The translations under genes and the position numbers were made by a program. A DNA stretch of 64,000 nucleotides from a phage. The stretch lies in NCBI GenBank assembly GCA_012690745.1, contig GCA_012690745.1_4086.2. One strand, given 5' to 3'. How positions within the stretch are numbered: the stretch's first letter is position 1; each line of letters opens with the position of its first letter. Of this stretch, positions 1 to 64,000 are shown in pieces. Under the pieces are notes generated by a model. It ran no database searches, was not told where the DNA came from, and saw only the letters and a list, made by a program, of their open reading frames with translations.

Positions 1-119
1 TACTAATACATATTTCGGCAGAGTATGCTACAATAATTGTATTCAAATGACTTTAAACGCAAATGAAGATGGTAACAGTACTAACCTGTACTCCGGCATC
101 ATAGGTATACTATTCCTGT

Positions 120-308
120 ATGAATAATTACAAAGACTTCTATTTGAATACACTACCTACTGTACTTTCTCTAAGTGCTCAATGTAAAATCCCGCTGGAT
201 AATGCTTACGCCAGATATAGCTATTCCATAACTGTTAATCGATGTATAGAGAATCATTGCAGTACTAACCAGTACTATAACATAATCCTACTTATATTCA
301 GGTACTAA
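120..308 (+). CDS. hypothetical small protein (tandem repeat unit 1)
   Basis: Track ORF; paralogous to 310..492 and 508..699; no clear RBS. Confidence 0.3.
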   Translation: MNNYKDFYLNTLPTVLSLSAQCKIPLDNAYARYSYSITVNRCIENHCSTNQYYNIILLIFRY

Positions 309-309
309 T

Positions 310-492
310 ATGAATAAAGAACATAAAGAATTCTATATACGAAAACTAACATTCGTCCCCGTAAGAATATATAAAGAATGCGACCCAAGATTATACCTAT
401 GGCACTTCAATGAGTGCATAAAAGATTCTATATACCCTAAGAACTATAAAGAACAATTGTGCTCAGTACTAACACTAGTACTATCATATTAA
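310..492 (+). CDS. hypothetical small protein (tandem repeat unit 2)
   Basis: Track ORF; paralog of neighbours. Confidence 0.3.
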   Translation: MNKEHKEFYIRKLTFVPVRIYKECDPRLYLWHFNECIKDSIYPKNYKEQLCSVLTLVLSY

Positions 493-507
493 TTAATAGA
501 GAATACT

Positions 508-699
508 ATGTATAAAAACTTCTATATAAGTAAACTAAAAGAAAATGAACAAGTATGGATTAGATCTATAATTCCACTGGCATTTAATAGATATGCATTT
601 AACAGATGTACCGAGATTGCTATAGACCCTTATAATATTAAAGAGAATGTACAGTATAATCAGTACTACTATATCTTAATGCTTATATATAGAAAGTAA
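508..699 (+). CDS. hypothetical small protein (tandem repeat unit 3)
   Basis: Track ORF; paralog of neighbours. Confidence 0.3.
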   Translation: MYKNFYISKLKENEQVWIRSIIPLAFNRYAFNRCTEIAIDPYNIKENVQYNQYYYILMLIYRK

Positions 700-1096
700 T
701 TAAACACAAGTAGACAGGGGAAGCTCCTAGTGAACAACCTTTATGTACAGGCGAATTGTTAAAATTCAGCCTGGACAAATGCGATCACTAGGATTCTCCC
801 CAGGCTAAACCTCGTAATCATAGGTAGTCATAAGTAATCATATATAAACATTTATATGAGCACCGTAGAATCACAGAATGATTATATATGATTCAGTACT
901 GATTAGTATAGACAAGATTGCTCAAGAATGCACGGAAATGTGTGTGAATGATTCAGTACTGATATGCCACTAAGTAGGCAGAGGAAGTCTGCCGTACTTT
1001 GTAGTTTCCAAGCTCCTTTTCCATTTTGCAAATTACATCAAATGTAATCAAAAGTAATCACGCAATGATTAGTACTGAATTATTACTTTCATCTTA

Positions 1097-1141
1097 ATTT
1101 CAATTACCCCTTTACCCTTCGGGGTAAAATTCAATTACCCC
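1097..1141. repeat. Direct repeat ttcaattacccct x2 flanking a small cccttcgggg hairpin
   Basis: Read directly from sequence. Confidence 0.5.
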
Positions 1142-1337
1142 TTGAGGCTCCAGCAAAAAGTTGGTTAGTACTCCATCCTAAATCTGGATCGTAAAAATTT
1201 TGGAGTACCTATGAAATAAAAGTTGGATCTTCGAAAGTTGAAATTTACGTTGGGACGTTTATGATTTGTGGGATATAATGATGATTGTAGTCGGGTAGTT
1301 CTCAAGAATATCAGTACTGAAAGATGAAAGAAAGTTA

Positions 1338-1365
1338 TTGACATTATGATTCAGTACTGTATAAT
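1338..1365 (+). promoter_or_regulatory. sigma70-like promoter
   Basis: -35 TTGACA 1338-1343, 16-nt spacer, -10 TATAAT 1360-1365; no ORF over 25 codons follows. Confidence 0.5.
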
Positions 1366-1548
1366 GTTCTACATAGAGAGATGAGTTGCTGCGAACAATT
1401 CATTTACTCTACCTCCTGTCGTGAGACAGTACAGAAAAGATAGTTCCTCCTGTGGTGGTACATCTTTTTGAACCTCATATGAAAATCGTAATAACAGTAC
1501 TGATATTAACAGAATGGTATTAGTACTGATTTTAATCTAAAGCATTAT

Positions 1549-1568
1549 GCCACCAGCACAAGCTGGTG
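1549..1568. repeat. Perfect 8-bp-stem hairpin ccaccagc-acaa-gctggtgg
   Basis: Perfect inverted repeat; same arms recur at 7908-7915 / 7970-7977. Confidence 0.6.
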
Positions 1569-1823
1569 GATTCCCTCTAACAGTATTCAGTACTACATGA
1601 TGGTCTTCATCCTCCTAGGGTAACATAGTGAGGGCTATGATGGCAGTACTGAATACTCCCTTTCAAAAGATAGATCTATGGTATAGTACTGACGGATTTT
1701 GGGTGTAGTTACCCTGGATGGATTTTGGGCGTAGATATGTCTAGCCCTCCAGAAGTCTGGAAGTAAAGATGGCTATCCATCTAGACGGCTAAACGGCTAG
1801 ATTTCTGGATGGCTAGACGTTTG

Positions 1824-1923
1824 GACGGCTAAACGGCTAGATGGTTACACGTCTGGAAGTATAGACGGCTAGACGGCTAAACGGCTAGATGGTTACACGT
1901 CTGGAAGTATAGACGGCTAAATC
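1824..1923. repeat. Tandem 40-bp direct repeats (two full copies 1824-1863 and 1872-1911 plus partial copies), ACGGCTA-rich
   Basis: gacggctaaacggctagatggttacacgtctggaagtata occurs twice identically; degenerate copies extend upstream to about 1777. Confidence 0.7.
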
Positions 1924-2540
1924 AAAATTTTATTTTGTTTTTTCCAATAGTTCCCCTACCGCGTCGGGGTAAATTCCCCAGCAGTATCGAACGTTAGATT
2001 TTTCTGAATCTGGAATCATTATCTTATAAACTGGGGGCAATGTCAACGGCCTGGACGGATATTTTTAAAATTTTTTTCAGTACTGAATTTTGGGCGTAAC
2101 TATGCACCCGGTGGGCTTGAGTCTTTCTCGACTTGATGGAACTATTATACAGTACTGAAAAAATAAAGCAATACCCTGGAAGCAAAAAAGTTTTAATTAA
2201 TTTGCTTGCTATCCTGGGCCGGACTATGGTACTATATTTCAGTACTGAGAAAGTGCGTTTACCTGCTAGGGTGCGGGAGTGTATCCTTTTTTTATATCTT
2301 GAATTTTGGGCGTAATTCCGCACCCTCTGGGGTTTCCGCTTTCTCACGTCTATGTAGTAATTATACGCTTTTTCAGGATCAAGTCAATACCTAAAAACAA
2401 AATAATTGAAAATAATTTAACGCGTTTAAACGGCCTGTAAAGCCCTGGAATGATTGGAATGGTGCAAATGTATAGCTTATGTGTATTAATGCGTTAGAAT
2501 GCGTCTGAGGCCGTTTTATGGGGTGTAGTAGTGATTTGGT

Positions 2541-2632
2541 TGATTCAGTACTGAATAATAGTACTCCTATATAGAAAGATAGTTCCCCTGGATTGATTCA
2601 GTACTGAATAATAGTACTCCTATATAGAAAGA
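2541..2632. repeat. 39-bp perfect direct repeat x2 (2541-2579, 2594-2632)
   Basis: tgattcagtactgaataatagtactcctatatagaaaga repeated; contains two AGTACT sites. Confidence 0.7.
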
Positions 2633-2663
2633 AAACTATTTTAAAAGTATTTGTAGAAAGTAC

Positions 2664-2691
2664 TTGCACCGTACTGATAAAAGCGTATAAT
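2664..2691 (+). promoter_or_regulatory. sigma70-like early promoter with downstream 5' hairpin (2705-2723)
   Basis: -35 TTGCAC 2664-2669, -10 TATAAT 2686-2691; hairpin agcgggaa-cac-ttcccgct. Confidence 0.7.
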
Positions 2692-2746
2692 GTTTTACAT
2701 CGAGAGCGGGAACACTTCCCGCTACACTTTAAGAGAGATTAATACG

Positions 2747-3109
2747 ATGGCAACTCAAATCACCAAAATTATTGCTAACCTGGTTAACTTCCGCGACGAG
2801 ATGAAAGATCTTCCGGCGGCGACGGTTAAAACTCACATTGACGCATACCGCGAACTGATTAAAATGCTGCCGCTTAAGCGTGAACAATACGCCGCTACCG
2901 TGATGCTTGATGCGATGATCCATAAGATGATCGCCAGTGATTTGACGATGGTTTATCAGTATATGGGCGAAAATTTCGCGGTGTGTAGTAAGCCAGTACC
3001 AGGGATGGCAACAACTGAGGAATTGCACGGCTTAAACTTAAAACAAGATGCATGGGATAATATGCCTCGTTTCCTGGTATGGGCTGACAGTGGCAAAATT
3101 TACAAATAA
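2747..3109 (+). CDS. hypothetical protein
   Basis: Track ORF 2690..3109 trimmed to ATG 2747 (track ATG lies in the -10 TATAATG); protein starts MATQITK. Confidence 0.6.
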   Translation: MATQITKIIANLVNFRDEMKDLPAATVKTHIDAYRELIKMLPLKREQYAATVMLDAMIHKMIASDLTMVYQYMGENFAVCSKPVPGMATTEELHGLNLKQDAWDNMPRFLVWADSGKIYK

Positions 3110-3123
3110 GTTTAATAAAGTAC

Positions 3124-3151
3124 TTGCAAACTATGTTTAATGGCGTATAAT
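3124..3151 (+). promoter_or_regulatory. sigma70-like early promoter with 5' hairpin (3163-3182)
   Basis: -35 TTGCAA 3124-3129, -10 TATAAT 3146-3151. Confidence 0.7.
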
Positions 3152-3204
3152 GTTTTACATCAGGTGGGGAATAGTTCCCCACTATATAAGAGGATTAAAA
3201 AAAA

Positions 3205-3444
3205 ATGGCTAAATCAAAAATGTTCTTAGGTCACAAAAACAAAACTCATTGGAATGTAAGCCTGTGGATTAATAACGATGAGGGATTGTATCGGTTGGCC
3301 CTGGACTTTATTGCCGCCAATACTAATCGCAATGATGCGGCCCGTCATATGATGTTATTTTTAGAACAGACTGGACAAGATAAAACACCGGACGGATTCA
3401 AATATAGCACTACTGCGATCCGTGCGGCGATGGTTGGAATGTAA
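3205..3444 (+). CDS. hypothetical protein
   Basis: Track ORF; RBS GAGGA upstream. Confidence 0.6.
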   Translation: MAKSKMFLGHKNKTHWNVSLWINNDEGLYRLALDFIAANTNRNDAARHMMLFLEQTGQDKTPDGFKYSTTAIRAAMVGM

Positions 3445-3464
3445 TAGAATTTATTTAAAGTACT

Positions 3465-3493
3465 ATCATTTTTTTGCGATAGTACTTTATAAT
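3465..3493 (+). promoter_or_regulatory. promoter-like element (good -10, poor -35)
   Basis: -10 TATAAT 3488-3493; flanks resemble the promoter at 15935. Confidence 0.3.
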
Positions 3494-3530
3494 AGTGTTT
3501 TATTCATACACCAACGATAAGGGCAACAGC

Positions 3531-3797
3531 ATGAATATTAAGTATTTTGCGACGCGTGAACAAGCTCGGATCGCCGCACGCCAGGACGGGGCAACGTTTA
3601 AAGATATGGGAGCGGGATCGGCAAGTGGTAAACGTTGGGCCATTGTAAAGCGTAGTACGGCCAGATCATTACAGTACTGGTTAGCGGCCTTAAAAAGTCC
3701 CGATAGTGTATCGCGTCGAGTGGTAGAAATAAAGCTCGACCGAAAGGGCAACCGCGTGACCGTGTACCGTACTAAAAAGATTGCAGTACTTGAATAA
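3531..3797 (+). CDS. hypothetical protein (paralog of 16012..16407)
   Basis: Trimmed from track 3495; shares FATREQARIAAR...TFKDMG...RW and DRKGNRVTVY with 16012..16407. Confidence 0.6.
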   Translation: MNIKYFATREQARIAARQDGATFKDMGAGSASGKRWAIVKRSTARSLQYWLAALKSPDSVSRRVVEIKLDRKGNRVTVYRTKKIAVLE

Positions 3798-3804
3798 AAA
3801 GTAC

Positions 3805-3832
3805 TTGCAAACTATGTTTAAAGGCGTATAAT
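3805..3832 (+). promoter_or_regulatory. sigma70-like early promoter with 5' hairpin
   Basis: -35 TTGCAA 3805-3810, -10 TATAAT 3827-3832; hairpin gagcgggaactcttcccgc follows. Confidence 0.7.
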
Positions 3833-3884
3833 GTTTTACATCGAGAGCGGGAACTCTTCCCGCCTATAACCTGGAGTAATAAAA

Positions 3885-4115
3885 ATGACTAATATGTATA
3901 TGACTGAAGTTAAAACCGTAAAAGATACTACCACGAATAAAACTACTTACTTACAGCGGATCTGTGGTGTATGGCAACGTATCAGCAAATCAAAGTACTT
4001 TAAATTAACATCATATGCAAACCGTTCTGATTCATTCAGTACTGAAATAAAAGGTAATAAAGTACACCAATACGGCACTTATTATTATTACAGCCTGGAC
4101 GCGATTGCAGTATAA
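3885..4115 (+). CDS. hypothetical protein
   Basis: Track ORF; RBS GGAG. Confidence 0.55.
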   Translation: MTNMYMTEVKTVKDTTTNKTTYLQRICGVWQRISKSKYFKLTSYANRSDSFSTEIKGNKVHQYGTYYYYSLDAIAV

Positions 4116-4145
4116 GCAGTTTACAAATCTTTACAATTGCCGGTA

Positions 4146-4174
4146 TTGACTTATTTTGTCAGTACTGGCATAAT
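4146..4174 (+). promoter_or_regulatory. promoter (TTGACT/CATAAT class) preceding inverted-repeat element pair
   Basis: -35 TTGACT 4146-4151, 17-nt spacer, -10 CATAAT 4169-4174. Confidence 0.55.
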
Positions 4175-4197
4175 GTATTCATTGGCAGATAAGCCGT

Positions 4198-4272
4198 AGC
4201 CCATAGGGTGCGGGAGTGTATCTATAGAAAAATTAGTTTAGTATAGTTACAATTGTGCACCCGGTGGGTTAG
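4198..4272. repeat. Inverted pair of the cccaYagggtgc element (A copy 4198-4227, inverted B copy 4241-4272)
   Basis: agcccatagggtgcgggagtgtatctatag and inverted gtgcacccggtgggttag; family also at 2104, 2265, 2328, 6333, 10644, 12327, 14679, 17987, 20241. Confidence 0.6.
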
Positions 4273-4364
4273 CTGTTGTCATGGGGTATATTATGCCAGT
4301 ACTTGATAATGCTGTCAATACTTTTTTTTACTATCCAGTACAGAAAACTATTTTTAAAAAGTAC

Positions 4365-4392
4365 TTGCAAACTATGTTTAAAGGCGTATAAT
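4365..4392 (+). promoter_or_regulatory. sigma70-like promoter driving a conserved ~80-nt leader / candidate small RNA (4395-4475)
   Basis: -35 TTGCAA 4365-4370, -10 TATAAT 4387-4392; leader near-identical to 14797-14875. Confidence 0.65.
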
Positions 4393-4394
4393 GT

Positions 4395-4475
4395 TTTACA
4401 TCAGGACGGGGAACGAAATAAGTAACTTCCCGTTAAGTAGCCCAGGAGTAAGGCACACGAAAAACTCCCCTGATA
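4395..4475 (+). ncRNA. candidate small RNA / structured leader (copy 1)
   Basis: Transcribed between two tandem promoters; near-identical copy at 14797-14875, divergent copy at 7262-7330; contains hairpin cgggaa-N13-ttcccg; no ORF. Confidence 0.35.
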
Positions 4476-4482
4476 AAATAGT

Positions 4483-4510
4483 TTGACAAATGTTTTTAAA
4501 AGCGTATAAT
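4483..4510 (+). promoter_or_regulatory. sigma70-like promoter
   Basis: -35 TTGACA 4483-4488, -10 TATAAT 4505-4510. Confidence 0.7.
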
Positions 4511-4542
4511 ACTTACATCAACTACTGAATGAGGGTTATAAA

Positions 4543-5154
4543 ATGAAAACTATCACTACTACTACTTTCGTTATGGATTTTTCTGAATTGAACGCAGAAC
4601 AACAAACGTCAGCTATCGAACTGGTTCGGGAACGTGAAAAAAACTCAAACGACAATTATTTTTCTGAAAGTGAAATTGAATACTATAAAGAAACAGTACT
4701 ACCGGAATATGGCATTAATGACGCTGAAATACAATTCAGTGGTTTTTGGTCCCAGGGTGACGGTGCATCAATCAGTACTGACCACGTTGACGCAGTGAAG
4801 TTTTTACGCAAGGTTAGAGCGTTAACTAAGTATCGCTCAATCCGTCACCTGCTGAATGAAGATGAATTATCTATGAGGGTACAGCGTTCTCAATCCCGCT
4901 ACTCACACGAAAACACTGTAAGCGGGTACATTGAATCGGGGTACACTGATTTAACAGCAAAACAGGAAGCGTTAGCCAATGAGCTTGAGGAATTGCTTAC
5001 TGTTACTATTCGTGAATTATCTCGCAAGTTGTACCGTGATTTAGAGAATGCATATGAGGATCAATTCACTACTGAGAACATCACGGCACTGATCGAGGGT
5101 AACGAGTATCAATTCAATGTTATTGATGGCGTAGTAGAATCAATCGCATATTAA
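4543..5154 (+). CDS. hypothetical protein (203 aa)
   Basis: Track ORF; RBS GAGGG; contains FSGFWSQGDGAS segment; family not identified. Confidence 0.7.
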   Translation: MKTITTTTFVMDFSELNAEQQTSAIELVREREKNSNDNYFSESEIEYYKETVLPEYGINDAEIQFSGFWSQGDGASISTDHVDAVKFLRKVRALTKYRSIRHLLNEDELSMRVQRSQSRYSHENTVSGYIESGYTDLTAKQEALANELEELLTVTIRELSRKLYRDLENAYEDQFTTENITALIEGNEYQFNVIDGVVESIAY

Positions 5155-5209
5155 TTTAGTACTGAGATAATGGCGGGGAATGGTTCCCGCCTTTACTGAG
5201 GAATATCTA

Positions 5210-5497
5210 ATGAGCAAAGTAATTAGCTATACAGTATTAAGCAAGTCATTATCTATTAGCCAGTGCACTGATGGTTATTGGCTTTATGATGAATCGCGTG
5301 GCATGAATTTAGCTATGCGTGCAAAAACTGCTGAGGCGGCGTATCTTGAGGCACTGGAATACTACCAGGAACGATTAAAGGAAGTAGAAAACGATTATAA
5401 TAACCTGAAAGCGAAAGTAGATCATTTCGTCGGGCAATTCGTTGACGATGACGAGGAAGACGGGCACTACTGCGACCGTTGCGGATCTTACAGTTAA
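5210..5497 (+). CDS. hypothetical protein
   Basis: Trimmed from track 5180 to ATG 5210 with RBS GAGGAA; track start lies in hairpin 5173-5192. Confidence 0.6.
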   Translation: MSKVISYTVLSKSLSISQCTDGYWLYDESRGMNLAMRAKTAEAAYLEALEYYQERLKEVENDYNNLKAKVDHFVGQFVDDDEEDGHYCDRCGSYS

Positions 5498-5514
5498 GTA
5501 CTAAGGATTATCTA

Positions 5515-5721
5515 ATGAGTGATTTAATTGAACGTATCAAAGAGCTTGAAGAAAAAGAATTACAGTTAATCGGATTGCGTAATAAAGTTTATTCAGAGCT
5601 TGGAGGCTTCATACAGGCTTGGGATAGTGGTGATCCTGATGCTTTACCTGCTAACCGCCAGGCGATGATCAATGATGTGAGAAGTGTCTTTGATTATGTT
5701 TTAAAAAGTACTGGACACTAA
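5515..5721 (+). CDS. hypothetical protein
   Basis: Trimmed from track 5479 to ATG 5515 (RBS AAGGA); starts just after upstream stop. Confidence 0.55.
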   Translation: MSDLIERIKELEEKELQLIGLRNKVYSELGGFIQAWDSGDPDALPANRQAMINDVRSVFDYVLKSTGH

Positions 5722-5739
5722 GCAATAAAGGCGTATAAT
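5712..5739 (+). promoter_or_regulatory. sigma70-like promoter with 5' hairpin (5751-5772)
   Basis: -35 TGGACA 5712-5717, -10 TATAAT 5734-5739. Confidence 0.6.
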
Positions 5740-5791
5740 ACTTTATATCGAGAGCGGGAATAGTTCCCGCTACTAATGAGGAATACTACAA

Positions 5792-5956
5792 ATGAATACT
5801 TTTACCTTCGCTCAATTGAACGCCCTGGATGTATTGTCTGATGCTTTGCGGGATGCAACTGAAAGCGGTTTATTTGACAATGTTGACATTCACCCTGATG
5901 TAATTAATAATTTTTGTGATGCTATCGCAGAAGTACTGGAAGATCTAAAAAAATAA
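5792..5956 (+). CDS. hypothetical small protein (54 aa; not in ORF track)
   Basis: ATG 5792 after RBS GAGGAA, downstream of promoter and hairpin; stop TAA 5954-5956. Confidence 0.45.
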   Translation: MNTFTFAQLNALDVLSDALRDATESGLFDNVDIHPDVINNFCDAIAEVLEDLKK

Positions 5957-5966
5957 TAGAAAGTAC

Positions 5967-5994
5967 TTGCAATTAGTTTTTAGTACTGTATAAT
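5967..5994 (+). promoter_or_regulatory. sigma70-like promoter with 5' hairpin (6007-6025)
   Basis: -35 TTGCAA 5967-5972, -10 TATAAT 5989-5994. Confidence 0.7.
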
Positions 5995-6044
5995 AGTTTA
6001 CATCAAGGGGAGAAATGGTTCTCCCTGGTAATGAGGAAAATAAA

Positions 6045-6266
6045 ATGGCTAATATCACTACTCTTTCCCAACTGGAAGCACTGGTTAAATCTATGCGGGA
6101 ACATGCCGACAATATCGGCGTAAAAGATCCAGCCGTTTGCTTCTGCGACGAAATGAATGATGATACACTGGTAATAGCAGAAGTACAAGATATTTCTAAC
6201 TATTCATCGCGTTACACTGGCGGCGTAGCAAATAAAGGTGACTTCTGTTTATACCTTACCAAATAA
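6045..6266 (+). CDS. hypothetical protein
   Basis: Trimmed from track 6015 to ATG 6045 with RBS GAGGAA. Confidence 0.6.
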   Translation: MANITTLSQLEALVKSMREHADNIGVKDPAVCFCDEMNDDTLVIAEVQDISNYSSRYTGGVANKGDFCLYLTK

Positions 6267-6271
6267 CAACG

Positions 6272-6301
6272 CGGGGAGATAATAACTCCCCGTTACTTTT
6301 T
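6272..6301 (+). terminator. rho-independent terminator
   Basis: Stem cggggag / ctccccg, loop ataataa, then T-rich ttacttttt. Confidence 0.6.
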
Positions 6302-6434
6302 CAGTACTGAATCATTTAATAGACGGATCTCGGCACCCTGTGGGTTAGTGACTGTATCGTCTTTATGTAGTAATTATGCCAGTACTGGATGCAGTTGTCA
6401 ACAATTATTTTTCAAATACTTTTTATTAAAATAC

Positions 6435-6462
6435 TTGCTATTAGTTTTTAAACGCGTATAAT
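6435..6462 (+). promoter_or_regulatory. sigma70-like promoter with 5' hairpin
   Basis: -35 TTGCTA 6435-6440, -10 TATAAT 6457-6462; hairpin ggggagcggttcccc. Confidence 0.65.
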
Positions 6463-6509
6463 GTTTTGCATAGGGGGAGCGGTTCCCCTGGTAACTAAGG
6501 AATAAGAAA

Positions 6510-6746
6510 ATGGTCGAACAAATCAAATCAACGTCTTCGAATGTAACGGGAACGGTAGCACACTTTACTAGTGATGAATCGCGGGGCGTTCCCTATTGTG
6601 CTGTACATGTAAACACTGAGGGTAACTACTGGTTTACGGTTTACGGATCATATTCATTTGGACGGCCAGGGCATCAAAAAATTCTGGATAAAGTACAACC
6701 AACGGGTAAAAATATCACTGCCGAAATGTTTTATAAAAAATCATAA
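6510..6746 (+). CDS. hypothetical protein
   Basis: Track ORF; RBS AAGGAA. Confidence 0.6.
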   Translation: MVEQIKSTSSNVTGTVAHFTSDESRGVPYCAVHVNTEGNYWFTVYGSYSFGRPGHQKILDKVQPTGKNITAEMFYKKS

Positions 6747-6751
6747 AGTAC

Positions 6752-6779
6752 TTGATAATAGTTTTTAGTACTGTATAAT
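6752..6779 (+). promoter_or_regulatory. sigma70-like promoter with 5' hairpin
   Basis: -35 TTGATA 6752-6757, -10 TATAAT 6774-6779; hairpin gggggagcggttccccc. Confidence 0.65.
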
Positions 6780-6830
6780 ATTTTACATCGCAAGGGGGAG
6801 CGGTTCCCCCTGGTAACTAAGGATAATCAA

Positions 6831-7130
6831 ATGAAAATTGCAATCATCGCCCTGGCTTTATCTGTTTCCTCTTTCGCTGTTAATGCGTCGTTAGATGTAA
6901 GTAGTGAAAAATTCATTCAGTGCACTGTAGCGATGACCAATGAAAGTACTGGCGAGATTGTTTTAAAGGATTTAGAGATCCAGCCCGAAGCATTTAAAAA
7001 CGGGCCGTTCCATGAAGAAGACGAAAACGGTAGCACAACAATTTATTACGATGCAAGTACTAAACGCGGTTCGGTCACTGTAATGGATACTGAGAAAGTA
7101 ACGCACACAGGAGTAATTAACTGTTTATAA
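6831..7130 (+). CDS. putative secreted/periplasmic small protein
   Basis: N-terminus MKIAIIALALSVSSFAVNA-S looks like a Sec signal peptide with AxA site; RBS AAGGA. Confidence 0.6.
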   Translation: MKIAIIALALSVSSFAVNASLDVSSEKFIQCTVAMTNESTGEIVLKDLEIQPEAFKNGPFHEEDENGSTTIYYDASTKRGSVTVMDTEKVTHTGVINCL

Positions 7131-7147
7131 TCTAGTACTGAATCACT

Positions 7148-7176
7148 AGCCCACTTATACAGTGGGCTTTTTTGTT
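7148..7176 (+). terminator. rho-independent terminator
   Basis: Stem agcccact / agtgggct, loop tatac, T6 tract. Confidence 0.75.
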
Positions 7177-7226
7177 TTTGTAGTATCGTAGTACTGCATA
7201 CTTTGAAAATAGTTTTAAAAAAGTAG

Positions 7227-7254
7227 TTGACATTACCAGGGAAAAGCGTAGAAT
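7227..7254 (+). promoter_or_regulatory. sigma70-like promoter followed by ~100-nt leader (divergent copy of the 4395-4475 leader)
   Basis: -35 TTGACA 7227-7232, -10 TAGAAT 7249-7254; leader begins catcaagacggggaac. Confidence 0.6.
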
Positions 7255-7368
7255 GTATTACATCAAGACGGGGAACATTAAGTAGACCGCCAGTAAGTCG
7301 AATGAAAAACTGGACACGTCAAACAAACTTTGATAAACTAACTTAAACTTTAATTGAGGATTTATAAA

Positions 7369-7851
7369 ATGGCTAATGTAAAATCATTTCTGAAAGCACT
7401 GATTTCTAACGATACTGTTATTGCTGCTGAATTGCTGGCTGACCTGGATAATGATACCATGAAAGCAGTACGCAACAATTTTAACATTGCTTACAGTGAA
7501 GCGAAAGAACTACAAGCCAAAAAGGTAGCAGAACTGGAAGAACAGAAAAAAGCCCGTGAAGCAGAACTGCAAGCAACAATAGAAAGTATTCAGGCGGCGG
7601 TGTCTGGTTTAGATCTGGAAGTGGTTATTGAAATGGCACATAAAGCCCTGGCGGTTAAGTACGGTGAAGATAAGCCGGAATCTAAGCCTAAAAAATGGAT
7701 TCAAGAACGTGTTACTGTTGTCCTTGATAACGGGGAAGAACATTTGATTCCTGTACGCGGTAACTGCATTGCGGTAGTACTGGATGCAATCAAAGAAAGC
7801 GGTATGACTCGCGAGGAATGGATCGAAGCTCACCGCAAAGTTGAAGCATAA
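7369..7851 (+). CDS. hypothetical protein (coiled-coil-rich, 160 aa)
   Basis: Trimmed from track 7354 (TTG) to ATG 7369 with RBS GAGGA. Confidence 0.65.
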   Translation: MANVKSFLKALISNDTVIAAELLADLDNDTMKAVRNNFNIAYSEAKELQAKKVAELEEQKKAREAELQATIESIQAAVSGLDLEVVIEMAHKALAVKYGEDKPESKPKKWIQERVTVVLDNGEEHLIPVRGNCIAVVLDAIKESGMTREEWIEAHRKVEA

Positions 7852-7872
7852 CAATTAAAGTACTGAATCACT

Positions 7873-7900
7873 AGCCCACTGTATAAGTGGGCTTTTTTGT
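7873..7900 (+). terminator. rho-independent terminator
   Basis: Stem agcccac / gtgggct, loop tgtataa, T6 tract. Confidence 0.75.
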
Positions 7901-7907
7901 GTTTATC

Positions 7908-8022
7908 GTTTACCAGGCCACCAGCACCGCCTAGAATCGATTCTAACGCATTAAACTGATTATCTGATGCATCGCCCTAGCTGGTGGCGTTAAGGTCGTT
8001 AGAATGCGATTGAGGACGTTTA
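7908..8022. repeat. Complex palindromic region: arms ccaccagc (7908-7915) / gctggtgg (7970-7977), 14-bp perfect palindrome tagaatcgattcta (7922-7935), and cgttagaatgcg motif (7987-7998)
   Basis: Read directly; cgttagaatgcg also at 2492-2503 and 12043-12054. Confidence 0.6.
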
Positions 8023-8052
8023 AAGTATTTTGCAAAAAGTAATAAAAAGTAC

Positions 8053-8080
8053 TTGCACGATTAAGAGATTAGCGTATAAT
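8053..8080 (+). promoter_or_regulatory. sigma70-like promoter with 5' hairpin
   Basis: -35 TTGCAC 8053-8058, -10 TATAAT 8075-8080. Confidence 0.7.
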
Positions 8081-8135
8081 GTTTTACATCGAGAGGGGGA
8101 AACGGTTCTCCTTCCAAATCAAAGGAATCAAAACA

Positions 8136-8363
8136 ATGGCTATCGTAATCGCTTATGTAACTGGTACTACTGGCACTTCTTCTACTGTTGCTGTAATTAC
8201 CAACAAGAAAGGTGCGGAATTACATTCTGCAATGGATACCTGGGCGGTAAATGAGTTCGGTCAGTGGGCAAGTGTAGCATATGTTGAAACCTATCAAGTG
8301 CCAACCATTAGCTTAACGGATCTCGGTGTAGATCGTATCCTTTGCCTGGATGAATTAAATTAA
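8136..8363 (+). CDS. hypothetical protein
   Basis: Trimmed from track 8079 (ATG in -10) to ATG 8136, RBS AAGGA; starts MAIVIAYV. Confidence 0.6.
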   Translation: MAIVIAYVTGTTGTSSTVAVITNKKGAELHSAMDTWAVNEFGQWASVAYVETYQVPTISLTDLGVDRILCLDELN

Positions 8364-8371
8364 AAAAGTAC

Positions 8372-8399
8372 TTGCAAAGTAAATCAGATAAAGTATAAT
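8372..8399 (+). promoter_or_regulatory. sigma70-like promoter with 5' hairpin (8412-8430)
   Basis: -35 TTGCAA 8372-8377, -10 TATAAT 8394-8399. Confidence 0.7.
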
Positions 8400-8449
8400 A
8401 CATTACATCAAGGGGAGAAATGGTTCTCCCTGATAATGAGGAAACTAAT

Positions 8450-8593
8450 ATGAAAACTTGTCAATGTGGTAAAAAATCTATTACTGGTTTAAAGCGGGGC
8501 GTTGCTCTTTGCCAGTACCATTATAATTTACAAGTATGGGGTAAAGAATGGGCCGACCAGGTGGAAGCAGCAAAGAAAGCAAAAAGTAAGTAA
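8450..8593 (+). CDS. hypothetical small Cys-rich protein (47 aa, possible zinc ribbon; not in ORF track)
   Basis: ATG 8450 after RBS GAGGAA; CQCG...CQYH spacing. Confidence 0.45.
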   Translation: MKTCQCGKKSITGLKRGVALCQYHYNLQVWGKEWADQVEAAKKAKSK

Positions 8594-8612
8594 AATTATT
8601 ATCACAGTACTA

Positions 8613-8641
8613 TTGACATAGATTGATAGTACTGGCATAAT
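8613..8641 (+). promoter_or_regulatory. sigma70-like promoter (TTGACA-N17-CATAAT class)
   Basis: -35 TTGACA 8613-8618, -10 CATAAT 8636-8641; same architecture at 11472, 11751, 12274, 19570. Confidence 0.65.
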
Positions 8642-8674
8642 AGATTTTATCAAGACAACTAAGAGGAAATTAAA

Positions 8675-9019
8675 ATGGCTAATATCAACACTATCGCAAA
8701 ACAAAATATCAACCTGTCTTCTGTTGAAGTTGTACATATTGCCGCTCGGCGTTGGTTCCAGGCTTCATATGGTAACACTTATTTCTCTTTAAGTGTAGAC
8801 GTAGAAATTGATGGTAATTTTATTGAAGTAGTAAACGTGCCGTTCCAATATGGATACGGGGATCACTTTGACACTGTAGCAATGGAAGAATTTAGCAAGG
8901 TTATTAATATGGAAGATAAAGAGTTTTTACGCGGTTCTTATCTTTCCCGTTTTTGCCGTGACAATAATATCACTGTTTACAGTTCGGTAACTGATGTTAA
9001 ACGCAAAAAAGATCTTTAA
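8675..9019 (+). CDS. hypothetical protein (paralog of 15589..15912)
   Basis: Track ORF; RBS AGAGGAA; shares GNTY...YGYG...DVKRKKD with 15589..15912. Confidence 0.6.
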   Translation: MANINTIAKQNINLSSVEVVHIAARRWFQASYGNTYFSLSVDVEIDGNFIEVVNVPFQYGYGDHFDTVAMEEFSKVINMEDKEFLRGSYLSRFCRDNNITVYSSVTDVKRKKDL

Positions 9020-9099
9020 TTAGCTTTACTTTATGCAGATACTTTGATACAGTGTCTGCATAGGGGAAAGAAATTAAATCAACTTAAGAGGATAGTAAA

Positions 9100-9369
9100 A
9101 TGAAAAATATCAGTACTTTAATCGATGCAGGTACACATGTTCGTCGGTCTATGGTTGCAACCAGTTCTACAAAACAAGTACCAAGCGGTTATCTTGTATT
9201 TGTGCACGATGGAAAACTCCTGGAACGTTCAATCAATTTTGATGTTAAAAACAATTGCCGTTTTATTATCTTTAAGCGTGAACAATATAAAATTGATTTG
9301 CCAGCGAAGCCCATTAGCGGGGCGTACAGCGTACAATCATTGTTTGAGCGTCAACCTTACACCTATTAA
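9100..9369 (+). CDS. hypothetical protein
   Basis: Track ORF; RBS AAGAGGA. Confidence 0.55.
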   Translation: MKNISTLIDAGTHVRRSMVATSSTKQVPSGYLVFVHDGKLLERSINFDVKNNCRFIIFKREQYKIDLPAKPISGAYSVQSLFERQPYTY

Positions 9370-9420
9370 TCAAAACATCGTTAGCGGTCGATTTAGGCCG
9401 CTTATATTGGGGATTATACC

Positions 9421-9693
9421 ATGAACGTTAATCAAGTACTGAATGAGATCGAAAGCATCATTAAACCGATGAAGCGTACTGATGCTATGTTAACACCGGA
9501 AGAATGCCGCCTTTATGAGCGTTACAGCGTCGAACAAGTCCAGGCAATGGCTATGGCTACCCCAGCCGTTTCACCGCCTGAGAATGCGTTACAGGACGTT
9601 ACAGGGGATTATATCATTAATCCAGTACTAGGGAAGATGACTGCAATCACCGAAGATCAAAAAGACTACTTAAGCCAGTACTTAAAAGGTTAA
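9421..9693 (+). CDS. hypothetical protein
   Basis: Track ORF; contains 20-bp segment identical to intergenic 12047-12066. Confidence 0.55.
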   Translation: MNVNQVLNEIESIIKPMKRTDAMLTPEECRLYERYSVEQVQAMAMATPAVSPPENALQDVTGDYIINPVLGKMTAITEDQKDYLSQYLKG

Positions 9694-9698
9694 TTAAT

Positions 9699-9908
9699 AT
9701 GCTTACTGTACAGGATAAGATCGACATCTTAAAGGTTAATATGTATGTGATTGATGCCGTACCTGGTAAAGTATTTGCATACGATGACACCACTGTAAGC
9801 AATTTCTACTATAGCCAGGACGTGGGGGATCTTTCTGTACAGTCGGTTATTGAAAATGTAGTTAATGCAGCGTATGAGCATTTACTTTCAAATAGTACTT
9901 GCAATTAG
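9699..9908 (+). CDS. hypothetical protein
   Basis: Track ORF; 3' end overlaps the next promoter -35. Confidence 0.5.
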   Translation: MLTVQDKIDILKVNMYVIDAVPGKVFAYDDTTVSNFYYSQDVGDLSVQSVIENVVNAAYEHLLSNSTCN

Positions 9909-9926
9909 TTTTTAAACGCGTATAAT
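9899..9926 (+). promoter_or_regulatory. sigma70-like promoter with 5' hairpin (9939-9958)
   Basis: -35 TTGCAA 9899-9904, -10 TATAAT 9921-9926. Confidence 0.7.
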
Positions 9927-9977
9927 GTTTTACATGAAGGGGAGAAATGATTCTCCCCACTAATTAAGGAATATGAA

Positions 9978-10124
9978 ATGAAAGCATCAAAAAAGAGTAA
10001 TACTAAGAAAGCATGTTCACCTTTCGCTGGGGTATTCCCTTTACGTTTCGTTGATGAAGTGGTTTCCTACCCGCCGGGCCTTACTCCTGAGATGGTAGAA
10101 AGTTTGCGTAAATCTAAAAAATAA
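9978..10124 (+). CDS. hypothetical small basic protein (48 aa; not in ORF track)
   Basis: ATG 9978 after RBS AAGGAA; stop TAA 10122-10124. Confidence 0.45.
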   Translation: MKASKKSNTKKACSPFAGVFPLRFVDEVVSYPPGLTPEMVESLRKSKK

Positions 10125-10127
10125 TAC

Positions 10128-10155
10128 TTGCAATTAGTTTTTAGTACTGTATAAT
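10128..10155 (+). promoter_or_regulatory. sigma70-like promoter with 5' hairpin
   Basis: -35 TTGCAA 10128-10133, -10 TATAAT 10150-10155. Confidence 0.7.
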
Positions 10156-10205
10156 TGTTTACATAGAGGGGGAAATGGTTCTCCCCTGATACAAGGAGAA
10201 TCAAA

Positions 10206-10358
10206 ATGAAACAATATAATGCTCGGTTTGATGTTACTATCGGTAACGGCAAAGGTCAATTTTCTTTCAGTACTCGACGCAGTTATACAGAAAACTTCCT
10301 GCGTAATTGTGCACTGACCGCCGCTCAAATTAAACATTATTTTCAGGCTAAAAAATGA
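10206..10358 (+). CDS. hypothetical small protein (50 aa; not in ORF track)
   Basis: ATG 10206 after RBS AAGGAGAA; stop overlaps next start (ATGA). Confidence 0.45.
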   Translation: MKQYNARFDVTIGNGKGQFSFSTRRSYTENFLRNCALTAAQIKHYFQAKK

Positions 10359-10444
10359 AATCATTAGCTTATTACAGTTCGGCCCTGGTCGGTGCATTGA
10401 TCGCGGCGTTGTTAGTAACCTATCTATTCTTTATGGTGATTTAA
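10355..10444 (+). CDS. hypothetical small hydrophobic peptide (29 aa)
   Basis: ATGA-coupled to upstream ORF; sequence MKSLAYYSSALVGALIAALLVTYLFFMVI is one hydrophobic helix. Confidence 0.35.
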   Translation: MKSLAYYSSALVGALIAALLVTYLFFMVI

Positions 10445-10582
10445 ATGAATCCTAACGGTATAATTTACAGTACTCCTAAAACGAAAGCAGATAAAGCGAA
10501 AGCACGTAAAGCGAAAGTAAAGGAGTACATCAAGCAAGGCATGACGCGAAAGGCGGCGATTCTGAAAGCTAAAAATAAATGA
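10445..10582 (+). CDS. hypothetical small lysine-rich protein (45 aa)
   Basis: ATG 10445 one nt after upstream stop; highly basic. Confidence 0.4.
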   Translation: MNPNGIIYSTPKTKADKAKARKAKVKEYIKQGMTRKAAILKAKNK

Positions 10583-10587
10583 AAAAG

Positions 10588-10674
10588 TGGTTGACTTCGG
10601 TCAGCCATTTTGCTATTATATATTCATTGAGAGATAGCTCACTAGCCCACAGGGTGCAGGAGTGTATCTATTGT
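10588..10674 (+). promoter_or_regulatory. Repeated intergenic module copy 1: terminator-like hairpin with embedded TTGACT-N17-TATTAT promoter, then cccacagggtgc element
   Basis: Hairpin tggttgac-ttcg-gtcagcca + TTTT (10588-10611); -35 10591-10596, -10 10614-10619; element 10644-10674. Confidence 0.55.
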
Positions 10675-10723
10675 ATAATGATTGAGTACAGAAAACTATT
10701 TTAAAGTATTTGATAAAAAGTAC

Positions 10724-10751
10724 TTGCATACTATCTCAATAGGCGTATAAT
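10724..10751 (+). promoter_or_regulatory. sigma70-like promoter with 5' hairpin
   Basis: -35 TTGCAT 10724-10729, -10 TATAAT 10746-10751. Confidence 0.7.
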
Positions 10752-10802
10752 GTTTTACATCGCAAGGGGAAACGGTTTCCCCTGGTAATAAGGAAACGAA
10801 TC

Positions 10803-11144
10803 ATGACTATTGCAATTGCTCAATCTAACTTTGAAAACGAAATCATCGCTCAGGCACTGCGTTTAAATGATGGTCGGGCCGAAATCAATTACGGTTTCAA
10901 TAGTGGTGGATGTGAAAAATATCAGTACTTTGTAACGGCTGATGGCTGTGTCCTGGGTATCAATACAGTTATTGTAAACATTCAGAAAATTAATTTCAAT
11001 GATCCAGACGATAGCCAGTTTTACATCACGGGCGTAGACGTGAACTATGAGGATGACTCACTAACTGATGATCACACTGGCGAGAAGTTAGAAAGTGCAT
11101 ACGGTGAAGATGATTATCAGTCCGGTCCAGAAGATTTCGAATAA
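10803..11144 (+). CDS. hypothetical acidic protein
   Basis: Track ORF; RBS AAGGAA. Confidence 0.6.
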   Translation: MTIAIAQSNFENEIIAQALRLNDGRAEINYGFNSGGCEKYQYFVTADGCVLGINTVIVNIQKINFNDPDDSQFYITGVDVNYEDDSLTDDHTGEKLESAYGEDDYQSGPEDFE

Positions 11145-11158
11145 TATTAAAAAATAGT

Positions 11159-11186
11159 TTGACAATAGTTTTTAGTACTGTATAAT
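11159..11186 (+). promoter_or_regulatory. sigma70-like promoter with 5' hairpin
   Basis: -35 TTGACA 11159-11164, -10 TATAAT 11181-11186. Confidence 0.75.
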
Positions 11187-11239
11187 AGTTTACATCAAGG
11201 GGAGAATAGTTCTCCCCACTAACAGAGAGAGAAAACAAA

Positions 11240-11452
11240 ATGGCTAATATCCGCACTGTACTGAAAAATGCAAAACAAGTTTTATTTTCTGATCATGAAA
11301 ATTTCAACAAGGATATCACTGGCGTTCGGAATATCAAAGATGTAAAAAATGTTATGGGTATCTATTGCAATATGAAACGTGTTGGCACGTTCGGCGATAA
11401 AGTACTATACCAGGCAGGGGATTACAATTTTACACTGACTATCATTAACTAA
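11240..11452 (+). CDS. hypothetical protein
   Basis: Track ORF; RBS GAGAGAGA. Confidence 0.55.
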   Translation: MANIRTVLKNAKQVLFSDHENFNKDITGVRNIKDVKNVMGIYCNMKRVGTFGDKVLYQAGDYNFTLTIIN

Positions 11453-11471
11453 AAATATTATCACAGTACTA

Positions 11472-11500
11472 TTGACAACGTTTGATAGTACTGGCATAAT
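11472..11500 (+). promoter_or_regulatory. sigma70-like promoter (TTGACA-N17-CATAAT class)
   Basis: -35 TTGACA 11472-11477, -10 CATAAT 11495-11500. Confidence 0.65.
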
Positions 11501-11543
11501 AACTTTTATCAAGACAACGCATATTAATTTAAGGAATACTAAA

Positions 11544-11723
11544 ATGGCTATTATCGCAAAAACTGAAATCATCGGCCTGGATTCTATCATCATGACGTTT
11601 GAAGATCAAAAAGGGATGTATGTAGTTTCCTATGGTGATTATGTTCGGGAGTATGAAACAGTAGACGAAGCCTTTGAAAGTTACATTCGCCAGGTTAATA
11701 AAGCATACGACGATTACCGCTAA
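11544..11723 (+). CDS. hypothetical protein
   Basis: Trimmed from track 11472 (TTG of the -35) to ATG 11544 with RBS AAGGAA. Confidence 0.5.
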   Translation: MAIIAKTEIIGLDSIIMTFEDQKGMYVVSYGDYVREYETVDEAFESYIRQVNKAYDDYR

Positions 11724-11750
11724 AATATATTACCAGTACTATTAAATCTA

Positions 11751-11778
11751 TTGACAATGTTTGATAGTACTGTATAAT
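11751..11778 (+). promoter_or_regulatory. sigma70-like promoter
   Basis: -35 TTGACA 11751-11756, -10 TATAAT 11773-11778. Confidence 0.7.
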
Positions 11779-11822
11779 AACTTTTATCAACAGTAGTTAA
11801 CTTAACCTAAGAGAGAAAAATC

Positions 11823-11966
11823 ATGACAGCATTAGATTCATTCATCGACGCAGTACTGGCAAAAACTGGCGAGGATCTGACCGCAGAACAATACGCGATG
11901 ATCGAGCAATGCCAGCAAAACGGTAAATCGGTGAAAGATACTGTTAAGATTATCCGCAAGATGTAA
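11823..11966 (+). CDS. hypothetical small protein (47 aa; not in ORF track)
   Basis: ATG 11823 after RBS AGAGAGA; stop TAA 11964-11966. Confidence 0.45.
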   Translation: MTALDSFIDAVLAKTGEDLTAEQYAMIEQCQQNGKSVKDTVKIIRKM

Positions 11967-11972
11967 GATTAT

Positions 11973-12001
11973 AGCCCACTGGTTAACGCTGGTGGGCTTT
12001 A
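11973..12001 (+). terminator. terminator-like hairpin
   Basis: Stem agcccac / gtgggct with 12-nt loop; short T run. Confidence 0.4.
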
Positions 12002-12071
12002 ATCATTTACCCTATACAATGCCAGTACTAAACCGTTTAACTCGTTAGAATGCGTTACAGGACGTTTAACA

Positions 12072-12269
12072 ATGATTAGCATGAAATCAGTACAAAAACA
12101 AATAGAAACATTATCAAAAATTAAACGTAAACAGTACTCCTTAGAATATACAATCAATGGTAACTATCATCTAATGAAAGAAAATAATTTTATAGTCATT
12201 GATGAATCATTGCAGATCATTAGTATAGTACTGAAAGCATTAATCAATGACAGAAAAAAGTTAAAATAA
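12072..12269 (+). CDS. hypothetical protein
   Basis: Track ORF; no strong RBS. Confidence 0.4.
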   Translation: MISMKSVQKQIETLSKIKRKQYSLEYTINGNYHLMKENNFIVIDESLQIISIVLKALINDRKKLK

Positions 12270-12273
12270 TCTA

Positions 12274-12360
12274 TTGACAAATTATGCCAGTACTGGCATA
12301 ATACTTACATCAAGACGAGAACGTCACTAACCCATAGGGTGCACAAATGTAACTATATAA
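12274..12360 (+). promoter_or_regulatory. Promoter (TTGACA-N17-CATAAT) followed by cccatagggtgc element (module variant)
   Basis: -35 12274-12279, -10 12297-12302; element 12327-12360. Confidence 0.55.
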
Positions 12361-12440
12361 TATCGATCAATAAATGATCAAAAAAGTACTGGATCAATTT
12401 AGCATAAGGCGTATAATTCTGATCAAATCTTGATCAAAGG
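12355..12440. repeat. GATC cluster: five GATCAA repeats within ~80 bp in a 250-bp ORF-free region
   Basis: cgatcaataaatgatcaaaaaagtactggatcaa ... ctgatcaaatcttgatcaaagg. Confidence 0.6.
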
Positions 12441-12598
12441 CAATAAACGTAGTTGAAATTATATAGAAAGTACAAAGGCGTTACCATTCGTGGTAATGCT
12501 GGGGAATATGTAGTATCATACGGTTTGAATAAAATCAGTACTAGTAGTATTATTGTAGCATTACAGTACTATAGTATTTTTATAATGAGGTTAAAATA

Positions 12599-12856
12599 AT
12601 GGCTGTTGGATTCGCGAAGGACGGGGCCGAGCAAGACGAGATTAACGCAGTGATTCAGGCCGCTGTAAACCACGCTAGAACGCAAATTAACGCACAAATA
12701 GAATCACTGATACATTGCCTCGACTGCGGCGATAAAATCCCTGAGAATCGCCGCCTGGCCGTTAAGGGGTGTAAGTACTGCATCACTTGCCAGGCTGATC
12801 ATGATAGCATATTCAAACGCAATCCCCGTAATTGTTGGCATAGATCTATGAGATAA
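12599..12856 (+). CDS. DksA/TraR-family C4-type zinc-finger protein
   Basis: CLDCG-DKIPENRRLAVKG-CKYCITCQ matches the four-Cys TraR/DksA finger; RBS GAGG. Confidence 0.7.
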   Translation: MAVGFAKDGAEQDEINAVIQAAVNHARTQINAQIESLIHCLDCGDKIPENRRLAVKGCKYCITCQADHDSIFKRNPRNCWHRSMR

Positions 12857-12862
12857 AAAGTA

Positions 12863-12890
12863 TTGACAGTGCTGTTAGTTAGTGTATAAT
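12863..12890 (+). promoter_or_regulatory. sigma70-like promoter
   Basis: -35 TTGACA 12863-12868, -10 TATAAT 12885-12890. Confidence 0.75.
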
Positions 12891-12919
12891 ATTTTATATC
12901 TTAACTGAGGATTGAAATC

Positions 12920-13276
12920 ATGGGTATACAACATATCACGCGTACTACAGACAATGGTGAGATCACTGGCTATCAAGTACAAGGCAAAGTAGCACAATTG
13001 CAGTACTGGTTTGTTAAACGTGGCATTGTTGCACCGGATCTTGATTATGATCGTGTAGCGTTTATTGATTCTCTTTATGTTGATCCCGATAATCGCGGTA
13101 ACGGTGAAGGTACTGAATTAATGAATGCCTTTATTGATGCCGCCGATGATTCAGATTGTATCATCTTAGAATGCGATACGGGAGAAGATAACGAGTTTAA
13201 TCTTAAAGAATGGTATGAAAGTTTTGGTTTTGAAGTACTGATTAACTGTGAATATCCTATAATGATTTTATCCTAG
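12920..13276 (+). CDS. putative GNAT-family N-acetyltransferase
   Basis: SLYVDPDNRGNGEGTELMNAF resembles GNAT motif A; RBS GAGGA. Confidence 0.5.
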   Translation: MGIQHITRTTDNGEITGYQVQGKVAQLQYWFVKRGIVAPDLDYDRVAFIDSLYVDPDNRGNGEGTELMNAFIDAADDSDCIILECDTGEDNEFNLKEWYESFGFEVLINCEYPIMILS

Positions 13277-13279
13277 TAC

Positions 13280-13307
13280 TTGCATTTAGTTTTAAGTACT
13301 GTATAAT
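13280..13307 (+). promoter_or_regulatory. sigma70-like promoter with 5' hairpin (13320-13338)
   Basis: -35 TTGCAT 13280-13285, -10 TATAAT 13302-13307. Confidence 0.7.
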
Positions 13308-13355
13308 AGTTTACATGAAGGGGAGAATAGTTCTCCCCACTACAAGGAAAGACAA

Positions 13356-13544
13356 ATGCAAAACTTATCAAGTATTTTAGTACAAGATGATTTTGGTAAT
13401 CCTGGAAGTGCTATCATCGTTCGGGGCAATAAGGCAACGTTTGTTATTGCTGGTGGACCTGTACAGCGTAGCATTAAAAACAATGCAGTTACAATCAATA
13501 ATGTTCGCTATCGCTTAGATAAAGAATTGATTCATAAACTGTAA
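13356..13544 (+). CDS. hypothetical protein
   Basis: Track ORF; RBS AAGGAAAGA. Confidence 0.5.
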   Translation: MQNLSSILVQDDFGNPGSAIIVRGNKATFVIAGGPVQRSIKNNAVTINNVRYRLDKELIHKL

Positions 13545-13571
13545 TATTAATTTAATAGAGGATAAAAATAA

Positions 13572-13895
13572 ATGTATATTCATACTACTATCACAAAAGA
13601 AGTTCGTTGTCAATTCGAAAGTATCCCTGGTGTATGTTTCATTACAGGCACTTTCTCACCTGGTGACCGTGATAATCCAGTACTGTTACAGTTACGCCAT
13701 CCATTATGGGATAAAGCATTTGATCTGCCGTTGAATGAATTCGCAACCACTGCTGATAAGTACATTAAAAATATTCGCGAGAATGATTGCCTATTCATTA
13801 ATGCTTTTAGTGATGCCGCGTTAAGTGAGATCCATGCTGTATTGGTTGCAATCATGGAATCAATGGAGAAAACTAAATTCAAACAAGGTGAATAA
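13572..13895 (+). CDS. hypothetical protein
   Basis: Track ORF; RBS AGAGGA. Confidence 0.55.
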   Translation: MYIHTTITKEVRCQFESIPGVCFITGTFSPGDRDNPVLLQLRHPLWDKAFDLPLNEFATTADKYIKNIRENDCLFINAFSDAALSEIHAVLVAIMESMEKTKFKQGE

Positions 13896-13901
13896 AAACT
13901 A

Positions 13902-13929
13902 TTGACAATGTAATCTAGTACTGTATAAT
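13902..13929 (+). promoter_or_regulatory. sigma70-like promoter with 5' hairpin (13942-13961)
   Basis: -35 TTGACA 13902-13907, -10 TATAAT 13924-13929. Confidence 0.75.
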
Positions 13930-13978
13930 AGTTTACATGAAGGGGAGAAATGATTCTCCCCACTAAGAGGAAAGAAAC

Positions 13979-14191
13979 ATGCAAGGTCAACTAATCGTTC
14001 GTAAATGGTCTGATACTAACGAAAAACCGTGGGATGTTCAATATATCGGACCGGACGGTGTTTCACGTTATCAACCTGGCGTAACGCATAGTACTGAGCA
14101 ATATGCCGCCGCTCACCGTGAACGCCTGTTAGAATCTATGAAACAGGGATTCTGTGAAAAATTCATTCAAGATCATTGGCTGAAAGATTAA
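13979..14191 (+). CDS. hypothetical protein
   Basis: Track ORF; RBS AAGAGGAAA. Confidence 0.55.
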   Translation: MQGQLIVRKWSDTNEKPWDVQYIGPDGVSRYQPGVTHSTEQYAAAHRERLLESMKQGFCEKFIQDHWLKD

Positions 14192-14208
14192 TAGAAGGAG
14201 TACAGCTT

Positions 14209-14301
14209 ATGCAAATGAATCCGATGATTGTTGTGTTAGCTGTACTTATGATCATTCATGCCATCGTAGAAGTACTAACACAATCAGGAGTAATACAATG
14301 A
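14209..14301 (+). CDS. hypothetical small hydrophobic peptide (30 aa)
   Basis: ATG 14209 after RBS AAGGAG; MQMNPMIVVLAVLMIIHAIVEVL; stop overlaps next ATG. Confidence 0.35.
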   Translation: MQMNPMIVVLAVLMIIHAIVEVLTQSGVIQ

Positions 14302-14468
14302 TCCAAGTAGAATTATCAGTACTGAAAGATCTGTTTTATCGGTTAGGCACTACTGGCGAATACCCTAAAGGGGATACTGCTAAACTATACATTGCATTGG
14401 ATGTATGGCAACGTAATGAACTGGCTAACGCCTGGCGTAAAGGTAAATCAGAGGGGATTGCAGCATGA
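14298..14468 (+). CDS. hypothetical small protein (56 aa)
   Basis: ATGA-coupled to neighbours. Confidence 0.4.
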   Translation: MIQVELSVLKDLFYRLGTTGEYPKGDTAKLYIALDVWQRNELANAWRKGKSEGIAA

Positions 14469-14614
14469 AAGAATTCTTATTCGAAGTAGTGTTCCAGGGC
14501 GTAGGAAGTAACCAACTGATTCGATCAAGTGGTTACAATGTTAACCAGGCATGGAATAACATTAAACAAATGTACCCGAACGCTATCACATATCGCAACC
14601 CAAAACAAGTTTAA
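14465..14614 (+). CDS. hypothetical small protein (49 aa)
   Basis: ATGA-coupled; stop TAA 14612-14614. Confidence 0.4.
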   Translation: MKEFLFEVVFQGVGSNQLIRSSGYNVNQAWNNIKQMYPNAITYRNPKQV

Positions 14615-14628
14615 AAAGATTTAAAAAA

Positions 14629-14713
14629 GGGATTGACTCCGGTCAGTCCCTTTGCTATTATATATGCATAGAAACAATCTAACCCACAGGGTGCATAAAT
14701 GTATCTATTATAT
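14629..14713 (+). promoter_or_regulatory. Repeated intergenic module copy 2
   Basis: Hairpin gggattgac-tccg-gtcagtccc + TTTG; -35 TTGACT 14633-14638, -10 TATTAT 14656-14661; element 14679-14713. Confidence 0.55.
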
Positions 14714-14761
14714 GCTGGTGGCTAGTACTATCAAGTACTGAAAACTATTTTTAAAAAGTAC

Positions 14762-14789
14762 TTGCATTGTACTTAGAATCAAGTATAAT
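14762..14789 (+). promoter_or_regulatory. sigma70-like promoter driving conserved leader / candidate small RNA (14797-14875)
   Basis: -35 TTGCAT 14762-14767, -10 TATAAT 14784-14789. Confidence 0.65.
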
Positions 14790-14796
14790 GTTTTAC

Positions 14797-14875
14797 ATCA
14801 GGACGGGGAACGAAATAAGTAACCCCGTTAAGTAGTCCAGGAGTAAGACATACGAAAACCTCCCCTGATAAAATA
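14797..14875 (+). ncRNA. candidate small RNA / structured leader (copy 2)
   Basis: Near-identical to 4395-4475 with a few substitutions; again followed by a second promoter. Confidence 0.35.
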
Positions 14876-14877
14876 GT

Positions 14878-14905
14878 TTGACAATAGAAATTAAACGAGT
14901 ATAAT
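14878..14905 (+). promoter_or_regulatory. sigma70-like promoter
   Basis: -35 TTGACA 14878-14883, -10 TATAAT 14900-14905. Confidence 0.7.
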
Positions 14906-14935
14906 ACTTACATCAACCACAAAGAGGAATACAAA

Positions 14936-15136
14936 ATGAAACATTTTACTTTCGGTGTAGTAGGCTTTACAGTATCCAGCGGCGTTTATAAATCAGAACG
15001 CGGTGCTAAAAATGCAGCAAGTCGGGCGTATGGTTCACAGCGTGACTTACAGGTCGGTTATATTAGTAACATTAATAACATGTTTATTCCTGTTTCACAG
15101 CGTAAAGCGGGTAACATGAAATGGGAAACAATTTGA
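14936..15136 (+). CDS. hypothetical protein
   Basis: Track ORF; RBS AAGAGGAA. Confidence 0.5.
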   Translation: MKHFTFGVVGFTVSSGVYKSERGAKNAASRAYGSQRDLQVGYISNINNMFIPVSQRKAGNMKWETI

Positions 15137-15145
15137 TAAAATAGT

Positions 15146-15173
15146 TTGACAATAGTTTTTAGTACTGTATAAT
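15146..15173 (+). promoter_or_regulatory. sigma70-like promoter with 5' hairpin (15186-15204)
   Basis: -35 TTGACA 15146-15151, -10 TATAAT 15168-15173. Confidence 0.75.
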
Positions 15174-15225
15174 ATTTTACATCAAGTGGGGAATAGTTCC
15201 CCACCTAACAAAGAGAGAAATTAAA

Positions 15226-15501
15226 ATGCGGATTCTACTGACAGCTAACGAAATCGAGCAAGTACTGACTACTAACCTGGAAGACTGGAAACGTGATGCA
15301 GATATCCAGGCGGTGCAATGGCTCAATGATAAGTTAACGCCGGATGATTTAAGTAAGATTGTAGATCCACAATTCTATGAAGATATTCACGACACGGCTT
15401 TAAGCGTCGAGGATGTACTTGATAAGCACTACATTGATACTGATTTACATGTTTACGGTCGTAAAAACTTTATCACTATTCACGACATTTACAATACTTA
15501 A
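15226..15501 (+). CDS. hypothetical protein
   Basis: Track ORF; RBS AAGAGAGA. Confidence 0.55.
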   Translation: MRILLTANEIEQVLTTNLEDWKRDADIQAVQWLNDKLTPDDLSKIVDPQFYEDIHDTALSVEDVLDKHYIDTDLHVYGRKNFITIHDIYNT

Positions 15502-15504
15502 GTA

Positions 15505-15532
15505 TTGACAAAGTATCTTAGTACTGTATAAT
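15505..15532 (+). promoter_or_regulatory. sigma70-like promoter with 5' hairpin
   Basis: -35 TTGACA 15505-15510, -10 TATAAT 15527-15532. Confidence 0.75.
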
Positions 15533-15588
15533 AGTTTACATCAAGTGAGGGGAATGGTTCCCTTCCTAACAAAAAGAGAGAAATTAAA

Positions 15589-23011: not shown

Positions 23012-23316
23012 AACACTTAACTGATGATGAATTTGAAACTATAATTCGTAAACTAACCCCCATCACAAGGATAGTCTACGGTGACCCCAGCCTTACATGG
23101 AACCAAATGCGAGCTAAAGTTAATGAGCTATGGTTGCTGTACTTTATGGGGACTCAATATCAAGATAAGTTTTGCACAGAATATATCGAACAATTAACGA
23201 ATGTTATACAGGATAAACTAGATGATTATTTGCTCACAAAACATGAAGATTTTATCAGGAGTGGAGTATCAGACTGCCCTCTTCTCTCTTCTAAACACCC
23301 TCCGCACGAACAATAA
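23002..23316 (+). CDS. small paralog family member 7 (C-terminally extended)
   Basis: Motif FMGTQYQDKFC; the usual stop at the ctATGA junction is absent, so frame reads on ~30 codons over next gene. Confidence 0.5.
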   Translation: MQMKHLTDDEFETIIRKLTPITRIVYGDPSLTWNQMRAKVNELWLLYFMGTQYQDKFCTEYIEQLTNVIQDKLDDYLLTKHEDFIRSGVSDCPLLSSKHPPHEQ

Positions 23317-23494
23317 ACTTTATAATTCCCGTGAAGCTGATATCGTCAACGCTGATGTATATCTTAATAAATTCATAGGGACTAACTATCAAGAACTGTT
23401 CACTCTACGATATATCGCTGCATTGAGAAACGAAATATCAGATAAAACCCGTCAAGCCAGAAGAGAATGGAATAAACAATGCGACACAGACTAA
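23222..23494 (+). CDS. small paralog family member 8
   Basis: Starts MII like other members; motif FIGTNYQELFT. Confidence 0.55.
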   Translation: MIICSQNMKILSGVEYQTALFSLLNTLRTNNKLYNSREADIVNADVYLNKFIGTNYQELFTLRYIAALRNEISDKTRQARREWNKQCDTD

Positions 23495-23727
23495 ATCACA
23501 AAATGTATTGTAAACTATTACAGACACTGGCACAGAAACACTATGACACGGTATCTGGAATATTACCCTATGATATCATGCGTTTACTTCACTGTGAGGC
23601 CGAGATGCTTGTACTGATGACAGGCACTGATAAAACAGCAATCGCCAGATCGATAGAGCAATATATTGATGCACACTGCCAACACATGAGAACCGAAATC
23701 TGGAGGAAAGAGAATGATAATTCTTAA
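23479..23727 (+). CDS. small paralog family member 9 (divergent)
   Basis: N-terminus fits family; motif region divergent (MTGTDKTAIA). Confidence 0.5.
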   Translation: MRHRLNHKMYCKLLQTLAQKHYDTVSGILPYDIMRLLHCEAEMLVLMTGTDKTAIARSIEQYIDAHCQHMRTEIWRKENDNS

Positions 23728-23929
23728 TGAGTATCAGTATCATTGGAGGTTACAAACTATCAAATCAAAAGTGTATAGTATTGTGTTAAACAAATCTATT
23801 GCACAAGAGGACAAATGTGTTATAATAGCTGAAATGAAGTTGGGTGTATTCGTAGGGACAAACTATCAAAACATCTACACTGACGTATTATTAAGTTCCT
23901 TACGTAACAAGGTGGTATCCAAAATATGA
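23714..23929 (+). CDS. small paralog family member 10
   Basis: Motif FVGTNYQNIYT. Confidence 0.6.
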   Translation: MIILNEYQYHWRLQTIKSKVYSIVLNKSIAQEDKCVIIAEMKLGVFVGTNYQNIYTDVLLSSLRNKVVSKI

Positions 23930-24144
23930 GAAATTTACAAGGCTTTGAATACATCAGACTCCTGAAAACATGTGGAAGCAGAAGGAGAATGATATCAAGC
24001 GATAAGAGCATCCAAGCTAACCTTAAGCACGCACTAGTAACTGAACTTTATGTAGGTGCACTCTTAGGCACAAACTATCAACAAATGTATGTAGATCTAT
24101 GGATTGACGCTCTACAGAAAGAGGTTAAAAGTAAATGCAAATGA
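23926..24144 (+). CDS. small paralog family member 11
   Basis: ATGA overlap; motif LLGTNYQQMYV. Confidence 0.6.
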   Translation: MRNLQGFEYIRLLKTCGSRRRMISSDKSIQANLKHALVTELYVGALLGTNYQQMYVDLWIDALQKEVKSKCK

Positions 24145-24353
24145 TTAATTTAAGTAAAGACGAATTTTATGTTATACTGGCGAAAACTTATCCAGCACGT
24201 AAGGCCGTTTATGATAGTCACATTATTGAACCCTCAAAGAAGTTGATTTTAGTAAATGAGATAAAGATGCTTTCAGTCTTAGGAACAAACTATCAAGAGA
24301 ATGCTGTACTGATGTTAATTGATGCCCTCCAGCGAGAGGTTAAACGTAAATGA
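24135..24353 (+). CDS. small paralog family member 12
   Basis: Motif LGTNYQENAV. Confidence 0.6.
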   Translation: MQMINLSKDEFYVILAKTYPARKAVYDSHIIEPSKKLILVNEIKMLSVLGTNYQENAVLMLIDALQREVKRK

Positions 24354-24580
24354 AAATGATTCATTTAACTTACCATGAATATCAAAAACGTTTAAATGCA
24401 TCCAGAGATATAAGGATTCAAATATTCAATAACAAAAGATTGAAGCCTGATATCAGGAAAATCAAAATCATAGAAGCCGTGTTGTGCAACTTCCTAGGGA
24501 CTAACTATCAGGAAGGTAAGGTAGAAAACTATCTTATAGAACTCATGAATAGTATTGAAAATAAATGTAAGGGTAATTAA
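24350..24580 (+). CDS. small paralog family member 13
   Basis: ATGA overlap; motif FLGTNYQEGKV. Confidence 0.6.
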   Translation: MKMIHLTYHEYQKRLNASRDIRIQIFNNKRLKPDIRKIKIIEAVLCNFLGTNYQEGKVENYLIELMNSIENKCKGN

Positions 24581-24581
24581 C

Positions 24582-24821
24582 ATGAAAATGATTAAATTAT
24601 CTCAAGCAAAATATAAAGAACGCCTGGTAAAAATTGCACCTGGACTTAATGAAATCCATCACGGAGAAGTCATTAAACACGGAAATAAGATGATTATGAA
24701 ACTTGAGTTAAAGGTGGGTGCATTCATAGGAACAAACTATCAGGAGTATTATGTAGATGAATACATAATCGCACTTAAGAGATACATTGGAAGAAAACTA
24801 TATCTACAAACTAAAGAATAG
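24582..24821 (+). CDS. small paralog family member 14
   Basis: Trimmed from track 24555 (TTG) to ATG 24582; motif FIGTNYQEYYV. Confidence 0.55.
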   Translation: MKMIKLSQAKYKERLVKIAPGLNEIHHGEVIKHGNKMIMKLELKVGAFIGTNYQEYYVDEYIIALKRYIGRKLYLQTKE

Positions 24822-24850
24822 TATTGAAAATAAATGTGAGGTTGATGAAC

Positions 24851-25114
24851 ATGCAAATGATCAATTTAAGTAAAGATGAATATACCGAGCGTATGACAAA
24901 AATTACGCACAAACGTAATACAATCTATCACAACCCAGAAATTCAACACAGTAAGAAAATGATTATGATGCGTGAGTTAAAGATGGGTGTATTCTTAGGA
25001 ACAAACTATCAAGATACAGAAGTAAATCGCTTAATCGCGGAGTTACTACTGGAAATCAAAGGTAAGCTGTACTTTTATCAAATGACCCAACCACTAAGGT
25101 GTACTAAGAAATGA
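24851..25114 (+). CDS. small paralog family member 15
   Basis: Trimmed from track 24824 to ATG 24851; motif FLGTNYQDTEV; preceded by duplicated segment agtattgaaaataaatgt. Confidence 0.55.
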   Translation: MQMINLSKDEYTERMTKITHKRNTIYHNPEIQHSKKMIMMRELKMGVFLGTNYQDTEVNRLIAELLLEIKGKLYFYQMTQPLRCTKK

Positions 25115-25326
25115 TCAACATCACATTGCAAGAAAGATTCATCCGAATCAACTATGCAATTACCAAATTAGATGCTACTATAGGCAACCAAAGTTTACCG
25201 TTCAAAACAAGAATGATATTAGAGTGCGAAGCCAAGTTAGGTGTACTGTTAGGGACGCAACACCAACAACGATATGTGGAAATCTGGATTGATCTTTTAA
25301 CCCAAAATGCACATGAGAGAATGTAA
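25111..25326 (+). CDS. small paralog family member 16
   Basis: ATGA overlap; motif LLGTQHQQRYV. Confidence 0.55.
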   Translation: MINITLQERFIRINYAITKLDATIGNQSLPFKTRMILECEAKLGVLLGTQHQQRYVEIWIDLLTQNAHERM

Positions 25327-25557
25327 ATGCAAAAGGAAATGATATACTTAACACATGATGAATTTCAAGAGAAGATGTTAAAAGCCAATAACATTACTCT
25401 TAAGTTCGTTCCAAATCAATCAATATATGAAATGTCTGCGAATGTATTGTTTCAGAAGCTACCATACGTTCTTGGAACTGATAAACAAGAATTTATGGTT
25501 CAAAATATGATTGAGCATCTTGCAATGAGTATTATGGAAAAAGTAAATGCAAAATGA
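25327..25557 (+). CDS. small paralog family member 17
   Basis: Motif VLGTDKQEFMV. Confidence 0.55.
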   Translation: MQKEMIYLTHDEFQEKMLKANNITLKFVPNQSIYEMSANVLFQKLPYVLGTDKQEFMVQNMIEHLAMSIMEKVNAK

Positions 25558-25807
25558 AATGAAATACTTAACATATAATGAATACGTCGAGAGATTAGTT
25601 CGTGCCAAGAGATATACCAATAAACGTCCAATTGACCTAAACCAAACCCCAGCAGAAAGGAGTGCAGAAGTATTATTCCAATCACTACCATATCTTCTGG
25701 GAACTGATAGACAAGAGGAATATGTTGCACGTATGATTAGATATCTTAAAATCACTATTAAGGAAAAAGTAAATGCAAATGCAAATGAAATACTTAACAG
25801 ACGATGA
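25547..25807 (+). CDS. small paralog family member 18
   Basis: Motif LLGTDRQEEYV; reads through the usual junction stop. Confidence 0.55.
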   Translation: MQNEMKYLTYNEYVERLVRAKRYTNKRPIDLNQTPAERSAEVLFQSLPYLLGTDRQEEYVARMIRYLKITIKEKVNANANEILNRR

Positions 25808-26030
25808 GTTAAAAGAACGATTAATTAAATCCAGAAAACTTACAAATCAACTTCCAAACGACACAAACAAGTCACATGCCGAAAGGAGTGCAGAAGTTTT
25901 ATACATTCAACTCCTGTACTTTCTTGGAACTGACAGACAAGAGTATTACATTGAAAGTATGCTTCGATATCTTAAATTCTCTATAAAGGAAAAGGTACAT
26001 GCTCAAGAATTTAAAAATCCTAACAGTTAA
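25773..26030 (+). CDS. small paralog family member 19
   Basis: Motif FLGTDRQEYYI; start may be the 2nd or 3rd ATG of atgcaaatgcaaatg. Confidence 0.5.
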   Translation: MQMQMKYLTDDELKERLIKSRKLTNQLPNDTNKSHAERSAEVLYIQLLYFLGTDRQEYYIESMLRYLKFSIKEKVHAQEFKNPNS

Positions 26031-26241
26031 TGAATATCATAAGATTGTAATGAAGACTAATAGTGCTTACGCTAAAAAATCAAACCCAAAGTACATACTG
26101 GAACACACATTCGAAGAACGTCAATTAGCTCTAGTTGAAGCAAAACTTCTTGCACTCCTAGGAACAAACTATCAGGAAGAATACATCAGAAAACTAATAT
26201 ACCTTTTAACTAAACACATCAGGAAAAGAAAAAAAGCATGA
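25999..26241 (+). CDS. small paralog family member 20
   Basis: Motif LLGTNYQEEYI. Confidence 0.55.
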   Translation: MLKNLKILTVNEYHKIVMKTNSAYAKKSNPKYILEHTFEERQLALVEAKLLALLGTNYQEEYIRKLIYLLTKHIRKRKKA

Positions 26242-26468
26242 AACACTTGACAGATGATGAACATGGGCTTATAGTAATGGATGTAATCAACATCGAATAC
26301 AAAAAGTTGATACGCTATCGTTGTTATGAAGATAAGCAACTCGTTCTAGCAGAACAGAAGTTGTTTCGACTCTTAAACACAAACTACCAAGCACAATACG
26401 AAGAATCGTACATGTACCTTTTGGCGAGGAAAGCAAAAAGAGATTATGAAAATTTTAAGCAAAGGTGA
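26238..26468 (+). CDS. small paralog family member 21
   Basis: ATGA overlap; motif LLNTNYQAQYE. Confidence 0.55.
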   Translation: MKHLTDDEHGLIVMDVINIEYKKLIRYRCYEDKQLVLAEQKLFRLLNTNYQAQYEESYMYLLARKAKRDYENFKQR

Positions 26469-26667
26469 TTCAGTAATATTACTTATAGAGAGTTCAAGTA
26501 AATTCTTAAACATAACACTGTCTGATATAGATGAAGATGACAAAGAAGTACTGAGAGCAGATTTAAGAGTACTGTTACATCTCGGAACAAACCTACAAGA
26601 AGAATATGTAGAGTGCTACATCAATGAACTTAAAGAATCAGTACTGAGAAGATGCAAATGCGAATGA
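26446..26667 (+). CDS. small paralog family member 22
   Basis: Motif HLGTNLQEEYV. Confidence 0.55.
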   Translation: MKILSKGDSVILLIESSSKFLNITLSDIDEDDKEVLRADLRVLLHLGTNLQEEYVECYINELKESVLRRCKCE

Positions 26668-26879
26668 TTACCGACGAAGAATACCTAACAATTATAAATG
26701 GATTGTTTTTGAAGTTGTTTGTTATTAACACATCAGATATACCAGATATGGATAAAATTATTAAGAGAAATGAAATCTATGTTCAAGCTACACTAGGGAC
26801 TAACTATCAAGAATGCTATATTAATGATTATATTAATACACTTAAACGAGCGATTGAACTAAAATGCCAAAACCACTAG
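26652..26879 (+). CDS. small paralog family member 23
   Basis: Motif TLGTNYQECYI. Confidence 0.55.
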   Translation: MQMRMITDEEYLTIINGLFLKLFVINTSDIPDMDKIIKRNEIYVQATLGTNYQECYINDYINTLKRAIELKCQNH

Positions 26880-27079
26880 GAACAGCAGAATACATTGAAC
26901 TCATGGGATTACACTTCTCATCCTTTCAGAAACTTATGCGAGATTCAAAGAATGATTTAGAATATACCATCAGAAGTTCAGAATTAAGAATGCTTCTCAC
27001 CCTAGACACAGATTCCCAAGAGCGTTTTGTCAATGAGCACATTAGAGCACTTTTAATGGAAATTAAAAGTAAACTATGA
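26864..27079 (+). CDS. small paralog family member 24
   Basis: Motif TLDTDSQERFV. Confidence 0.55.
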   Translation: MPKPLGTAEYIELMGLHFSSFQKLMRDSKNDLEYTIRSSELRMLLTLDTDSQERFVNEHIRALLMEIKSKL

Positions 27080-27291
27080 AGATAATATCAAACCAAGAGT
27101 ACTTGGCACTATTCAGAAAGAATAATCACAAATTTATGGCACTTGATTCAAGAACTGATATAAGTGAACTTGAAAAAAATCTTTTGCGTTCAGATATGAT
27201 AGTACTGACACTCTTAGGAACACAGCATCAAGAGAGAACTGTTAATTCACACATAGGTATTCTTATACAGATTGTACAGGAAAAGATATGA
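27076..27291 (+). CDS. small paralog family member 25
   Basis: ATGA overlap; motif LLGTQHQERTV. Confidence 0.55.
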   Translation: MKIISNQEYLALFRKNNHKFMALDSRTDISELEKNLLRSDMIVLTLLGTQHQERTVNSHIGILIQIVQEKI

Positions 27292-27509
27292 GAATCATAT
27301 CACAACAAGATATTCTTAAGTTCACAAGGGTTCATGCATCTGAATTTGATGCTATATTATCAAAAAGTTACAATGACCCTTATACACAAGATGTACATTA
27401 CAGTGAATTATGGATGTATATACTTTTAGGTACAAATAAGCAAGAGCAAGCCGTACAGAAGTATTTGACAGCTTTACGTGATGCTACAGCTAATGGAGTA
27501 TGTGTTTAA
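27288..27509 (+). CDS. small paralog family member 26
   Basis: ATGA overlap; motif LLGTNKQEQAV. Confidence 0.55.
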   Translation: MRIISQQDILKFTRVHASEFDAILSKSYNDPYTQDVHYSELWMYILLGTNKQEQAVQKYLTALRDATANGVCV

Positions 27510-27510
27510 T

Positions 27511-27753
27511 ATGAAAGTACTGACAGAACTAGAAATGTATCATAGATTTAATAAGTACTATCATTTACTTAAGCCTATACAGAGGATTAAATGTCCATTT
27601 GAAGAGAAACAGGTTTTAATCTATGAGCACAAGTTCTTTGTATCATTAGGTACAGATCAACAAGAGTACTATTTGACGTTGTACTTGATTACATTAATAG
27701 ATTTAATTCACTATAAAACCAAACAAGCTAATAAAGAGAAATATGAAAACTAA
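27511..27753 (+). CDS. small paralog family member 27
   Basis: Trimmed from track 27478 to ATG 27511; motif SLGTDQQEYYL. Confidence 0.55.
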   Translation: MKVLTELEMYHRFNKYYHLLKPIQRIKCPFEEKQVLIYEHKFFVSLGTDQQEYYLTLYLITLIDLIHYKTKQANKEKYEN

Positions 27754-28087
27754 TATACAACTCAAGGTATATAAATCATTTGAACATACATATATCAAAA
27801 GTAGTCTATGTAGAGATGTAATGGATTACAAGGGTAAGCCATTCACAATTACCTATGATTCTTATGTTAGTGATTTATATATATCATTTGTTAATTACGA
27901 AAATAAAATATACAAGCACGTTGATATTAAAGATTTAAGTACTTTATCACCAGAGGAATACTTTCAGGAATCATTAGTATGGGATTTAGAGTTTCCTATG
28001 CCATTAGTACATAAGATGATAGTACTAATGAAAGAATCTAAACAGGAGCCTAATGGTGATTATGAAGAACACACAGTTGAGTATTAA
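27743..28087 (+). CDS. EYFQ-motif paralog family member
   Basis: Track ORF; motif SPEEYFQESLVWD. Confidence 0.6.
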   Translation: MKTNIQLKVYKSFEHTYIKSSLCRDVMDYKGKPFTITYDSYVSDLYISFVNYENKIYKHVDIKDLSTLSPEEYFQESLVWDLEFPMPLVHKMIVLMKESKQEPNGDYEEHTVEY

Positions 28088-28457
28088 AAGTACTGATAAT
28101 ACTAAGAGTTATACAAGCTCAAGTACTGTGACAATCGAAGTGAATTCTATTAATGCTGGTAATGCAGTAGATAAGTTCTTTATTGCTCAAGGGTACAGGA
28201 AAGATATTCATCAATACTGTTCAGTATATGGGGAGTACAATTCTACTGAAGATATAATTTATTGGTCAACACATCAAGATTATATAACTAAAATTGGCGT
28301 TCCAGATGTTAGTACTTTATCTGAAGAAGAATACTTTCAGTACAGCTTAGTACATGATGTACCTATACCTTTAGAGTTGCTCAAGGGTATACAGGAAGAG
28401 GTTCATAAGCTTAAATCCATGAGTTCAGGTACTTTCATTAGAACAGTGCAATACTAG
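28053..28457 (+). CDS. EYFQ-motif paralog family member
   Basis: Track ORF; motif SEEEYFQYSLVHD; start uncertain (35-nt out-of-frame overlap). Confidence 0.5.
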   Translation: MVIMKNTQLSIKSTDNTKSYTSSSTVTIEVNSINAGNAVDKFFIAQGYRKDIHQYCSVYGEYNSTEDIIYWSTHQDYITKIGVPDVSTLSEEEYFQYSLVHDVPIPLELLKGIQEEVHKLKSMSSGTFIRTVQY

Positions 28458-28458
28458 C

Positions 28459-28487
28459 TTGACAGTACTTTTCATTACTGATATAGT
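28459..28487 (+). promoter_or_regulatory. sigma70-like promoter inside the array
   Basis: -35 TTGACA 28459-28464, 17-nt spacer, -10 TATAGT 28482-28487. Confidence 0.55.
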
Positions 28488-28516
28488 ACTTGTACGTTAA
28501 TCATAGGGTAAAAATT

Positions 28517-28762
28517 ATGTTAAATTTTTTAAATTTCCTTATCGTTTTGTGTATTGTTCTTGGGATTGCACCATTTGTATTGTATTTCATGGATTCAGAT
28601 GAAATGCAGAAGATGAATTGCACAAGGACAGGACAGAGTAGAGAAGAGACGATTCTTATGCCTGTTACGGTTATTGTTAACAACATGCCCATTACAAACA
28701 TGGTCCCTACCCTAACGACAACGTACCAGTACTCTTGTACAGATGGAGAGAGGTGGAGATGA
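28517..28762 (+). CDS. hypothetical small membrane protein
   Basis: Trimmed from track 28490 to ATG 28517 (RBS AGGG); N-terminal hydrophobic helix. Confidence 0.5.
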   Translation: MLNFLNFLIVLCIVLGIAPFVLYFMDSDEMQKMNCTRTGQSREETILMPVTVIVNNMPITNMVPTLTTTYQYSCTDGERWR

Positions 28763-29079
28763 AATTTAATATAGCAAAAACATCTAATATATGTATATTT
28801 GGTTATGCCGAAGAGTTGGGTGATATTGACATTCTTTTGTACAAAAAAGATGGTGTTATGCATTTCAAGTACCAGGATGAAGAGGCAGACAATTATTCTT
28901 TACCTAATTTAGTACAAATGCAGGAAGAGGAATTATTCCAGTACAGCTTAGTATATGACATTGATATTTGCACGATGCCAGTACTAATTAATATTCAAAA
29001 AGTGATGCTCGATGTGTTTGATAGGCTAATACAAGGCACACAAGGAAGAACCATATATGTCAATGTACAAGACAATTAA
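28759..29079 (+). CDS. EYFQ-motif paralog family member
   Basis: Trimmed from track 28735 to ATG 28759 (ATGA overlap); motif QEEELFQYSLVYD. Confidence 0.55.
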   Translation: MKFNIAKTSNICIFGYAEELGDIDILLYKKDGVMHFKYQDEEADNYSLPNLVQMQEEELFQYSLVYDIDICTMPVLINIQKVMLDVFDRLIQGTQGRTIYVNVQDN

Positions 29080-29272
29080 TCAAGAATGGAAGACCCAAAA
29101 GTACAGGGAATTCAGTACTAGTTTAACAAAAGATGCATTGAATTTAAAAAGAACAGAGTTTGATATGTTTATTTTTCTTGGAACACGTTCACAGGAACAA
29201 TACATTCATTATTATATAAGTTCATTGCGAACGGAGATCGTATGCAAAACACAGGGTATTATAAAAAAGTAA
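29057..29272 (+). CDS. small paralog family member interleaved in large array
   Basis: Motif FLGTRSQEQYI. Confidence 0.5.
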   Translation: MSMYKTINQEWKTQKYREFSTSLTKDALNLKRTEFDMFIFLGTRSQEQYIHYYISSLRTEIVCKTQGIIKK

Positions 29273-29508
29273 ACCAATATTTGTACGCATCGAAGTACAG
29301 GGATTTTTGTTTAAAGGGTGGTGATGAAGATTTTTCTTTGCGATTATCAGAATTTAATCTGTTATTTTATCTTGGTACAAAAGAACAAGAAGAAATGGCA
29401 CAGAAATTTATCAAGCACCTTTTACAAAAAATTAATATGCAAATTTTGATGCTTAAGTTACAGAATGAGATAAATGAATATGAATCCAGAAATAGTTCAG
29501 GATCTTAA
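29242..29508 (+). CDS. small paralog family member (divergent)
   Basis: Motif YLGTKEQEEMA. Confidence 0.5.
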   Translation: MQNTGYYKKVNQYLYASKYRDFCLKGGDEDFSLRLSEFNLLFYLGTKEQEEMAQKFIKHLLQKINMQILMLKLQNEINEYESRNSSGS

Positions 29509-29866
29509 AAAAGTAATATTTCTTTTGAATACCAGAAGTGAATTGTATACAGAGTTAAAAGAGATTAATGCATTTTATCAGAATTTTGTAATCCAAGAGA
29601 TCAGTGATTTAATTACAGATGCATTATTTGAATTATCGGAGAAATACAAAGGAACAGAGTTCAGTGTTAAGAATGTTATTCGTCCAATTACAAGGAAAAT
29701 TATATTATCACATTTTACATTTGACAATAAAGATTTATTCAGTCATAATCCAAGTACAGCTTTATATTTTATTCCTGATTCAGACAAAAATCATCCTATT
29801 CATTACGGATGGATTTTGTCGTACATAGTACAAGGAAAGGAGTATCCTATTAAATGGAACGATTAG
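29474..29866 (+). CDS. hypothetical protein
   Basis: Track ORF; no clear family motif. Confidence 0.45.
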   Translation: MNMNPEIVQDLKKVIFLLNTRSELYTELKEINAFYQNFVIQEISDLITDALFELSEKYKGTEFSVKNVIRPITRKIILSHFTFDNKDLFSHNPSTALYFIPDSDKNHPIHYGWILSYIVQGKEYPIKWND

Positions 29867-30015
29867 GGCGATTAGATTATTACACAATTAATACAAATTA
29901 TTTGTTGCGTAATATAAAATCCGATTACAAAATATGGATAAAGAACAGAGATAGTATGTGTTATGAATTTTATTTAGATTATGCCATCAAACGCTTTTTA
30001 AGAGAAGAACATTAA
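29854..30015 (+). CDS. hypothetical small protein (53 aa; not in ORF track)
   Basis: ORF filling the gap; stop overlaps next ATG. Confidence 0.3.
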   Translation: MERLGRLDYYTINTNYLLRNIKSDYKIWIKNRDSMCYEFYLDYAIKRFLREEH

Positions 30016-30206
30016 TGCACACACCGCACAAAGAGCACAAAAATACAAAAACGATAAATGTTTTAAATGATTCTTTATTGGTGAGTATAAATTTATATTA
30101 TAAAATTCATTTAAATGGTGGTATTGAAAATTTTAGTTATTATTTGAGTGCAATATCGCAAGAGCATTTAATATACCAAGATCATTTATTGCACCCGAAT
30201 CCATAA
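30015..30206 (+). CDS. hypothetical protein
   Basis: Track ORF. Confidence 0.4.
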   Translation: MHTPHKEHKNTKTINVLNDSLLVSINLYYKIHLNGGIENFSYYLSAISQEHLIYQDHLLHPNP

Positions 30207-30214
30207 GGCAAATT

Positions 30215-30760
30215 ATGAATGATATAGAATTATTAGCACACAAGATTAGTACAATAATGCTTATCCTCAATAACAACCATCCTATATCGCAGATAGATGG
30301 AATCCTGAGTCAGAGGACAGGTGGTAGTTTATATTTGACATTAACAGAGGTTATCGCAAGGAATTACATTGATATTGAAATCGAGAACAGTGATGCATCA
30401 GGAAAGGTTGATGTAGGTGCATTAATCAGTTCAAATCCAGTATCAGCATCACCATTGACAAGAAATGTAAGTACAGGATTCGAAGGGTATTTGTGGTACA
30501 ATACCAATGATGATTATTTTATATATCAGCATTCCAATACAAATTATGATGAAGACAAATTTCAGTTCATAGACCCTTATGATGAAGCTGAAGTATTTCA
30601 AAAATCATTAATCACAAAACCGCATGAGATGATGTATCTAATGTTATTCAGTACAATGCATTTGAATCCATTAATTAAAGGTTTAAAATTTTATATTCAA
30701 TTGAATTTAGTCCATGTAGTTTATGATTTATTAATGCAAGGATATAGTTATGAAGTATAA
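30215..30760 (+). CDS. EYFQ-motif paralog family member
   Basis: Motif DEAEVFQKSLI. Confidence 0.55.
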   Translation: MNDIELLAHKISTIMLILNNNHPISQIDGILSQRTGGSLYLTLTEVIARNYIDIEIENSDASGKVDVGALISSNPVSASPLTRNVSTGFEGYLWYNTNDDYFIYQHSNTNYDEDKFQFIDPYDEAEVFQKSLITKPHEMMYLMLFSTMHLNPLIKGLKFYIQLNLVHVVYDLLMQGYSYEV

Positions 30761-31067
30761 AATGCTTAATACAGCATCAGGGATATATGTAGAATTAGAA
30801 TCCGATTATTCAGATGGATGGAATTTTATTAAACGACACGATAGAAATACATGGTACATGGCACATTTGGATAATGACGTAATAATAGATAATTTTGTCG
30901 ATTTTAATACATTATCAGAAGAAGAATTTTTCCAAATGCAATTTGTGCTTGATACAAATGGATTTGATTTGCTATTATTAAGGAATATTCAGAAAGCGGT
31001 TAATGAATTCATAATCCAAAATAATTCAGGTAAAATGGGGATGTTCCATGATCTGGAAGTACAATGA
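30750..31067 (+). CDS. EYFQ-motif paralog family member
   Basis: Motif SEEEFFQMQFVLD. Confidence 0.55.
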   Translation: MKYKMLNTASGIYVELESDYSDGWNFIKRHDRNTWYMAHLDNDVIIDNFVDFNTLSEEEFFQMQFVLDTNGFDLLLLRNIQKAVNEFIIQNNSGKMGMFHDLEVQ

Positions 31068-31623
31068 AAGCAATGATTACAATGAAATTCAGTACACCTA
31101 CGCTAATGCAATCCTTATGGGACAAAAGTTAGCTTGTATTGTTGCAGCCTTATATAATGCCCAGAAATATCACAAGCGTCATTTCCACAAATGTATTGGT
31201 ATTATTCCATCGAAGTACAATACATATATTGCGTGCACGAGTCATTTTGATAAACGATTCAATACACCTGATACCCCAAATTCCTGTAGTGTTATTGGTC
31301 TTTTGGATTTCGCACCTGGTGCTGTTATTGGAAAGAATGATTTAGAGTACGCATGGTATAATAAAAATGCCCCGTTAGTAATGGTAAAATATGATACAGA
31401 AACGAATAAAACAATAGAGTACAATACATATAAATCAGAGGAAGAATTTTTCCAAGGTTCATTGCTTGTACCAGTGCGTTTGTTATTTTATAATGTCATA
31501 ATGAGTACAGTACACAATAGTCCATTACACAAGAATCACAAAATTAATTTCAATTTTTGTGCTTATGCGATTGATGGTGTGTATGAGTGTTTAATGGAGG
31601 TATTGAGTTATGAAGCTGAATAA
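31048..31623 (+). CDS. EYFQ-motif paralog family member
   Basis: Motif SEEEFFQGSLLV. Confidence 0.55.
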   Translation: MIWKYNESNDYNEIQYTYANAILMGQKLACIVAALYNAQKYHKRHFHKCIGIIPSKYNTYIACTSHFDKRFNTPDTPNSCSVIGLLDFAPGAVIGKNDLEYAWYNKNAPLVMVKYDTETNKTIEYNTYKSEEEFFQGSLLVPVRLLFYNVIMSTVHNSPLHKNHKINFNFCAYAIDGVYECLMEVLSYEAE

Positions 31624-31951
31624 TACATTTGATATTAATAAGTTAAGAGAATGGTTTTATAGTATTGAAATTGAAGCCATCCCGTATCATAGATATGAAC
31701 AATATAATTTAACCAGTATTGATATCAGTGAGTTGTACGCGTATTATCAAAGTGCATTAGAGATGCATAAGTTATTTTTGAGTACAGATTTTGTTCTAAA
31801 TTACAATTTTGAGGAATTTAAAAATTATAATTTAGTACAGAAATATGTAGTAGCAAAGTACATGTACCTTCAAGGAATTACAAGTAATTTGGAATTCAAT
31901 ACAGTCCTTGCTTTAGTTGAGGTAATTTTATGCAGTACATGTATGATTTAG
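31610..31951 (+). CDS. EYFQ-motif paralog family member (divergent)
   Basis: Variant motif SELYAYYQSALEM. Confidence 0.45.
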   Translation: MKLNNTFDINKLREWFYSIEIEAIPYHRYEQYNLTSIDISELYAYYQSALEMHKLFLSTDFVLNYNFEEFKNYNLVQKYVVAKYMYLQGITSNLEFNTVLALVEVILCSTCMI

Positions 31952-32436
31952 AGTTTAGTTTAGATGCTGCCTTTAAATTTGTTCACAAGATAGAAACAAT
32001 ATACAGTACATTATGTGCAATACAATCAGTATCATCTGAGTTTGATGTTGGTGAAAAATATCAGGTATGGAATAATACATTTCTAAACAAAGAACGTTGC
32101 TCTACGGGGTTTAATATTTTAACATTTAATCCCAGCAATTGTTACCCAGAGAAGCATGAACGTTATCCGAATGACGACATGTGGTTTGATTACACAAAAG
32201 ATGGTGATATGTCATCCCTTGTAGTTCCTGATGATTTTAATGCCGAAGATTTAACGGAAGAGTGGTGGTTTCAACAGAATTTAGTACACGATGATATTGA
32301 TTTATTTTTTTATGTAGTATTTAAAATGCTTTACCACAACAATATATTAAAAGATAGTGTGTTTTTTTCATGTCTATATATTGATGATTTGTACAATGAA
32401 ATCCAAATCAACATTCCCAGCACGCCTGTATCGTAA
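31930..32436 (+). CDS. EYFQ-motif paralog family member
   Basis: Motif TEEWWFQQNLVHD. Confidence 0.55.
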   Translation: MQYMYDLEFSLDAAFKFVHKIETIYSTLCAIQSVSSEFDVGEKYQVWNNTFLNKERCSTGFNILTFNPSNCYPEKHERYPNDDMWFDYTKDGDMSSLVVPDDFNAEDLTEEWWFQQNLVHDDIDLFFYVVFKMLYHNNILKDSVFFSCLYIDDLYNEIQINIPSTPVS

Positions 32437-32461
32437 GATATGGGCTTTTTTCGTTTTGGTA

Positions 32462-32490
32462 TTGACAAAGAAGTGCAAAGCTGTTATCAT
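32462..32490 (+). promoter_or_regulatory. sigma70-like promoter inside the array
   Basis: -35 TTGACA 32462-32467, 17-nt spacer, -10 TATCAT 32485-32490. Confidence 0.5.
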
Positions 32491-32518
32491 GTGTAATCAT
32501 TTTAAAGGAGAACATATA

Positions 32519-33031
32519 GTGAGTTTCATAATCCCAAGTACATACGAAGATGCATCAAGTGCAGTTCATAAGATTCATTATATTTTTAATTTAATTATTA
32601 GATCTGCAAAAATTAAAATGTATGCACCTCTTGTGGAATACGATAAAAATGAGGAAATTTTTGTTAGCACAGACCAAATTATTTTTCCATATTTCAATGA
32701 AGATAGATTGTGGTTCATGCATTTAGCTGCATTACAAAAATATAAAATGTCAATTCGTAATAATTTGGATATACCGTTATATCATCCTGATATTGGAGAG
32801 GATGAATATTTTCAGTACAGTACAGTACACCGCCATGAAGATATCTTTGTTGCTATGCTTATTGCTAAATTGAATACCGTTGATTTGGAGCAGTACAAAT
32901 ACAATAATAAATCATGTAAGATCATAATCCCTGCATTCATAGCTCTTTATGATTATGTGGTGCATAACAAAAAAGATGATACATATGCTTTCAATGAAGA
33001 GTATTTGAATTTTTTTAAGGAGAACATATGA
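32519..33031 (+). CDS. EYFQ-motif paralog family member
   Basis: Start moved to GTG 32519 (RBS AAGGAG 8 nt upstream); motif GEDEYFQYSTVH. Confidence 0.5.
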   Translation: MSFIIPSTYEDASSAVHKIHYIFNLIIRSAKIKMYAPLVEYDKNEEIFVSTDQIIFPYFNEDRLWFMHLAALQKYKMSIRNNLDIPLYHPDIGEDEYFQYSTVHRHEDIFVAMLIAKLNTVDLEQYKYNNKSCKIIIPAFIALYDYVVHNKKDDTYAFNEEYLNFFKENI

Positions 33032-33555
33032 GCAGTGAAGTGCTGAAATCAATGACATTCAATGAAATTGGTACATTTAAAGATAAGATCATTGATTGCA
33101 TTGAATACATGATTTGTAGTAATATCGAAAGTATCGAGATATTTAACAAGACAAATCGCTCTTACCATATGATGTACATTGCAAACAATAATGGTATCAT
33201 TCCATTTATTTCGGATAGTACAATATGGTACGCATGTGATACGAAAAAAACCACAATAGGTTTACATTCATTTGAGACACATTATGATCTAATTATTCCT
33301 GAACATTGTATGCAAGAAGAAGAATATTTTCAAATGCAATGTATACATTCACCATTAGTGTTGTTTAGTTTATATATTATACCTTATATCACCAAATGTG
33401 TTCATGAGAATAAAGCTCCGTGGAATCATGAATTTGTATCGTTGAAGTTATTGTATAATGTATTAGTAGAATATTATGATTACAGGCACAATGGTACAAT
33501 CAGTGATGTATGGGATTTTGAATCGCTAAGGGTGAAAACATACACAGGTGAATGA
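33028..33555 (+). CDS. EYFQ-motif paralog family member
   Basis: ATGA overlap; motif QEEEYFQMQCIH. Confidence 0.55.
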   Translation: MSSEVLKSMTFNEIGTFKDKIIDCIEYMICSNIESIEIFNKTNRSYHMMYIANNNGIIPFISDSTIWYACDTKKTTIGLHSFETHYDLIIPEHCMQEEEYFQMQCIHSPLVLFSLYIIPYITKCVHENKAPWNHEFVSLKLLYNVLVEYYDYRHNGTISDVWDFESLRVKTYTGE

Positions 33556-34171
33556 TATGACCAGAATTAAAATGTATGATTTGATGCTGTACAGTAAAAT
33601 TGCCATTCCAGTGCTTAATAAAGTGCTGGATGCATTCATTGCCAAATACCCTGAGAATTCAGTGTTATGTATTCCATTTAGTGTTCCAGATAAAGATGAT
33701 ATATTCCAAGTGAATGTCAGTACACGTGGTATTACATTGCAGCAGAAATATATGGATACGGAATATTATGGAATAAAGTTGGATTCAGTACAGGGTTCTA
33801 AATCAGCCTATGATTTTTTTGTTCCTAATAACATCGAGTCATGGGAAACAAACATTTCAAAGAAAGATGAAAATGATGTTCCTATTAGTGGTGTGTTCAA
33901 CAATAAAGTTTTTTATTATTACGAAACCGACAAATTCCCTGAAGAGTTATATTACAATTCAGAAATGAATGAAGATGTAGATGCATTCATGTTTCAATTA
34001 TCGTTAGTACATGATATCATTGATGTTCAAGAGTTAAGAGCAGAAATCAATTTAGCTAAAGAGTTATCGGACATGCTCCCACCGTTTAGTATGCTTTTTT
34101 GTGAAGGAGGTTATTTTTCAAAAGAAGTGTTTGAACATTTCGTAGATGTTGTAAAAGGGTTGGATATATAG
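33548..34171 (+). CDS. EYFQ-motif paralog family member
   Basis: Motif DAFMFQLSLVHD. Confidence 0.55.
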   Translation: MNDMTRIKMYDLMLYSKIAIPVLNKVLDAFIAKYPENSVLCIPFSVPDKDDIFQVNVSTRGITLQQKYMDTEYYGIKLDSVQGSKSAYDFFVPNNIESWETNISKKDENDVPISGVFNNKVFYYYETDKFPEELYYNSEMNEDVDAFMFQLSLVHDIIDVQELRAEINLAKELSDMLPPFSMLFCEGGYFSKEVFEHFVDVVKGLDI

Positions 34172-34172
34172 T

Positions 34173-34367
34173 ATGCTTATAATTGATATTAAACAAAAAT
34201 ACCGTAAGTTTGATTGGTTCACCGATAGTTTCCAGCTTGAATTATTACATATGAATATCAGTGAAACATTATGTGCAGAAACACAAGATGAATTTGATGA
34301 TAGAGTGATGAACATAGTAATGCTTTCTTGCTTTAAACATTTTGGTTATTTTTTCGGACAGTATTGA
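34173..34367 (+). CDS. hypothetical small protein
   Basis: Track ORF; no family motif. Confidence 0.4.
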   Translation: MLIIDIKQKYRKFDWFTDSFQLELLHMNISETLCAETQDEFDDRVMNIVMLSCFKHFGYFFGQY

Positions 34368-34375
34368 GGTAAAAA

Positions 34376-34891
34376 ATGCATCAACACAAGCATCATTCAT
34401 ATGATTTTGCAATTAACATTATGAAGTTTATTCGAGCGTTGGAGGATGGGAAGCTTAGTCATAAGTACAGGAAAGAGGGTAACAATTGGTTCAGAAATGA
34501 TTCCGAGTTCAGTTGTCATAAAATCGTGTATAGTAATCAGTACAGTGCCAATTACCTACAAGATGTAGTGATGTGTTTTGAATACGTGTTGCAGTTCAGG
34601 GGTTCAATCCAAGATGAGTTGATGGAGAACATGTACATCCGATACCTTCCAATGCTCAAAGATGAAAATGTATTATTAAATTCAATATACCAACGAGTTC
34701 GTGAAATTGAGTGCAGGGATATATTAGATACAGAAGAATCGTATTTCCAGCAATCCCTGATTTATTCACCTGATTTATTACAGGTACATAATTTGTTTAA
34801 TACATTACGTCAGAACATCAGTACAGACATATTTTTGTCATTATCGGATTATGATACATTTGTCAAAGATTTAGAGGAAATAGGTTTATGA
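34376..34891 (+). CDS. EYFQ-motif paralog family member
   Basis: Motif TEESYFQQSLIY. Confidence 0.55.
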   Translation: MHQHKHHSYDFAINIMKFIRALEDGKLSHKYRKEGNNWFRNDSEFSCHKIVYSNQYSANYLQDVVMCFEYVLQFRGSIQDELMENMYIRYLPMLKDENVLLNSIYQRVREIECRDILDTEESYFQQSLIYSPDLLQVHNLFNTLRQNISTDIFLSLSDYDTFVKDLEEIGL

Positions 34892-35232
34892 GTCGATTTT
34901 CGGTTTATATAGTAAACGTCAGTAAAGATGGTAGTTTAATTGAATTTGATGTAGTTGATAACAATGATAATTCATATGGTATTAAGGTACAGGACAATGA
35001 TGTACAGTTCAGTACAAGGACAAATTTTGAGAATCCAGTCCAAGTTCCGAATTTCATAGAAGATGAAGCTGCACGATTCCAATACGAAACGGCCTTTGAT
35101 AATGTACATATGCATATTATTATGCAACAAAGTTTAGTTCAATTAGTTCCTTTGTTCAGACAAAATATATATGTACATGAAGTGTCGATTAATGGCATTC
35201 AAAGTTCCGTATTGTTCGATACAAATATGTAA
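34888..35232 (+). CDS. EYFQ-motif paralog family member (divergent)
   Basis: ATGA overlap; motif DEAARFQYETAFD. Confidence 0.5.
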   Translation: MSRFSVYIVNVSKDGSLIEFDVVDNNDNSYGIKVQDNDVQFSTRTNFENPVQVPNFIEDEAARFQYETAFDNVHMHIIMQQSLVQLVPLFRQNIYVHEVSINGIQSSVLFDTNM

Positions 35233-35242
35233 GGAAAGTACA

Positions 35243-35794
35243 ATGAGTTCAATGAGTTTATTAGATACATTAGAAAAAGACAGAAGTGCAATTAAGCGTT
35301 TAAAAGAGCAAGTACAAAAGATTGTATACAACGTTGATAAGTTTGAGGTTCCCGGAAGATTTGGTGATATTTCCCATACGGAGATCAAATCCCTTAAGTC
35401 AGATTTGTTGATTAAAAATAAAAATGGGTTGATTTTAGTTTTGAGTTCAGATATGATGGGGGCAACACATAGTTATAATGCCGTATCGGTGCGTTCCGAG
35501 TGTGAAGGTATATATCTATCACAGGGTTTCAATAGCGAGACACAGGTTTGTTTTTGTGATGCAGTACATGACCCTATGAAGTTCACGAGAAGTGAAGCCC
35601 AAGCGTTATTAGAGCTATCAGACGAGAGTTTGTTTCAGTACAGTACAATGTATGACAATGATAAGCTTCGTTGTATGTACGCTGTAAAGCATTATACACA
35701 GGAGTTTTCTGGATTTGCATACCTTTTAGTTAGAACCAATACCAGATATATTGATATGTTAGAAGATTACATCGATAAAGTTGTTAATGTATGA
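35243..35794 (+). CDS. EYFQ-motif paralog family member
   Basis: Trimmed from track 35171 to ATG 35243 (RBS AAGGAAAG); motif DESLFQYSTMYD. Confidence 0.55.
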   Translation: MSSMSLLDTLEKDRSAIKRLKEQVQKIVYNVDKFEVPGRFGDISHTEIKSLKSDLLIKNKNGLILVLSSDMMGATHSYNAVSVRSECEGIYLSQGFNSETQVCFCDAVHDPMKFTRSEAQALLELSDESLFQYSTMYDNDKLRCMYAVKHYTQEFSGFAYLLVRTNTRYIDMLEDYIDKVVNV

Positions 35795-35814
35795 TTTTGT
35801 GATGGGATGGGATA

Positions 35815-35982
35815 ATGCTGATGAAAGAGTTATTTGAAGATCAGTTCAATACATATGTGGATAATATTCTTTATTCCAGCCGTGCTAGTCAACGAGGAAA
35901 TCGTGCTTACAATATAGATTACCTATTAGTGGTGCTGAGTTCACAGTACACCTACGCTGTACAGAGGACATATTATGAATAA
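35815..35982 (+). CDS. hypothetical small protein (55 aa; not in ORF track)
   Basis: ORF in gap; 3' end overlaps next start. Confidence 0.35.
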   Translation: MLMKELFEDQFNTYVDNILYSSRASQRGNRAYNIDYLLVVLSSQYTYAVQRTYYE

Positions 35983-36178
35983 TTTTAGAGATGTTGCTAA
36001 GGAGAAGTTCAAGTGCAGTTTAGATTTTGGGTTAAATGATTTTCTGACATGCACAATGTACAGGAATGATGATTATGAGCAATCCGTAATTTCGTTGCAC
36101 AGATATTTCGAAATAATTTACGCAAGATATCTTAGAAGGTTAGAGGGAATAGGGGATTGGAATTATGATTACGTTTGA
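35975..36178 (+). CDS. hypothetical small protein
   Basis: Track ORF. Confidence 0.4.
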   Translation: MNNFRDVAKEKFKCSLDFGLNDFLTCTMYRNDDYEQSVISLHRYFEIIYARYLRRLEGIGDWNYDYV

Positions 36179-36389
36179 AGAGCCGGAAGTGGCATATTGC
36201 TTTAGTGTGAAAGGTTTTGAATTCATGATGGATTCTATTTTGAAGGATACATATTTGGTTCAGATTGCAGTTGCAGATAATACAGATAATGCATTACAGC
36301 GAGTATTGAATATATACGAGAGGACGAGTCGAAGGCTTTGTGCAATGAAAAGGATTGAAGAAATCAAGGTTTCTAGGCTGAATAAATAG
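36165..36389 (+). CDS. hypothetical small protein
   Basis: Track ORF. Confidence 0.4.
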   Translation: MITFEEPEVAYCFSVKGFEFMMDSILKDTYLVQIAVADNTDNALQRVLNIYERTSRRLCAMKRIEEIKVSRLNK

Positions 36390-36585
36390 AGACGTTTCAT
36401 TTTGACAGGCCGCAGGGGGGTCAAAAAAATTTCCGCTGAAAAACATGCTAAGGTATATGTTTAATATAAAGTTTTATATTGTGTTTTTCAGAGTACAGTT
36501 CATGTTTCCTGAAACAAAAAATACCCCGCCGCCGAACGTTCTCCTTATATTGGAGTTTACCTTATTAATTATAGTAGAGATTAAG

Positions 36586-36963
36586 ATGGAAATAAAATAT
36601 AATGAATTTTGTGCAAGGACATGGATGTACACTGGTGAGTTAGTTACGCACTCTAACTTATACAAGGGTGATTTAAACTACGCTAGGGACAAGATTTTAA
36701 AGTACTGGAATGCTGACTTTTATTTGATGGATTTTAGTACTGGGTTTAGGGGTAAAGCAACCGAGATGTTGGACTATACAGTACTTGATGATGCTACACT
36801 GTTTCAGGCGGCATTAGTATTTGATAAGAAGTACATCTGTACATTAGAAGAGATGATTGAATTACAGCGTAGAATTAAATGTATTCACAGGGAATGTATA
36901 GATATCTGGTGCAGTACTGGTGAAGATGATTTTTGTAATCATTTCAATCTAGGGGAAGTGTGA
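36586..36963 (+). CDS. EYFQ-motif paralog family member
   Basis: Trimmed from track 36445 to ATG 36586 (RBS GAGA); motif DATLFQAALVFDKKYICTLEEM. Confidence 0.55.
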   Translation: MEIKYNEFCARTWMYTGELVTHSNLYKGDLNYARDKILKYWNADFYLMDFSTGFRGKATEMLDYTVLDDATLFQAALVFDKKYICTLEEMIELQRRIKCIHRECIDIWCSTGEDDFCNHFNLGEV

Positions 36964-37124
36964 TGGAATTTGATTTTTTAATATCAGTACATTCTTTTAA
37001 GCACAGTTATCAGTACTTTTGTAATTTAAACAAAGGTGATTTGATTATGGATACAGATACAGAGGCTGTATACAGTTCTAATATTCTGTACAAATTCAGT
37101 ACTAATCTGAAGGAGATTTTATGA
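36963..37124 (+). pseudogene. truncated N-terminal duplicate of the 37492 paralog (53 codons)
   Basis: MEFDFLISVHSFKHSYQYFCNLNKGDL is near-identical to N-terminus of 37492..37848 but ORF ends after 53 codons. Confidence 0.45.
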
Positions 37125-37492
37125 AAAAAGAAATTAGAATTCAATTCGGTATGAGGAAAAAAGAGGTCATCTGTACACTGAATCATGCGGTCGTGGAAAG
37201 CCTTGGTGGTGCATTACAAAAATTCTCCCATTTTGTTCTTGTACTATATGAAAATGGGTCTTTTAAAATCTTCACATATGATGATTCAAAAAATTACCGT
37301 AATGATTTTGTAAATCTGACAGTACTGTCAGAAGAGGAATTCTTTCAGGAAAGTACTGTCTGGAATTTACCAGGAGCACCAATTGAATACGTCCGTGCTA
37401 CACAGGCAGAAATGATCAAAGTAATGCAGAACTATCCAGAAGATTATATGACTAAGTTTCCTGAATCTATTTATGTAGAGGTTGAGTACTGA
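37121..37492 (+). CDS. EYFQ-motif paralog family member
   Basis: ATGA overlap; motif SEEEFFQESTVWN. Confidence 0.55.
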   Translation: MKKEIRIQFGMRKKEVICTLNHAVVESLGGALQKFSHFVLVLYENGSFKIFTYDDSKNYRNDFVNLTVLSEEEFFQESTVWNLPGAPIEYVRATQAEMIKVMQNYPEDYMTKFPESIYVEVEY

Positions 37493-37848
37493 TGGAATTT
37501 GATTTTTTAATATCAGTACATACTTTCAAGCACAGTTATCAGTACTTTTGTAATTTAAACAAAGGTGATTTAATGCACAGTGCAAATGAGTATATTCATT
37601 ACACTCAGGGTAAATTTACATTCATTGATTACAGTTCATTACAGTATCCACACCAAGATATGCCGGACTATACATTAATGGATACCGCAGAACTATTCCA
37701 AGAATCATTAGTATTTGATAAGAAGTACTTGTGTACATTTGAAGAAGTTATTGCAATACAAAATGAAATGAAAGAGTATGCTGCTTTGCATAAACCCAAT
37801 GCAAGTATTAATCAAGAATACAAATTCAATTTAGGAATTCAAGAATGA
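37492..37848 (+). CDS. EYFQ-motif paralog family member
   Basis: Motif TAELFQESLVFDKKYLCTFEE. Confidence 0.55.
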   Translation: MEFDFLISVHTFKHSYQYFCNLNKGDLMHSANEYIHYTQGKFTFIDYSSLQYPHQDMPDYTLMDTAELFQESLVFDKKYLCTFEEVIAIQNEMKEYAALHKPNASINQEYKFNLGIQE

Positions 37849-38204
37849 CATATGATTATTCTATGTACTATTATAAGTTACCTAAAGGATGGGACTTGTG
37901 CTGTAATCTTATTAAGGGCGACTCGGAACATGAGTTGAGTTTATATATGCATTACAAAGATTCTTGTTTTAAATTTATTCATGTATCACATGACGACTAT
38001 GACTATGAATCTGAGAGTCTTATAGATTATACAGTACTGGACGATGGTGAACTATTTCAGGCTGCATTAGTGTTTGATAAGAATAAGTACTCCTGTACAT
38101 TTGAAGAAATGGTTTCTTTGCAAAATGAAATGAAGAGATTTGAAAAAGAAAACGTATTTAATCCATCCCCATCAAGAACGAATAATTATTATTTCAATAT
38201 ATGA
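37845..38204 (+). CDS. EYFQ-motif paralog family member
   Basis: ATGA overlap; motif DGELFQAALVFDKNKYSCTFEE. Confidence 0.55.
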   Translation: MTYDYSMYYYKLPKGWDLCCNLIKGDSEHELSLYMHYKDSCFKFIHVSHDDYDYESESLIDYTVLDDGELFQAALVFDKNKYSCTFEEMVSLQNEMKRFEKENVFNPSPSRTNNYYFNI

Positions 38205-38213
38205 GATTATAAA

Positions 38214-38705
38214 ATGACATTACAGAGTTCATTGGAAAAAGCAAAGAAGATTCATGAGTACATGAATATGGCAAAAGAAGGTTCAGTTTACGGTGTTTTC
38301 AAAGACACAAGTACTCAATATTATGTACCGGATAACCTCCTTTATAATGACTGCTCAGATACAGAAACGTGCGTACTGGATACAGAAACGTGCATACTAG
38401 ATACCGACCCTAATGATTATGAATGCTTCATTAATATGCATAATGAGTACATGGTCTATATTAATGATACAGATACCATCAACAGTACTGACAGCGATTC
38501 CAATGACATTATAATTCCGAGTGAAGTACTGGAAGGTCCGTGGGATAGTGAAGAGTATTACTTCCAACAAAGTACTGTATATGATAATGAAGTACTTGAT
38601 GTTATTATAATTATGTGGTACTTTAAAAGTATTGGTTCTGGGAACTTCTATTTCGATTACAAATACGTAAAGAAAACTGTAGATAACGGTATTAACAGGG
38701 GTTGA
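38214..38705 (+). CDS. EYFQ-motif paralog, MSLQSAL subfamily
   Basis: Motif LEGPWDSEEYYFQQSTVYD. Confidence 0.6.
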   Translation: MTLQSSLEKAKKIHEYMNMAKEGSVYGVFKDTSTQYYVPDNLLYNDCSDTETCVLDTETCILDTDPNDYECFINMHNEYMVYINDTDTINSTDSDSNDIIIPSEVLEGPWDSEEYYFQQSTVYDNEVLDVIIIMWYFKSIGSGNFYFDYKYVKKTVDNGINRG

Positions 38706-38706
38706 A

Positions 38707-39177
38707 ATGAGTTTAGAAAGAGCATTAGAGATTGCGAAGTTAATTGATTTATGCAGCAAAGAAATTGTAGCAAATTGTCTTAATGGATATCTATTCAAGG
38801 AAGGTAAATCATATTGTCGAATGAGATACGATGACAGTAGTGAGTACATTCACATGTATGAAGAAAACTTAGATTCTTCTGAAACAACACTCAATGGGTG
38901 TGATGTTAATTTGGAAGATAATTACATGTACTTCTGTCGTGATGCTGATATTTTAATACAAGATTCTGACATTATATCTGGTGCAGCAGAGAAACATCTT
39001 CCGTATTCAGTACTGGATAATGACTGGGGAAGTGAAGAGTACTACTTCCAGCAGAATACTATCTACGAGGAAGATGTACTTGACAAGCTTGTCATTCTGT
39101 GGTACTTTAATAATACAGATTGTCCTAGCTTCTATTTGGACTTGGATCTACTACGAGTTATTAAAGAGGATATATGA
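38707..39177 (+). CDS. EYFQ-motif paralog, MSLQSAL subfamily
   Basis: Motif NDWGSEEYYFQQNTIYE. Confidence 0.6.
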   Translation: MSLERALEIAKLIDLCSKEIVANCLNGYLFKEGKSYCRMRYDDSSEYIHMYEENLDSSETTLNGCDVNLEDNYMYFCRDADILIQDSDIISGAAEKHLPYSVLDNDWGSEEYYFQQNTIYEEDVLDKLVILWYFNNTDCPSFYLDLDLLRVIKEDI

Positions 39178-39617
39178 GTTTAGCAAGTGCACTTGAACTA
39201 GCACACAGAATACATCACTTCCACGATAACATAAAAAGTGGGTTCTATGGTGATAAAGTAAGTGCATTTGGTGATGAGTATTATCTATCAGGTATAAAGA
39301 CATACTCTGATGATATTTTACTTATGGGACAGGATAAAGACAATACTATACAGTACTCTTCATGTAGTCAATATACTAATTTTTTTGTATATATTCCAGG
39401 TACTAAGATTACTTTTGACACAACAAATACACCTGTTGACTTCGGGGTACTTGATGGCCCGTGGGGTACTGAAGAGTATTACTTCCAACAGAGTCTCATT
39501 TTTAACCAAGAAATTCTTGATTCCTTGGTTGTGTTGTGGTACTTTAAGGAATTGAATTTTGAACCATTCTTTCTTGACTGGGGAGCATGTGAATATTTAA
39601 GTACAGGGGATTTGTAA
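39174..39617 (+). CDS. EYFQ-motif paralog, MSLQSAL subfamily
   Basis: ATGA overlap; motif DGPWGTEEYYFQQSLIFN. Confidence 0.6.
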   Translation: MSLASALELAHRIHHFHDNIKSGFYGDKVSAFGDEYYLSGIKTYSDDILLMGQDKDNTIQYSSCSQYTNFFVYIPGTKITFDTTNTPVDFGVLDGPWGTEEYYFQQSLIFNQEILDSLVVLWYFKELNFEPFFLDWGACEYLSTGDL

Positions 39618-40105
39618 TGTCATTACAAAGTGCATTGAAAGAAGCAAAGAAGATTCATGAGTACATGATTATGGTACAGGAAGGTTCAGTACCAGGTGTA
39701 TATAAAACATCTGATACTGAATTTTTTGTAAAAGACCGTGACGATTATGACGAGTCCGAGATATGTGCAGAAACATTAGTACTGCACACTGATACTGGTG
39801 ACAGTGATAACTGTGAATATCATATGTACAATCAGTACATTAGTTATTGCCGTAATGAAGATATTACCATCTACAACACAGATAGTGATGCTGATGACAC
39901 TATCATTCCTTATTCAGTACTGGAAGGACCGTGGGATAGTGAAGAATATTACTTCCAGAATAGTACGTTGTACAATGAAGAAGAATTAGATGTTATTGTA
40001 ATTATGTGGTATTTCAAAAGTATTGACTCCAGTAGTTTCTATTTTGATTATGAATATGTAGAGAATACTGTAGGAGAAGGTAATGTCATTACAAAGTGCT
40101 CTTGA
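39617..40105 (+). CDS. EYFQ-motif paralog, MSLQSAL subfamily
   Basis: Motif LEGPWDSEEYYFQNSTLYN. Confidence 0.6.
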   Translation: MSLQSALKEAKKIHEYMIMVQEGSVPGVYKTSDTEFFVKDRDDYDESEICAETLVLHTDTGDSDNCEYHMYNQYISYCRNEDITIYNTDSDADDTIIPYSVLEGPWDSEEYYFQNSTLYNEEELDVIVIMWYFKSIDSSSFYFDYEYVENTVGEGNVITKCS

Positions 40106-40535
40106 AAAAGCAAAAGAACTACATGGATACTTTGAAGATATAAAGGCAGGAAAGTTCAAAGAAGTGTACAAAGCCGAGAACGGCAACTACTACAAGGATG
40201 AAATGTATAATAACTCCGTTGGTGTAAGGGTTATTCTTGGGTTGAATTCCAATAGTCCTATATCGTTTTCTGAATACAATAGAGATGCAGAATTTATTAG
40301 TTATGTTGAAAATGGTAGCATTCGTTTTATTAATCGCAAAAAACCATTAATTTTGAATTATGAAGTACTGGAAGGTCCGTGGGATAGTGAAGAGTATTAC
40401 TTCCAAAACAGTACTGTTTACGATGATGAAGTACTTGAAGCATTAGTTATTATGTGGTACTTAAAGAGTGTTAACTGTCCTCGATTTTATTTGGATTTCG
40501 AAGAACTTCGTAAAGATCCAGAAGGTATAGAATGA
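40083..40535 (+). CDS. EYFQ-motif paralog, MSLQSAL subfamily
   Basis: Motif LEGPWDSEEYYFQNSTVYD. Confidence 0.6.
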   Translation: MSLQSALEKAKELHGYFEDIKAGKFKEVYKAENGNYYKDEMYNNSVGVRVILGLNSNSPISFSEYNRDAEFISYVENGSIRFINRKKPLILNYEVLEGPWDSEEYYFQNSTVYDDEVLEALVIMWYLKSVNCPRFYLDFEELRKDPEGIE

Positions 40536-40846
40536 AAAACTTATTCAGTGTTCAGTACGTCCCTGGTGAAATTAGTTTATTGTATCTGTTTGATCATGAT
40601 AATTCATTATTACTAGTAGTAAAGAAATGCCAAGCTAGTTCGTTTGTTGAATACATTCACGATAGTGAATATATACCTGATTTTTTAGAGTGTGATTATT
40701 ACGATGAACATGAATCATTTATTTTCCAGGAATCTCTCGTATGGGATAAATCGATCAACTTCTTTACGTTAATTGAATTACAAAAGCAGGTGAAGTATCA
40801 TTGGGATTATTTAATCACACAGGATTACATTGAGATAGAAATATAA
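40532..40846 (+). CDS. EYFQ-motif paralog family member
   Basis: ATGA overlap; motif HESFIFQESLVWD. Confidence 0.55.
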   Translation: MKNLFSVQYVPGEISLLYLFDHDNSLLLVVKKCQASSFVEYIHDSEYIPDFLECDYYDEHESFIFQESLVWDKSINFFTLIELQKQVKYHWDYLITQDYIEIEI

Positions 40847-41154
40847 TGACTAAAAATGAATTTGATTCACTTTGTACGGTTTATAATTCATTGACAGAAA
40901 TACCTGACTTTATTAATTACATTTCAGCTTTAAATCAAATTATGCATAGTTTTGAACAATCGTTTGAAGAGAAATATGCTGGTAGAAAAGTTCTATGTCA
41001 TATGTCAATGTACTTAGGAGATGGTGAGCCTTACACTACAAGTACTACATGTGAAATAAAAAAATATAATATATTATTGGGGACAATAGAATTCACAGTA
41101 TCCAATGGTGGTAGTTATATGTACTTTAGAGATGGAGTGGTTGAATTATTATGA
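40846..41154 (+). CDS. hypothetical protein
   Basis: Track ORF; no family motif. Confidence 0.45.
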   Translation: MTKNEFDSLCTVYNSLTEIPDFINYISALNQIMHSFEQSFEEKYAGRKVLCHMSMYLGDGEPYTTSTTCEIKKYNILLGTIEFTVSNGGSYMYFRDGVVELL

Positions 41155-41600
41155 GTTACGAAAGTGCAATCAAGAAAGCAAATGATATTCTACGCGTCGT
41201 TAAATTCTTCAAAGAAAATCCTGAATACTTAGCTGATGAAAACCATGATCACGATGAGAGATTGAGACGAAAAATTGTCGCTTTATTTGACACTAATGCG
41301 GATAATTATAGTCTAATTGAGTTAGCATACGATTATATTTCATTGAACCGAAACGGCAATATAGTTAATATAGAAAGACATGCAACTGAAGAATCTTTTA
41401 AAATTTCAGATATTTTATCCCTGAGTACTGAAGAAGGGTACTTCCAGGGTAGTACTGTTTATGAACAAGGAACACTTGACAATCTATGCACATTCAGTGT
41501 AATATATCAGAAATCTGTACTAGATGTATTTTATCTTGACACTGCTGAACTGGATACACTAACCAATTTTGTTACTACTGAAGAGGCTACATTCGAGTGA
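41151..41600 (+). CDS. EYFQ-motif paralog (MSYESAI N-terminus, related to MSLQSAL subfamily)
   Basis: ATGA overlap; motif TEEGYFQGSTVYE. Confidence 0.55.
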   Translation: MSYESAIKKANDILRVVKFFKENPEYLADENHDHDERLRRKIVALFDTNADNYSLIELAYDYISLNRNGNIVNIERHATEESFKISDILSLSTEEGYFQGSTVYEQGTLDNLCTFSVIYQKSVLDVFYLDTAELDTLTNFVTTEEATFE

Positions 41601-42133
41601 TGAAAGTTAACATCAATGACTTTGATGCATTACAAGATTTATCAAAAAAGATTCGCACCATTGTACCAGTACTCAAAAAATGCAGTACTGGTTTAATCGA
41701 TCCTAGTACTGTTGTTAATGAGAAGTACAATTTTCATTATGTATTACAGGGTACTGGGGCATTCCAGAAGTGTGAGGTGCGTGAGACACACGTAATTGAT
41801 ACATCATTGTTTTCTATTGGTGCACCTGTGTCGAATAATACTATTTTCCTAGACAACGCTGGAAATATTCAACAATTAACATTTAAGAAAAGGAAAAAGA
41901 ACAATAACATTGGTGTGTATGCGATGAAGTGGGGTCAACCTGATTTGAAGCGTGAAATTCACATCCCTAAGTACAATTACAATGCATTTGACGAACAGTG
42001 TTTTCAACTATCGTGTACTGACCCTGACTATGCTATCATTCAGTTCTATATGGAATTGCAGATAGCATTTAACAGTAATTTGTATATTAACTTATTGGCG
42101 ATTAACATTGATGAAGTATTCAAAAACATTTAA
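41597..42133 (+). CDS. EYFQ-motif paralog family member (divergent)
   Basis: ATGA overlap; motif DEQCFQLSCTDP. Confidence 0.5.
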   Translation: MMKVNINDFDALQDLSKKIRTIVPVLKKCSTGLIDPSTVVNEKYNFHYVLQGTGAFQKCEVRETHVIDTSLFSIGAPVSNNTIFLDNAGNIQQLTFKKRKKNNNIGVYAMKWGQPDLKREIHIPKYNYNAFDEQCFQLSCTDPDYAIIQFYMELQIAFNSNLYINLLAINIDEVFKNI

Positions 42134-42329
42134 TCGAATTGAATACATGAGAACTGTGAGTGCAGTGTGGGACATATGGTTCACTACTAAACCAAAAATG
42201 GATTACCATGACTTTAAGCTCTTGTTCTTCGTTGGCTCTAACAAACAGGATGTTGCAATGAAGGGTTATATTCAGCACTTACAGGAACTAATCCAGAAGA
42301 GAATATATGAAAATAATAGACCAAAATGA
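42108..42329 (+). CDS. small paralog family member interleaved in large array
   Basis: Motif FFVGSNKQDVAMKGYIQHL; start uncertain. Confidence 0.45.
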   Translation: MMKYSKTFNRIEYMRTVSAVWDIWFTTKPKMDYHDFKLLFFVGSNKQDVAMKGYIQHLQELIQKRIYENNRPK

Positions 42330-42498
42330 CATTGCTAAACTATTCAATATATATTCTACTAGAATGATGCAAACAGACTCATATAGTACTGAATTCAAAG
42401 AGTTGAAAGTCCTGATGTACTTGGGAACCCAATATCAGGAACAAGTTATTTTGGAATATATTAATTCGCTGAAGAAGGATATCCGTTATGTACGATGA
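42307..42498 (+). CDS. small paralog family member interleaved in large array
   Basis: Starts MKII; motif MYLGTQYQEQVI. Confidence 0.5.
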   Translation: MKIIDQNDIAKLFNIYSTRMMQTDSYSTEFKELKVLMYLGTQYQEQVILEYINSLKKDIRYVR

Positions 42499-43048
42499 TT
42501 TAGATATTGCGTTTGAACGTATGGTAATTTTAATGCAATGTGCAGAAATGCATGAAACAATCCGTCGCACCAAAGGGATTGAATATACAAGTAAACTATT
42601 CTCATACGAAAGTCGTCGAGGGATGGATCATTTTTACTGCACTGATTGTTCAAAGTTTTCAGTACTGAAATATTATCATCCTACTGTTTCCAATAATAGT
42701 TTAATATCCACATATGACGGTGATCTGTTTAGTGTAATGTATGACACATTACATCCATCAATTTCAATCTATAAAGATTGCGATAGTAGTTTATCGTATA
42801 TAATTGAAGATTACTTATCTCCTAATACTGAAGAGAATATTTTTCAGAACAGTGTGTTGCATGATGAATTAAGTATAAAATGCATCTATATGTTCAATAA
42901 GTTAAAAGAGTACGCCGATAATAATTACTTAATTGATAAGTTAGCAGTATTGTCTGTTTCCGTTTTTAATACAAATGACATTGATATGAAATACTATAAT
43001 GAGATTTGTAAAGTACATCATATGTATAAGGAACTATTATGTCAATAA
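42488..43048 (+). CDS. EYFQ-motif paralog family member
   Basis: Motif TEENIFQNSVLHD. Confidence 0.55.
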   Translation: MYDDLDIAFERMVILMQCAEMHETIRRTKGIEYTSKLFSYESRRGMDHFYCTDCSKFSVLKYYHPTVSNNSLISTYDGDLFSVMYDTLHPSISIYKDCDSSLSYIIEDYLSPNTEENIFQNSVLHDELSIKCIYMFNKLKEYADNNYLIDKLAVLSVSVFNTNDIDMKYYNEICKVHHMYKELLCQ

Positions 43049-43641
43049 ATGCAAATAAATGTTGTAGTGCAGATGTGCATTTGTTTTTTAAGAAATTAGC
43101 AAATGATATTATATATATGCAGGAAATGATTTATCACAAACGAGCGGATTTAGAAAAAGCATTAGTACAGTTCTCATTTATGCTTGATGGTGATATATTT
43201 CTAGAGAGTGATGCATTGCGAATAGTATTAGACAAAAATGCTAAAAGATTTTTATTTCATATAGATAATAAATTATGTTCCTCCGTATGTCGTACTTTTT
43301 ATAATCGTGATTCGGACTTATATCAATTCCTTTATTCTAAAGGTGCAGTAGAAGCATCATATGGTGATGGTTATGCCCTAGGAAAGAGTATTCCATTTAT
43401 GAAATCATTTAAAATAGAACACATCAGTACTGATGAAGATGCAATGTTCACAAATGATATAACTATGGGACGTGAAGATGCAATGCGATATATTACAAAT
43501 TCTATGCATACATTCTTTCAACGAACAGAATTTGATAATGTATATATATCAAATGTAAATATTTTCAATGACCTGTGTCAGTACTTGAGAAGTGTTTGTG
43601 ATTTTGATGAAAGCTATTGTAAGCTTTATACTGAGGTATAA
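43039..43641 (+). CDS. hypothetical protein (weak family resemblance)
   Basis: Track ORF; degenerate motif EDAMFTNDITMG. Confidence 0.45.
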   Translation: MSINANKCCSADVHLFFKKLANDIIYMQEMIYHKRADLEKALVQFSFMLDGDIFLESDALRIVLDKNAKRFLFHIDNKLCSSVCRTFYNRDSDLYQFLYSKGAVEASYGDGYALGKSIPFMKSFKIEHISTDEDAMFTNDITMGREDAMRYITNSMHTFFQRTEFDNVYISNVNIFNDLCQYLRSVCDFDESYCKLYTEV

Positions 43642-43646
43642 AACAA

Positions 43647-44009
43647 ATGAACACATTAAGTATTACATACTATACAACTAAAAAATTAGTTACTTGTTTA
43701 ATATCATTGAAGACAAACCATGATGATATGTTTGATATGGCTGCATATGAATTAGAATTATCAGAAGATGGCTTCAAGAGCTATGAAGTATATAGCTATG
43801 TTCGTGAAGATGTAATTGACACTACACTAATGCAAGAGGATGAGTTATTCCAAGAAAGTTTAGTATGGGATAATAAGTACGATTGTAACTTTGATTTCTT
43901 ATGTTTAATCCAGAAAGAAATGAAAAGAATCTTTGATAATTATCCAGTGAAGAGATTGAGTACTGGACCGGAGCAGTACAGGAGAATTTTATTCCGTTAT
44001 GAAGACTGA
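43647..44009 (+). CDS. EYFQ-motif paralog family member
   Basis: Motif QEDELFQESLVWD. Confidence 0.55.
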   Translation: MNTLSITYYTTKKLVTCLISLKTNHDDMFDMAAYELELSEDGFKSYEVYSYVREDVIDTTLMQEDELFQESLVWDNKYDCNFDFLCLIQKEMKRIFDNYPVKRLSTGPEQYRRILFRYED

Positions 44010-44334
44010 ATTAGTGAAAGTAATGTACGCTACTCATATTAAACTACTACTTGTGAAATTTGATTATAATAAAAAACATAATGATTTCTATACTTTAATT
44101 CGTGATGAAAATACATTCTCCTTGCGATGCAACAATATACCGTTGAAGATAAATGATTTTACTTCACTTGACGAGGGTGAATTATTTCAAGAATCATTAG
44201 TTTTTAATAGTAATATAAAAATTGATATAGAAGTTATTAAAAAATACCAGATTTTATTGAACAAAATTATGAATTGTTATCCATGTGAAATAGGAGGTCA
44301 TATGCAGTTCAAATCAAAAATGTATGAATTATGA
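43999..44334 (+). CDS. EYFQ-motif paralog family member
   Basis: Motif DEGELFQESLVFN. Confidence 0.55.
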   Translation: MKTELVKVMYATHIKLLLVKFDYNKKHNDFYTLIRDENTFSLRCNNIPLKINDFTSLDEGELFQESLVFNSNIKIDIEVIKKYQILLNKIMNCYPCEIGGHMQFKSKMYEL

Positions 44335-44878
44335 GGTTTATATGTTAGATGAAAAAATGAACAATGGAACACAATATAATCATCTTAAGTTGGATACATT
44401 CGAATCAGCTATCAGTACTGCACAAGATATAATTGATATTATCAAGTTCATTAAAGAAAATAAGTTCAAATGTTTGAAAATACTAAATCGTTCAATGTAC
44501 CGTGATAAAAATATTCATGTATCAGTACGTAGACCGAAAGATCAAGAAAGTGGGAGAGATTTCTATAACAACAGTGAGCAGTTCGAATGTGAATATGATC
44601 CAGAATTCAGAGGCGGTTTCATGTGTTACAGTATAAAGGATACCTCACACATTGAGATACGTTCATCGAAAGGTGGCATACGTACATTAGAGTTCATTGA
44701 TATAGTTTTAAATCAGGAATACTACTTTCAACTATCATTATTGTTTCCTGCATACGATTTAGGAGTTCTATTCATGTATAAGTACTTTCATGAGCACTGG
44801 AATGAAGACTTCTATCTGGACTTAGAAGATTACCAATTAGTTTGGAAAGAAATGGTAGAACTTCGCAATCCCTCTTGA
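44324..44878 (+). CDS. EYFQ-motif paralog family member
   Basis: Motif NQEYYFQLSLLF. Confidence 0.55.
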   Translation: MNYEVYMLDEKMNNGTQYNHLKLDTFESAISTAQDIIDIIKFIKENKFKCLKILNRSMYRDKNIHVSVRRPKDQESGRDFYNNSEQFECEYDPEFRGGFMCYSIKDTSHIEIRSSKGGIRTLEFIDIVLNQEYYFQLSLLFPAYDLGVLFMYKYFHEHWNEDFYLDLEDYQLVWKEMVELRNPS

Positions 44879-44904
44879 CACCCACCGATTCTTTGTGATA
44901 TAAT
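44875..44904 (+). promoter_or_regulatory. sigma70-like promoter inside the array (extended -10)
   Basis: -35 TTGACA 44875-44880, 18-nt spacer, TGaTATAAT with -10 at 44899-44904; hairpin cccttta...taaaggg follows. Confidence 0.6.
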
Positions 44905-44937
44905 CCCTTTATATTAATTGTAAAGGGTTATAACACA

Positions 44938-45414
44938 ATGTCCAACGAACTCACATTCACCAATGCACAAAAAATAGCAAAAGACATTATCAGGGTTTAT
45001 AAATTCCTTGCGAATGTTACTGAAGATTTTTTAATTGATAAAAATAAAGTTATTAAACGAAATGGATACCTTTCCTTTATGGATGGGTTACTCTATAGTT
45101 CAGATGAATCATCTTGTGGTATTAGAGTACTTGATACTGTACCAAACGGAGATTTTATTTCATACCATTTTCCAAGTTCAGATAATTTCAAATACTACAA
45201 TAGTATTCTCATAGGAGAATACTTTGATACGATTGTAATTAACAATGAAGAAGAGTTCTTCCAGTACAGTACTGTGTATCCAGAGAGGATTGTTTTCAGT
45301 TCAGTGATTTTAACAGCCCTTAAAAATGAACTAAATTCCGATAGTGATCATTTCTACTTGGACCTGAACAATGTCGATTGTATTATTGAGTACCTGGAGA
45401 AAAATGGTTTATGA
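44938..45414 (+). CDS. EYFQ-motif paralog family member
   Basis: Motif NEEEFFQYSTVYP. Confidence 0.55.
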   Translation: MSNELTFTNAQKIAKDIIRVYKFLANVTEDFLIDKNKVIKRNGYLSFMDGLLYSSDESSCGIRVLDTVPNGDFISYHFPSSDNFKYYNSILIGEYFDTIVINNEEEFFQYSTVYPERIVFSSVILTALKNELNSDSDHFYLDLNNVDCIIEYLEKNGL

Positions 45415-45896
45415 TTACTACAGAATATGATTACTATGGTGTTTTAGAATTTACAGAAAATATCTATCGCATTGCAAAGGAGTTCAGAAGTCCTAAGCCT
45501 TTTGGTGGAATGCCTTTTGGTGGTATGTTTCAATACGATGAGTTCAGTTCATCTAAAGGAAGACTAGCATTTACTAATGGTAGAGGTAATCAAATCTACG
45601 CGGAGTACTTTGATGATAATGACTTTCATTACAAAGCCGAATACATTTCATATTGCCCTGGGTCTGATTTGAAGATTAATATTGATACATTTAGAGAAGC
45701 AGTATTTGTTCCGTATAATGATTTAGTCTTCATGTCAGAGGAAATGTACTTTCAGGGTTCTTGTATTCATGATGTAAAAGTACTTAATGCTATGTTATTT
45801 TATGGTGCACTACTTAATCATTACAAATACAATCAACGATTCTTTTTAGATTTAGCAGTCTACTATAAATGCGTGGATTATTTGAATGCAAAATAA
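45411..45896 (+). CDS. EYFQ-motif paralog family member
   Basis: ATGA overlap; motif SEEMYFQGSCIHD. Confidence 0.55.
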   Translation: MITTEYDYYGVLEFTENIYRIAKEFRSPKPFGGMPFGGMFQYDEFSSSKGRLAFTNGRGNQIYAEYFDDNDFHYKAEYISYCPGSDLKINIDTFREAVFVPYNDLVFMSEEMYFQGSCIHDVKVLNAMLFYGALLNHYKYNQRFFLDLAVYYKCVDYLNAK

Positions 45897-46248
45897 GAAA
45901 ACAATTCAGTACATGACTGATGGTTCTGAATACTTTGTTTCAAGATATGTAATCAACTACAACCATTATGTAACCTATATTCCAGAGTACAATCAATTTT
46001 ATATTCAGATTTATCAAAATAATGGAAAGATAAATGATATATATTCAGAAATAAAAATCCCTGATTATAGTACTTTATCAGAAGAGGAATTGTTTCAGGA
46101 GAACACTATAAGTACTGAAGATGTGTACGAAATAATGGAATACCAAAAGGTACTTAAACATTTTCATGAAGCAAATGATATACAAATAGATATTGTTAAA
46201 CCGTGGTGTTACAATACATATGAGGTAAATTATGTTAGAAATGATTAA
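45886..46248 (+). CDS. EYFQ-motif paralog family member
   Basis: Motif SEEELFQENTIS. Confidence 0.55.
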   Translation: MQNKKTIQYMTDGSEYFVSRYVINYNHYVTYIPEYNQFYIQIYQNNGKINDIYSEIKIPDYSTLSEEELFQENTISTEDVYEIMEYQKVLKHFHEANDIQIDIVKPWCYNTYEVNYVRND

Positions 46249-46645
46249 AATTATGCAACGCTGTCTTGTTGATCAACACGGGGTATATGGATATCGTTTA
46301 AGTGCTCCTATTGACAAAAATAAAACAACCTATGTAAGCTATAATGCTGTACATGGATTTGATATATTCATTGATGCCAACAATAAAATCAAACAAGCTA
46401 AGGATGTGTCTATAATGACCCCTGATGAGTTATTCCAGTACAGCTTAGTTCTTCCTACATGTATCGATTTACAACGTCTAGGAGCGATACAGAAGGTTTT
46501 ACGCGAACATAAAGTACAACCCAATAAAGTCACACACATTCCAGAAACAATCTTCAAAACCATAGAAGTAGAAACTCCTGATTATATGTTAAGTGATGAT
46601 GAGTACTACGAAAAACACTTCCCTGGTAAAGTTTGGAGAGACTAA
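46232..46645 (+). CDS. EYFQ-motif paralog family member
   Basis: Motif TPDELFQYSLVLP. Confidence 0.55.
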   Translation: MLEMIKIMQRCLVDQHGVYGYRLSAPIDKNKTTYVSYNAVHGFDIFIDANNKIKQAKDVSIMTPDELFQYSLVLPTCIDLQRLGAIQKVLREHKVQPNKVTHIPETIFKTIEVETPDYMLSDDEYYEKHFPGKVWRD

Positions 46646-47136
46646 TGAACCGAAAGTACAGAGAAACTATGAAGTTCGCTAAGGAGTGTTTAGAAGTGTT
46701 TGAGTTCATCAATGCTCATAAAGATTTATTCCATAGATACATTGCAATCAGTGAGACAGATGACCATAGGTACATATGTTCTCGAATTCAAGATAAGATA
46801 TATAAGATTGTGTTCTCGGAAACATACACAGATACATCTAATTCACTATATGATTTTGCACGTACTGATTACGTTTCATACAAATCTTGGTCTGATAGTA
46901 TTAAAATTGTGCACAAGCAAAATACATTTTATTCTTTTCTTACGGACATTTCCGAAGAAAGTTACTTTCAAAACAGTTTAATTTATACAGAAAAAGAACT
47001 CAAAATGTTATTCATAATGTCGTACTTTAAAAAGTACTGCAAATTTAATACATTATCTTTTGAGATTTCTGCAATGAAAGTATTCATTAAAAATGTAAAA
47101 GAATTAAAGAGGGCTTTTAATGTACATAGAAAATGA
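46633..47136 (+). CDS. EYFQ-motif paralog family member
   Basis: Motif SEESYFQNSLIYT. Confidence 0.55.
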   Translation: MERLMNRKYRETMKFAKECLEVFEFINAHKDLFHRYIAISETDDHRYICSRIQDKIYKIVFSETYTDTSNSLYDFARTDYVSYKSWSDSIKIVHKQNTFYSFLTDISEESYFQNSLIYTEKELKMLFIMSYFKKYCKFNTLSFEISAMKVFIKNVKELKRAFNVHRK

Positions 47137-47662
47137 GAATGTAAAATGCATTACTGACATTTGTATAAAATTAATGAAAATTTTCATTAACCCAAAATAC
47201 AAGACTCGTTCTTTACGTCATAATATTGATGAGCATTGTACCATTAATATACTAGGTAGTATTCTTGATGTAAAATATGATGGTAAAATGTTATTCGGTA
47301 TAAGAGAAGAGAAGATAGATGATGCATTCTTTTCTTCTAAAGATAAATTTGAACCTTCTGATTATAAAGTGATTATTCGTGATGATAGCATCTATATTAG
47401 TAGTGATTATTCAAATTACTTCGATAAAATATACACTGAAAACGTTGACTACCATTATGAAATGATTGATTTACCAGTAACAGACATTGATATGGAGAGA
47501 ATCAAATTTTCATTATCAGATAATGAGTACTTAGGTATACAAACATATTATTCACTACAAGGAAAGATTCCACCTGCTATGTATATAAGGATTGAGATTG
47601 GTAATGTATTCAATGATAAGGTTATATCAATTGCTGATAAAATATTGGGGGTTGAATTATGA
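47120..47662 (+). CDS. hypothetical protein (array member, motif not evident)
   Basis: Track ORF; contiguous with array. Confidence 0.45.
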   Translation: MYIENENVKCITDICIKLMKIFINPKYKTRSLRHNIDEHCTINILGSILDVKYDGKMLFGIREEKIDDAFFSSKDKFEPSDYKVIIRDDSIYISSDYSNYFDKIYTENVDYHYEMIDLPVTDIDMERIKFSLSDNEYLGIQTYYSLQGKIPPAMYIRIEIGNVFNDKVISIADKILGVEL

Positions 47663-48222
47663 ATATCAATGATTACCAATTTCATAGGCTTGAATTTCGT
47701 CATTGTGTTGCATTTGCAAAAACATTGATGTGCATCATTGACACTCTTTCATCCAAACAATTTCGTAAGGATAATGATTTATTTCTGAAAAAAGGTCGTG
47801 TAACATCATCCGATATCTGTGTTGAACTATTTGTTGATATCAGTGTTGATACCGGAGACAGTACAAGGGTTGGTTGTATAGGTCATATTGGTACACATTG
47901 CTTCACATGGAATCCAAATACAAGTCAAGTACGAATTGATTATAGAAATTCACGTTGGGTTGATCTTAGTACTGAATCCGATTTAGAATCAGCTATGTTC
48001 CAGCTAAGTTTAATTCACAATCCTAATGAACTTCTTTACATTATTACTTTCAGTTATCTGTTACAAAACTACGATAAACCATCAGGGTTTTTCATAGAAT
48101 CGGATATAGAAGAAATTATGGAAGAGTTTCCTAGTTTAAAGGATATTCTGGTAGAAAAAGATTTCTATGAAGACTTCAGAGATTTATACGACATGCACTT
48201 GGAGTTATTTAAGAATGGATAA
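47659..48222 (+). CDS. EYFQ-motif paralog family member
   Basis: ATGA overlap; motif LESAMFQLSLIHN. Confidence 0.55.
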   Translation: MNINDYQFHRLEFRHCVAFAKTLMCIIDTLSSKQFRKDNDLFLKKGRVTSSDICVELFVDISVDTGDSTRVGCIGHIGTHCFTWNPNTSQVRIDYRNSRWVDLSTESDLESAMFQLSLIHNPNELLYIITFSYLLQNYDKPSGFFIESDIEEIMEEFPSLKDILVEKDFYEDFRDLYDMHLELFKNG

Positions 48223-48733
48223 AGATGATATTCTAATTAGACTAATCAACAGTCTGTTAAATTTCGTGAATAGTGCCAGTGATACACACAATATAGGTGA
48301 CATTGAATTCAAATCATTTGGAATGTACGGTGAGGAAAAAACATATTATGCATCAATGAAATTCCAAGATTATTATGAAATGTTAGTTTCATTATCATAC
48401 GAAGATGTGGACCCAAGATGGAGTTCCAGTATTTCACTATCGAGAATGGTAATTCGTAGTAAACATCGTTACATTTCGTCAAAGAATACTCCCAACTTGT
48501 TTGATATTGTTTTAAATGAAAATACCAATCCTATATCTAAACATGATATCGTACCTTTAACTGATGAAGTACTTTTTCAATTGAGTACCATTTGTGATGA
48601 AGATGTGATATCATGTATGAAAATTTATGAGAAGGTTGGGAGTGATATTCCCATGAACTATTACCTAACGATAGATGGAACATACCTCAGAGATGAAGCT
48701 CTAGCGTACATTGACAGTGTTTTACCAAAATAA
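48215..48733 (+). CDS. EYFQ-motif paralog family member
   Basis: Trimmed from track 48167 to ATG 48215 (RBS GGAG); motif TDEVLFQLSTICD. Confidence 0.55.
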   Translation: MDKDDILIRLINSLLNFVNSASDTHNIGDIEFKSFGMYGEEKTYYASMKFQDYYEMLVSLSYEDVDPRWSSSISLSRMVIRSKHRYISSKNTPNLFDIVLNENTNPISKHDIVPLTDEVLFQLSTICDEDVISCMKIYEKVGSDIPMNYYLTIDGTYLRDEALAYIDSVLPK

Positions 48734-48755
48734 AGACCCTTATGGGTCTTTTTGT
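48734..48755 (+). terminator. rho-independent terminator
   Basis: Stem agaccc / gggtct, loop ttat, T tract. Confidence 0.7.
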
Positions 48756-48764
48756 GTTTATGTC

Positions 48765-48793
48765 TTTACAGTAGCATTTAGATGTGTTATAAT
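48765..48793 (+). promoter_or_regulatory. sigma70-like promoter inside the array
   Basis: -35 TTTACA 48765-48770, 17-nt spacer, TGtTATAAT with -10 at 48788-48793. Confidence 0.6.
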
Positions 48794-48820
48794 CGCTTTT
48801 AATAGAGGATAGGAGAAGAT

Positions 48821-49387
48821 ATGAGTACTGAATTAATTAAAGAAGTTACCTTACTTCTGAAGCATTGTTTTAAGTTCATTCCTGATACTGGTTCACGCCA
48901 GTACATTAAAGTTAATGAGAAATATAACATCAATATCCTTGTATCTGAAACTGCGAGCAGTTATGCTAACATTGAGTTGGATTCTGAAGAAAAATATACA
49001 GTATTACAAATCATAGCAGATGTACAACGTAAACAAGATTATCGTTCTTCATTTTACAACGATTATCTGTGTGTTTGCTCAAACTTCAGTGAGAATAAAA
49101 TTGTGTATAAGAATTTATACACACATGAAGTGATTGATACATATAATTATAAAATTTCATCTGATGAATACAATGTGCTAATGTTCAACGCAAACCTTTT
49201 GTATGATGCCAGTACTGTACGCTGTTTAGAGTTAGCATATAAAATTCCAAAGATCATGGAAAGAAAAGATTTGATTCACTTTAAAACTATTTTAAAATAC
49301 AGTACAAAAGAATTAGAGGATTTAGTACAGGCTCTTAAGAATTTCATTAATGAACATGTACCTGTTAAATTCGAGGATGCACAATGA
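48821..49387 (+). CDS. hypothetical protein (array member, degenerate motif)
   Basis: Track ORF; RBS AGGAGAAG. Confidence 0.5.
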   Translation: MSTELIKEVTLLLKHCFKFIPDTGSRQYIKVNEKYNINILVSETASSYANIELDSEEKYTVLQIIADVQRKQDYRSSFYNDYLCVCSNFSENKIVYKNLYTHEVIDTYNYKISSDEYNVLMFNANLLYDASTVRCLELAYKIPKIMERKDLIHFKTILKYSTKELEDLVQALKNFINEHVPVKFEDAQ

Positions 49388-49968
49388 ACCATATCAGAAC
49401 TAAAATTTTGAGACTCATGCATGACATTGCAGAACTTTCAGAGATTCATGACATTACAGAAATTGTTGAATTTGATAATTATCGACTGAAAATTGAAAAC
49501 AAATCCAAACATCGTTTTGGTTCAGTTCAGTTGGATGTATATAAAACTTATGAATTTTCTAAAAAAATTAAAAGTTCATGGGATACGATTACTATGTACA
49601 TTCGCACATCCAGAAATCGTGAACGTATTGGTTCTATTTCTTATAATATGGTATTTGCGAATGCATTACATGAAAAAATGAATAAAATTGTAGAATCTAA
49701 TTTCAGTGAAGATGATGGTTTTATTGGGTTGGATGTTCCACCAGAATTAGACCAAAGTGAAGATATTCGAGATGCATTCATTTTCCAGAAATCCTTGTTG
49801 GACAATTACAAAGAATTCGAGTACTTAATGCTTTGTTACGATACTGCAAAAATTCTTGATTGTGGTGAACTAGTTATGTACAATGATTTTATCAATTGCA
49901 AGACTGATGTTCTGAATACACTACTTCAAAATATAGAATCTGTTAAGGAAAAATATGAACGCTTATAG
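49384..49968 (+). CDS. EYFQ-motif paralog family member
   Basis: ATGA overlap; motif RDAFIFQKSLLDN. Confidence 0.55.
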   Translation: MNHIRTKILRLMHDIAELSEIHDITEIVEFDNYRLKIENKSKHRFGSVQLDVYKTYEFSKKIKSSWDTITMYIRTSRNRERIGSISYNMVFANALHEKMNKIVESNFSEDDGFIGLDVPPELDQSEDIRDAFIFQKSLLDNYKEFEYLMLCYDTAKILDCGELVMYNDFINCKTDVLNTLLQNIESVKEKYERL

Positions 49969-50536
49969 TTATATGACAGAACGCCATCAGTTATTATATG
50001 ATATCAGTAAAAAAATGCTATCAATTGTTGGTAGTGCGAAAGAAATTGAAAAACAATATCTCATCCGTGATGTATCAATTTCATCCAAATGTTGGTCAAA
50101 TGAATATTACGACCACGGTATTCTTACTATTTCTGGGGCTAGAAATATTTGTATTGTAAAAAATAAAAGTAAAAGTAATGAAGAGTGTGAGATTAGAACC
50201 GATATACAAATTAAGGATGATGGAAGTTTTTCACATCACCCATTCCATATTAGTACTATTGGTGTTTTATATAATATTAAAGTACTATTCGGTGATGAAG
50301 AGTATGTGTTAAAAGCTATCAATCCAGATTCAAGTACAGTTGAAGAAGAACTGTTCCAGATGAGCACTGTTATACCTGAAGAGGTTCTTAGTACTGTTGT
50401 TTTTTGTAGTTTAATTTATCATACATACAAAAAGAACCAATTCGATTTCCACATTTTAGGAACGTACATCTTCAATACTTTGAATGTTGATCGTTTAAAA
50501 GCATTAAATGCAGCAATGGATAAGGTGCTACAATGA
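49955..50536 (+). CDS. EYFQ-motif paralog family member
   Basis: Motif VEEELFQMSTVIP. Confidence 0.55.
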   Translation: MNAYSYMTERHQLLYDISKKMLSIVGSAKEIEKQYLIRDVSISSKCWSNEYYDHGILTISGARNICIVKNKSKSNEECEIRTDIQIKDDGSFSHHPFHISTIGVLYNIKVLFGDEEYVLKAINPDSSTVEEELFQMSTVIPEEVLSTVVFCSLIYHTYKKNQFDFHILGTYIFNTLNVDRLKALNAAMDKVLQ

Positions 50537-50961
50537 CAAGAGATGATTGTTTGTACATATGGGATATAATTGAAACTACACTTTCAAATCCAGAAAATTA
50601 TAAAACAAAAAAAAGACAACGACACAAAATATGGATAGATTTGTTCGTTGAGGGCATACACGCAGTGACTATTTGGGATTCACCGAGGGCATCAGCATCT
50701 ACTCTATTGGACAATGAATGCATTGATTGCATTAATTCCACTTTTCATCTCTACGGTACTACATTTTTCGGTACATTTCTGGATATTGAAAGTAAAGATG
50801 ATATTGATTCACTTGCGTTACAATACCAAGTACTGTATAATACTAAATTAATTTACGATTTAGTACTAGCTTCTTATGTGTATAAATTAATGATGAAATA
50901 TAATCATATTTCTGTTTCAGTTTATACTAAGGATATTCTTTCATTAAGAGACAAAACATGA
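50533..50961 (+). CDS. hypothetical protein (array member, weak motif)
   Basis: ATGA overlap; weak LALQYQVLYN. Confidence 0.45.
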   Translation: MTRDDCLYIWDIIETTLSNPENYKTKKRQRHKIWIDLFVEGIHAVTIWDSPRASASTLLDNECIDCINSTFHLYGTTFFGTFLDIESKDDIDSLALQYQVLYNTKLIYDLVLASYVYKLMMKYNHISVSVYTKDILSLRDKT

Positions 50962-51467
50962 GTTTATTAAATGCACGCGAATTAGTTGAGATGTATGAGA
51001 TTTTGTCTTCATATAAAAATTCTCATGGAGATGTGATTCTCGACAAAAAGTTCAATGTCAGTGTTGAACATATATCAAATATAGATATGATTTCTTTGGT
51101 GGAAAGTAATAAGTCAGGTCTTGAACGCGATATCATGCGTTTGATTTATATTCCCAAACCATCATATACTAATGATAGTTCAATTAGTAATGAGACATTC
51201 ATGTATAGTCCTGGTACGGATTCTACTATAGTATCGCTGTCCAATAAATCAATGGGTACTTTCCAATTCATCTATACCAGTACTGATAACATTGAAGAAA
51301 TTGAATTTCAAAACAATACATTAAGTCCATGTAGTAGTGTTATAACCTTTATGTCATATCTATGGTCAACTAAAACAAGTGCTGTTGTATATAGTTCAAA
51401 TTATACACAAGATAGTATTGTTGAATCATATAAAGTTCTAAAGGAATACTATGAAAATAACAAATGA
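50958..51467 (+). CDS. EYFQ-motif paralog family member
   Basis: ATGA overlap; motif IEEIEFQNNTLSP. Confidence 0.5.
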   Translation: MSLLNARELVEMYEILSSYKNSHGDVILDKKFNVSVEHISNIDMISLVESNKSGLERDIMRLIYIPKPSYTNDSSISNETFMYSPGTDSTIVSLSNKSMGTFQFIYTSTDNIEEIEFQNNTLSPCSSVITFMSYLWSTKTSAVVYSSNYTQDSIVESYKVLKEYYENNK

Positions 51468-52032
51468 TTTTATTAAAAGTGTAGTACACCCTATGCTTAG
51501 TATTATGAAAAAAATACAGAATCTACCGGAAGATAACGATTACAAGTTTAATCGTTTTGATTCAGATGTGTTTTGTATTGAAATTGAAATTAATAACAAT
51601 CGTAATTTACATTTAAAATTCAAAGAATCTTCGAGTCCGTACTACAACTTTGATATGAATTTTAAAATAGATACTGACATTGAAGAAAACGTAATATCAA
51701 ATCATACTAGCAAAAATGGTTTTATGCATAGAACTACTATGTACAATAATAAAAATAGTATTGTATCTAAATGGAATCATCAATTCACTAAAATTTGTGA
51801 AATTGAATATAATGATTTTGGTGAAGAACATTACTTTCAGTTAAGTACAATTCATGAACTTCCACCATATGATTATGTTAAAACATGGTTTGATATTCAT
51901 AATATAATTGATGATGCAATCAAACTTCCATTTGGTGTGTCAATATCATATACTGCACCTAAAACATTTGTTTTTACTGAAGATATGATTATGAAAAAGA
52001 TATGGGCAATCATCCCACTTATGATGGATTAA
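51451..52032 (+). CDS. EYFQ-motif paralog family member
   Basis: Motif GEEHYFQLSTIHE. Confidence 0.55.
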   Translation: MKITNDFIKSVVHPMLSIMKKIQNLPEDNDYKFNRFDSDVFCIEIEINNNRNLHLKFKESSSPYYNFDMNFKIDTDIEENVISNHTSKNGFMHRTTMYNNKNSIVSKWNHQFTKICEIEYNDFGEEHYFQLSTIHELPPYDYVKTWFDIHNIIDDAIKLPFGVSISYTAPKTFVFTEDMIMKKIWAIIPLMMD

Positions 52033-52038
52033 ATTTGT

Positions 52039-52064
52039 ACCAGGGGTTGACTCTGGTTTTTTTG
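52039..52064 (+). terminator. rho-independent terminator
   Basis: Stem accag / ctggt, 9-nt loop, T7 tract. Confidence 0.6.
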
Positions 52065-52093
52065 TATGATACATTGTCCTAAAGGAGAATTTT

Positions 52094-52645
52094 ATGAACT
52101 ACAATCATGATCTTTTTACATTATGTGCATCCAAATGTGTTGATGGATGGACAGATAAAATCAATACCATAATTCATCGATATCTGGTCTTTAGTTCTCG
52201 TGCACGAAGTGAGGGGGCTATGGATTTCAAATATACACTATCTATTGATGGTGTAACTATCCATGCAGACGAAGAACGTCTGAGCATTAATTTGTATGAT
52301 TCCTGTGTATTTGCTATTCACCAAAAGATGGGGAAAGGATGGGGTTGTAATAACATTAACTCAAAAGCTATCTTTTGGGTTGGTCACCACCAGACAGTAC
52401 TTGATCCTTCAATCAAATCTAATCTTTTATCCGATAATATGGTTTATGATTTATTGTACTCCGAAGAACAACATTTTCAGTTAAGTACATTACATGATCT
52501 GGCACAGTACGAGGATTGTTACAAAACATTAGAACTATGCCATTCCCTTGAACTTAAAGATAAATTGATACAAGTTTACCCTTCATTCTTTCATGAAGAA
52601 GTACAAAGTACACTAGATCATATTTTATATGGATACGATAAATGA
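52094..52645 (+). CDS. EYFQ-motif paralog family member
   Basis: RBS AAAGGAGAA; motif SEEQHFQLSTLHD. Confidence 0.6.
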   Translation: MNYNHDLFTLCASKCVDGWTDKINTIIHRYLVFSSRARSEGAMDFKYTLSIDGVTIHADEERLSINLYDSCVFAIHQKMGKGWGCNNINSKAIFWVGHHQTVLDPSIKSNLLSDNMVYDLLYSEEQHFQLSTLHDLAQYEDCYKTLELCHSLELKDKLIQVYPSFFHEEVQSTLDHILYGYDK

Positions 52646-53244
52646 GAAAAAGTTATCAAGAAGCTATTGACTTAATTCGTGAAGTTATCAAGGTGGCTCC
52701 TGCTGCTATTGAGTTCAAGAAGTCCATATACAAGAAGTATGGTTCAATGTCGAGTATGTGCTTTCAAAAGAAACGTAGAGCATTCACTACCCAGTACTGG
52801 AATGATTCTATCATCCTGAGCAATGAGACTCAGCGTATTTTAACACTAGAATCTGAACCTAATGAGTACGGGGAAGGGAACATTTGTGTACCTGAATATG
52901 ATGAAATTAACTTCAACTGCGGTGATTTTGAAACAACATTATTACTTCATGAGGGTTATCCAGAAGGTGATGTATTAGCTGAGTACAATCCAAAAACTAA
53001 AATTCTCAAAAGAGGAATCCAGTTCACTATTAATAACAAAGATGATGTTCAAGCAGCACTGATGCAACTGAGTACAAGTGAACCTATCACTATTAGTGTA
53101 GAAGAGTTATGGGGAATTATTTCAGTACTCAATGAGTGCTACAAAGTAAAATCATTGCGTAATCACACCCTTATATTGCATACTAATATGGCAAATATAA
53201 AATGTAAGCACATTCAAGAAATGGTGGTTCCAGATGGACTTTAA
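52642..53244 (+). CDS. EYFQ-motif paralog family member (divergent)
   Basis: ATGA overlap; motif VQAALMQLSTSEP. Confidence 0.5.
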   Translation: MRKSYQEAIDLIREVIKVAPAAIEFKKSIYKKYGSMSSMCFQKKRRAFTTQYWNDSIILSNETQRILTLESEPNEYGEGNICVPEYDEINFNCGDFETTLLLHEGYPEGDVLAEYNPKTKILKRGIQFTINNKDDVQAALMQLSTSEPITISVEELWGIISVLNECYKVKSLRNHTLILHTNMANIKCKHIQEMVVPDGL

Positions 53245-53818
53245 AGAAATTGAAAGTAAATTAAAGTACTTCAAAGATATCAAACTTCTTTGGGAAAAGT
53301 ATAAAGTTGATTACAATTTCAGTGATGATGAGACAATAAAATACATTGAGATTAATATCAAAATCAAGTTCAAGAATAATAATTATGGTGAAGTAACCTT
53401 AAATCATACTGGTATATCACTCAAGGACTATGATGGTTCAACACTCGCATATTTTGACTTCACACCAGAACCAGGTGAAACACTACTTAGTGAGATAAAT
53501 TCCTATGACATGGAAGTGTTCGGCGGGAATCCGTTACTGTTCCGACTTTCTGAAGAGTGGAGTGAAGAGTACTACACTTACAAAGATGGTGTAGTACTTG
53601 ATATTCATGGAGAAGTTGTGAATGACTTGGAAGAACGTTTGTTCCAAGAATTGTGTGTTTCAAATACTTCATATGCATACAATCATATCCTTGACATGTT
53701 TGATTTATATAGTAAAATAGATGCTGAAATGAAGGCACATGGTATTCATTACCTTACAATTAACGACTATGCTCAACTCGAAACCGCTGTGAAAGCATTG
53801 ACTAAAGTACTGAAATAG
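53234..53818 (+). CDS. EYFQ-motif paralog family member
   Basis: Motif LEERLFQELCVSN. Confidence 0.5.
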   Translation: MDFKEIESKLKYFKDIKLLWEKYKVDYNFSDDETIKYIEINIKIKFKNNNYGEVTLNHTGISLKDYDGSTLAYFDFTPEPGETLLSEINSYDMEVFGGNPLLFRLSEEWSEEYYTYKDGVVLDIHGEVVNDLEERLFQELCVSNTSYAYNHILDMFDLYSKIDAEMKAHGIHYLTINDYAQLETAVKALTKVLK

Positions 53819-53827
53819 GAATGAAAT

Positions 53828-54241
53828 ATGAAACTGTATCATGCGAGTACTGTAAAAATTGATAACTTTTATATCCCGTATGGTGGTCTTCATATGGGAG
53901 GTAAACACAGTGCTTTGGAAGCTGCATTACGCAAGCTGAGAAGCCCACTGAACGTAGTAGACGCATGTACAGTATACTTGCATACCTTAGAAGTTGATGT
54001 TGATAACGTGCTTCTGTGTGAAGATTTAGGCAGTAATGATGAGTGGCGTTCACTTATTGAGAATTGCACTGCTCAAGGTTATGATGCTGTTCAGTACAAA
54101 AATGATTACGAGCCAGACAATGTTCCTAGCTTTATGATTTGGGATGCATCTAAAGTTCGCATCATTGAAGTTGATGCTATGCATATGGATGAAGCTGAAA
54201 TGATTATCGAAGATTTTCTTGATGAATATGAAGGTGTATAA
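53828..54241 (+). CDS. hypothetical protein (not a family member)
   Basis: Track ORF. Confidence 0.5.
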   Translation: MKLYHASTVKIDNFYIPYGGLHMGGKHSALEAALRKLRSPLNVVDACTVYLHTLEVDVDNVLLCEDLGSNDEWRSLIENCTAQGYDAVQYKNDYEPDNVPSFMIWDASKVRIIEVDAMHMDEAEMIIEDFLDEYEGV

Positions 54242-54777
54242 TGTCTGAACCGATGGTAGCACTGGCACGTACAAAATTACTATTAAAGATTGGTGAGATT
54301 TTTACGGTTCTTCTGTCCAATAATATTGATATTACTGAGCTAGATATTAAGCAACCGTGGGAAGTGACTATGTTCTCGGCGTTCCACCGATTGTCATATA
54401 AAGGTGAAAGTGTTCTTGATTTTAACCCTAAAGCAAAATTCATAGATTATGCTGCGTTGTACAGAGAGTTGCACAGAAATATTTATTCCGGTTGTATAAC
54501 CAATAACTTCAAAGAAATTAAAGTTCAAACTGCATCACATGAGTTCAATGATTTACTTTATCCAGAATTTAATCTAACGGAAGAATTACTCTTTCAGTAC
54601 TCGTTAATTCTCACAAATCTCGAAACACTAGAGTTCTACAAAGAGTTAGTAGATATTTTTATGAATACACGACTTTCAAAAGATATTGTGATATTCTGGT
54701 ATACAGAGCATGTTACGGAGGAATTGCTTACTGAATTTCTTCTAAATATGACAGCTATAAAGGAGAAGTTATGTTAG
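54241..54777 (+). CDS. EYFQ-motif paralog family member
   Basis: Motif TEELLFQYSLILT. Confidence 0.55.
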   Translation: MSEPMVALARTKLLLKIGEIFTVLLSNNIDITELDIKQPWEVTMFSAFHRLSYKGESVLDFNPKAKFIDYAALYRELHRNIYSGCITNNFKEIKVQTASHEFNDLLYPEFNLTEELLFQYSLILTNLETLEFYKELVDIFMNTRLSKDIVIFWYTEHVTEELLTEFLLNMTAIKEKLC

Positions 54778-55244
54778 ATATTTTAGGAAACATCGATACT
54801 GCAAATTATTTTATCCAGGACGCACTGTTCAATACAGTTCAACAAGGATTAGAAGTTCGTCATAACGTTTACCAAGGTGATGGTTATTTCGTTGATATTG
54901 TTGAGGCACGAAAGAATACGTTTAATGTTAACATTACAACACTGGGTAGACAGAACATTGCACGAATTTTAGTAAGTAAAGATGAAATTGTATTGAGATA
55001 CAGTGCTAAGTTTATGTTGACTTATAAGAAAAAAACTGATATGTTCAGTACTAATTTATTTGATGAGCCATTTGACCTTGAAGATATTGAAGCTACTTTC
55101 TTTACTCAAAGTACTATGGTAAAATACACTGATGTTCAATTTTCTGCTGATGTAATGTCAGAAACATTACAAATGATCAAGGTATTATTTTATGCATTTG
55201 AGCAATTTAGAGAAGAAAGAAACAAGGTTAACAACCACAGATGA
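54771..55244 (+). CDS. EYFQ-motif paralog family member (divergent)
   Basis: Motif IEATFFTQSTMVK. Confidence 0.5.
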   Translation: MLDILGNIDTANYFIQDALFNTVQQGLEVRHNVYQGDGYFVDIVEARKNTFNVNITTLGRQNIARILVSKDEIVLRYSAKFMLTYKKKTDMFSTNLFDEPFDLEDIEATFFTQSTMVKYTDVQFSADVMSETLQMIKVLFYAFEQFREERNKVNNHR

Positions 55245-55605
55245 ACTAATAGAGGCGATCACTAAGGAGTCAAAATACCACAAAGGGATTCGTCTATATT
55301 TTATAGATATTGGTTCAATGGAAGGCATATACATTTATGGTTCACAATCTTTATCTTATGATGTAATGCCAAAAAAACATGTAAAAATCTTTTTAGGTTC
55401 AGATAAAAAAACTTTCTTGACAATTAATGATAAAAACGTTATTATGAATTCGTTGGGTCATGATAAGGTGGAAATTGATCTAAACACACTGGAGGATATT
55501 GATTTTTTTCAATACGAGTGTTTAGGTGTTGACTTACATGGCATTAGTAGCGATATGATAAAATCATTAATCAAATATTTCGAAGGTGTTCATAAATGTA
55601 TCTAA
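55192..55605 (+). CDS. EYFQ-motif paralog family member (divergent)
   Basis: Motif EDIDFFQYECLGVD; 52-nt out-of-frame overlap with upstream gene, start uncertain. Confidence 0.45.
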   Translation: MHLSNLEKKETRLTTTDELIEAITKESKYHKGIRLYFIDIGSMEGIYIYGSQSLSYDVMPKKHVKIFLGSDKKTFLTINDKNVIMNSLGHDKVEIDLNTLEDIDFFQYECLGVDLHGISSDMIKSLIKYFEGVHKCI

Positions 55606-56093
55606 CTAAATCAATGAAAAATTCATTTGATAAAATCAAGAGTTGTCTTGATGGGGAAAATATTACAAGTGTTACACAAACTGCTGACCAAATTCAAAGC
55701 AGTTCAAGTGATTGTACTGTTATTTTAGGTTTACATAGTCTACGTTTATCAATAGTAAATAATATTGACAACACTGCTATTGTAATCACACCATGCCATA
55801 TTCAAAATGAGAATGGTGTATATCTTCATCACATGGGAACAGTATTTCATATTTTCAATACAAACGAAAACATTGTTAAGGAATACAAATCTCTTAATAT
55901 TGATTCAGGTGAATTATTTCAAATGAGTACTTTGTACTCATGTAATTTTACAGATACTTCATGTATTTTGCCATTTTTCTTGGAAATTATTAAGAAAATG
56001 GAAAATTTAAAACTTGAATACAATAAAGAAATGGTTCCTGAAGCTATATTAAATATTACTAATGCTATAGAGAAGTATAATGCAGTGACTTAA
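55596..56093 (+). CDS. EYFQ-motif paralog family member
   Basis: Motif DSGELFQMSTLYS. Confidence 0.55.
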   Translation: MYLTKSMKNSFDKIKSCLDGENITSVTQTADQIQSSSSDCTVILGLHSLRLSIVNNIDNTAIVITPCHIQNENGVYLHHMGTVFHIFNTNENIVKEYKSLNIDSGELFQMSTLYSCNFTDTSCILPFFLEIIKKMENLKLEYNKEMVPEAILNITNAIEKYNAVT

Positions 56094-56135
56094 TAAAAAC
56101 GCACATGGAGTGCATTAGAAGATCAAGGATAGATC

Positions 56136-56609
56136 ATGGAGATTAAAACTGTTGAAAATGGGAAAATTGATGACATTTTAGAGTTGGACGCATTCAAAGT
56201 TCATGATATAATGTTTAATGTGAAGGACATTATTCAATGTCTATTTTTGTGTAGCAAGACAATGCATGATTTTTTTCACAACCCAAATACTAACGTTTTT
56301 ATACTAACAATCAGTACTGAAAACTCGTTTATCATGGGTATGCCTATGAGTACAAATGAACAATATATTGATTGTGTTATTCGTAATAACGATAGTATTA
56401 CGCCACAATCTGAAGTACGTAAAAAGAAAAACACATACACAATCAAAGATGATAAAATTATGATGTGCTGTAGTAAAGGGTTTATATTAGATAATTTTAT
56501 CGTCAAAGACAGTTATCACGACTTTAAAGTGTCTGAAAATCAATCCAATGTAGTTCTTTATGCGAGTGACATAGAAAGTCTAACAGTTAAAGATCCCAGT
56601 TTGGAGTAA
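56136..56609 (+). CDS. hypothetical protein
   Basis: Track ORF; no family motif. Confidence 0.5.
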   Translation: MEIKTVENGKIDDILELDAFKVHDIMFNVKDIIQCLFLCSKTMHDFFHNPNTNVFILTISTENSFIMGMPMSTNEQYIDCVIRNNDSITPQSEVRKKKNTYTIKDDKIMMCCSKGFILDNFIVKDSYHDFKVSENQSNVVLYASDIESLTVKDPSLE

Positions 56610-56611
56610 GT

Positions 56612-56743
56612 ATGGCTAAGAAAGTAAACAATTTCGTACAGAAACACATGAATGAGTTTAACAAGCCTCAGACACATGTGGATCGTAAAAAAGAAATGAA
56701 AAATGGTAAAGTAAAACACAAGTCGAGATTTATTCTCGACTAA
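56612..56743 (+). CDS. hypothetical small basic protein (43 aa; not in ORF track)
   Basis: ATG 56612 after RBS GGAG; lysine-rich; followed by terminator. Confidence 0.4.
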   Translation: MAKKVNNFVQKHMNEFNKPQTHVDRKKEMKNGKVKHKSRFILD

Positions 56744-56750
56744 TTTTTTG
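56722..56750 (+). terminator. rho-independent terminator
   Basis: Stem gtcgaga / tctcgac, loop tttat, T6 tract. Confidence 0.65.
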
Positions 56751-56766
56751 TCTAAATTTATGAGGA

Positions 56767-57621
56767 TTGTATATGTTAGACATTTCAGATTTTCTTAATT
56801 TTAAAAAGTATTCAGTGCTTGAACATATCAACGAATTTCTGAATTCTACTACACCATTTGGTATCAGTACATCAGATGCATACGATGGATATACAATCTT
56901 CCCATACAATGACTTTCAAATTTCCGTCAAAAAAGGTTTTACAAAAGAAGTTGCAATTCGTGATGTAGTAATGTATAGCGATTCTTCTATTTCTTACTGT
57001 CATGACGTGAACAAGTTTGAATCTCTTTCAACACCTAATTGTTCATACTACAAATCCCATGACACGATGATGTATAAAGAACAACATATTAATGGTGTTT
57101 CGTTCTATAAAACTAGCAGTGATAAATCATATACATCTAGAGATGATTTTGGAAAATACACATGTACTATGCACACGGATAATGAAAAAACAAATTACAC
57201 TCATTCATTCGAGTCCAAATTCCAAGAGAGTGAAGTTTCAAATATCACTATACAAGAACAGGTTTCAGAAGGCATTGTATATCGTAGTACTGCATTCTTT
57301 CGCATGAAAGATATTGCCACAGGCAGACCAATGATGTACAATATTGACATATACATGAAAGGTGATATATCCGAAGTAGTGATTAGTACTGGTTATCGTG
57401 AAAAATATACAGTTACAATGGAATCACCAGATGCATCATTAGTTCACCTCTTTAACAATTTATATACATTCCAATTCGAACTTAGTTTCGATCCAAATGA
57501 ATATCAAATATTTGATATATTAAAAAGTAATATTATTAATAAGTTAGAATATTACTACAAGTTAGGTGGTAAGATGTGCATAGTTAATACTATGTTACAT
57601 AACATAAAAGAAACATTATAA
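56767..57621 (+). CDS. hypothetical protein (284 aa)
   Basis: Track ORF. Confidence 0.6.
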   Translation: MYMLDISDFLNFKKYSVLEHINEFLNSTTPFGISTSDAYDGYTIFPYNDFQISVKKGFTKEVAIRDVVMYSDSSISYCHDVNKFESLSTPNCSYYKSHDTMMYKEQHINGVSFYKTSSDKSYTSRDDFGKYTCTMHTDNEKTNYTHSFESKFQESEVSNITIQEQVSEGIVYRSTAFFRMKDIATGRPMMYNIDIYMKGDISEVVISTGYREKYTVTMESPDASLVHLFNNLYTFQFELSFDPNEYQIFDILKSNIINKLEYYYKLGGKMCIVNTMLHNIKETL

Positions 57622-57637
57622 ATCTGGAGGATTTGGT

Positions 57638-57931
57638 ATGGATACTAAATTCAAAATTATTTTTAAAACTAAGCCGTATATTCCACATACAGCAGAACGT
57701 TTTATACCACATGGTGCTGAGGAAATTATTCACCAAGATGGTACTAAGTTATACCTTGTTCCTTGTTCTTATGAACGTGCAGTAGAAATGTTACTAATGA
57801 ATGCTAGACTATGCAAAAACAAGTACATTAGTTACCTATACAATGAACATATTTTAGATTTCAATGATGAAAATATGTTCATTCTAGCAATTGAGGATTT
57901 TGATAACTGGTACAATATTATTAAAATCTAA
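57638..57931 (+). CDS. hypothetical protein
   Basis: Track ORF; RBS GGAGGA. Confidence 0.55.
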   Translation: MDTKFKIIFKTKPYIPHTAERFIPHGAEEIIHQDGTKLYLVPCSYERAVEMLLMNARLCKNKYISYLYNEHILDFNDENMFILAIEDFDNWYNIIKI

Positions 57932-57940
57932 TGAAAATAA

Positions 57941-57987
57941 TGTGAACATATTAGATTCTTGTGATATAATGTTCACATCTTTTTTTG
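57941..57987 (+). terminator. terminator-like long-loop hairpin (loop carries TGnTATAAT)
   Basis: tgtgaacat (57941-57949) pairs with atgttcaca (57969-57977), then T7 tract; -10-like TATAAT 57965-57970. Confidence 0.4.
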
Positions 57988-58002
57988 ATAACGGAGATAT
58001 AG

Positions 58003-58389
58003 ATGAATACAAGTTCAGTCCTAAAAGCAATTGGTGGTGTTTTACTCATTGAAGTAAAAGGTGAGCCAAAGCTATGCTGTTTAGAAGATATGAAGAATAC
58101 AAAACACTTCAGTACTGGTCAGATTTTCAATGCCATTCGTATTCTAAATGACAAATCCATTGCTGATTATGGAAAAGTTTGGCCTGTATATCAAAATGCT
58201 GATGGTGATATCAGTACTGATTGGAAAACAATTGAGGCGGTACGACAAAGTTGTGAGAGTGATTGGGACTTCATTGTTGAAGTTTGTGATCAACTACAAG
58301 AAGATGTTCCAGAAATTGTTGAACGAAAAGAAGTTCTAGCACGACTTGAAAAATTCCGTCACGGAACACTACAGTATGACACAATCTAA
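58003..58389 (+). CDS. hypothetical protein
   Basis: Track ORF; RBS ACGGAGA. Confidence 0.55.
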   Translation: MNTSSVLKAIGGVLLIEVKGEPKLCCLEDMKNTKHFSTGQIFNAIRILNDKSIADYGKVWPVYQNADGDISTDWKTIEAVRQSCESDWDFIVEVCDQLQEDVPEIVERKEVLARLEKFRHGTLQYDTI

Positions 58390-58438
58390 TCTGCTTATTA
58401 AAAATATCTAATTAACATTATATAAAAGGAATTTAAAA

Positions 58439-58744
58439 ATGGAAGACAATGGAATGAAATTTGATATGTTTGAAGGTGTACCAGAGTTCGATTTCAACAA
58501 ACTTGAAGAAGGTGAGGAATCAGAACTAGTTAGTGTTACACTTAAAGCAGATTCTAAAAAGAAATATTCATCATCAGTACGTTCACGTTCACAAGAAGAA
58601 TACGAAACATTTATTGAAAGTATTCATTATGAAACATTCCATCACGCAGATGGAACTCCATATGAAGTACGTGTAACAGTACTGAAGCCTGAAGTAAATC
58701 CAATGGAAAATCTACGTCCTGTTTACTGCTGGGCAAGTCACTAA
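58439..58744 (+). CDS. hypothetical protein
   Basis: Track ORF; RBS AAAGGAA. Confidence 0.55.
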   Translation: MEDNGMKFDMFEGVPEFDFNKLEEGEESELVSVTLKADSKKKYSSSVRSRSQEEYETFIESIHYETFHHADGTPYEVRVTVLKPEVNPMENLRPVYCWASH

Positions 58745-58752
58745 TAAACCAA

Positions 58753-58784
58753 AGGACGGGATTTGTTATCTCGTCCTTTTTTTG
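58753..58784 (+). terminator. rho-independent terminator
   Basis: Stem aggacg(gg) / (at)cgtcct, T7 tract. Confidence 0.7.
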
Positions 58785-58795
58785 TCTGGAGATGT

Positions 58796-59650
58796 ATGAA
58801 ACTTTATCTAATCGTTGACTACAATAAGGATTATGCTGGTAACTTCACCGAAGATTCGGATGGATATTGCACATCGACTAATGTCAATGTACGTAGCAGT
58901 AGTGCTCATGAACATGAATCTTGTAAAAATCTAAAAGATTTTATCGCATACCGAGCATTTGAAAAGAACTTCTGCCGCAGTAGATATTCGAAGTTTGAGT
59001 ACCCGTTAATTGATGTTCCTGATGATTTAATGTTCCAGTTAATGTTGACTGGAGTTCAAGATTATGATTACATAGCGTATAATCATATTACTAAGAAAAT
59101 TTATATTGGTACATCATCACATGACACTTCTATGTATGCATCATGCCCAGATGATCGAATGAATGATAGAAAATCATACTATAGTGGGTCAGTTGGTTTA
59201 AATGATTCATTAAATAAAAATTCATTCTTTGAGTATGTTTATGATTACCATCATGAGAAAAAAGAACGTGAAGATTACTGTATAGCAATTGATAGTACTA
59301 ATGGTTATGAAGACGTGAAAGAAGCACTTATGCCGTACATTATTGAAAAGTACTACAAAGATTTTCAGTACTGTAGTAATTTTCTAATCAGAAATTCTAT
59401 TATAATCGGTCGCCAATCTAGTGCATACTCTCAGTACTACAACGATTCACCAGTAGCATCGGCAAATGAAATGTGTGATATTTTACAAATTCCACGTGAA
59501 GATATGACATTTATTTTTACGTCTTTTATTGAAGATGATGAGTTGTATATTAAAAATAAACATCGTTTCATGCCAAGCAGGATTGAGGTTATTCGAAGTT
59601 TTAGTGTTGATATACTAACAAATTTCACAGAAAAAACCGAATATAACTGA
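58796..59650 (+). CDS. hypothetical protein (284 aa)
   Basis: Trimmed from track 58763 to ATG 58796 (RBS GGAG); weak family-like PDDLMFQLMLTGV. Confidence 0.55.
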   Translation: MKLYLIVDYNKDYAGNFTEDSDGYCTSTNVNVRSSSAHEHESCKNLKDFIAYRAFEKNFCRSRYSKFEYPLIDVPDDLMFQLMLTGVQDYDYIAYNHITKKIYIGTSSHDTSMYASCPDDRMNDRKSYYSGSVGLNDSLNKNSFFEYVYDYHHEKKEREDYCIAIDSTNGYEDVKEALMPYIIEKYYKDFQYCSNFLIRNSIIIGRQSSAYSQYYNDSPVASANEMCDILQIPREDMTFIFTSFIEDDELYIKNKHRFMPSRIEVIRSFSVDILTNFTEKTEYN

Positions 59651-59679
59651 GACAAATGATAAGTTAATGATATAATATA

Positions 59680-59714
59680 AGGTGACAACATAATATGTTA
59701 GTCACCTTTTTTTA
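59680..59714 (+). terminator. rho-independent terminator
   Basis: Long stem aggtgacaacat / atgttagtcacct, 3-nt loop, T7 tract. Confidence 0.8.
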
Positions 59715-60250
59715 ATCCTGAAAGGTTCCCATAAGGAAATGATTAAAAGCCTAATCCACTCGAAAATGTAGAGGGTAGATGAGTAGTCCTTTCAGTACGA
59801 ACAGCAGATGAAACCCGTTAGATGATGGCATAGTTTGAACCACTCACGGCAATGCGGCTGTATAAAGAACTCCAATAGGATAAAGAGAGTTCCTCGATAG
59901 ACATATAAGGATCGCACCTTACCAATTATCTAAGGGAGATTTCATAAGAAATATGCGGTCGGAATTATACAATATAGTTGCGTCCAAATTTTGTGAAATC
60001 AAATACAAGTACTGGTCATATGGTATTTGTATTATGTGTCGGGATGTTTAAGACCGACGACCGTTGCTACAAGAACCGCGATAGAGAGAAACAGAGCAAC
60101 CCGCTTTCGTCTCATAAGAGAATTCGTGATATGAACTATGTGAAGGCCACCAGCGTCAAATTTTTTTGTTCTTTCCCCTGCGGGGGGATGAAATATGCTC
60201 AAGCAAACCCCGTCAATATTAATTAAAAGAAAATAGTACTTGTAGAATTA
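59715..60250 (+). other. ORF-poor, visibly GC-richer 540-bp region; candidate structured noncoding RNA or regulatory region
   Basis: Only one weak ORF (59978..60226) without RBS; local hairpins such as cccctgcgggggg. Confidence 0.3.
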
Positions 60251-60328
60251 GACATGCGTAGCATGATAATTCTACTGATGTTGATGCAATCAACGTCACG
60301 TATATTCATTGATGTTTCCATAGGAATA

Positions 60329-60874
60329 ATGATGGCATTTATTAGAAAAGAAAAAACTGTTACTTATAAAACTTTGAATTTTGATGATTGCATTAATCAA
60401 TCACAAGACGAAGATATCTTTACTGGATATGTGGTTATTAAAGAAAAAGGATGCATTTCTTATATAAAGGAATTACAAAATGGAATTGAAGTGACTTCAG
60501 TTAAATTACTTCCTACTCAAAAACCAACAATATCAAAAGCCCAGTATGGTAATTATTTTGAAGAAAGATATAGTAATAATTCAATAAGTGTTAAGGCTCA
60601 TATTATTAAAGGAGAACTAGAAGGAGAATATAGAAAATACAACCCACAAGGAAAATGTGTTTGGGTTAAATACTTCAATTCAGGATATGATGTAACATCT
60701 GAAATTATAGAATTCTTGGGTTTAAAATGTACCCCTGAGACTATTCATGATTACAAGTTCAATACTGAAGAAGAGTTTAATCTGATGATGCGTTACGGTT
60801 CACATTTTAAATTTTTATATGAATATAACATTGACAGTAGTACTTTTGATAAGATAGTACACAACTGTCTCTAA
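60329..60874 (+). CDS. hypothetical protein with possible MORN/YwqK-like repeats
   Basis: Trimmed from track 60254 to ATG 60329 (RBS AGGAA); GELEGEYRKYNPQGKCVWVKYFNSGYDV resembles MORN-type repeats. Confidence 0.45.
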   Translation: MMAFIRKEKTVTYKTLNFDDCINQSQDEDIFTGYVVIKEKGCISYIKELQNGIEVTSVKLLPTQKPTISKAQYGNYFEERYSNNSISVKAHIIKGELEGEYRKYNPQGKCVWVKYFNSGYDVTSEIIEFLGLKCTPETIHDYKFNTEEEFNLMMRYGSHFKFLYEYNIDSSTFDKIVHNCL

Positions 60875-60890
60875 CAAAAGGAATTATATA

Positions 60891-61412
60891 ATGTCGAAGA
60901 AGGATGCTTCGAAAAAACATTCAGTACATTTCAGTACTGGAAAAGATAACTGGACAACTCCCAAAGATTTCTTTGAAGATTTGGATGAGTTATGGGGATT
61001 TACACTTGATGCTGCTTGTGTTGATGAGACTGCATTGTGTGATAATTTTTTCACTCCAGAAGATGATTCACTATCACAGGATTGGGGAAATAATATAGTT
61101 TGGTTGAATCCACCATACAGTGACTTGAAAACTTGGTTATCTAAAGCAGTAGATGCATATAATAACGGGGCAACTGTAGTTATTCTTGTACCCTCAAGAA
61201 CCGACACAATTGCTTTTCAGGATTATGCTGCTAAAATATGTGATTGTATTTGTTTTATTAAGGGAAGATTACGATTTGGTATACCAGAAGAACCCGATAA
61301 GAAAACAGATTCAGCACCATTTCCTTCGTGTCTGATAGTACTGGATAAGTACTTAACCACTGCTAAAATCAATTATCTTAAATCTCTTGGATTGGTGATG
61401 AAGAATTTATGA
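60891..61412 (+). CDS. dam: DNA N6-adenine methyltransferase (phage Dam-type)
   Basis: WTTPKDFFEDLDELWGFTLDAAC followed by catalytic NPPY; overall phage Dam-like; RBS AAGGAA. Confidence 0.8.
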   Translation: MSKKDASKKHSVHFSTGKDNWTTPKDFFEDLDELWGFTLDAACVDETALCDNFFTPEDDSLSQDWGNNIVWLNPPYSDLKTWLSKAVDAYNNGATVVILVPSRTDTIAFQDYAAKICDCICFIKGRLRFGIPEEPDKKTDSAPFPSCLIVLDKYLTTAKINYLKSLGLVMKNL

Positions 61413-61942
61413 AAGAAACATGTGTATTAACGTTTGGTCGTATTAATCCTGTACATCGTGGACATGGTTTAGTTTTTGAAAAGGCCAAAACATTACAAGA
61501 ACAGTACAATGCTGATTTAAAAATATATCTAAGCACCAGTACTGACAATATAAAAAACCCACTCCCACCTGAACTAAAAATGTATTATACAGAGGGATTC
61601 TATCCTTCAGTGCAAGAGAACATCTACACAGAAGACAATCTATTTGATATAATGAGAGAACTGGATGGAAAGTACTTAGATGTTCTTTTCATTTGTGGTT
61701 CTGACCGTATTGATTCTTTTCAAAAAACTCTTGACATGTACAATGGTAAGTTGTATAATTTTTGTAGTATAAAAGCAATTCAGGCAGGTATTGACCGTAA
61801 TGTAAGTCAATATAGCTCAACACAAATGCGTAACTTCGCAAAAAATGAAGATTTTGATAGTTTTCGTGAGTTTTTACCTGGAAATGACGAGGACTTAAAA
61901 ATACAATTATTTGAAGACGTTATAAAATACATGAGGAAATAA
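61409..61942 (+). CDS. cytidylyltransferase-superfamily nucleotidyltransferase, NMN adenylyltransferase-like
   Basis: N-terminal TFGRINPVHRGH (HxGH nucleotidyltransferase motif) and SSTQMR (ISSTxxR-like); ATGA overlap with dam. Confidence 0.6.
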   Translation: MKETCVLTFGRINPVHRGHGLVFEKAKTLQEQYNADLKIYLSTSTDNIKNPLPPELKMYYTEGFYPSVQENIYTEDNLFDIMRELDGKYLDVLFICGSDRIDSFQKTLDMYNGKLYNFCSIKAIQAGIDRNVSQYSSTQMRNFAKNEDFDSFREFLPGNDEDLKIQLFEDVIKYMRK

Positions 61943-61944
61943 TT

Positions 61945-64000: not shown

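Follow-up and report, generated by a model that had tools for sequence, protein, structure and literature searches.

The 64,000 nucleotide stretch of phage DNA analysed here (the window) consists of DNA of the Escherichia phage 121Q type (99.8-99.9% identity). The 751 bases around the locus are 99.9% identical to the Escherichia phages 121Q and phAPEC6, Rak2-like jumbo phages of the genus Asteriusvirus with genomes of about 350 kb, and window position 59715 corresponds to position 192809 of 121Q. The carefully annotated records of 121Q and G17 leave a gap between gp415, which stops at 59650, and gp416, which begins at 60332. The gene which follows this gap is

60332-60874, + strand, homologue of gp416, 180 amino acids, annotated in G17 and 121Q, located outside the RNA

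It begins about 30 nt past the conserved RNA unit described below, and a Pfam search with its 180 amino acids yielded no match.

The original prediction had described positions 59715-60250 as a comparatively GC-rich gap without a credible open reading frame, situated between two terminator and promoter zones and more likely to encode a structured RNA or a regulatory hub than to be empty. The base composition proved to be as described, with a GC content of 39.6% in this region (40.7% in the core from 59716 to 60160) compared to 27-34% in flanking 200-nt windows. The gap is the GC maximum within the last 42 kb or so of the window, but across the whole window it reaches only the 89th percentile, since GC content is higher in the first 21 kb. 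Its GC content is therefore locally distinct and globally not extreme.

The scarcity of coding potential was likewise borne out. The sole sizeable open reading frame (59978-60226, 82 amino acids) starts with TTG, and its equivalent frame is stopped within at most 52 codons in 56 of 58 homologues. Aligned lengths of this region vary among homologues by non-multiples of three, and the longest open reading frames of the homologues differ in both strand and place. No frame in the gap is thus conserved in phase and position as would be expected of a protein-coding gene. Some GenBank records nevertheless have four to six small hypothetical proteins drawn across the region.

Transcription signals and extent of the unit

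Comparison with homologues places a conserved transcription unit with predicted ends at about 59647-60300 on the + strand, which would yield an RNA of about 620 nt. The element is thus larger than the originally proposed limits of 59715 and 60250. It consists of a promoter, a 5' hairpin with a run of U residues, a core of about 440 nt, and a 3' module, as follows:

59648-59676, + strand, predicted promoter of the RNA (10 of 12 matches with TG in a consensus scan)
59679-59713, + strand, terminator-like 5' hairpin (59679-59708, dG -13.9 kcal/mol, z -5.5) followed by a U7 run
59716-60157, + strand, RNA core with at least 17 helices (P1-P13) and three pseudoknots
60161-60167, + strand, U7 run at the position of the internal terminator according to the alignments, the terminator hairpin being absent in the window copy
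60169-60192, + strand, P14, G-rich hairpin UUCUUUCCCC-UGC-GGGGGGAUGAA, 82.7% of cells paired, dG -12.7
60204-60216, + strand, motif 2, CAAACCCCGUCAA, a near-repeat of the P13 3' strand ACCAGCGUCAA (60148-60158)
60242-60275, + strand, P15, hairpin GTAGAATTA / TAATTCTAC (60242-50/60267-75) with loop GACATGCGTAGCATGA, judged by eye
60281-60293, + strand, P16, hairpin TTGAT-GCA-ATCAA (60281-85/60289-93), a perfect 5-bp stem in 35 of 37 anchored homologues
60294-60299, + strand, third CGUCA motif, directly 3' of P16

In the predicted promoter a -35-like TGAGAC at 59648-59653, which overlaps the stop codon of gp415, is followed by a spacer of 17 nt, an extended -10 TG at 59668-59669, and TATAAT at 59671-59676. 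The arrangement TGrrAC, spacer of 17-18 nt, and TATA[AC]T recurs in 56 of 59 non-redundant homologues, with a spacer of 17 nt in 46 copies and of 18 nt in 10, and the extended TG is present in 54 of the 59. A promoter class with a -35 TGAAACG and a -10 TATA has been described for the phages CBB and GAP32; in CBB it occurs in 18 copies, mainly preceding genes of DNA synthesis (PMC5259590). Judged by its sequence, the promoter of the RNA unit belongs to this class. At the sequence level the unit thus has transcription signals of its own, as is usual for a structured noncoding RNA gene, namely this promoter in 56 of 59 homologues and intrinsic terminators in most copies.

The strong terminator after which the gap was originally thought to begin does exist as a hairpin with a U7 run at 59679-59708, and the record of phage G17 annotates it as a terminator. 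It does not mark a boundary outside the RNA, however, but lies inside the unit, downstream of the unit's own -10 box and ahead of the RNA body, a placement which is the same in orthologous copies at this locus and in E-type copies (see below) from other genera. The hairpin probably ends gp415 transcripts; for the RNA itself it may serve as the 5' end or as an attenuator. With the U7 run present in the window copy, many transcripts from the unit's own promoter should terminate here.

Copies in jumbo phages and bacterial chromosomes

When the intergenic stretch alone was used as blastn query against phage genomes, 71 records matched at 284 places in total. All were Rak2-like phages, with Escherichia, Klebsiella, Salmonella, Erwinia, Yersinia, Serratia, Cronobacter, Pectobacterium, and 'Xanthomonas' as hosts, and the lowest identity among the phage copies was 66-76% over about 480 nt. 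Across these 71 records there are four copies per genome in Asteriusvirus and five in other genera. A search of nearly the whole 121Q genome located three further copies (90332-90783, 247513-248041, and 326676-327149), all on the + strand, with 70-85% identity, and all inside annotation gaps; few gaps in the gene tables of 121Q are as wide as those at the RNA loci. A second copy inside the 64-kb window was found neither by blastn with word size 7 nor by nhmmer. IMG/VR, metagenomes, and GTDB genomes were scanned for sequence patterns as well, and with the profile searches which followed the collection grew to 92 near-full-length copies.

Clustering and comparison of neighbouring genes indicated that the paralogues are ancient and fixed in position, and that their divergence predates the split of the phage genera. 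The window copy represents locus A, which is always located ahead of the gp416 homologue and a Dam methyltransferase. Locus B (121Q copy B and relatives) always lies between the genes for endonuclease VII and a baseplate-hub protein, both on the opposite strand; its unit keeps P15 and P16 and ends at a bidirectional terminator without an open reading frame in every genus examined. 121Q copy D is of the type called E, and the types D10 and C12 have gene contexts of their own. Locus A is occupied by sequence type A13 in some phages and by C11 in others, so that paralogues may have been exchanged occasionally. Four loci (A, C12, D10, and E) have a co-oriented open reading frame 15-60 nt past P16 with no credible promoter between, and in E-type copies its AUG stands immediately after GGCAA. 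A Dam methyltransferase and an ADP-ribosylglycohydrolase are among the genes downstream of RNA copies.

Outside of phages, single copies were found at the edges of a few integrated elements in bacterial chromosomes. Among 5,426 complete E. coli genomes two, LR-29-1 and EEC_W5, contain the entire unit, from the promoter through core, terminator, P14, and motif 2 to P15 and P16. In LR-29-1, the E. coli genome that was examined, the copy resides in an island of about 10 kb adjoining ffs, together with a split tyrosine integrase, an IS3 element, a serine recombinase, and the PADLOC candidate defence genes PDC-M45A/C and PDC-S16, and it is followed by about 700 nt without an annotated gene. In Serratia sp. 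2723 a large serine recombinase of 568 amino acids lies 370 nt upstream of a full copy, which adjoins housekeeping genes. A copy in the Enterobacteriaceae metagenome-assembled genome CAUSEC01 is located between thiM/thiD and a CI-like repressor, and a 5'-truncated one in Serratia sp. L9 abuts a truncated resolvase gene. The flanks of the Serratia and metagenome-assembled copies showed no protein similarity to 121Q, the proteins of the E. coli island have a DUF4326 domain alone in common with it, and a search of plasmids retrieved no copy of the RNA.

Covariation and fold of the RNA

For the analysis of structure the 92 near-full-length copies were reduced to an alignment of 59 sequences with less than 97% mutual identity. 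A structure of 108 pairs in 20 helices, derived from column-pair scans, was tested on this alignment, with 500 shuffles and with structures in which the 3' partners were slid by 1-3 columns as controls. Standard pairs were formed in 89.1% of the cells, compared to 73.1 +/- 0.3% in the shuffles and 39-43% in the slid structures. Both sides had changed in 73 of the 108 pairs (61 in shuffles, 35-42 when slid), the number of doubly changed cells was 901 (246 +/- 15 and 109-136), and the covariation score was 0.407 (0.146 and 0.07-0.09). None of the 500 shuffles matched the observed value on any of these measures. Pairs are thus kept by compensatory changes beyond what composition and relatedness yield, as is the case in structured noncoding RNAs in general.

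The individual helices of the core were assessed by explicit-structure pair counts in the 59 homologues, RNAalifold, and our own column-pair scans. They are, all on the + strand:

59718-25/59788-95, + strand, P1, core helix
59726-29/59735-38, + strand, P2, judged by eye only
59751-61/59771-78, + strand, P3, core helix
59783-85/59796-98, + strand, Px, pseudoknot, 100% paired
59801-05/59857-61, + strand, P4, 100% paired
59815-28/59840-49, + strand, P5, core helix
59867-72/59887-92, + strand, P6, core helix
59906-10/59917-21, + strand, P6', core helix
59938-44/59994-60000, + strand, P7, core helix
59945-59993, + strand, variable insert at the tip of P7, carrying the conserved module UACAAUAUAGnUnCGUCCAAAUUU
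60003-14/60021-32, + strand, P8, core helix
60015-20/60130-35, + strand, PK2, pseudoknot, 99.4% paired
60038-42/60054-58, + strand, P9a, core helix
60063-67/60096-100, + strand, P9, pseudoknot, 100% paired
60077-81/60124-28, + strand, P10, 100% paired
60084-88/60104-08, + strand, P11, 100% paired
60110-13/60118-21, + strand, P12, core helix
60142-46/60153-57, + strand, P13, weak in the window copy

The core holds three pseudoknots because Px, PK2, and P9 cross other helices. The 3' strand of P1 is enclosed within Px, in PK2 the P8 loop is paired to a segment lying 110 nt further downstream, and P9 crosses both P10 and P11. The fully paired helices Px, P4, P9, P10, and P11 as well as PK2 show between two and four kinds of Watson-Crick pair at each position, as exemplified by column pair 438/600 of PK2 with AU in 23, UA in 14, CG in 11, and GC in 8 sequences. 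The stem after a conserved UAUAAAG varies in sequence yet stays complementary (GAACUC/GAGUUC, AAGUAC/GUACUU, GAGCGU/ACGCUU). RNAalifold, which was not given the proposed structure, recovered eleven helices (P1, P4, P5a, P6, P6', PK2, P9a, P10, P11, P12, and P14). Depending on the paralogue either P7 or P12, or both of them, have the module UACAAUAUAGnUnCGUCCAAAUUU at the tip. The core alignment also contains many invariant unpaired nucleotides, as one expects of an RNA which depends on its fold.

Among the 59 homologues the structure contains 413 G-U cells compared to 193 A-C cells, which indicates that the RNA is read from the + strand. The folding energy of the single sequence was not significant (z -1.5 for the + strand and -0.6 for the - strand), so that the case for a structured RNA rests on the comparative evidence.

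Right behind the core most other copies have an intrinsic terminator hairpin with a run of U residues, for instance AGAGACUUCAUUGUCUCUUUUUUAUU in 121Q copy B (dG -7.9, z -2.6). The stems of these terminators differ completely among paralogue types. The stem of the E type, GUCAG/CUGAC, reuses the 3' strand of P13, and it is the only type in which inspection of the alignment revealed this. The G-rich hairpin cccctgcgggggg, noticed originally, was found at 60169-60192 (dG -12.7) and constitutes P14, with a conserved G6 run on the 3' side of the RNA. Its variation is mostly from C-G to U-G, which is legal in + strand RNA only, so that P14 is an RNA structure and not a DNA palindrome. In the 121Q genome hairpins of the CCCCTGCGGGGGG type occur at the four RNA loci only. 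Motif 2 and the 3' strand of P13 vary together, from CGUC to UGUC in three copies (L098, L122, and L137) and from CGUC to CGAC in another (L080), and a common recognition site or an alternative pairing with the 5' strand of P13 possibly underlies this parallel change. Long-range pairings of motif 2 with GCGG/ACGG (59846-59857) or with the GAC of GAUAGAC (59900-59902) were considered as well; both are compatible with the alignment and show no compensatory changes.

Further downstream P15 is kept as a hairpin in homologues with differing stems and a related loop (ACGAACGWAGUGAGU; judged by eye), and the stem of P16 occurs in at least four sequences (CAUUC/GAAUG, CAUAC/GUAUG, CAAUC/GAUUG, CUAAC/GUUAG). 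As these two hairpins extend the unit and gp416 begins at 60332, the conserved unit fills nearly all of the gap. In place of the promoter zone which had been expected at this end, the stretch up to the gp416 AUG contains these additional conserved hairpins. The sequence 'AATTCTTTGACA' 3' of the RNA was considered as part of an early sigma-70 promoter, to which it would contribute the -35 box and the UP element. This reading was rejected because there is no usable -10 at 16-18 nt, because the adjoining sequence is the covarying P16 hairpin, and because the next AUG in E-type copies is only about 17 nt downstream. Sites of the 'AATTCTTTGACA' type may be among the 'RpoD-like promoters with UP element' reported for CBB (PMC5259590).

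Together with the original prediction an Rfam scan and a comparative alignment had been proposed. The latter gave the covariation described above (73 of 108 pairs), and the former placed the RNA in no known family: with Rfam 15 at gathering score there was no match in the whole 64-kb window, and membership in any of its families, including ROOL, GOLLD, OLE, raiA, HEARO, RNase P, tmRNA, group I and II introns, 6S, riboswitches, and small ribozymes, was not found. At E <= 10 the segment 59600-60350 gave only five weak chance matches, all of which lie on the 5' hairpin and are to models of snoRNAs and sRNAs, and for the copy in the E. coli island there was nothing at E <= 0.1. ARAGORN detected no tRNA or tmRNA gene in the window. 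By eye, 'ACAGAGCAACCCGCUUUCG' resembles RNase P CR-IV/V, 'CAGAUGAG' a hammerhead, 'GAUAGACAUAUA' group I R/S, and 'UAAGGGAG' a Shine-Dalgarno sequence; these resemblances were dropped as the covariance-model scans did not support them. In full-text searches of the literature and in papers on phage genomes no description of the RNA came up. We therefore regard it as a previously undescribed family of large, multi-pseudoknotted RNAs.

The half of the original prediction which opted for a structured RNA is sustained by the conserved promoter, four to five paralogues per genome, covariation in about 20 helices, and the lack of a conserved open reading frame. The gap is very probably the body of a gene for a large structured noncoding RNA on the + strand with a promoter of its own, and its identity as a structured RNA gene is well supported by these comparisons.

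Possible functions and related RNAs

As to function, we tentatively favour a stand-alone RNA acting through its three-dimensional fold, either as a protein scaffold or as a catalytic or ligand-binding RNA. It would be produced when promoters of the TGAAAC class fire. In most copies the terminator after the core would then yield a short form, and read-through a long form with the 3' module. The long form is expected to dominate in the window copy because the internal terminator hairpin is missing there. Such a function is favoured because the full unit is kept at locus B and in the E. coli island, where there is no gene to regulate, and because the invariant unpaired nucleotides and the pseudoknots resemble in their density those of catalytic RNAs and of the RNA cores of ribonucleoproteins.

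The main rival, possible if rather unlikely, is a giant cis-acting leader, either a processive antiterminator or a sensor resembling a riboswitch, T-box, or attenuator. By sensing a signal or by modifying RNA polymerase, the core would gate passage through the internal terminator, or the 3' hairpins would gate translation of the open reading frame. At the A, C12, D10, and E loci the co-oriented reading frame close behind P16 without a credible promoter between speaks for such a role, as do the intrinsic terminator separating core and reading frame in most copies, the usual pattern of cis-regulators with multiple copies ahead of different genes, and the nature of the downstream genes, which include the Dam methyltransferase and the ADP-ribosylglycohydrolase. 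The five ancient fixed paralogues, the reading frame 15-60 nt past the last hairpin at four of five loci, and the intervening terminator fit a role in cis at least as well as one in trans. A regulated gene behind every copy, as in riboswitches and T-boxes, is not found, however: four loci have a co-oriented reading frame, whereas at locus B the genes behind the whole unit, P15 and P16 included, are all convergent, and no gene is annotated in the roughly 700 nt behind the copy in the E. coli island. Also arguing against a leader, the terminator stems are wholly different among paralogue types, and inspection of the alignment showed no conserved antiterminator pairing except possibly in the E type. 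The largest known riboswitch aptamers have about half the length of the 440-nt core, which would make it a sensor of about twice their size. The stand-alone and the leader models are not exclusive, since a short terminated form could act in trans with read-through feeding the neighbouring genes.

Other explanations appear far less probable. Improbable in our view is an element of a replication origin, in which the transcript would serve as primer or R-loop RNA like ColE1 RNA II or the RNAs of T4 oriF/oriG, and the G-run hairpin and the DNA downstream would mark the start of synthesis. Phage T4 has several replication origins, and the four to five dispersed, position-fixed copies per genome are similar to them in number. 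The conserved G6 run on the 3' side points in the same direction, and copies in integrated elements could exploit replication of a helper phage. The promoter class, too, is mostly found ahead of DNA-synthesis genes in CBB (PMC5259590). On the other hand, P14 with U-G wobbles on the + strand only behaves as an RNA structure and not as a DNA site, an intrinsic terminator usually lies ahead of the G-run, and there is no GC-skew inflection at the locus. We also know of no requirement for conserved pseudoknots in ColE1 RNA II or the T4 oriF/oriG RNAs, let alone for three covarying ones. A mobile element, whether still active or a remnant, such as an RNA of intron-like or IS-associated type which spread to several sites, would account for the multiple copies, the serine or tyrosine recombinases beside the chromosomal copies, the near-repeats of the CGUCA motif flanking the 3' module, and the exchange between copies suggested by A13 and C11 types at one locus. 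It is very improbable, as positions are syntenic across genera, which shows that no recent transposition took place, no gene is interrupted by the element, no group I or II intron or ribozyme model of Rfam matches, and each copy has its own promoter. Least credible of all is a mere cluster of DNA-level signals (terminator, promoter, and operator sites) or a short unannotated protein gene, to which the promoter-like and terminator-like sites flanking the region and the four to six small hypothetical proteins of some GenBank records might point. In our view this reading is already refuted by covariation and the test of reading frames: compensatory changes over about 100 pairs, some of them 110 nt apart, are inexplicable by protein-binding DNA sites, and no reading frame is conserved.

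Beyond its place among these readings, the core might constitute a new functional class of RNA, either a signal-responsive giant leader gating neighbouring genes or a large ribozyme or ribonucleoprotein core engaged in phage-host conflict; we hold this to be doubtful at present. If the leader version were true, the gated genes would be those for the Dam methylase, the ADP-ribosylglycohydrolase, and proteins of unknown role, with a possible task in counter-defence and a signal of cellular or defence-derived origin. If the conflict version were true, the copies in the E. coli defence island and beside the Serratia recombinases would be captured or competing versions. Either control of neighbouring genes by the RNA or its participation in conflicts of phage with host or with phage satellites would amount to a new mechanism in jumbo phages.

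Large RNAs with multiple pseudoknots are rare, and nearly all with a known role are fundamental, such as those of the ribosome, RNase P, introns, tmRNA, and riboswitches. OLE, ROOL, GOLLD, and raiA form an unexplained puzzle to which the Rak2-like RNA adds one more member. It offers a tractable system, since it is carried by the cultivable E. coli phages 121Q, phAPEC6, G17, and PBECO4. Its four to five diverged, isostructural copies per genome are a rich set of covariation data and include natural variants with and without the internal terminator and with and without a downstream gene. For annotation it follows that four of the widest gaps of 121Q are genes for this RNA, across which several GenBank records have put spurious small open reading frames.

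Four noncoding RNAs of 240-620 nt on the + strand, ncRNA001-004, have been defined by RNA-seq in PA5oct, a jumbo phage related to 121Q and Rak2, and two of them are very abundant throughout infection (PMC7318152). The RNA described here resembles them in occurring as four noncoding transcription units on the + strand of a related jumbo phage. For ncRNA001 and ncRNA002 homology was not detected with nhmmer --max and the family profile (best E = 0.88 on PA5oct 7800-23000).

With attenuation leaders such as riboswitches and T-boxes, and with antiterminator RNAs such as HK022 put and EAR, the family shares at most loci the order of promoter, structured RNA, terminator, and co-oriented reading frame, as well as several copies per genome ahead of different genes. 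It differs in a core which is 2-6 times larger, in that no Rfam match was obtained and no conserved terminator/antiterminator alternative was seen in the alignment, and in the copies at locus B and in the E. coli island which have no downstream gene. Like the origin or primer transcripts ColE1 RNA II and T4 oriF/oriG it is an RNA of about 500 nt with a dedicated promoter and a G-run near the 3' side, found at several dispersed loci of a T4-related genome, with a promoter class tied to replication genes; unlike in these, the terminator of the Rak2-like RNA precedes the G-run.

The closest likeness in kind is to the ornate RNAs ROOL, GOLLD, OLE, and raiA, large noncoding RNAs of bacteria and phages (PMC12286853, PMC5737381). 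An Rfam cmscan revealed no match to them in sequence or structure, and the Rak2-like RNA is set apart by its four to five syntenic paralogues per genome, by an occurrence limited so far to jumbo phages of the Rak2-like group and to a few integrated elements of enterobacteria, by the conserved 3' module past the internal terminator, and by a window copy which adjoins no tRNA genes. ROOL and GOLLD, too, are often borne by phages or prophages. Like all these ornate RNAs, the Rak2-like RNA is several hundred nucleotides long, folds into many helices and pseudoknots with invariant unpaired nucleotides, and forms a typical GC-rich island within AT-rich intergenic DNA.

Variable parts of the core and 3' module

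Several parts of the structured RNA differ in sequence or placement between its copies, both among the paralogues of Rak2-like phages and in the other DNA records with homologous copies (numbers with the prefix L).

Variably placed and repeated elements of the RNA unit
Window 59945-59993, with further examples at L006:2900-2950 and in L053 (P12 tip): module of about 25 nt, UACAAUAUAGnUnCGUCCAAAAUU
Window 60148-60158, 60204-60216 and 60294-60299: three CGUCA-containing motifs
L023:8821, - strand: second P15/P16-like module (…GACGATAATTCTTTGACATTCGAAGAATGGTAAAT…)
L017:1850-1900, also L037, L014 and L021: bidirectional terminator at locus B of other genera, A8-CCAGC-loop-GCUGG-U-rich

Depending on the paralogue, the UACAAUAUAGnUnCGUCCAAAAUU module is located at the tip of P7, at the tip of P12, or at both, and it behaves like a transposable structural cassette. 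The first two CGUCA motifs change in parallel as direct repeats across homologues, from CGUC to UGUC or from CGUC to CGAC, a pattern of mutation which is not explained by simple hairpin covariation.

The GACGATAATTCTTTGACATTCGAAGAATGGTAAAT module is found about 400 nt past the RNA copy of the same record (L023:9299-9846) and has no RNA core of its own, therefore the 3' module can stand alone before a gene. At locus B, between the endonuclease VII and baseplate-hub genes, the terminator is conserved about 190 nt 3' of motif 2 and is common to the convergent baseplate-hub operon. It would mark where the long form of RNA B ends.

Exchange between paralogues was considered for locus A, the syntenic place of the window copy. 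A comparison of CBB (L045) and contig 3300042256_13 (L052) on the one hand with GAP32 (L031) and Yersinia phage fHe-Yen9-04 (L029) on the other showed two RNA sequence types, C11 and A13, at this one place, and the C11 type closely resembles the C12 paralogue. The presence of two types at locus A suggests gene conversion between RNA paralogues.

Annotated reading frames and base composition

Some records hold four to six annotated small 'hypothetical protein' ORFs in the RNA loci. In 121Q one such ORF is located at 247799-247954 (gene 516, - strand), and small ORFs are annotated over the window region in the SHEFM2K, E9.1, JP4 and WPEC3/5 records. As no reading frame is conserved, these ORFs are probably spurious.

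The first third of the window (1-21300) has a markedly higher GC content than the remainder, with 536-nt windows reaching 45.7%. In the adjoining 121Q annotation a run of paralogous ORFs of about 60 amino acids (genes 253-264) leads into this GC-richer third.

Copies in bacterial chromosomes

Chromosomal copies of the RNA
L150:11890-12545 (NZ_AP027515.1, about 3478976-3479515): complete RNA unit, E. coli LR-29-1
L079:3513-4445: 5'-truncated RNA copy with recombinase fragment, Serratia sp. L9 chromosome
L073:5848-7830: RNA copy, Enterobacteriaceae MAG CAUSEC010000004.1

The LR-29-1 copy is carried by an island of about 10 kb, the insertion point of which adjoins ffs. Besides a tyrosine integrase interrupted by IS3 and a serine recombinase, the island contains the candidate defence genes PDC-M45A/C and PDC-S16 (PADLOC). 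The flanks of the RNA, about 430 nt on its upstream side and 700 nt on its downstream side, carry no annotation, are rich in GTAC, and contain ATCGATCG-type repeats. E. coli EEC_W5 holds a further match.

In Serratia sp. L9 a 200-amino-acid N-terminal fragment of a serine recombinase immediately abuts the truncated RNA. Serratia sp. 2723 (L080:3257-5914) has an intact recombinase-RNA pair, and the arrangement of L9 looks like an internal deletion of such a pair. The RNA of the MAG has thiM/thiD of the chromosome on one side and a CI-like S24 repressor on the other. At 560 nt upstream lies a second predicted promoter, TTGAAACG-N17-TATACT, which would drive a small ORF, so that the integrated element would use the promoter class of the RNA too.

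Follow-up and report, generated by a model that had tools for sequence, protein, structure and literature searches.

The two overlapping genes considered here, found in a 64,000-nucleotide stretch of phage DNA (the window), are probably genes from the early region of an Asteriusvirus jumbo phage that are transcribed together yet independent of each other, one encoding an orphan adenine methylase and the other a probable adenylyltransferase, which take part in no joint mechanism. The first, ORF1, encodes a phage N6-adenine methyltransferase of 173 aa (60891..61412, plus strand; PF05869 'Dam', PHROG 111), and the second, ORF2, a stand-alone HIGH-signature nucleotidyltransferase of 177 aa (61409..61942, plus strand; PHROG 3041). 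The original prediction had read the pair as a translationally coupled unit that joins anti-restriction DNA modification to NAD+ salvage. In contrast, we propose that ORF1 and ORF2 would act independently, and in this assessment gene identity, family placement, fold, distribution, the absence of NAMPT and NadM and the non-conservation of the gene junction are taken as observations.

Locus and gene identity

Over the 2.1 kb around both genes, 36 phage records are 82-99.8% identical to the window, with 99.8% identity to Escherichia phages 121Q and phAPEC6. These phages belong to the genus Asteriusvirus, which comprises RaK2-like jumbo phages of ~350 kb. Records of the 121Q/phAPEC6 type name ORF1 "DNA (N-6-adenine) methyltransferase" and ORF2 "cytidyltransferase", and a few records wrongly label the ORF2 counterpart "ribonucleotide reductase A". 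Both ORFs lie where they had been predicted, and the NPPY, TFGRINPVHRGH and SSTQMR motifs as well as the ATGA overlap are all present. Because the region is conserved, homologues are numerous and the motif residues of ORF2 are invariant, the two can be regarded as real genes; they are ordinary features that are annotated already in more than 30 published genomes.

The pair is flanked on the same strand by a gene matching the PHROG 16210 profile (60254..60874) and by a 97-aa gene matching PHROG 14956 (61945..62238), which are the first and the last members of a conserved four-gene block. A consensus scan gave a sigma-70-like candidate promoter as a pattern match (TTGACA-16-GATAGT, 10/12; 60831..60858, plus strand) 33 nt upstream of the ORF1 start codon, and a terminator scan found none between ORF1 and ORF2, from which we infer that co-transcription, of the ordinary kind, is likely. 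A further pattern match, a perfect sigma-70 consensus (TTGACA-17-TATAAT, 12/12; 61731..61759, plus strand), lies inside ORF2 and points toward the genes downstream of it.

The adenine methyltransferase ORF1

ORF1 carries the catalytic motif IV as NPPY at residues 73-76 (61107..61118, plus strand), and N73, P75 and Y76 are invariant in an alignment of 26 homologues. The protein matches Pfam PF05869 with 110.8 bits (gathering score 28.1, E 7e-32, profile positions 7-149 of 169) and PHROG 111 with E 7e-57, whereas for the NCBIfam equivalog TIGR01712 its 91.5 bits fall just short of the cutoff of 97.05. The homologues found in a database search numbered 2,441; PF05869 was present in 120 of the 120 listed, and these are called, where named, phage N-6-adenine methyltransferase or adenine-specific DNA methyltransferase. 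With NPPY, a full-length match and a phage-borne, single-domain orphan protein of ~170 aa, ORF1 resembles the phage enzymes of PF05869/TIGR01712, differing from them in its score below the equivalog cutoff. As typical members of this group we regard the Dam enzymes encoded by Haemophilus phage HP1 and by Stx phages.

An AlphaFold (AF2) model built from the 26 homologues (pLDDT 85.8) predicts a class-I methyltransferase fold combined with the (D/N)PP(Y/F) motif. The closest solved folds to this model are the catalytic domain of CAPAM/PCIF1 (TM 0.62-0.68), which is a cap-specific N6-adenine methyltransferase, and then RlmJ, whereas E. coli Dam is a weak structural match (TM 0.36). Judged by these fold relationships, ORF1 lies outside the lineage of the E. 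coli and T4 Dam enzymes. The designation as "Dam-type" is thus right for the Pfam family name and for the predicted N6-adenine chemistry, but it does not extend to the E. coli Dam fold family. ORF1 would use SAM to methylate adenine at N6, most likely in phage DNA, which we infer to be the target, and would thereby blunt restriction; an anti-restriction role for the phage adenine methylase is likewise assumed in the phAPEC6 and Sharanji papers. In both the window and a sister genome, GATC is depleted to 0.5-0.6 of its expected frequency, a value that is neutral on whether GATC is the target of ORF1.

The phage nucleotidyltransferase family of ORF2

The (H/T)xGH nucleotide-binding signature of ORF2 is HRGH at residues 16-19 (61454..61465, plus strand) within FGRINPVHRGH, and it ends the stretch TFGRINPVHRGH, which spans residues 8-19. 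The superfamily's C-terminal SxTxxR motif is present as SSTQMR at residues 136-141 (61814..61831, plus strand). In an alignment of 40 members of the ORF2 family, H19, S136 and R141 are invariant and G18 is near-invariant. This family alignment also delimits a KNPL motif at residues 49-52 (61553..61564, plus strand), which lines up in a HMMER alignment with the KNPM/KKPM motif of phosphopantetheine adenylyltransferase (PPAT) and presumably corresponds to the R(D/N)PF motif of archaeal/NadM NMNAT. Common to the 40 members, all of them stand-alone proteins, are FGRxNP(P/V)(H/T)xGH, KNPL, GSDR, YNG, SAGxR and S(S/A)TxMR, and the motif residues of ORF2 are invariant among its 13 close homologues.

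ORF2 matches PHROG 3041, "cytidyltransferase", over residues 2-176 with E 8.5e-58. A profile of the 13 close homologues recovered 3,412 relatives among 1.84 billion representative proteins, 2,247 of them at E <=1e-10. The family is very abundant, amounting to 3,400 or more clusters when grouped at 50% identity, and it is phage-specific. In many relatives the domain forms the N-terminus of proteins of 500-1,200 aa, and within this large phage-specific HIGH-signature nucleotidyltransferase clade ORF2 represents the minimal version, with a single domain. Among the long multidomain relatives, scans with Pfam and PHROG profiles showed no consistent Nudix or ribosylnicotinamide-kinase fusion; the sporadic matches were to Zeta-toxin/AAA_33 kinase, DUF5824 and Hint.

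In phage genomes, tblastn located the family in 566 records, of which 460 are T4-like cyanophages; the remainder include RaK2-like, PA5oct-like and other large phages. The 'cytitidyltransferase' of T4-like cyanophages (PHROG 3041/395; for example Syn9 gp184, S-RIM8 SXDG_00170 and S-SZBM1_140) belongs to the same family, with like motifs and 32-39% identity over 85-98% of ORF2 in tblastn. In contrast to ORF2, which is a bare catalytic domain, these proteins comprise 360-570 aa or more, with N- and C-terminal extensions and a leader like that of T4 internal proteins (MKxFxxFLxE), and their genes lie near gp41, UvsX and MazG, none of them beside a Dam gene. The function of the cyanophage protein has been called unclear (PMC9146016), and a literature search by family name and by NAD genes of the 121Q group found no functional study of the family.

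Placement among the adenylyltransferases

The AlphaFold (AF2) model of ORF2 (pLDDT 86.9) has a Rossmann-like HIGH nucleotidyltransferase fold with an N-terminal HxGH loop, and Foldseek placed PPAT and NaMN adenylyltransferase in a tie (E ~5e-6). Sequence searches of the PDB returned nothing for ORF2 alone or for the profile of its 13 close homologues, and the 40-member profile gave weak matches spread across PPAT, NMNAT and FMNAT. Full-length alignments with this profile were obtained for PPAT and one NaMNAT only (E ~1e-4), whereas the alignment to the NadM and NadR types was restricted to the N-terminal 65 residues. Direct hhalign comparison of the family with single reference proteins ranked RibF first (52.6), followed by the NadM of Cronobacter phage GAP32 (46.0), NadR (38.7), NadD (29.2) and CoaD (23.6). 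PPAT (CoaD) thus has the lowest score of the five references besides a match of only ~1e-4, and we know of no phage CoA-pathway context for it.

With the curated models of Pfam and NCBIfam, every match of ORF2 stayed below threshold. The NadD model TIGR00482 scored 19.8 against a cutoff of 112.45 and covered residues 8-28, that is the HxGH loop, only. Among the 40 family members, sub-threshold NCBIfam matches favoured the NMNAT models, with NadD in 27, archaeal NMNAT in 18 and NadR in 14, over RibF in 11 and CoaD in 9, and PRK01153, TIGR01526 and TIGR01527 reached E 1e-5 to 1e-7 at best, which is far below equivalog level. To the NadM-type NMNATs (Francisella NadM-Nudix 2qjt, GAP32_112 and the KVP40 Nmnat of NARP2) ORF2 has 16% identity, and it is without the Nudix domain of the NadM-Nudix enzymes. 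The (H/T)xGH and SxTxxR motifs, from which an NMN/NaMN adenylyltransferase had been predicted, are marks of the whole superfamily and not of NMNAT. ORF2 does carry both, as HRGH and SSTQMR, and "NMNAT-like" is defensible as a statement of resemblance; it is not one of membership, as no curated NMNAT model is passed and PPAT and FMNAT are equally close. ORF2 is probably adenylyltransferase-like and belongs to the NMNAT/PPAT/FMNAT branch, in which it forms part of a phage clade of its own.

Based on the chemistry that its nearest structural relatives NMNAT, PPAT and FMNAT have in common, ORF2 would transfer AMP from ATP to a small phosphorylated molecule, attaching it at the phosphate and releasing pyrophosphate, where ATP is the presumed donor and the acceptor class is likewise presumed. 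NMN or NaMN is the best single candidate for the acceptor, but it is less likely than not, as most of the probability is spread over other acceptors.

The gene junction

In the ATGA at 61409..61412 (plus strand), the ORF2 start codon (ATG, 61409-61411) overlaps the ORF1 stop codon (TGA, 61410-61412). The window contains 149 adjacent plus-strand ORF junctions, and a 4-nt NTGA overlap, the commonest junction type, occurs at 31 of them, in 30 cases as ATGA; the overlap between ORF1 and ORF2 can be ascribed to how tightly genes are packed in this genome. Relatives show a different arrangement, with a 3-nt spacer in GAP32 and an 8-nt overlap and a 1-nt spacer, respectively, in the metagenomic loci L030 and L032. 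In the Asteriusvirus phage ECO103 4-12-1, a 261-aa gene that matches PHROG 681 "endonuclease" and Pfam CapR/DUF723 is located exactly between the Dam and nucleotidyltransferase genes, with an ATGA overlap on either side, and phage EC22.5-2 likewise gives a two-piece, ~0.8-kb-longer match to the pair region. The first ~30 codons of the ORF2 copy next to the inserted endonuclease-like gene in ECO103 4-12-1 show the divergence that would be expected beside a mobile gene of the homing type. A translational coupling that links the two functions, as had been suggested from the overlap, therefore finds no footing in a junction that is generic in the window and not conserved in relatives.

NAD+ salvage

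If ORF2 were an NMN/NaMN adenylyltransferase that rebuilds NAD+, its coupling to the Dam gene could permit the joint expression of an anti-restriction and an anti-NAD+-depletion function. Given ADP-ribose and nicotinamide, however, an NMNAT by itself is unable to regenerate NAD+. The phage pathway NARP2 requires NAMPT, and NARP3 requires PnuC and a NadR-like kinase fusion (10.1101/2024.02.11.579819; PMC13464706). Both share with ORF2 a HIGH-superfamily adenylyltransferase domain. The search for an NAMPT partner elsewhere in the genome was made by tblastn with GAP32 proteins in the complete 352-kb genome of ECO103 4-12-1, which is 92-99% identical to the window and stood in for its phage, and it returned nothing for NAMPT or NadM at E <0.08. 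This search covered NAMPT and NadM, and a very divergent Namat-like enzyme would escape it; it did recover Sir2, Nudix, ORF1 and ORF2, the last as a single copy. An NAMPT elsewhere in the Asteriusvirus genome is thus rejected for homologues that tblastn with GAP32 proteins can detect.

Related phages do encode these enzymes. In GAP32, the ORF2 homologue GAP32_069 (39% identity) directly follows the Dam homologue GAP32_068, and 22 kb from GAP32_069 lie the NadM-Nudix gene GAP32_112, the NAMPT gene GAP32_114, Sir2 and a Nudix gene. GAP32_112 matches PHROG 395 end to end (E 5e-86) as well as the Pfam NUDIX family, whereas its match to PHROG 3041 of ORF2 is limited to the N-terminal 93 residues with E 3e-7 only. 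A NadM and NAMPT pair was also found by tblastn in CBB, Serratia BF, Yen9-04, 7t3, Munch, EJP2, RaK2, K64-1 and RCIP0023, and several carriers of the pair, including GAP32, RaK2, 7t3 and RCIP0023, possess an ORF2 homologue as well; Asteriusvirus is absent from the strong NadM/NAMPT matches in this tblastn search of phage genomes. At the site in 121Q that is syntenic to the NadM/NAMPT genes of GAP32, there are ClpP-like and HslV-like genes, and Sir2, Nudix and PhoH are retained.

The retention of the ORF2 family beside a genuine phage NadM and NAMPT argues for a different job of ORF2. An Nmnat homologue is also encoded by 94% of the phages with an NAMPT homologue (10.1101/2024.02.11.579819). 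The ORF2 family, in contrast, is mainly found in cyanophages, which are not prominent among NAMPT carriers: Synechococcus is not one of the ten hosts that are most frequent among phages with NAMPT. As the search of the Asteriusvirus genome for NAMPT and NadM was empty, a NAMPT-based pathway would not exist in this phage, and ORF2, as far as the gene content of the stand-in genome indicates, does not serve NAD+ salvage by way of NAMPT. Together with the equal closeness of PPAT and FMNAT, the failure to pass any curated NMNAT model and the unconserved overlap, this makes the coupled NAD+-rebuilding enzyme of the original prediction unlikely, and a resemblance to NMNAT at the level of motifs should not count as an NAD+ reconstitution pathway.

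A cytidylyltransferase or a common DNA pathway

As alternative to AMP transfer, ORF2 could be a true cytidylyltransferase that supplies a CDP-activated alcohol or sugar, of the CDP-glycerol type, for modification of the envelope or of DNA. The name "cytidyltransferase" in GenBank and in PHROGs points in this direction, as do a weak match to Pfam CTP_transf_like of 17.3 bits, which is under the cutoff and equalled by that to FAD_syn (17.3 bits, also under its cutoff), and the citation of glycerol-3-phosphate cytidylyltransferase as a homologue in cyanophage papers (PMC9146016). However, the CTP-using enzymes GCT/TagD, CCT and ECT are not among the closest relatives of ORF2 in fold or sequence. 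"Cytidyltransferase" is the least supported label for ORF2, and we consider this chemistry very improbable; like "ribonucleotide reductase A", it is a database name that our analysis does not support.

It is the genomic arrangement that could speak for a connection of the two genes. RaK2-like phages possess the block PHROG 16210, Dam, nucleotidyltransferase and PHROG 14956 with 24-59% amino-acid identity, and it persists in phages ranging from Asteriusvirus to Mimasvirus as well as in the metagenomic loci L030 and L032. The upstream PHROG 16210 gene is 35% identical to GAP32_067, and the downstream PHROG 14956 gene is 39% identical to GAP32_070 and 37% and 24% identical to its counterparts in L030 and L032, respectively. 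The adjacency of Dam and nucleotidyltransferase is confined to RaK2-like phages, and it is absent in the cyanophage S-RIM8, in PAC2 and DLP_6 and in the loci L017-L019 and L031. In T4-like marine phages the nucleotidyltransferase gene adjoins primase-helicase, UvsX and MazG, in PAC2 and DLP_6 it adjoins other genes, and in one marine Dam homologue the gene that comes after it is IMPDH-like. A single DNA pathway, in which the nucleotidyltransferase makes a nucleotide-activated donor or adenylylates phage DNA, would account for the preservation of the block, but it is highly doubtful, as the majority both of the 2,441 Dam homologues and of the nucleotidyltransferase members occur without the other gene, the mobile endonuclease gene separates the pair in some phages with neither being lost, and the block contains no likeness to a glycosyl or other group transferase. 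We think that the adjacency is the inherited synteny of a four-gene block and not evidence of a joint mechanism, in line with two genes that probably function independently.

Leader sequences and a possible role of the family

A leader pattern, as in MKNYRQLVKE-LPSK or MKTYKQFLKE, directly precedes the first strand of the domain in 49 of 180 sampled relatives, where one or two of the matches are probably due to chance. This leader is very similar to MKTYQEFIAE, which we take to target the internal proteins of T4 to the capsid and to contain an LxE protease site. No such leader is present in ORF2 or in its orthologues from RaK2-like phages.

A 362-aa cyanophage member of the family has been detected in purified virions (PMC9146016). 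As roughly one in four of the relatives that were sampled carries the leader and one member was found in virions, the leader-bearing forms may be enzymes that are packaged in the head and injected. It is a speculative and rather unlikely idea that ORF2 represents the core of a phage-only adenylyltransferase clade which makes or restores an adenylylated metabolite in an immediate-early, NAMPT-independent step of counter-defence or host takeover. The metabolite could then possibly be NAD+ formed from host NMN, or something not yet described.

A structured RNA-like element and the avoidance of GCGC

Upstream of the four-gene block there is a 603-nt gap (59651-60253), which contains a conserved element of ~480 nt at ~59735-60230. 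Asteriusvirus genomes have four copies of the element and GAP32, CBB, Serratia BF, Yen9-04, SE_PL and XaC1 have five; altogether it occurs at 275 places in 62 records, which are nearly all unannotated. Its copies are 66-76% identical in nucleotide sequence across genera, whereas the flanking proteins there are only 35-42% identical. An alignment of ten copies contains 14 helices with 59 pairs, of which 28 show compensatory double changes. In this alignment 97.8% of the cells are paired and the covariation score is 0.50; in controls with slid partners, 36-45% of the cells are paired and the score is at most 0.105. None of 500 shuffles reached the observed values. Judged by this covariation, 59735-60230 is a multi-copy, structured, RNA-like non-coding element; a scan against Rfam 15 assigned it to no family. 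Four ncRNAs of similar size have been defined by RNA-seq in the related phage PA5oct (PMC7318152).

The tetranucleotide GCGC does not occur in the window, where shuffled sequences led to an expectation of 40 ± 6. Neither the 352-kb ECO103 genome (0 observed, ~160 expected) nor a 36-kb portion of GAP32 (0 observed, 26 expected) contains it, and it is the sole one of the 256 tetranucleotides with such a total absence.

Implications

Our results do not support a connection of anti-restriction with NAD+ salvage, and the finding on the gene pair, as it was posed, matters little. What has been gained is the delimitation of a very large phage nucleotidyltransferase family. The RNA-like element and the avoidance of GCGC in these 350-kb genomes are of more interest than the gene pair itself. 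Worth following are the substrate of the large ORF2 family and the neighbouring RNA-like element.

A structured element in the preceding intergenic gap

A region of about 480 nt at 59735-60230 (plus strand), lying within the intergenic gap 59651-60253, is by its sequence a conserved, structured, RNA-like element. No family was matched in an Rfam scan of this region. An alignment of ten copies gave 59 base pairs in 14 helices, with compensatory changes at 28 of the 59, and 97.8% of cells were paired, compared with 36-45% in slid controls. Between genera the copies are 66-76% identical at the nucleotide level, whereas the flanking proteins reach only 35-42%. Asteriusvirus genomes carry four copies each, and five per genome are found in GAP32, CBB, Serratia BF, Yen9-04, SE_PL and XaC1; the total is 275 places in 62 records, in almost all of them without annotation. 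Immediately 5' of the element, and 3' of the ORF at 58763-59650, there is a strong terminator-like hairpin at 59679-59713 (plus strand; GGTGACAACAT-AAT-ATGTTAGTCACC, followed by seven T), which was overlooked by a simple terminator scan.

The Dam/nucleotidyltransferase pair

For the Dam-type protein ORF1 (60891-61412), the solved structure nearest to the model is the eukaryotic CAPAM/PCIF1, with TM scores of 0.62-0.68, which is an mRNA cap-specific adenosine N6-methyltransferase and not a DNA methyltransferase. There is apparently no solved structure for members of PF05869.

The junction of the two genes (61409-61412) is not intact in every sister phage. In phage ECO103 4-12-1 a gene for an endonuclease-like protein of 261 aa (OR844650.1, 260324-259539, minus strand; PHROG 681; Pfam CapR/DUF723) is placed exactly there, with an ATGA overlap at each side, and the end of the nucleotidyltransferase gene that adjoins the insert, its 5' end, is recoded, with FMRCNPIHNGHGF replacing FGRINPVHRGHGL. 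In a nucleotide search, EC22.5-2 likewise gave a match in two pieces that is about 0.8 kb longer. Judged from these sequence features, the insert in ECO103 4-12-1 looks like a homing-type mobile gene.

Consecutive ATGA overlaps also link long runs of ORFs of about 70 to 190 aa at 21745-24580, 26446-27509 and 49955-51467 (all plus strand). In the sister phage SHEFM2K, tandem paralogue arrays are annotated at these places (PHROGs 9317, 12674, 13866 and 15629). A consensus scan, which reports the pattern only, found a perfect sigma-70 match (TTGACA-17-TATAAT, 12/12) at 61731-61759 (plus strand), a candidate promoter within the coding sequence of the nucleotidyltransferase ORF2 (61409-61942) that is oriented toward the small downstream genes, and an 11/12 match at 62454-62482.

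ORF2 or its homologues are labelled "ribonucleotide reductase A" in GenBank KM507819.1, MH791411.1, PP777464.1, MK773491.1 and KF156339.1. This identity found no support in our analysis, and the label appears to be a propagated error.

Tetranucleotide usage

GCGC is the sole tetranucleotide that is completely missing: it occurs 0 times in the window (40 ± 6 expected), 0 times in the 352-kb sister genome OR844650.1 (about 160 expected) and 0 times in 36 kb of Cronobacter phage GAP32 (loci L002 and L007; 26 expected). GATC and CCGG stand at 0.5-0.6 and 0.53-0.64 of expectation, and GTAC is over-represented 1.4-1.6-fold. Among the retrieved papers that name these phages, a literature search found no mention of "GCGC" or "HhaI".

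NAD+ cassette and possible head packaging

Where GAP32 encodes NadM-Nudix and NAMPT, 121Q has genes for ClpP-like and HslV-like proteases at the same site (NC_025447.1, 218420-221475, outside the window), and it retains the adjacent Sir2 (PF02146) and Nudt16-like Nudix genes. With the proteases in this place, a cassette of relatives resembling the NAD+ reconstitution pathway NARP2 appears to have been lost from, or never present in, the Asteriusviruses.

Directly N-terminal to the catalytic domain, 49 of 180 ORF2-family relatives show the leader pattern MK-x-(Y/F)-x-x-(L/F)-(L/I/V)-x-E, one or two of these matches being apparent chance; they were noted in the relatives P0040-P0197 and at the cyanophage S-RIM8 locus L005:3252-4406. 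This leader resembles the capsid-targeting sequence of T4 internal proteins, with its LxE cleavage site. One cyanophage member of the family has been detected in virions (PMC9146016). Together with the leader pattern, this suggests that the leader-bearing relatives of ORF2 are enzymes packaged in the head and injected.
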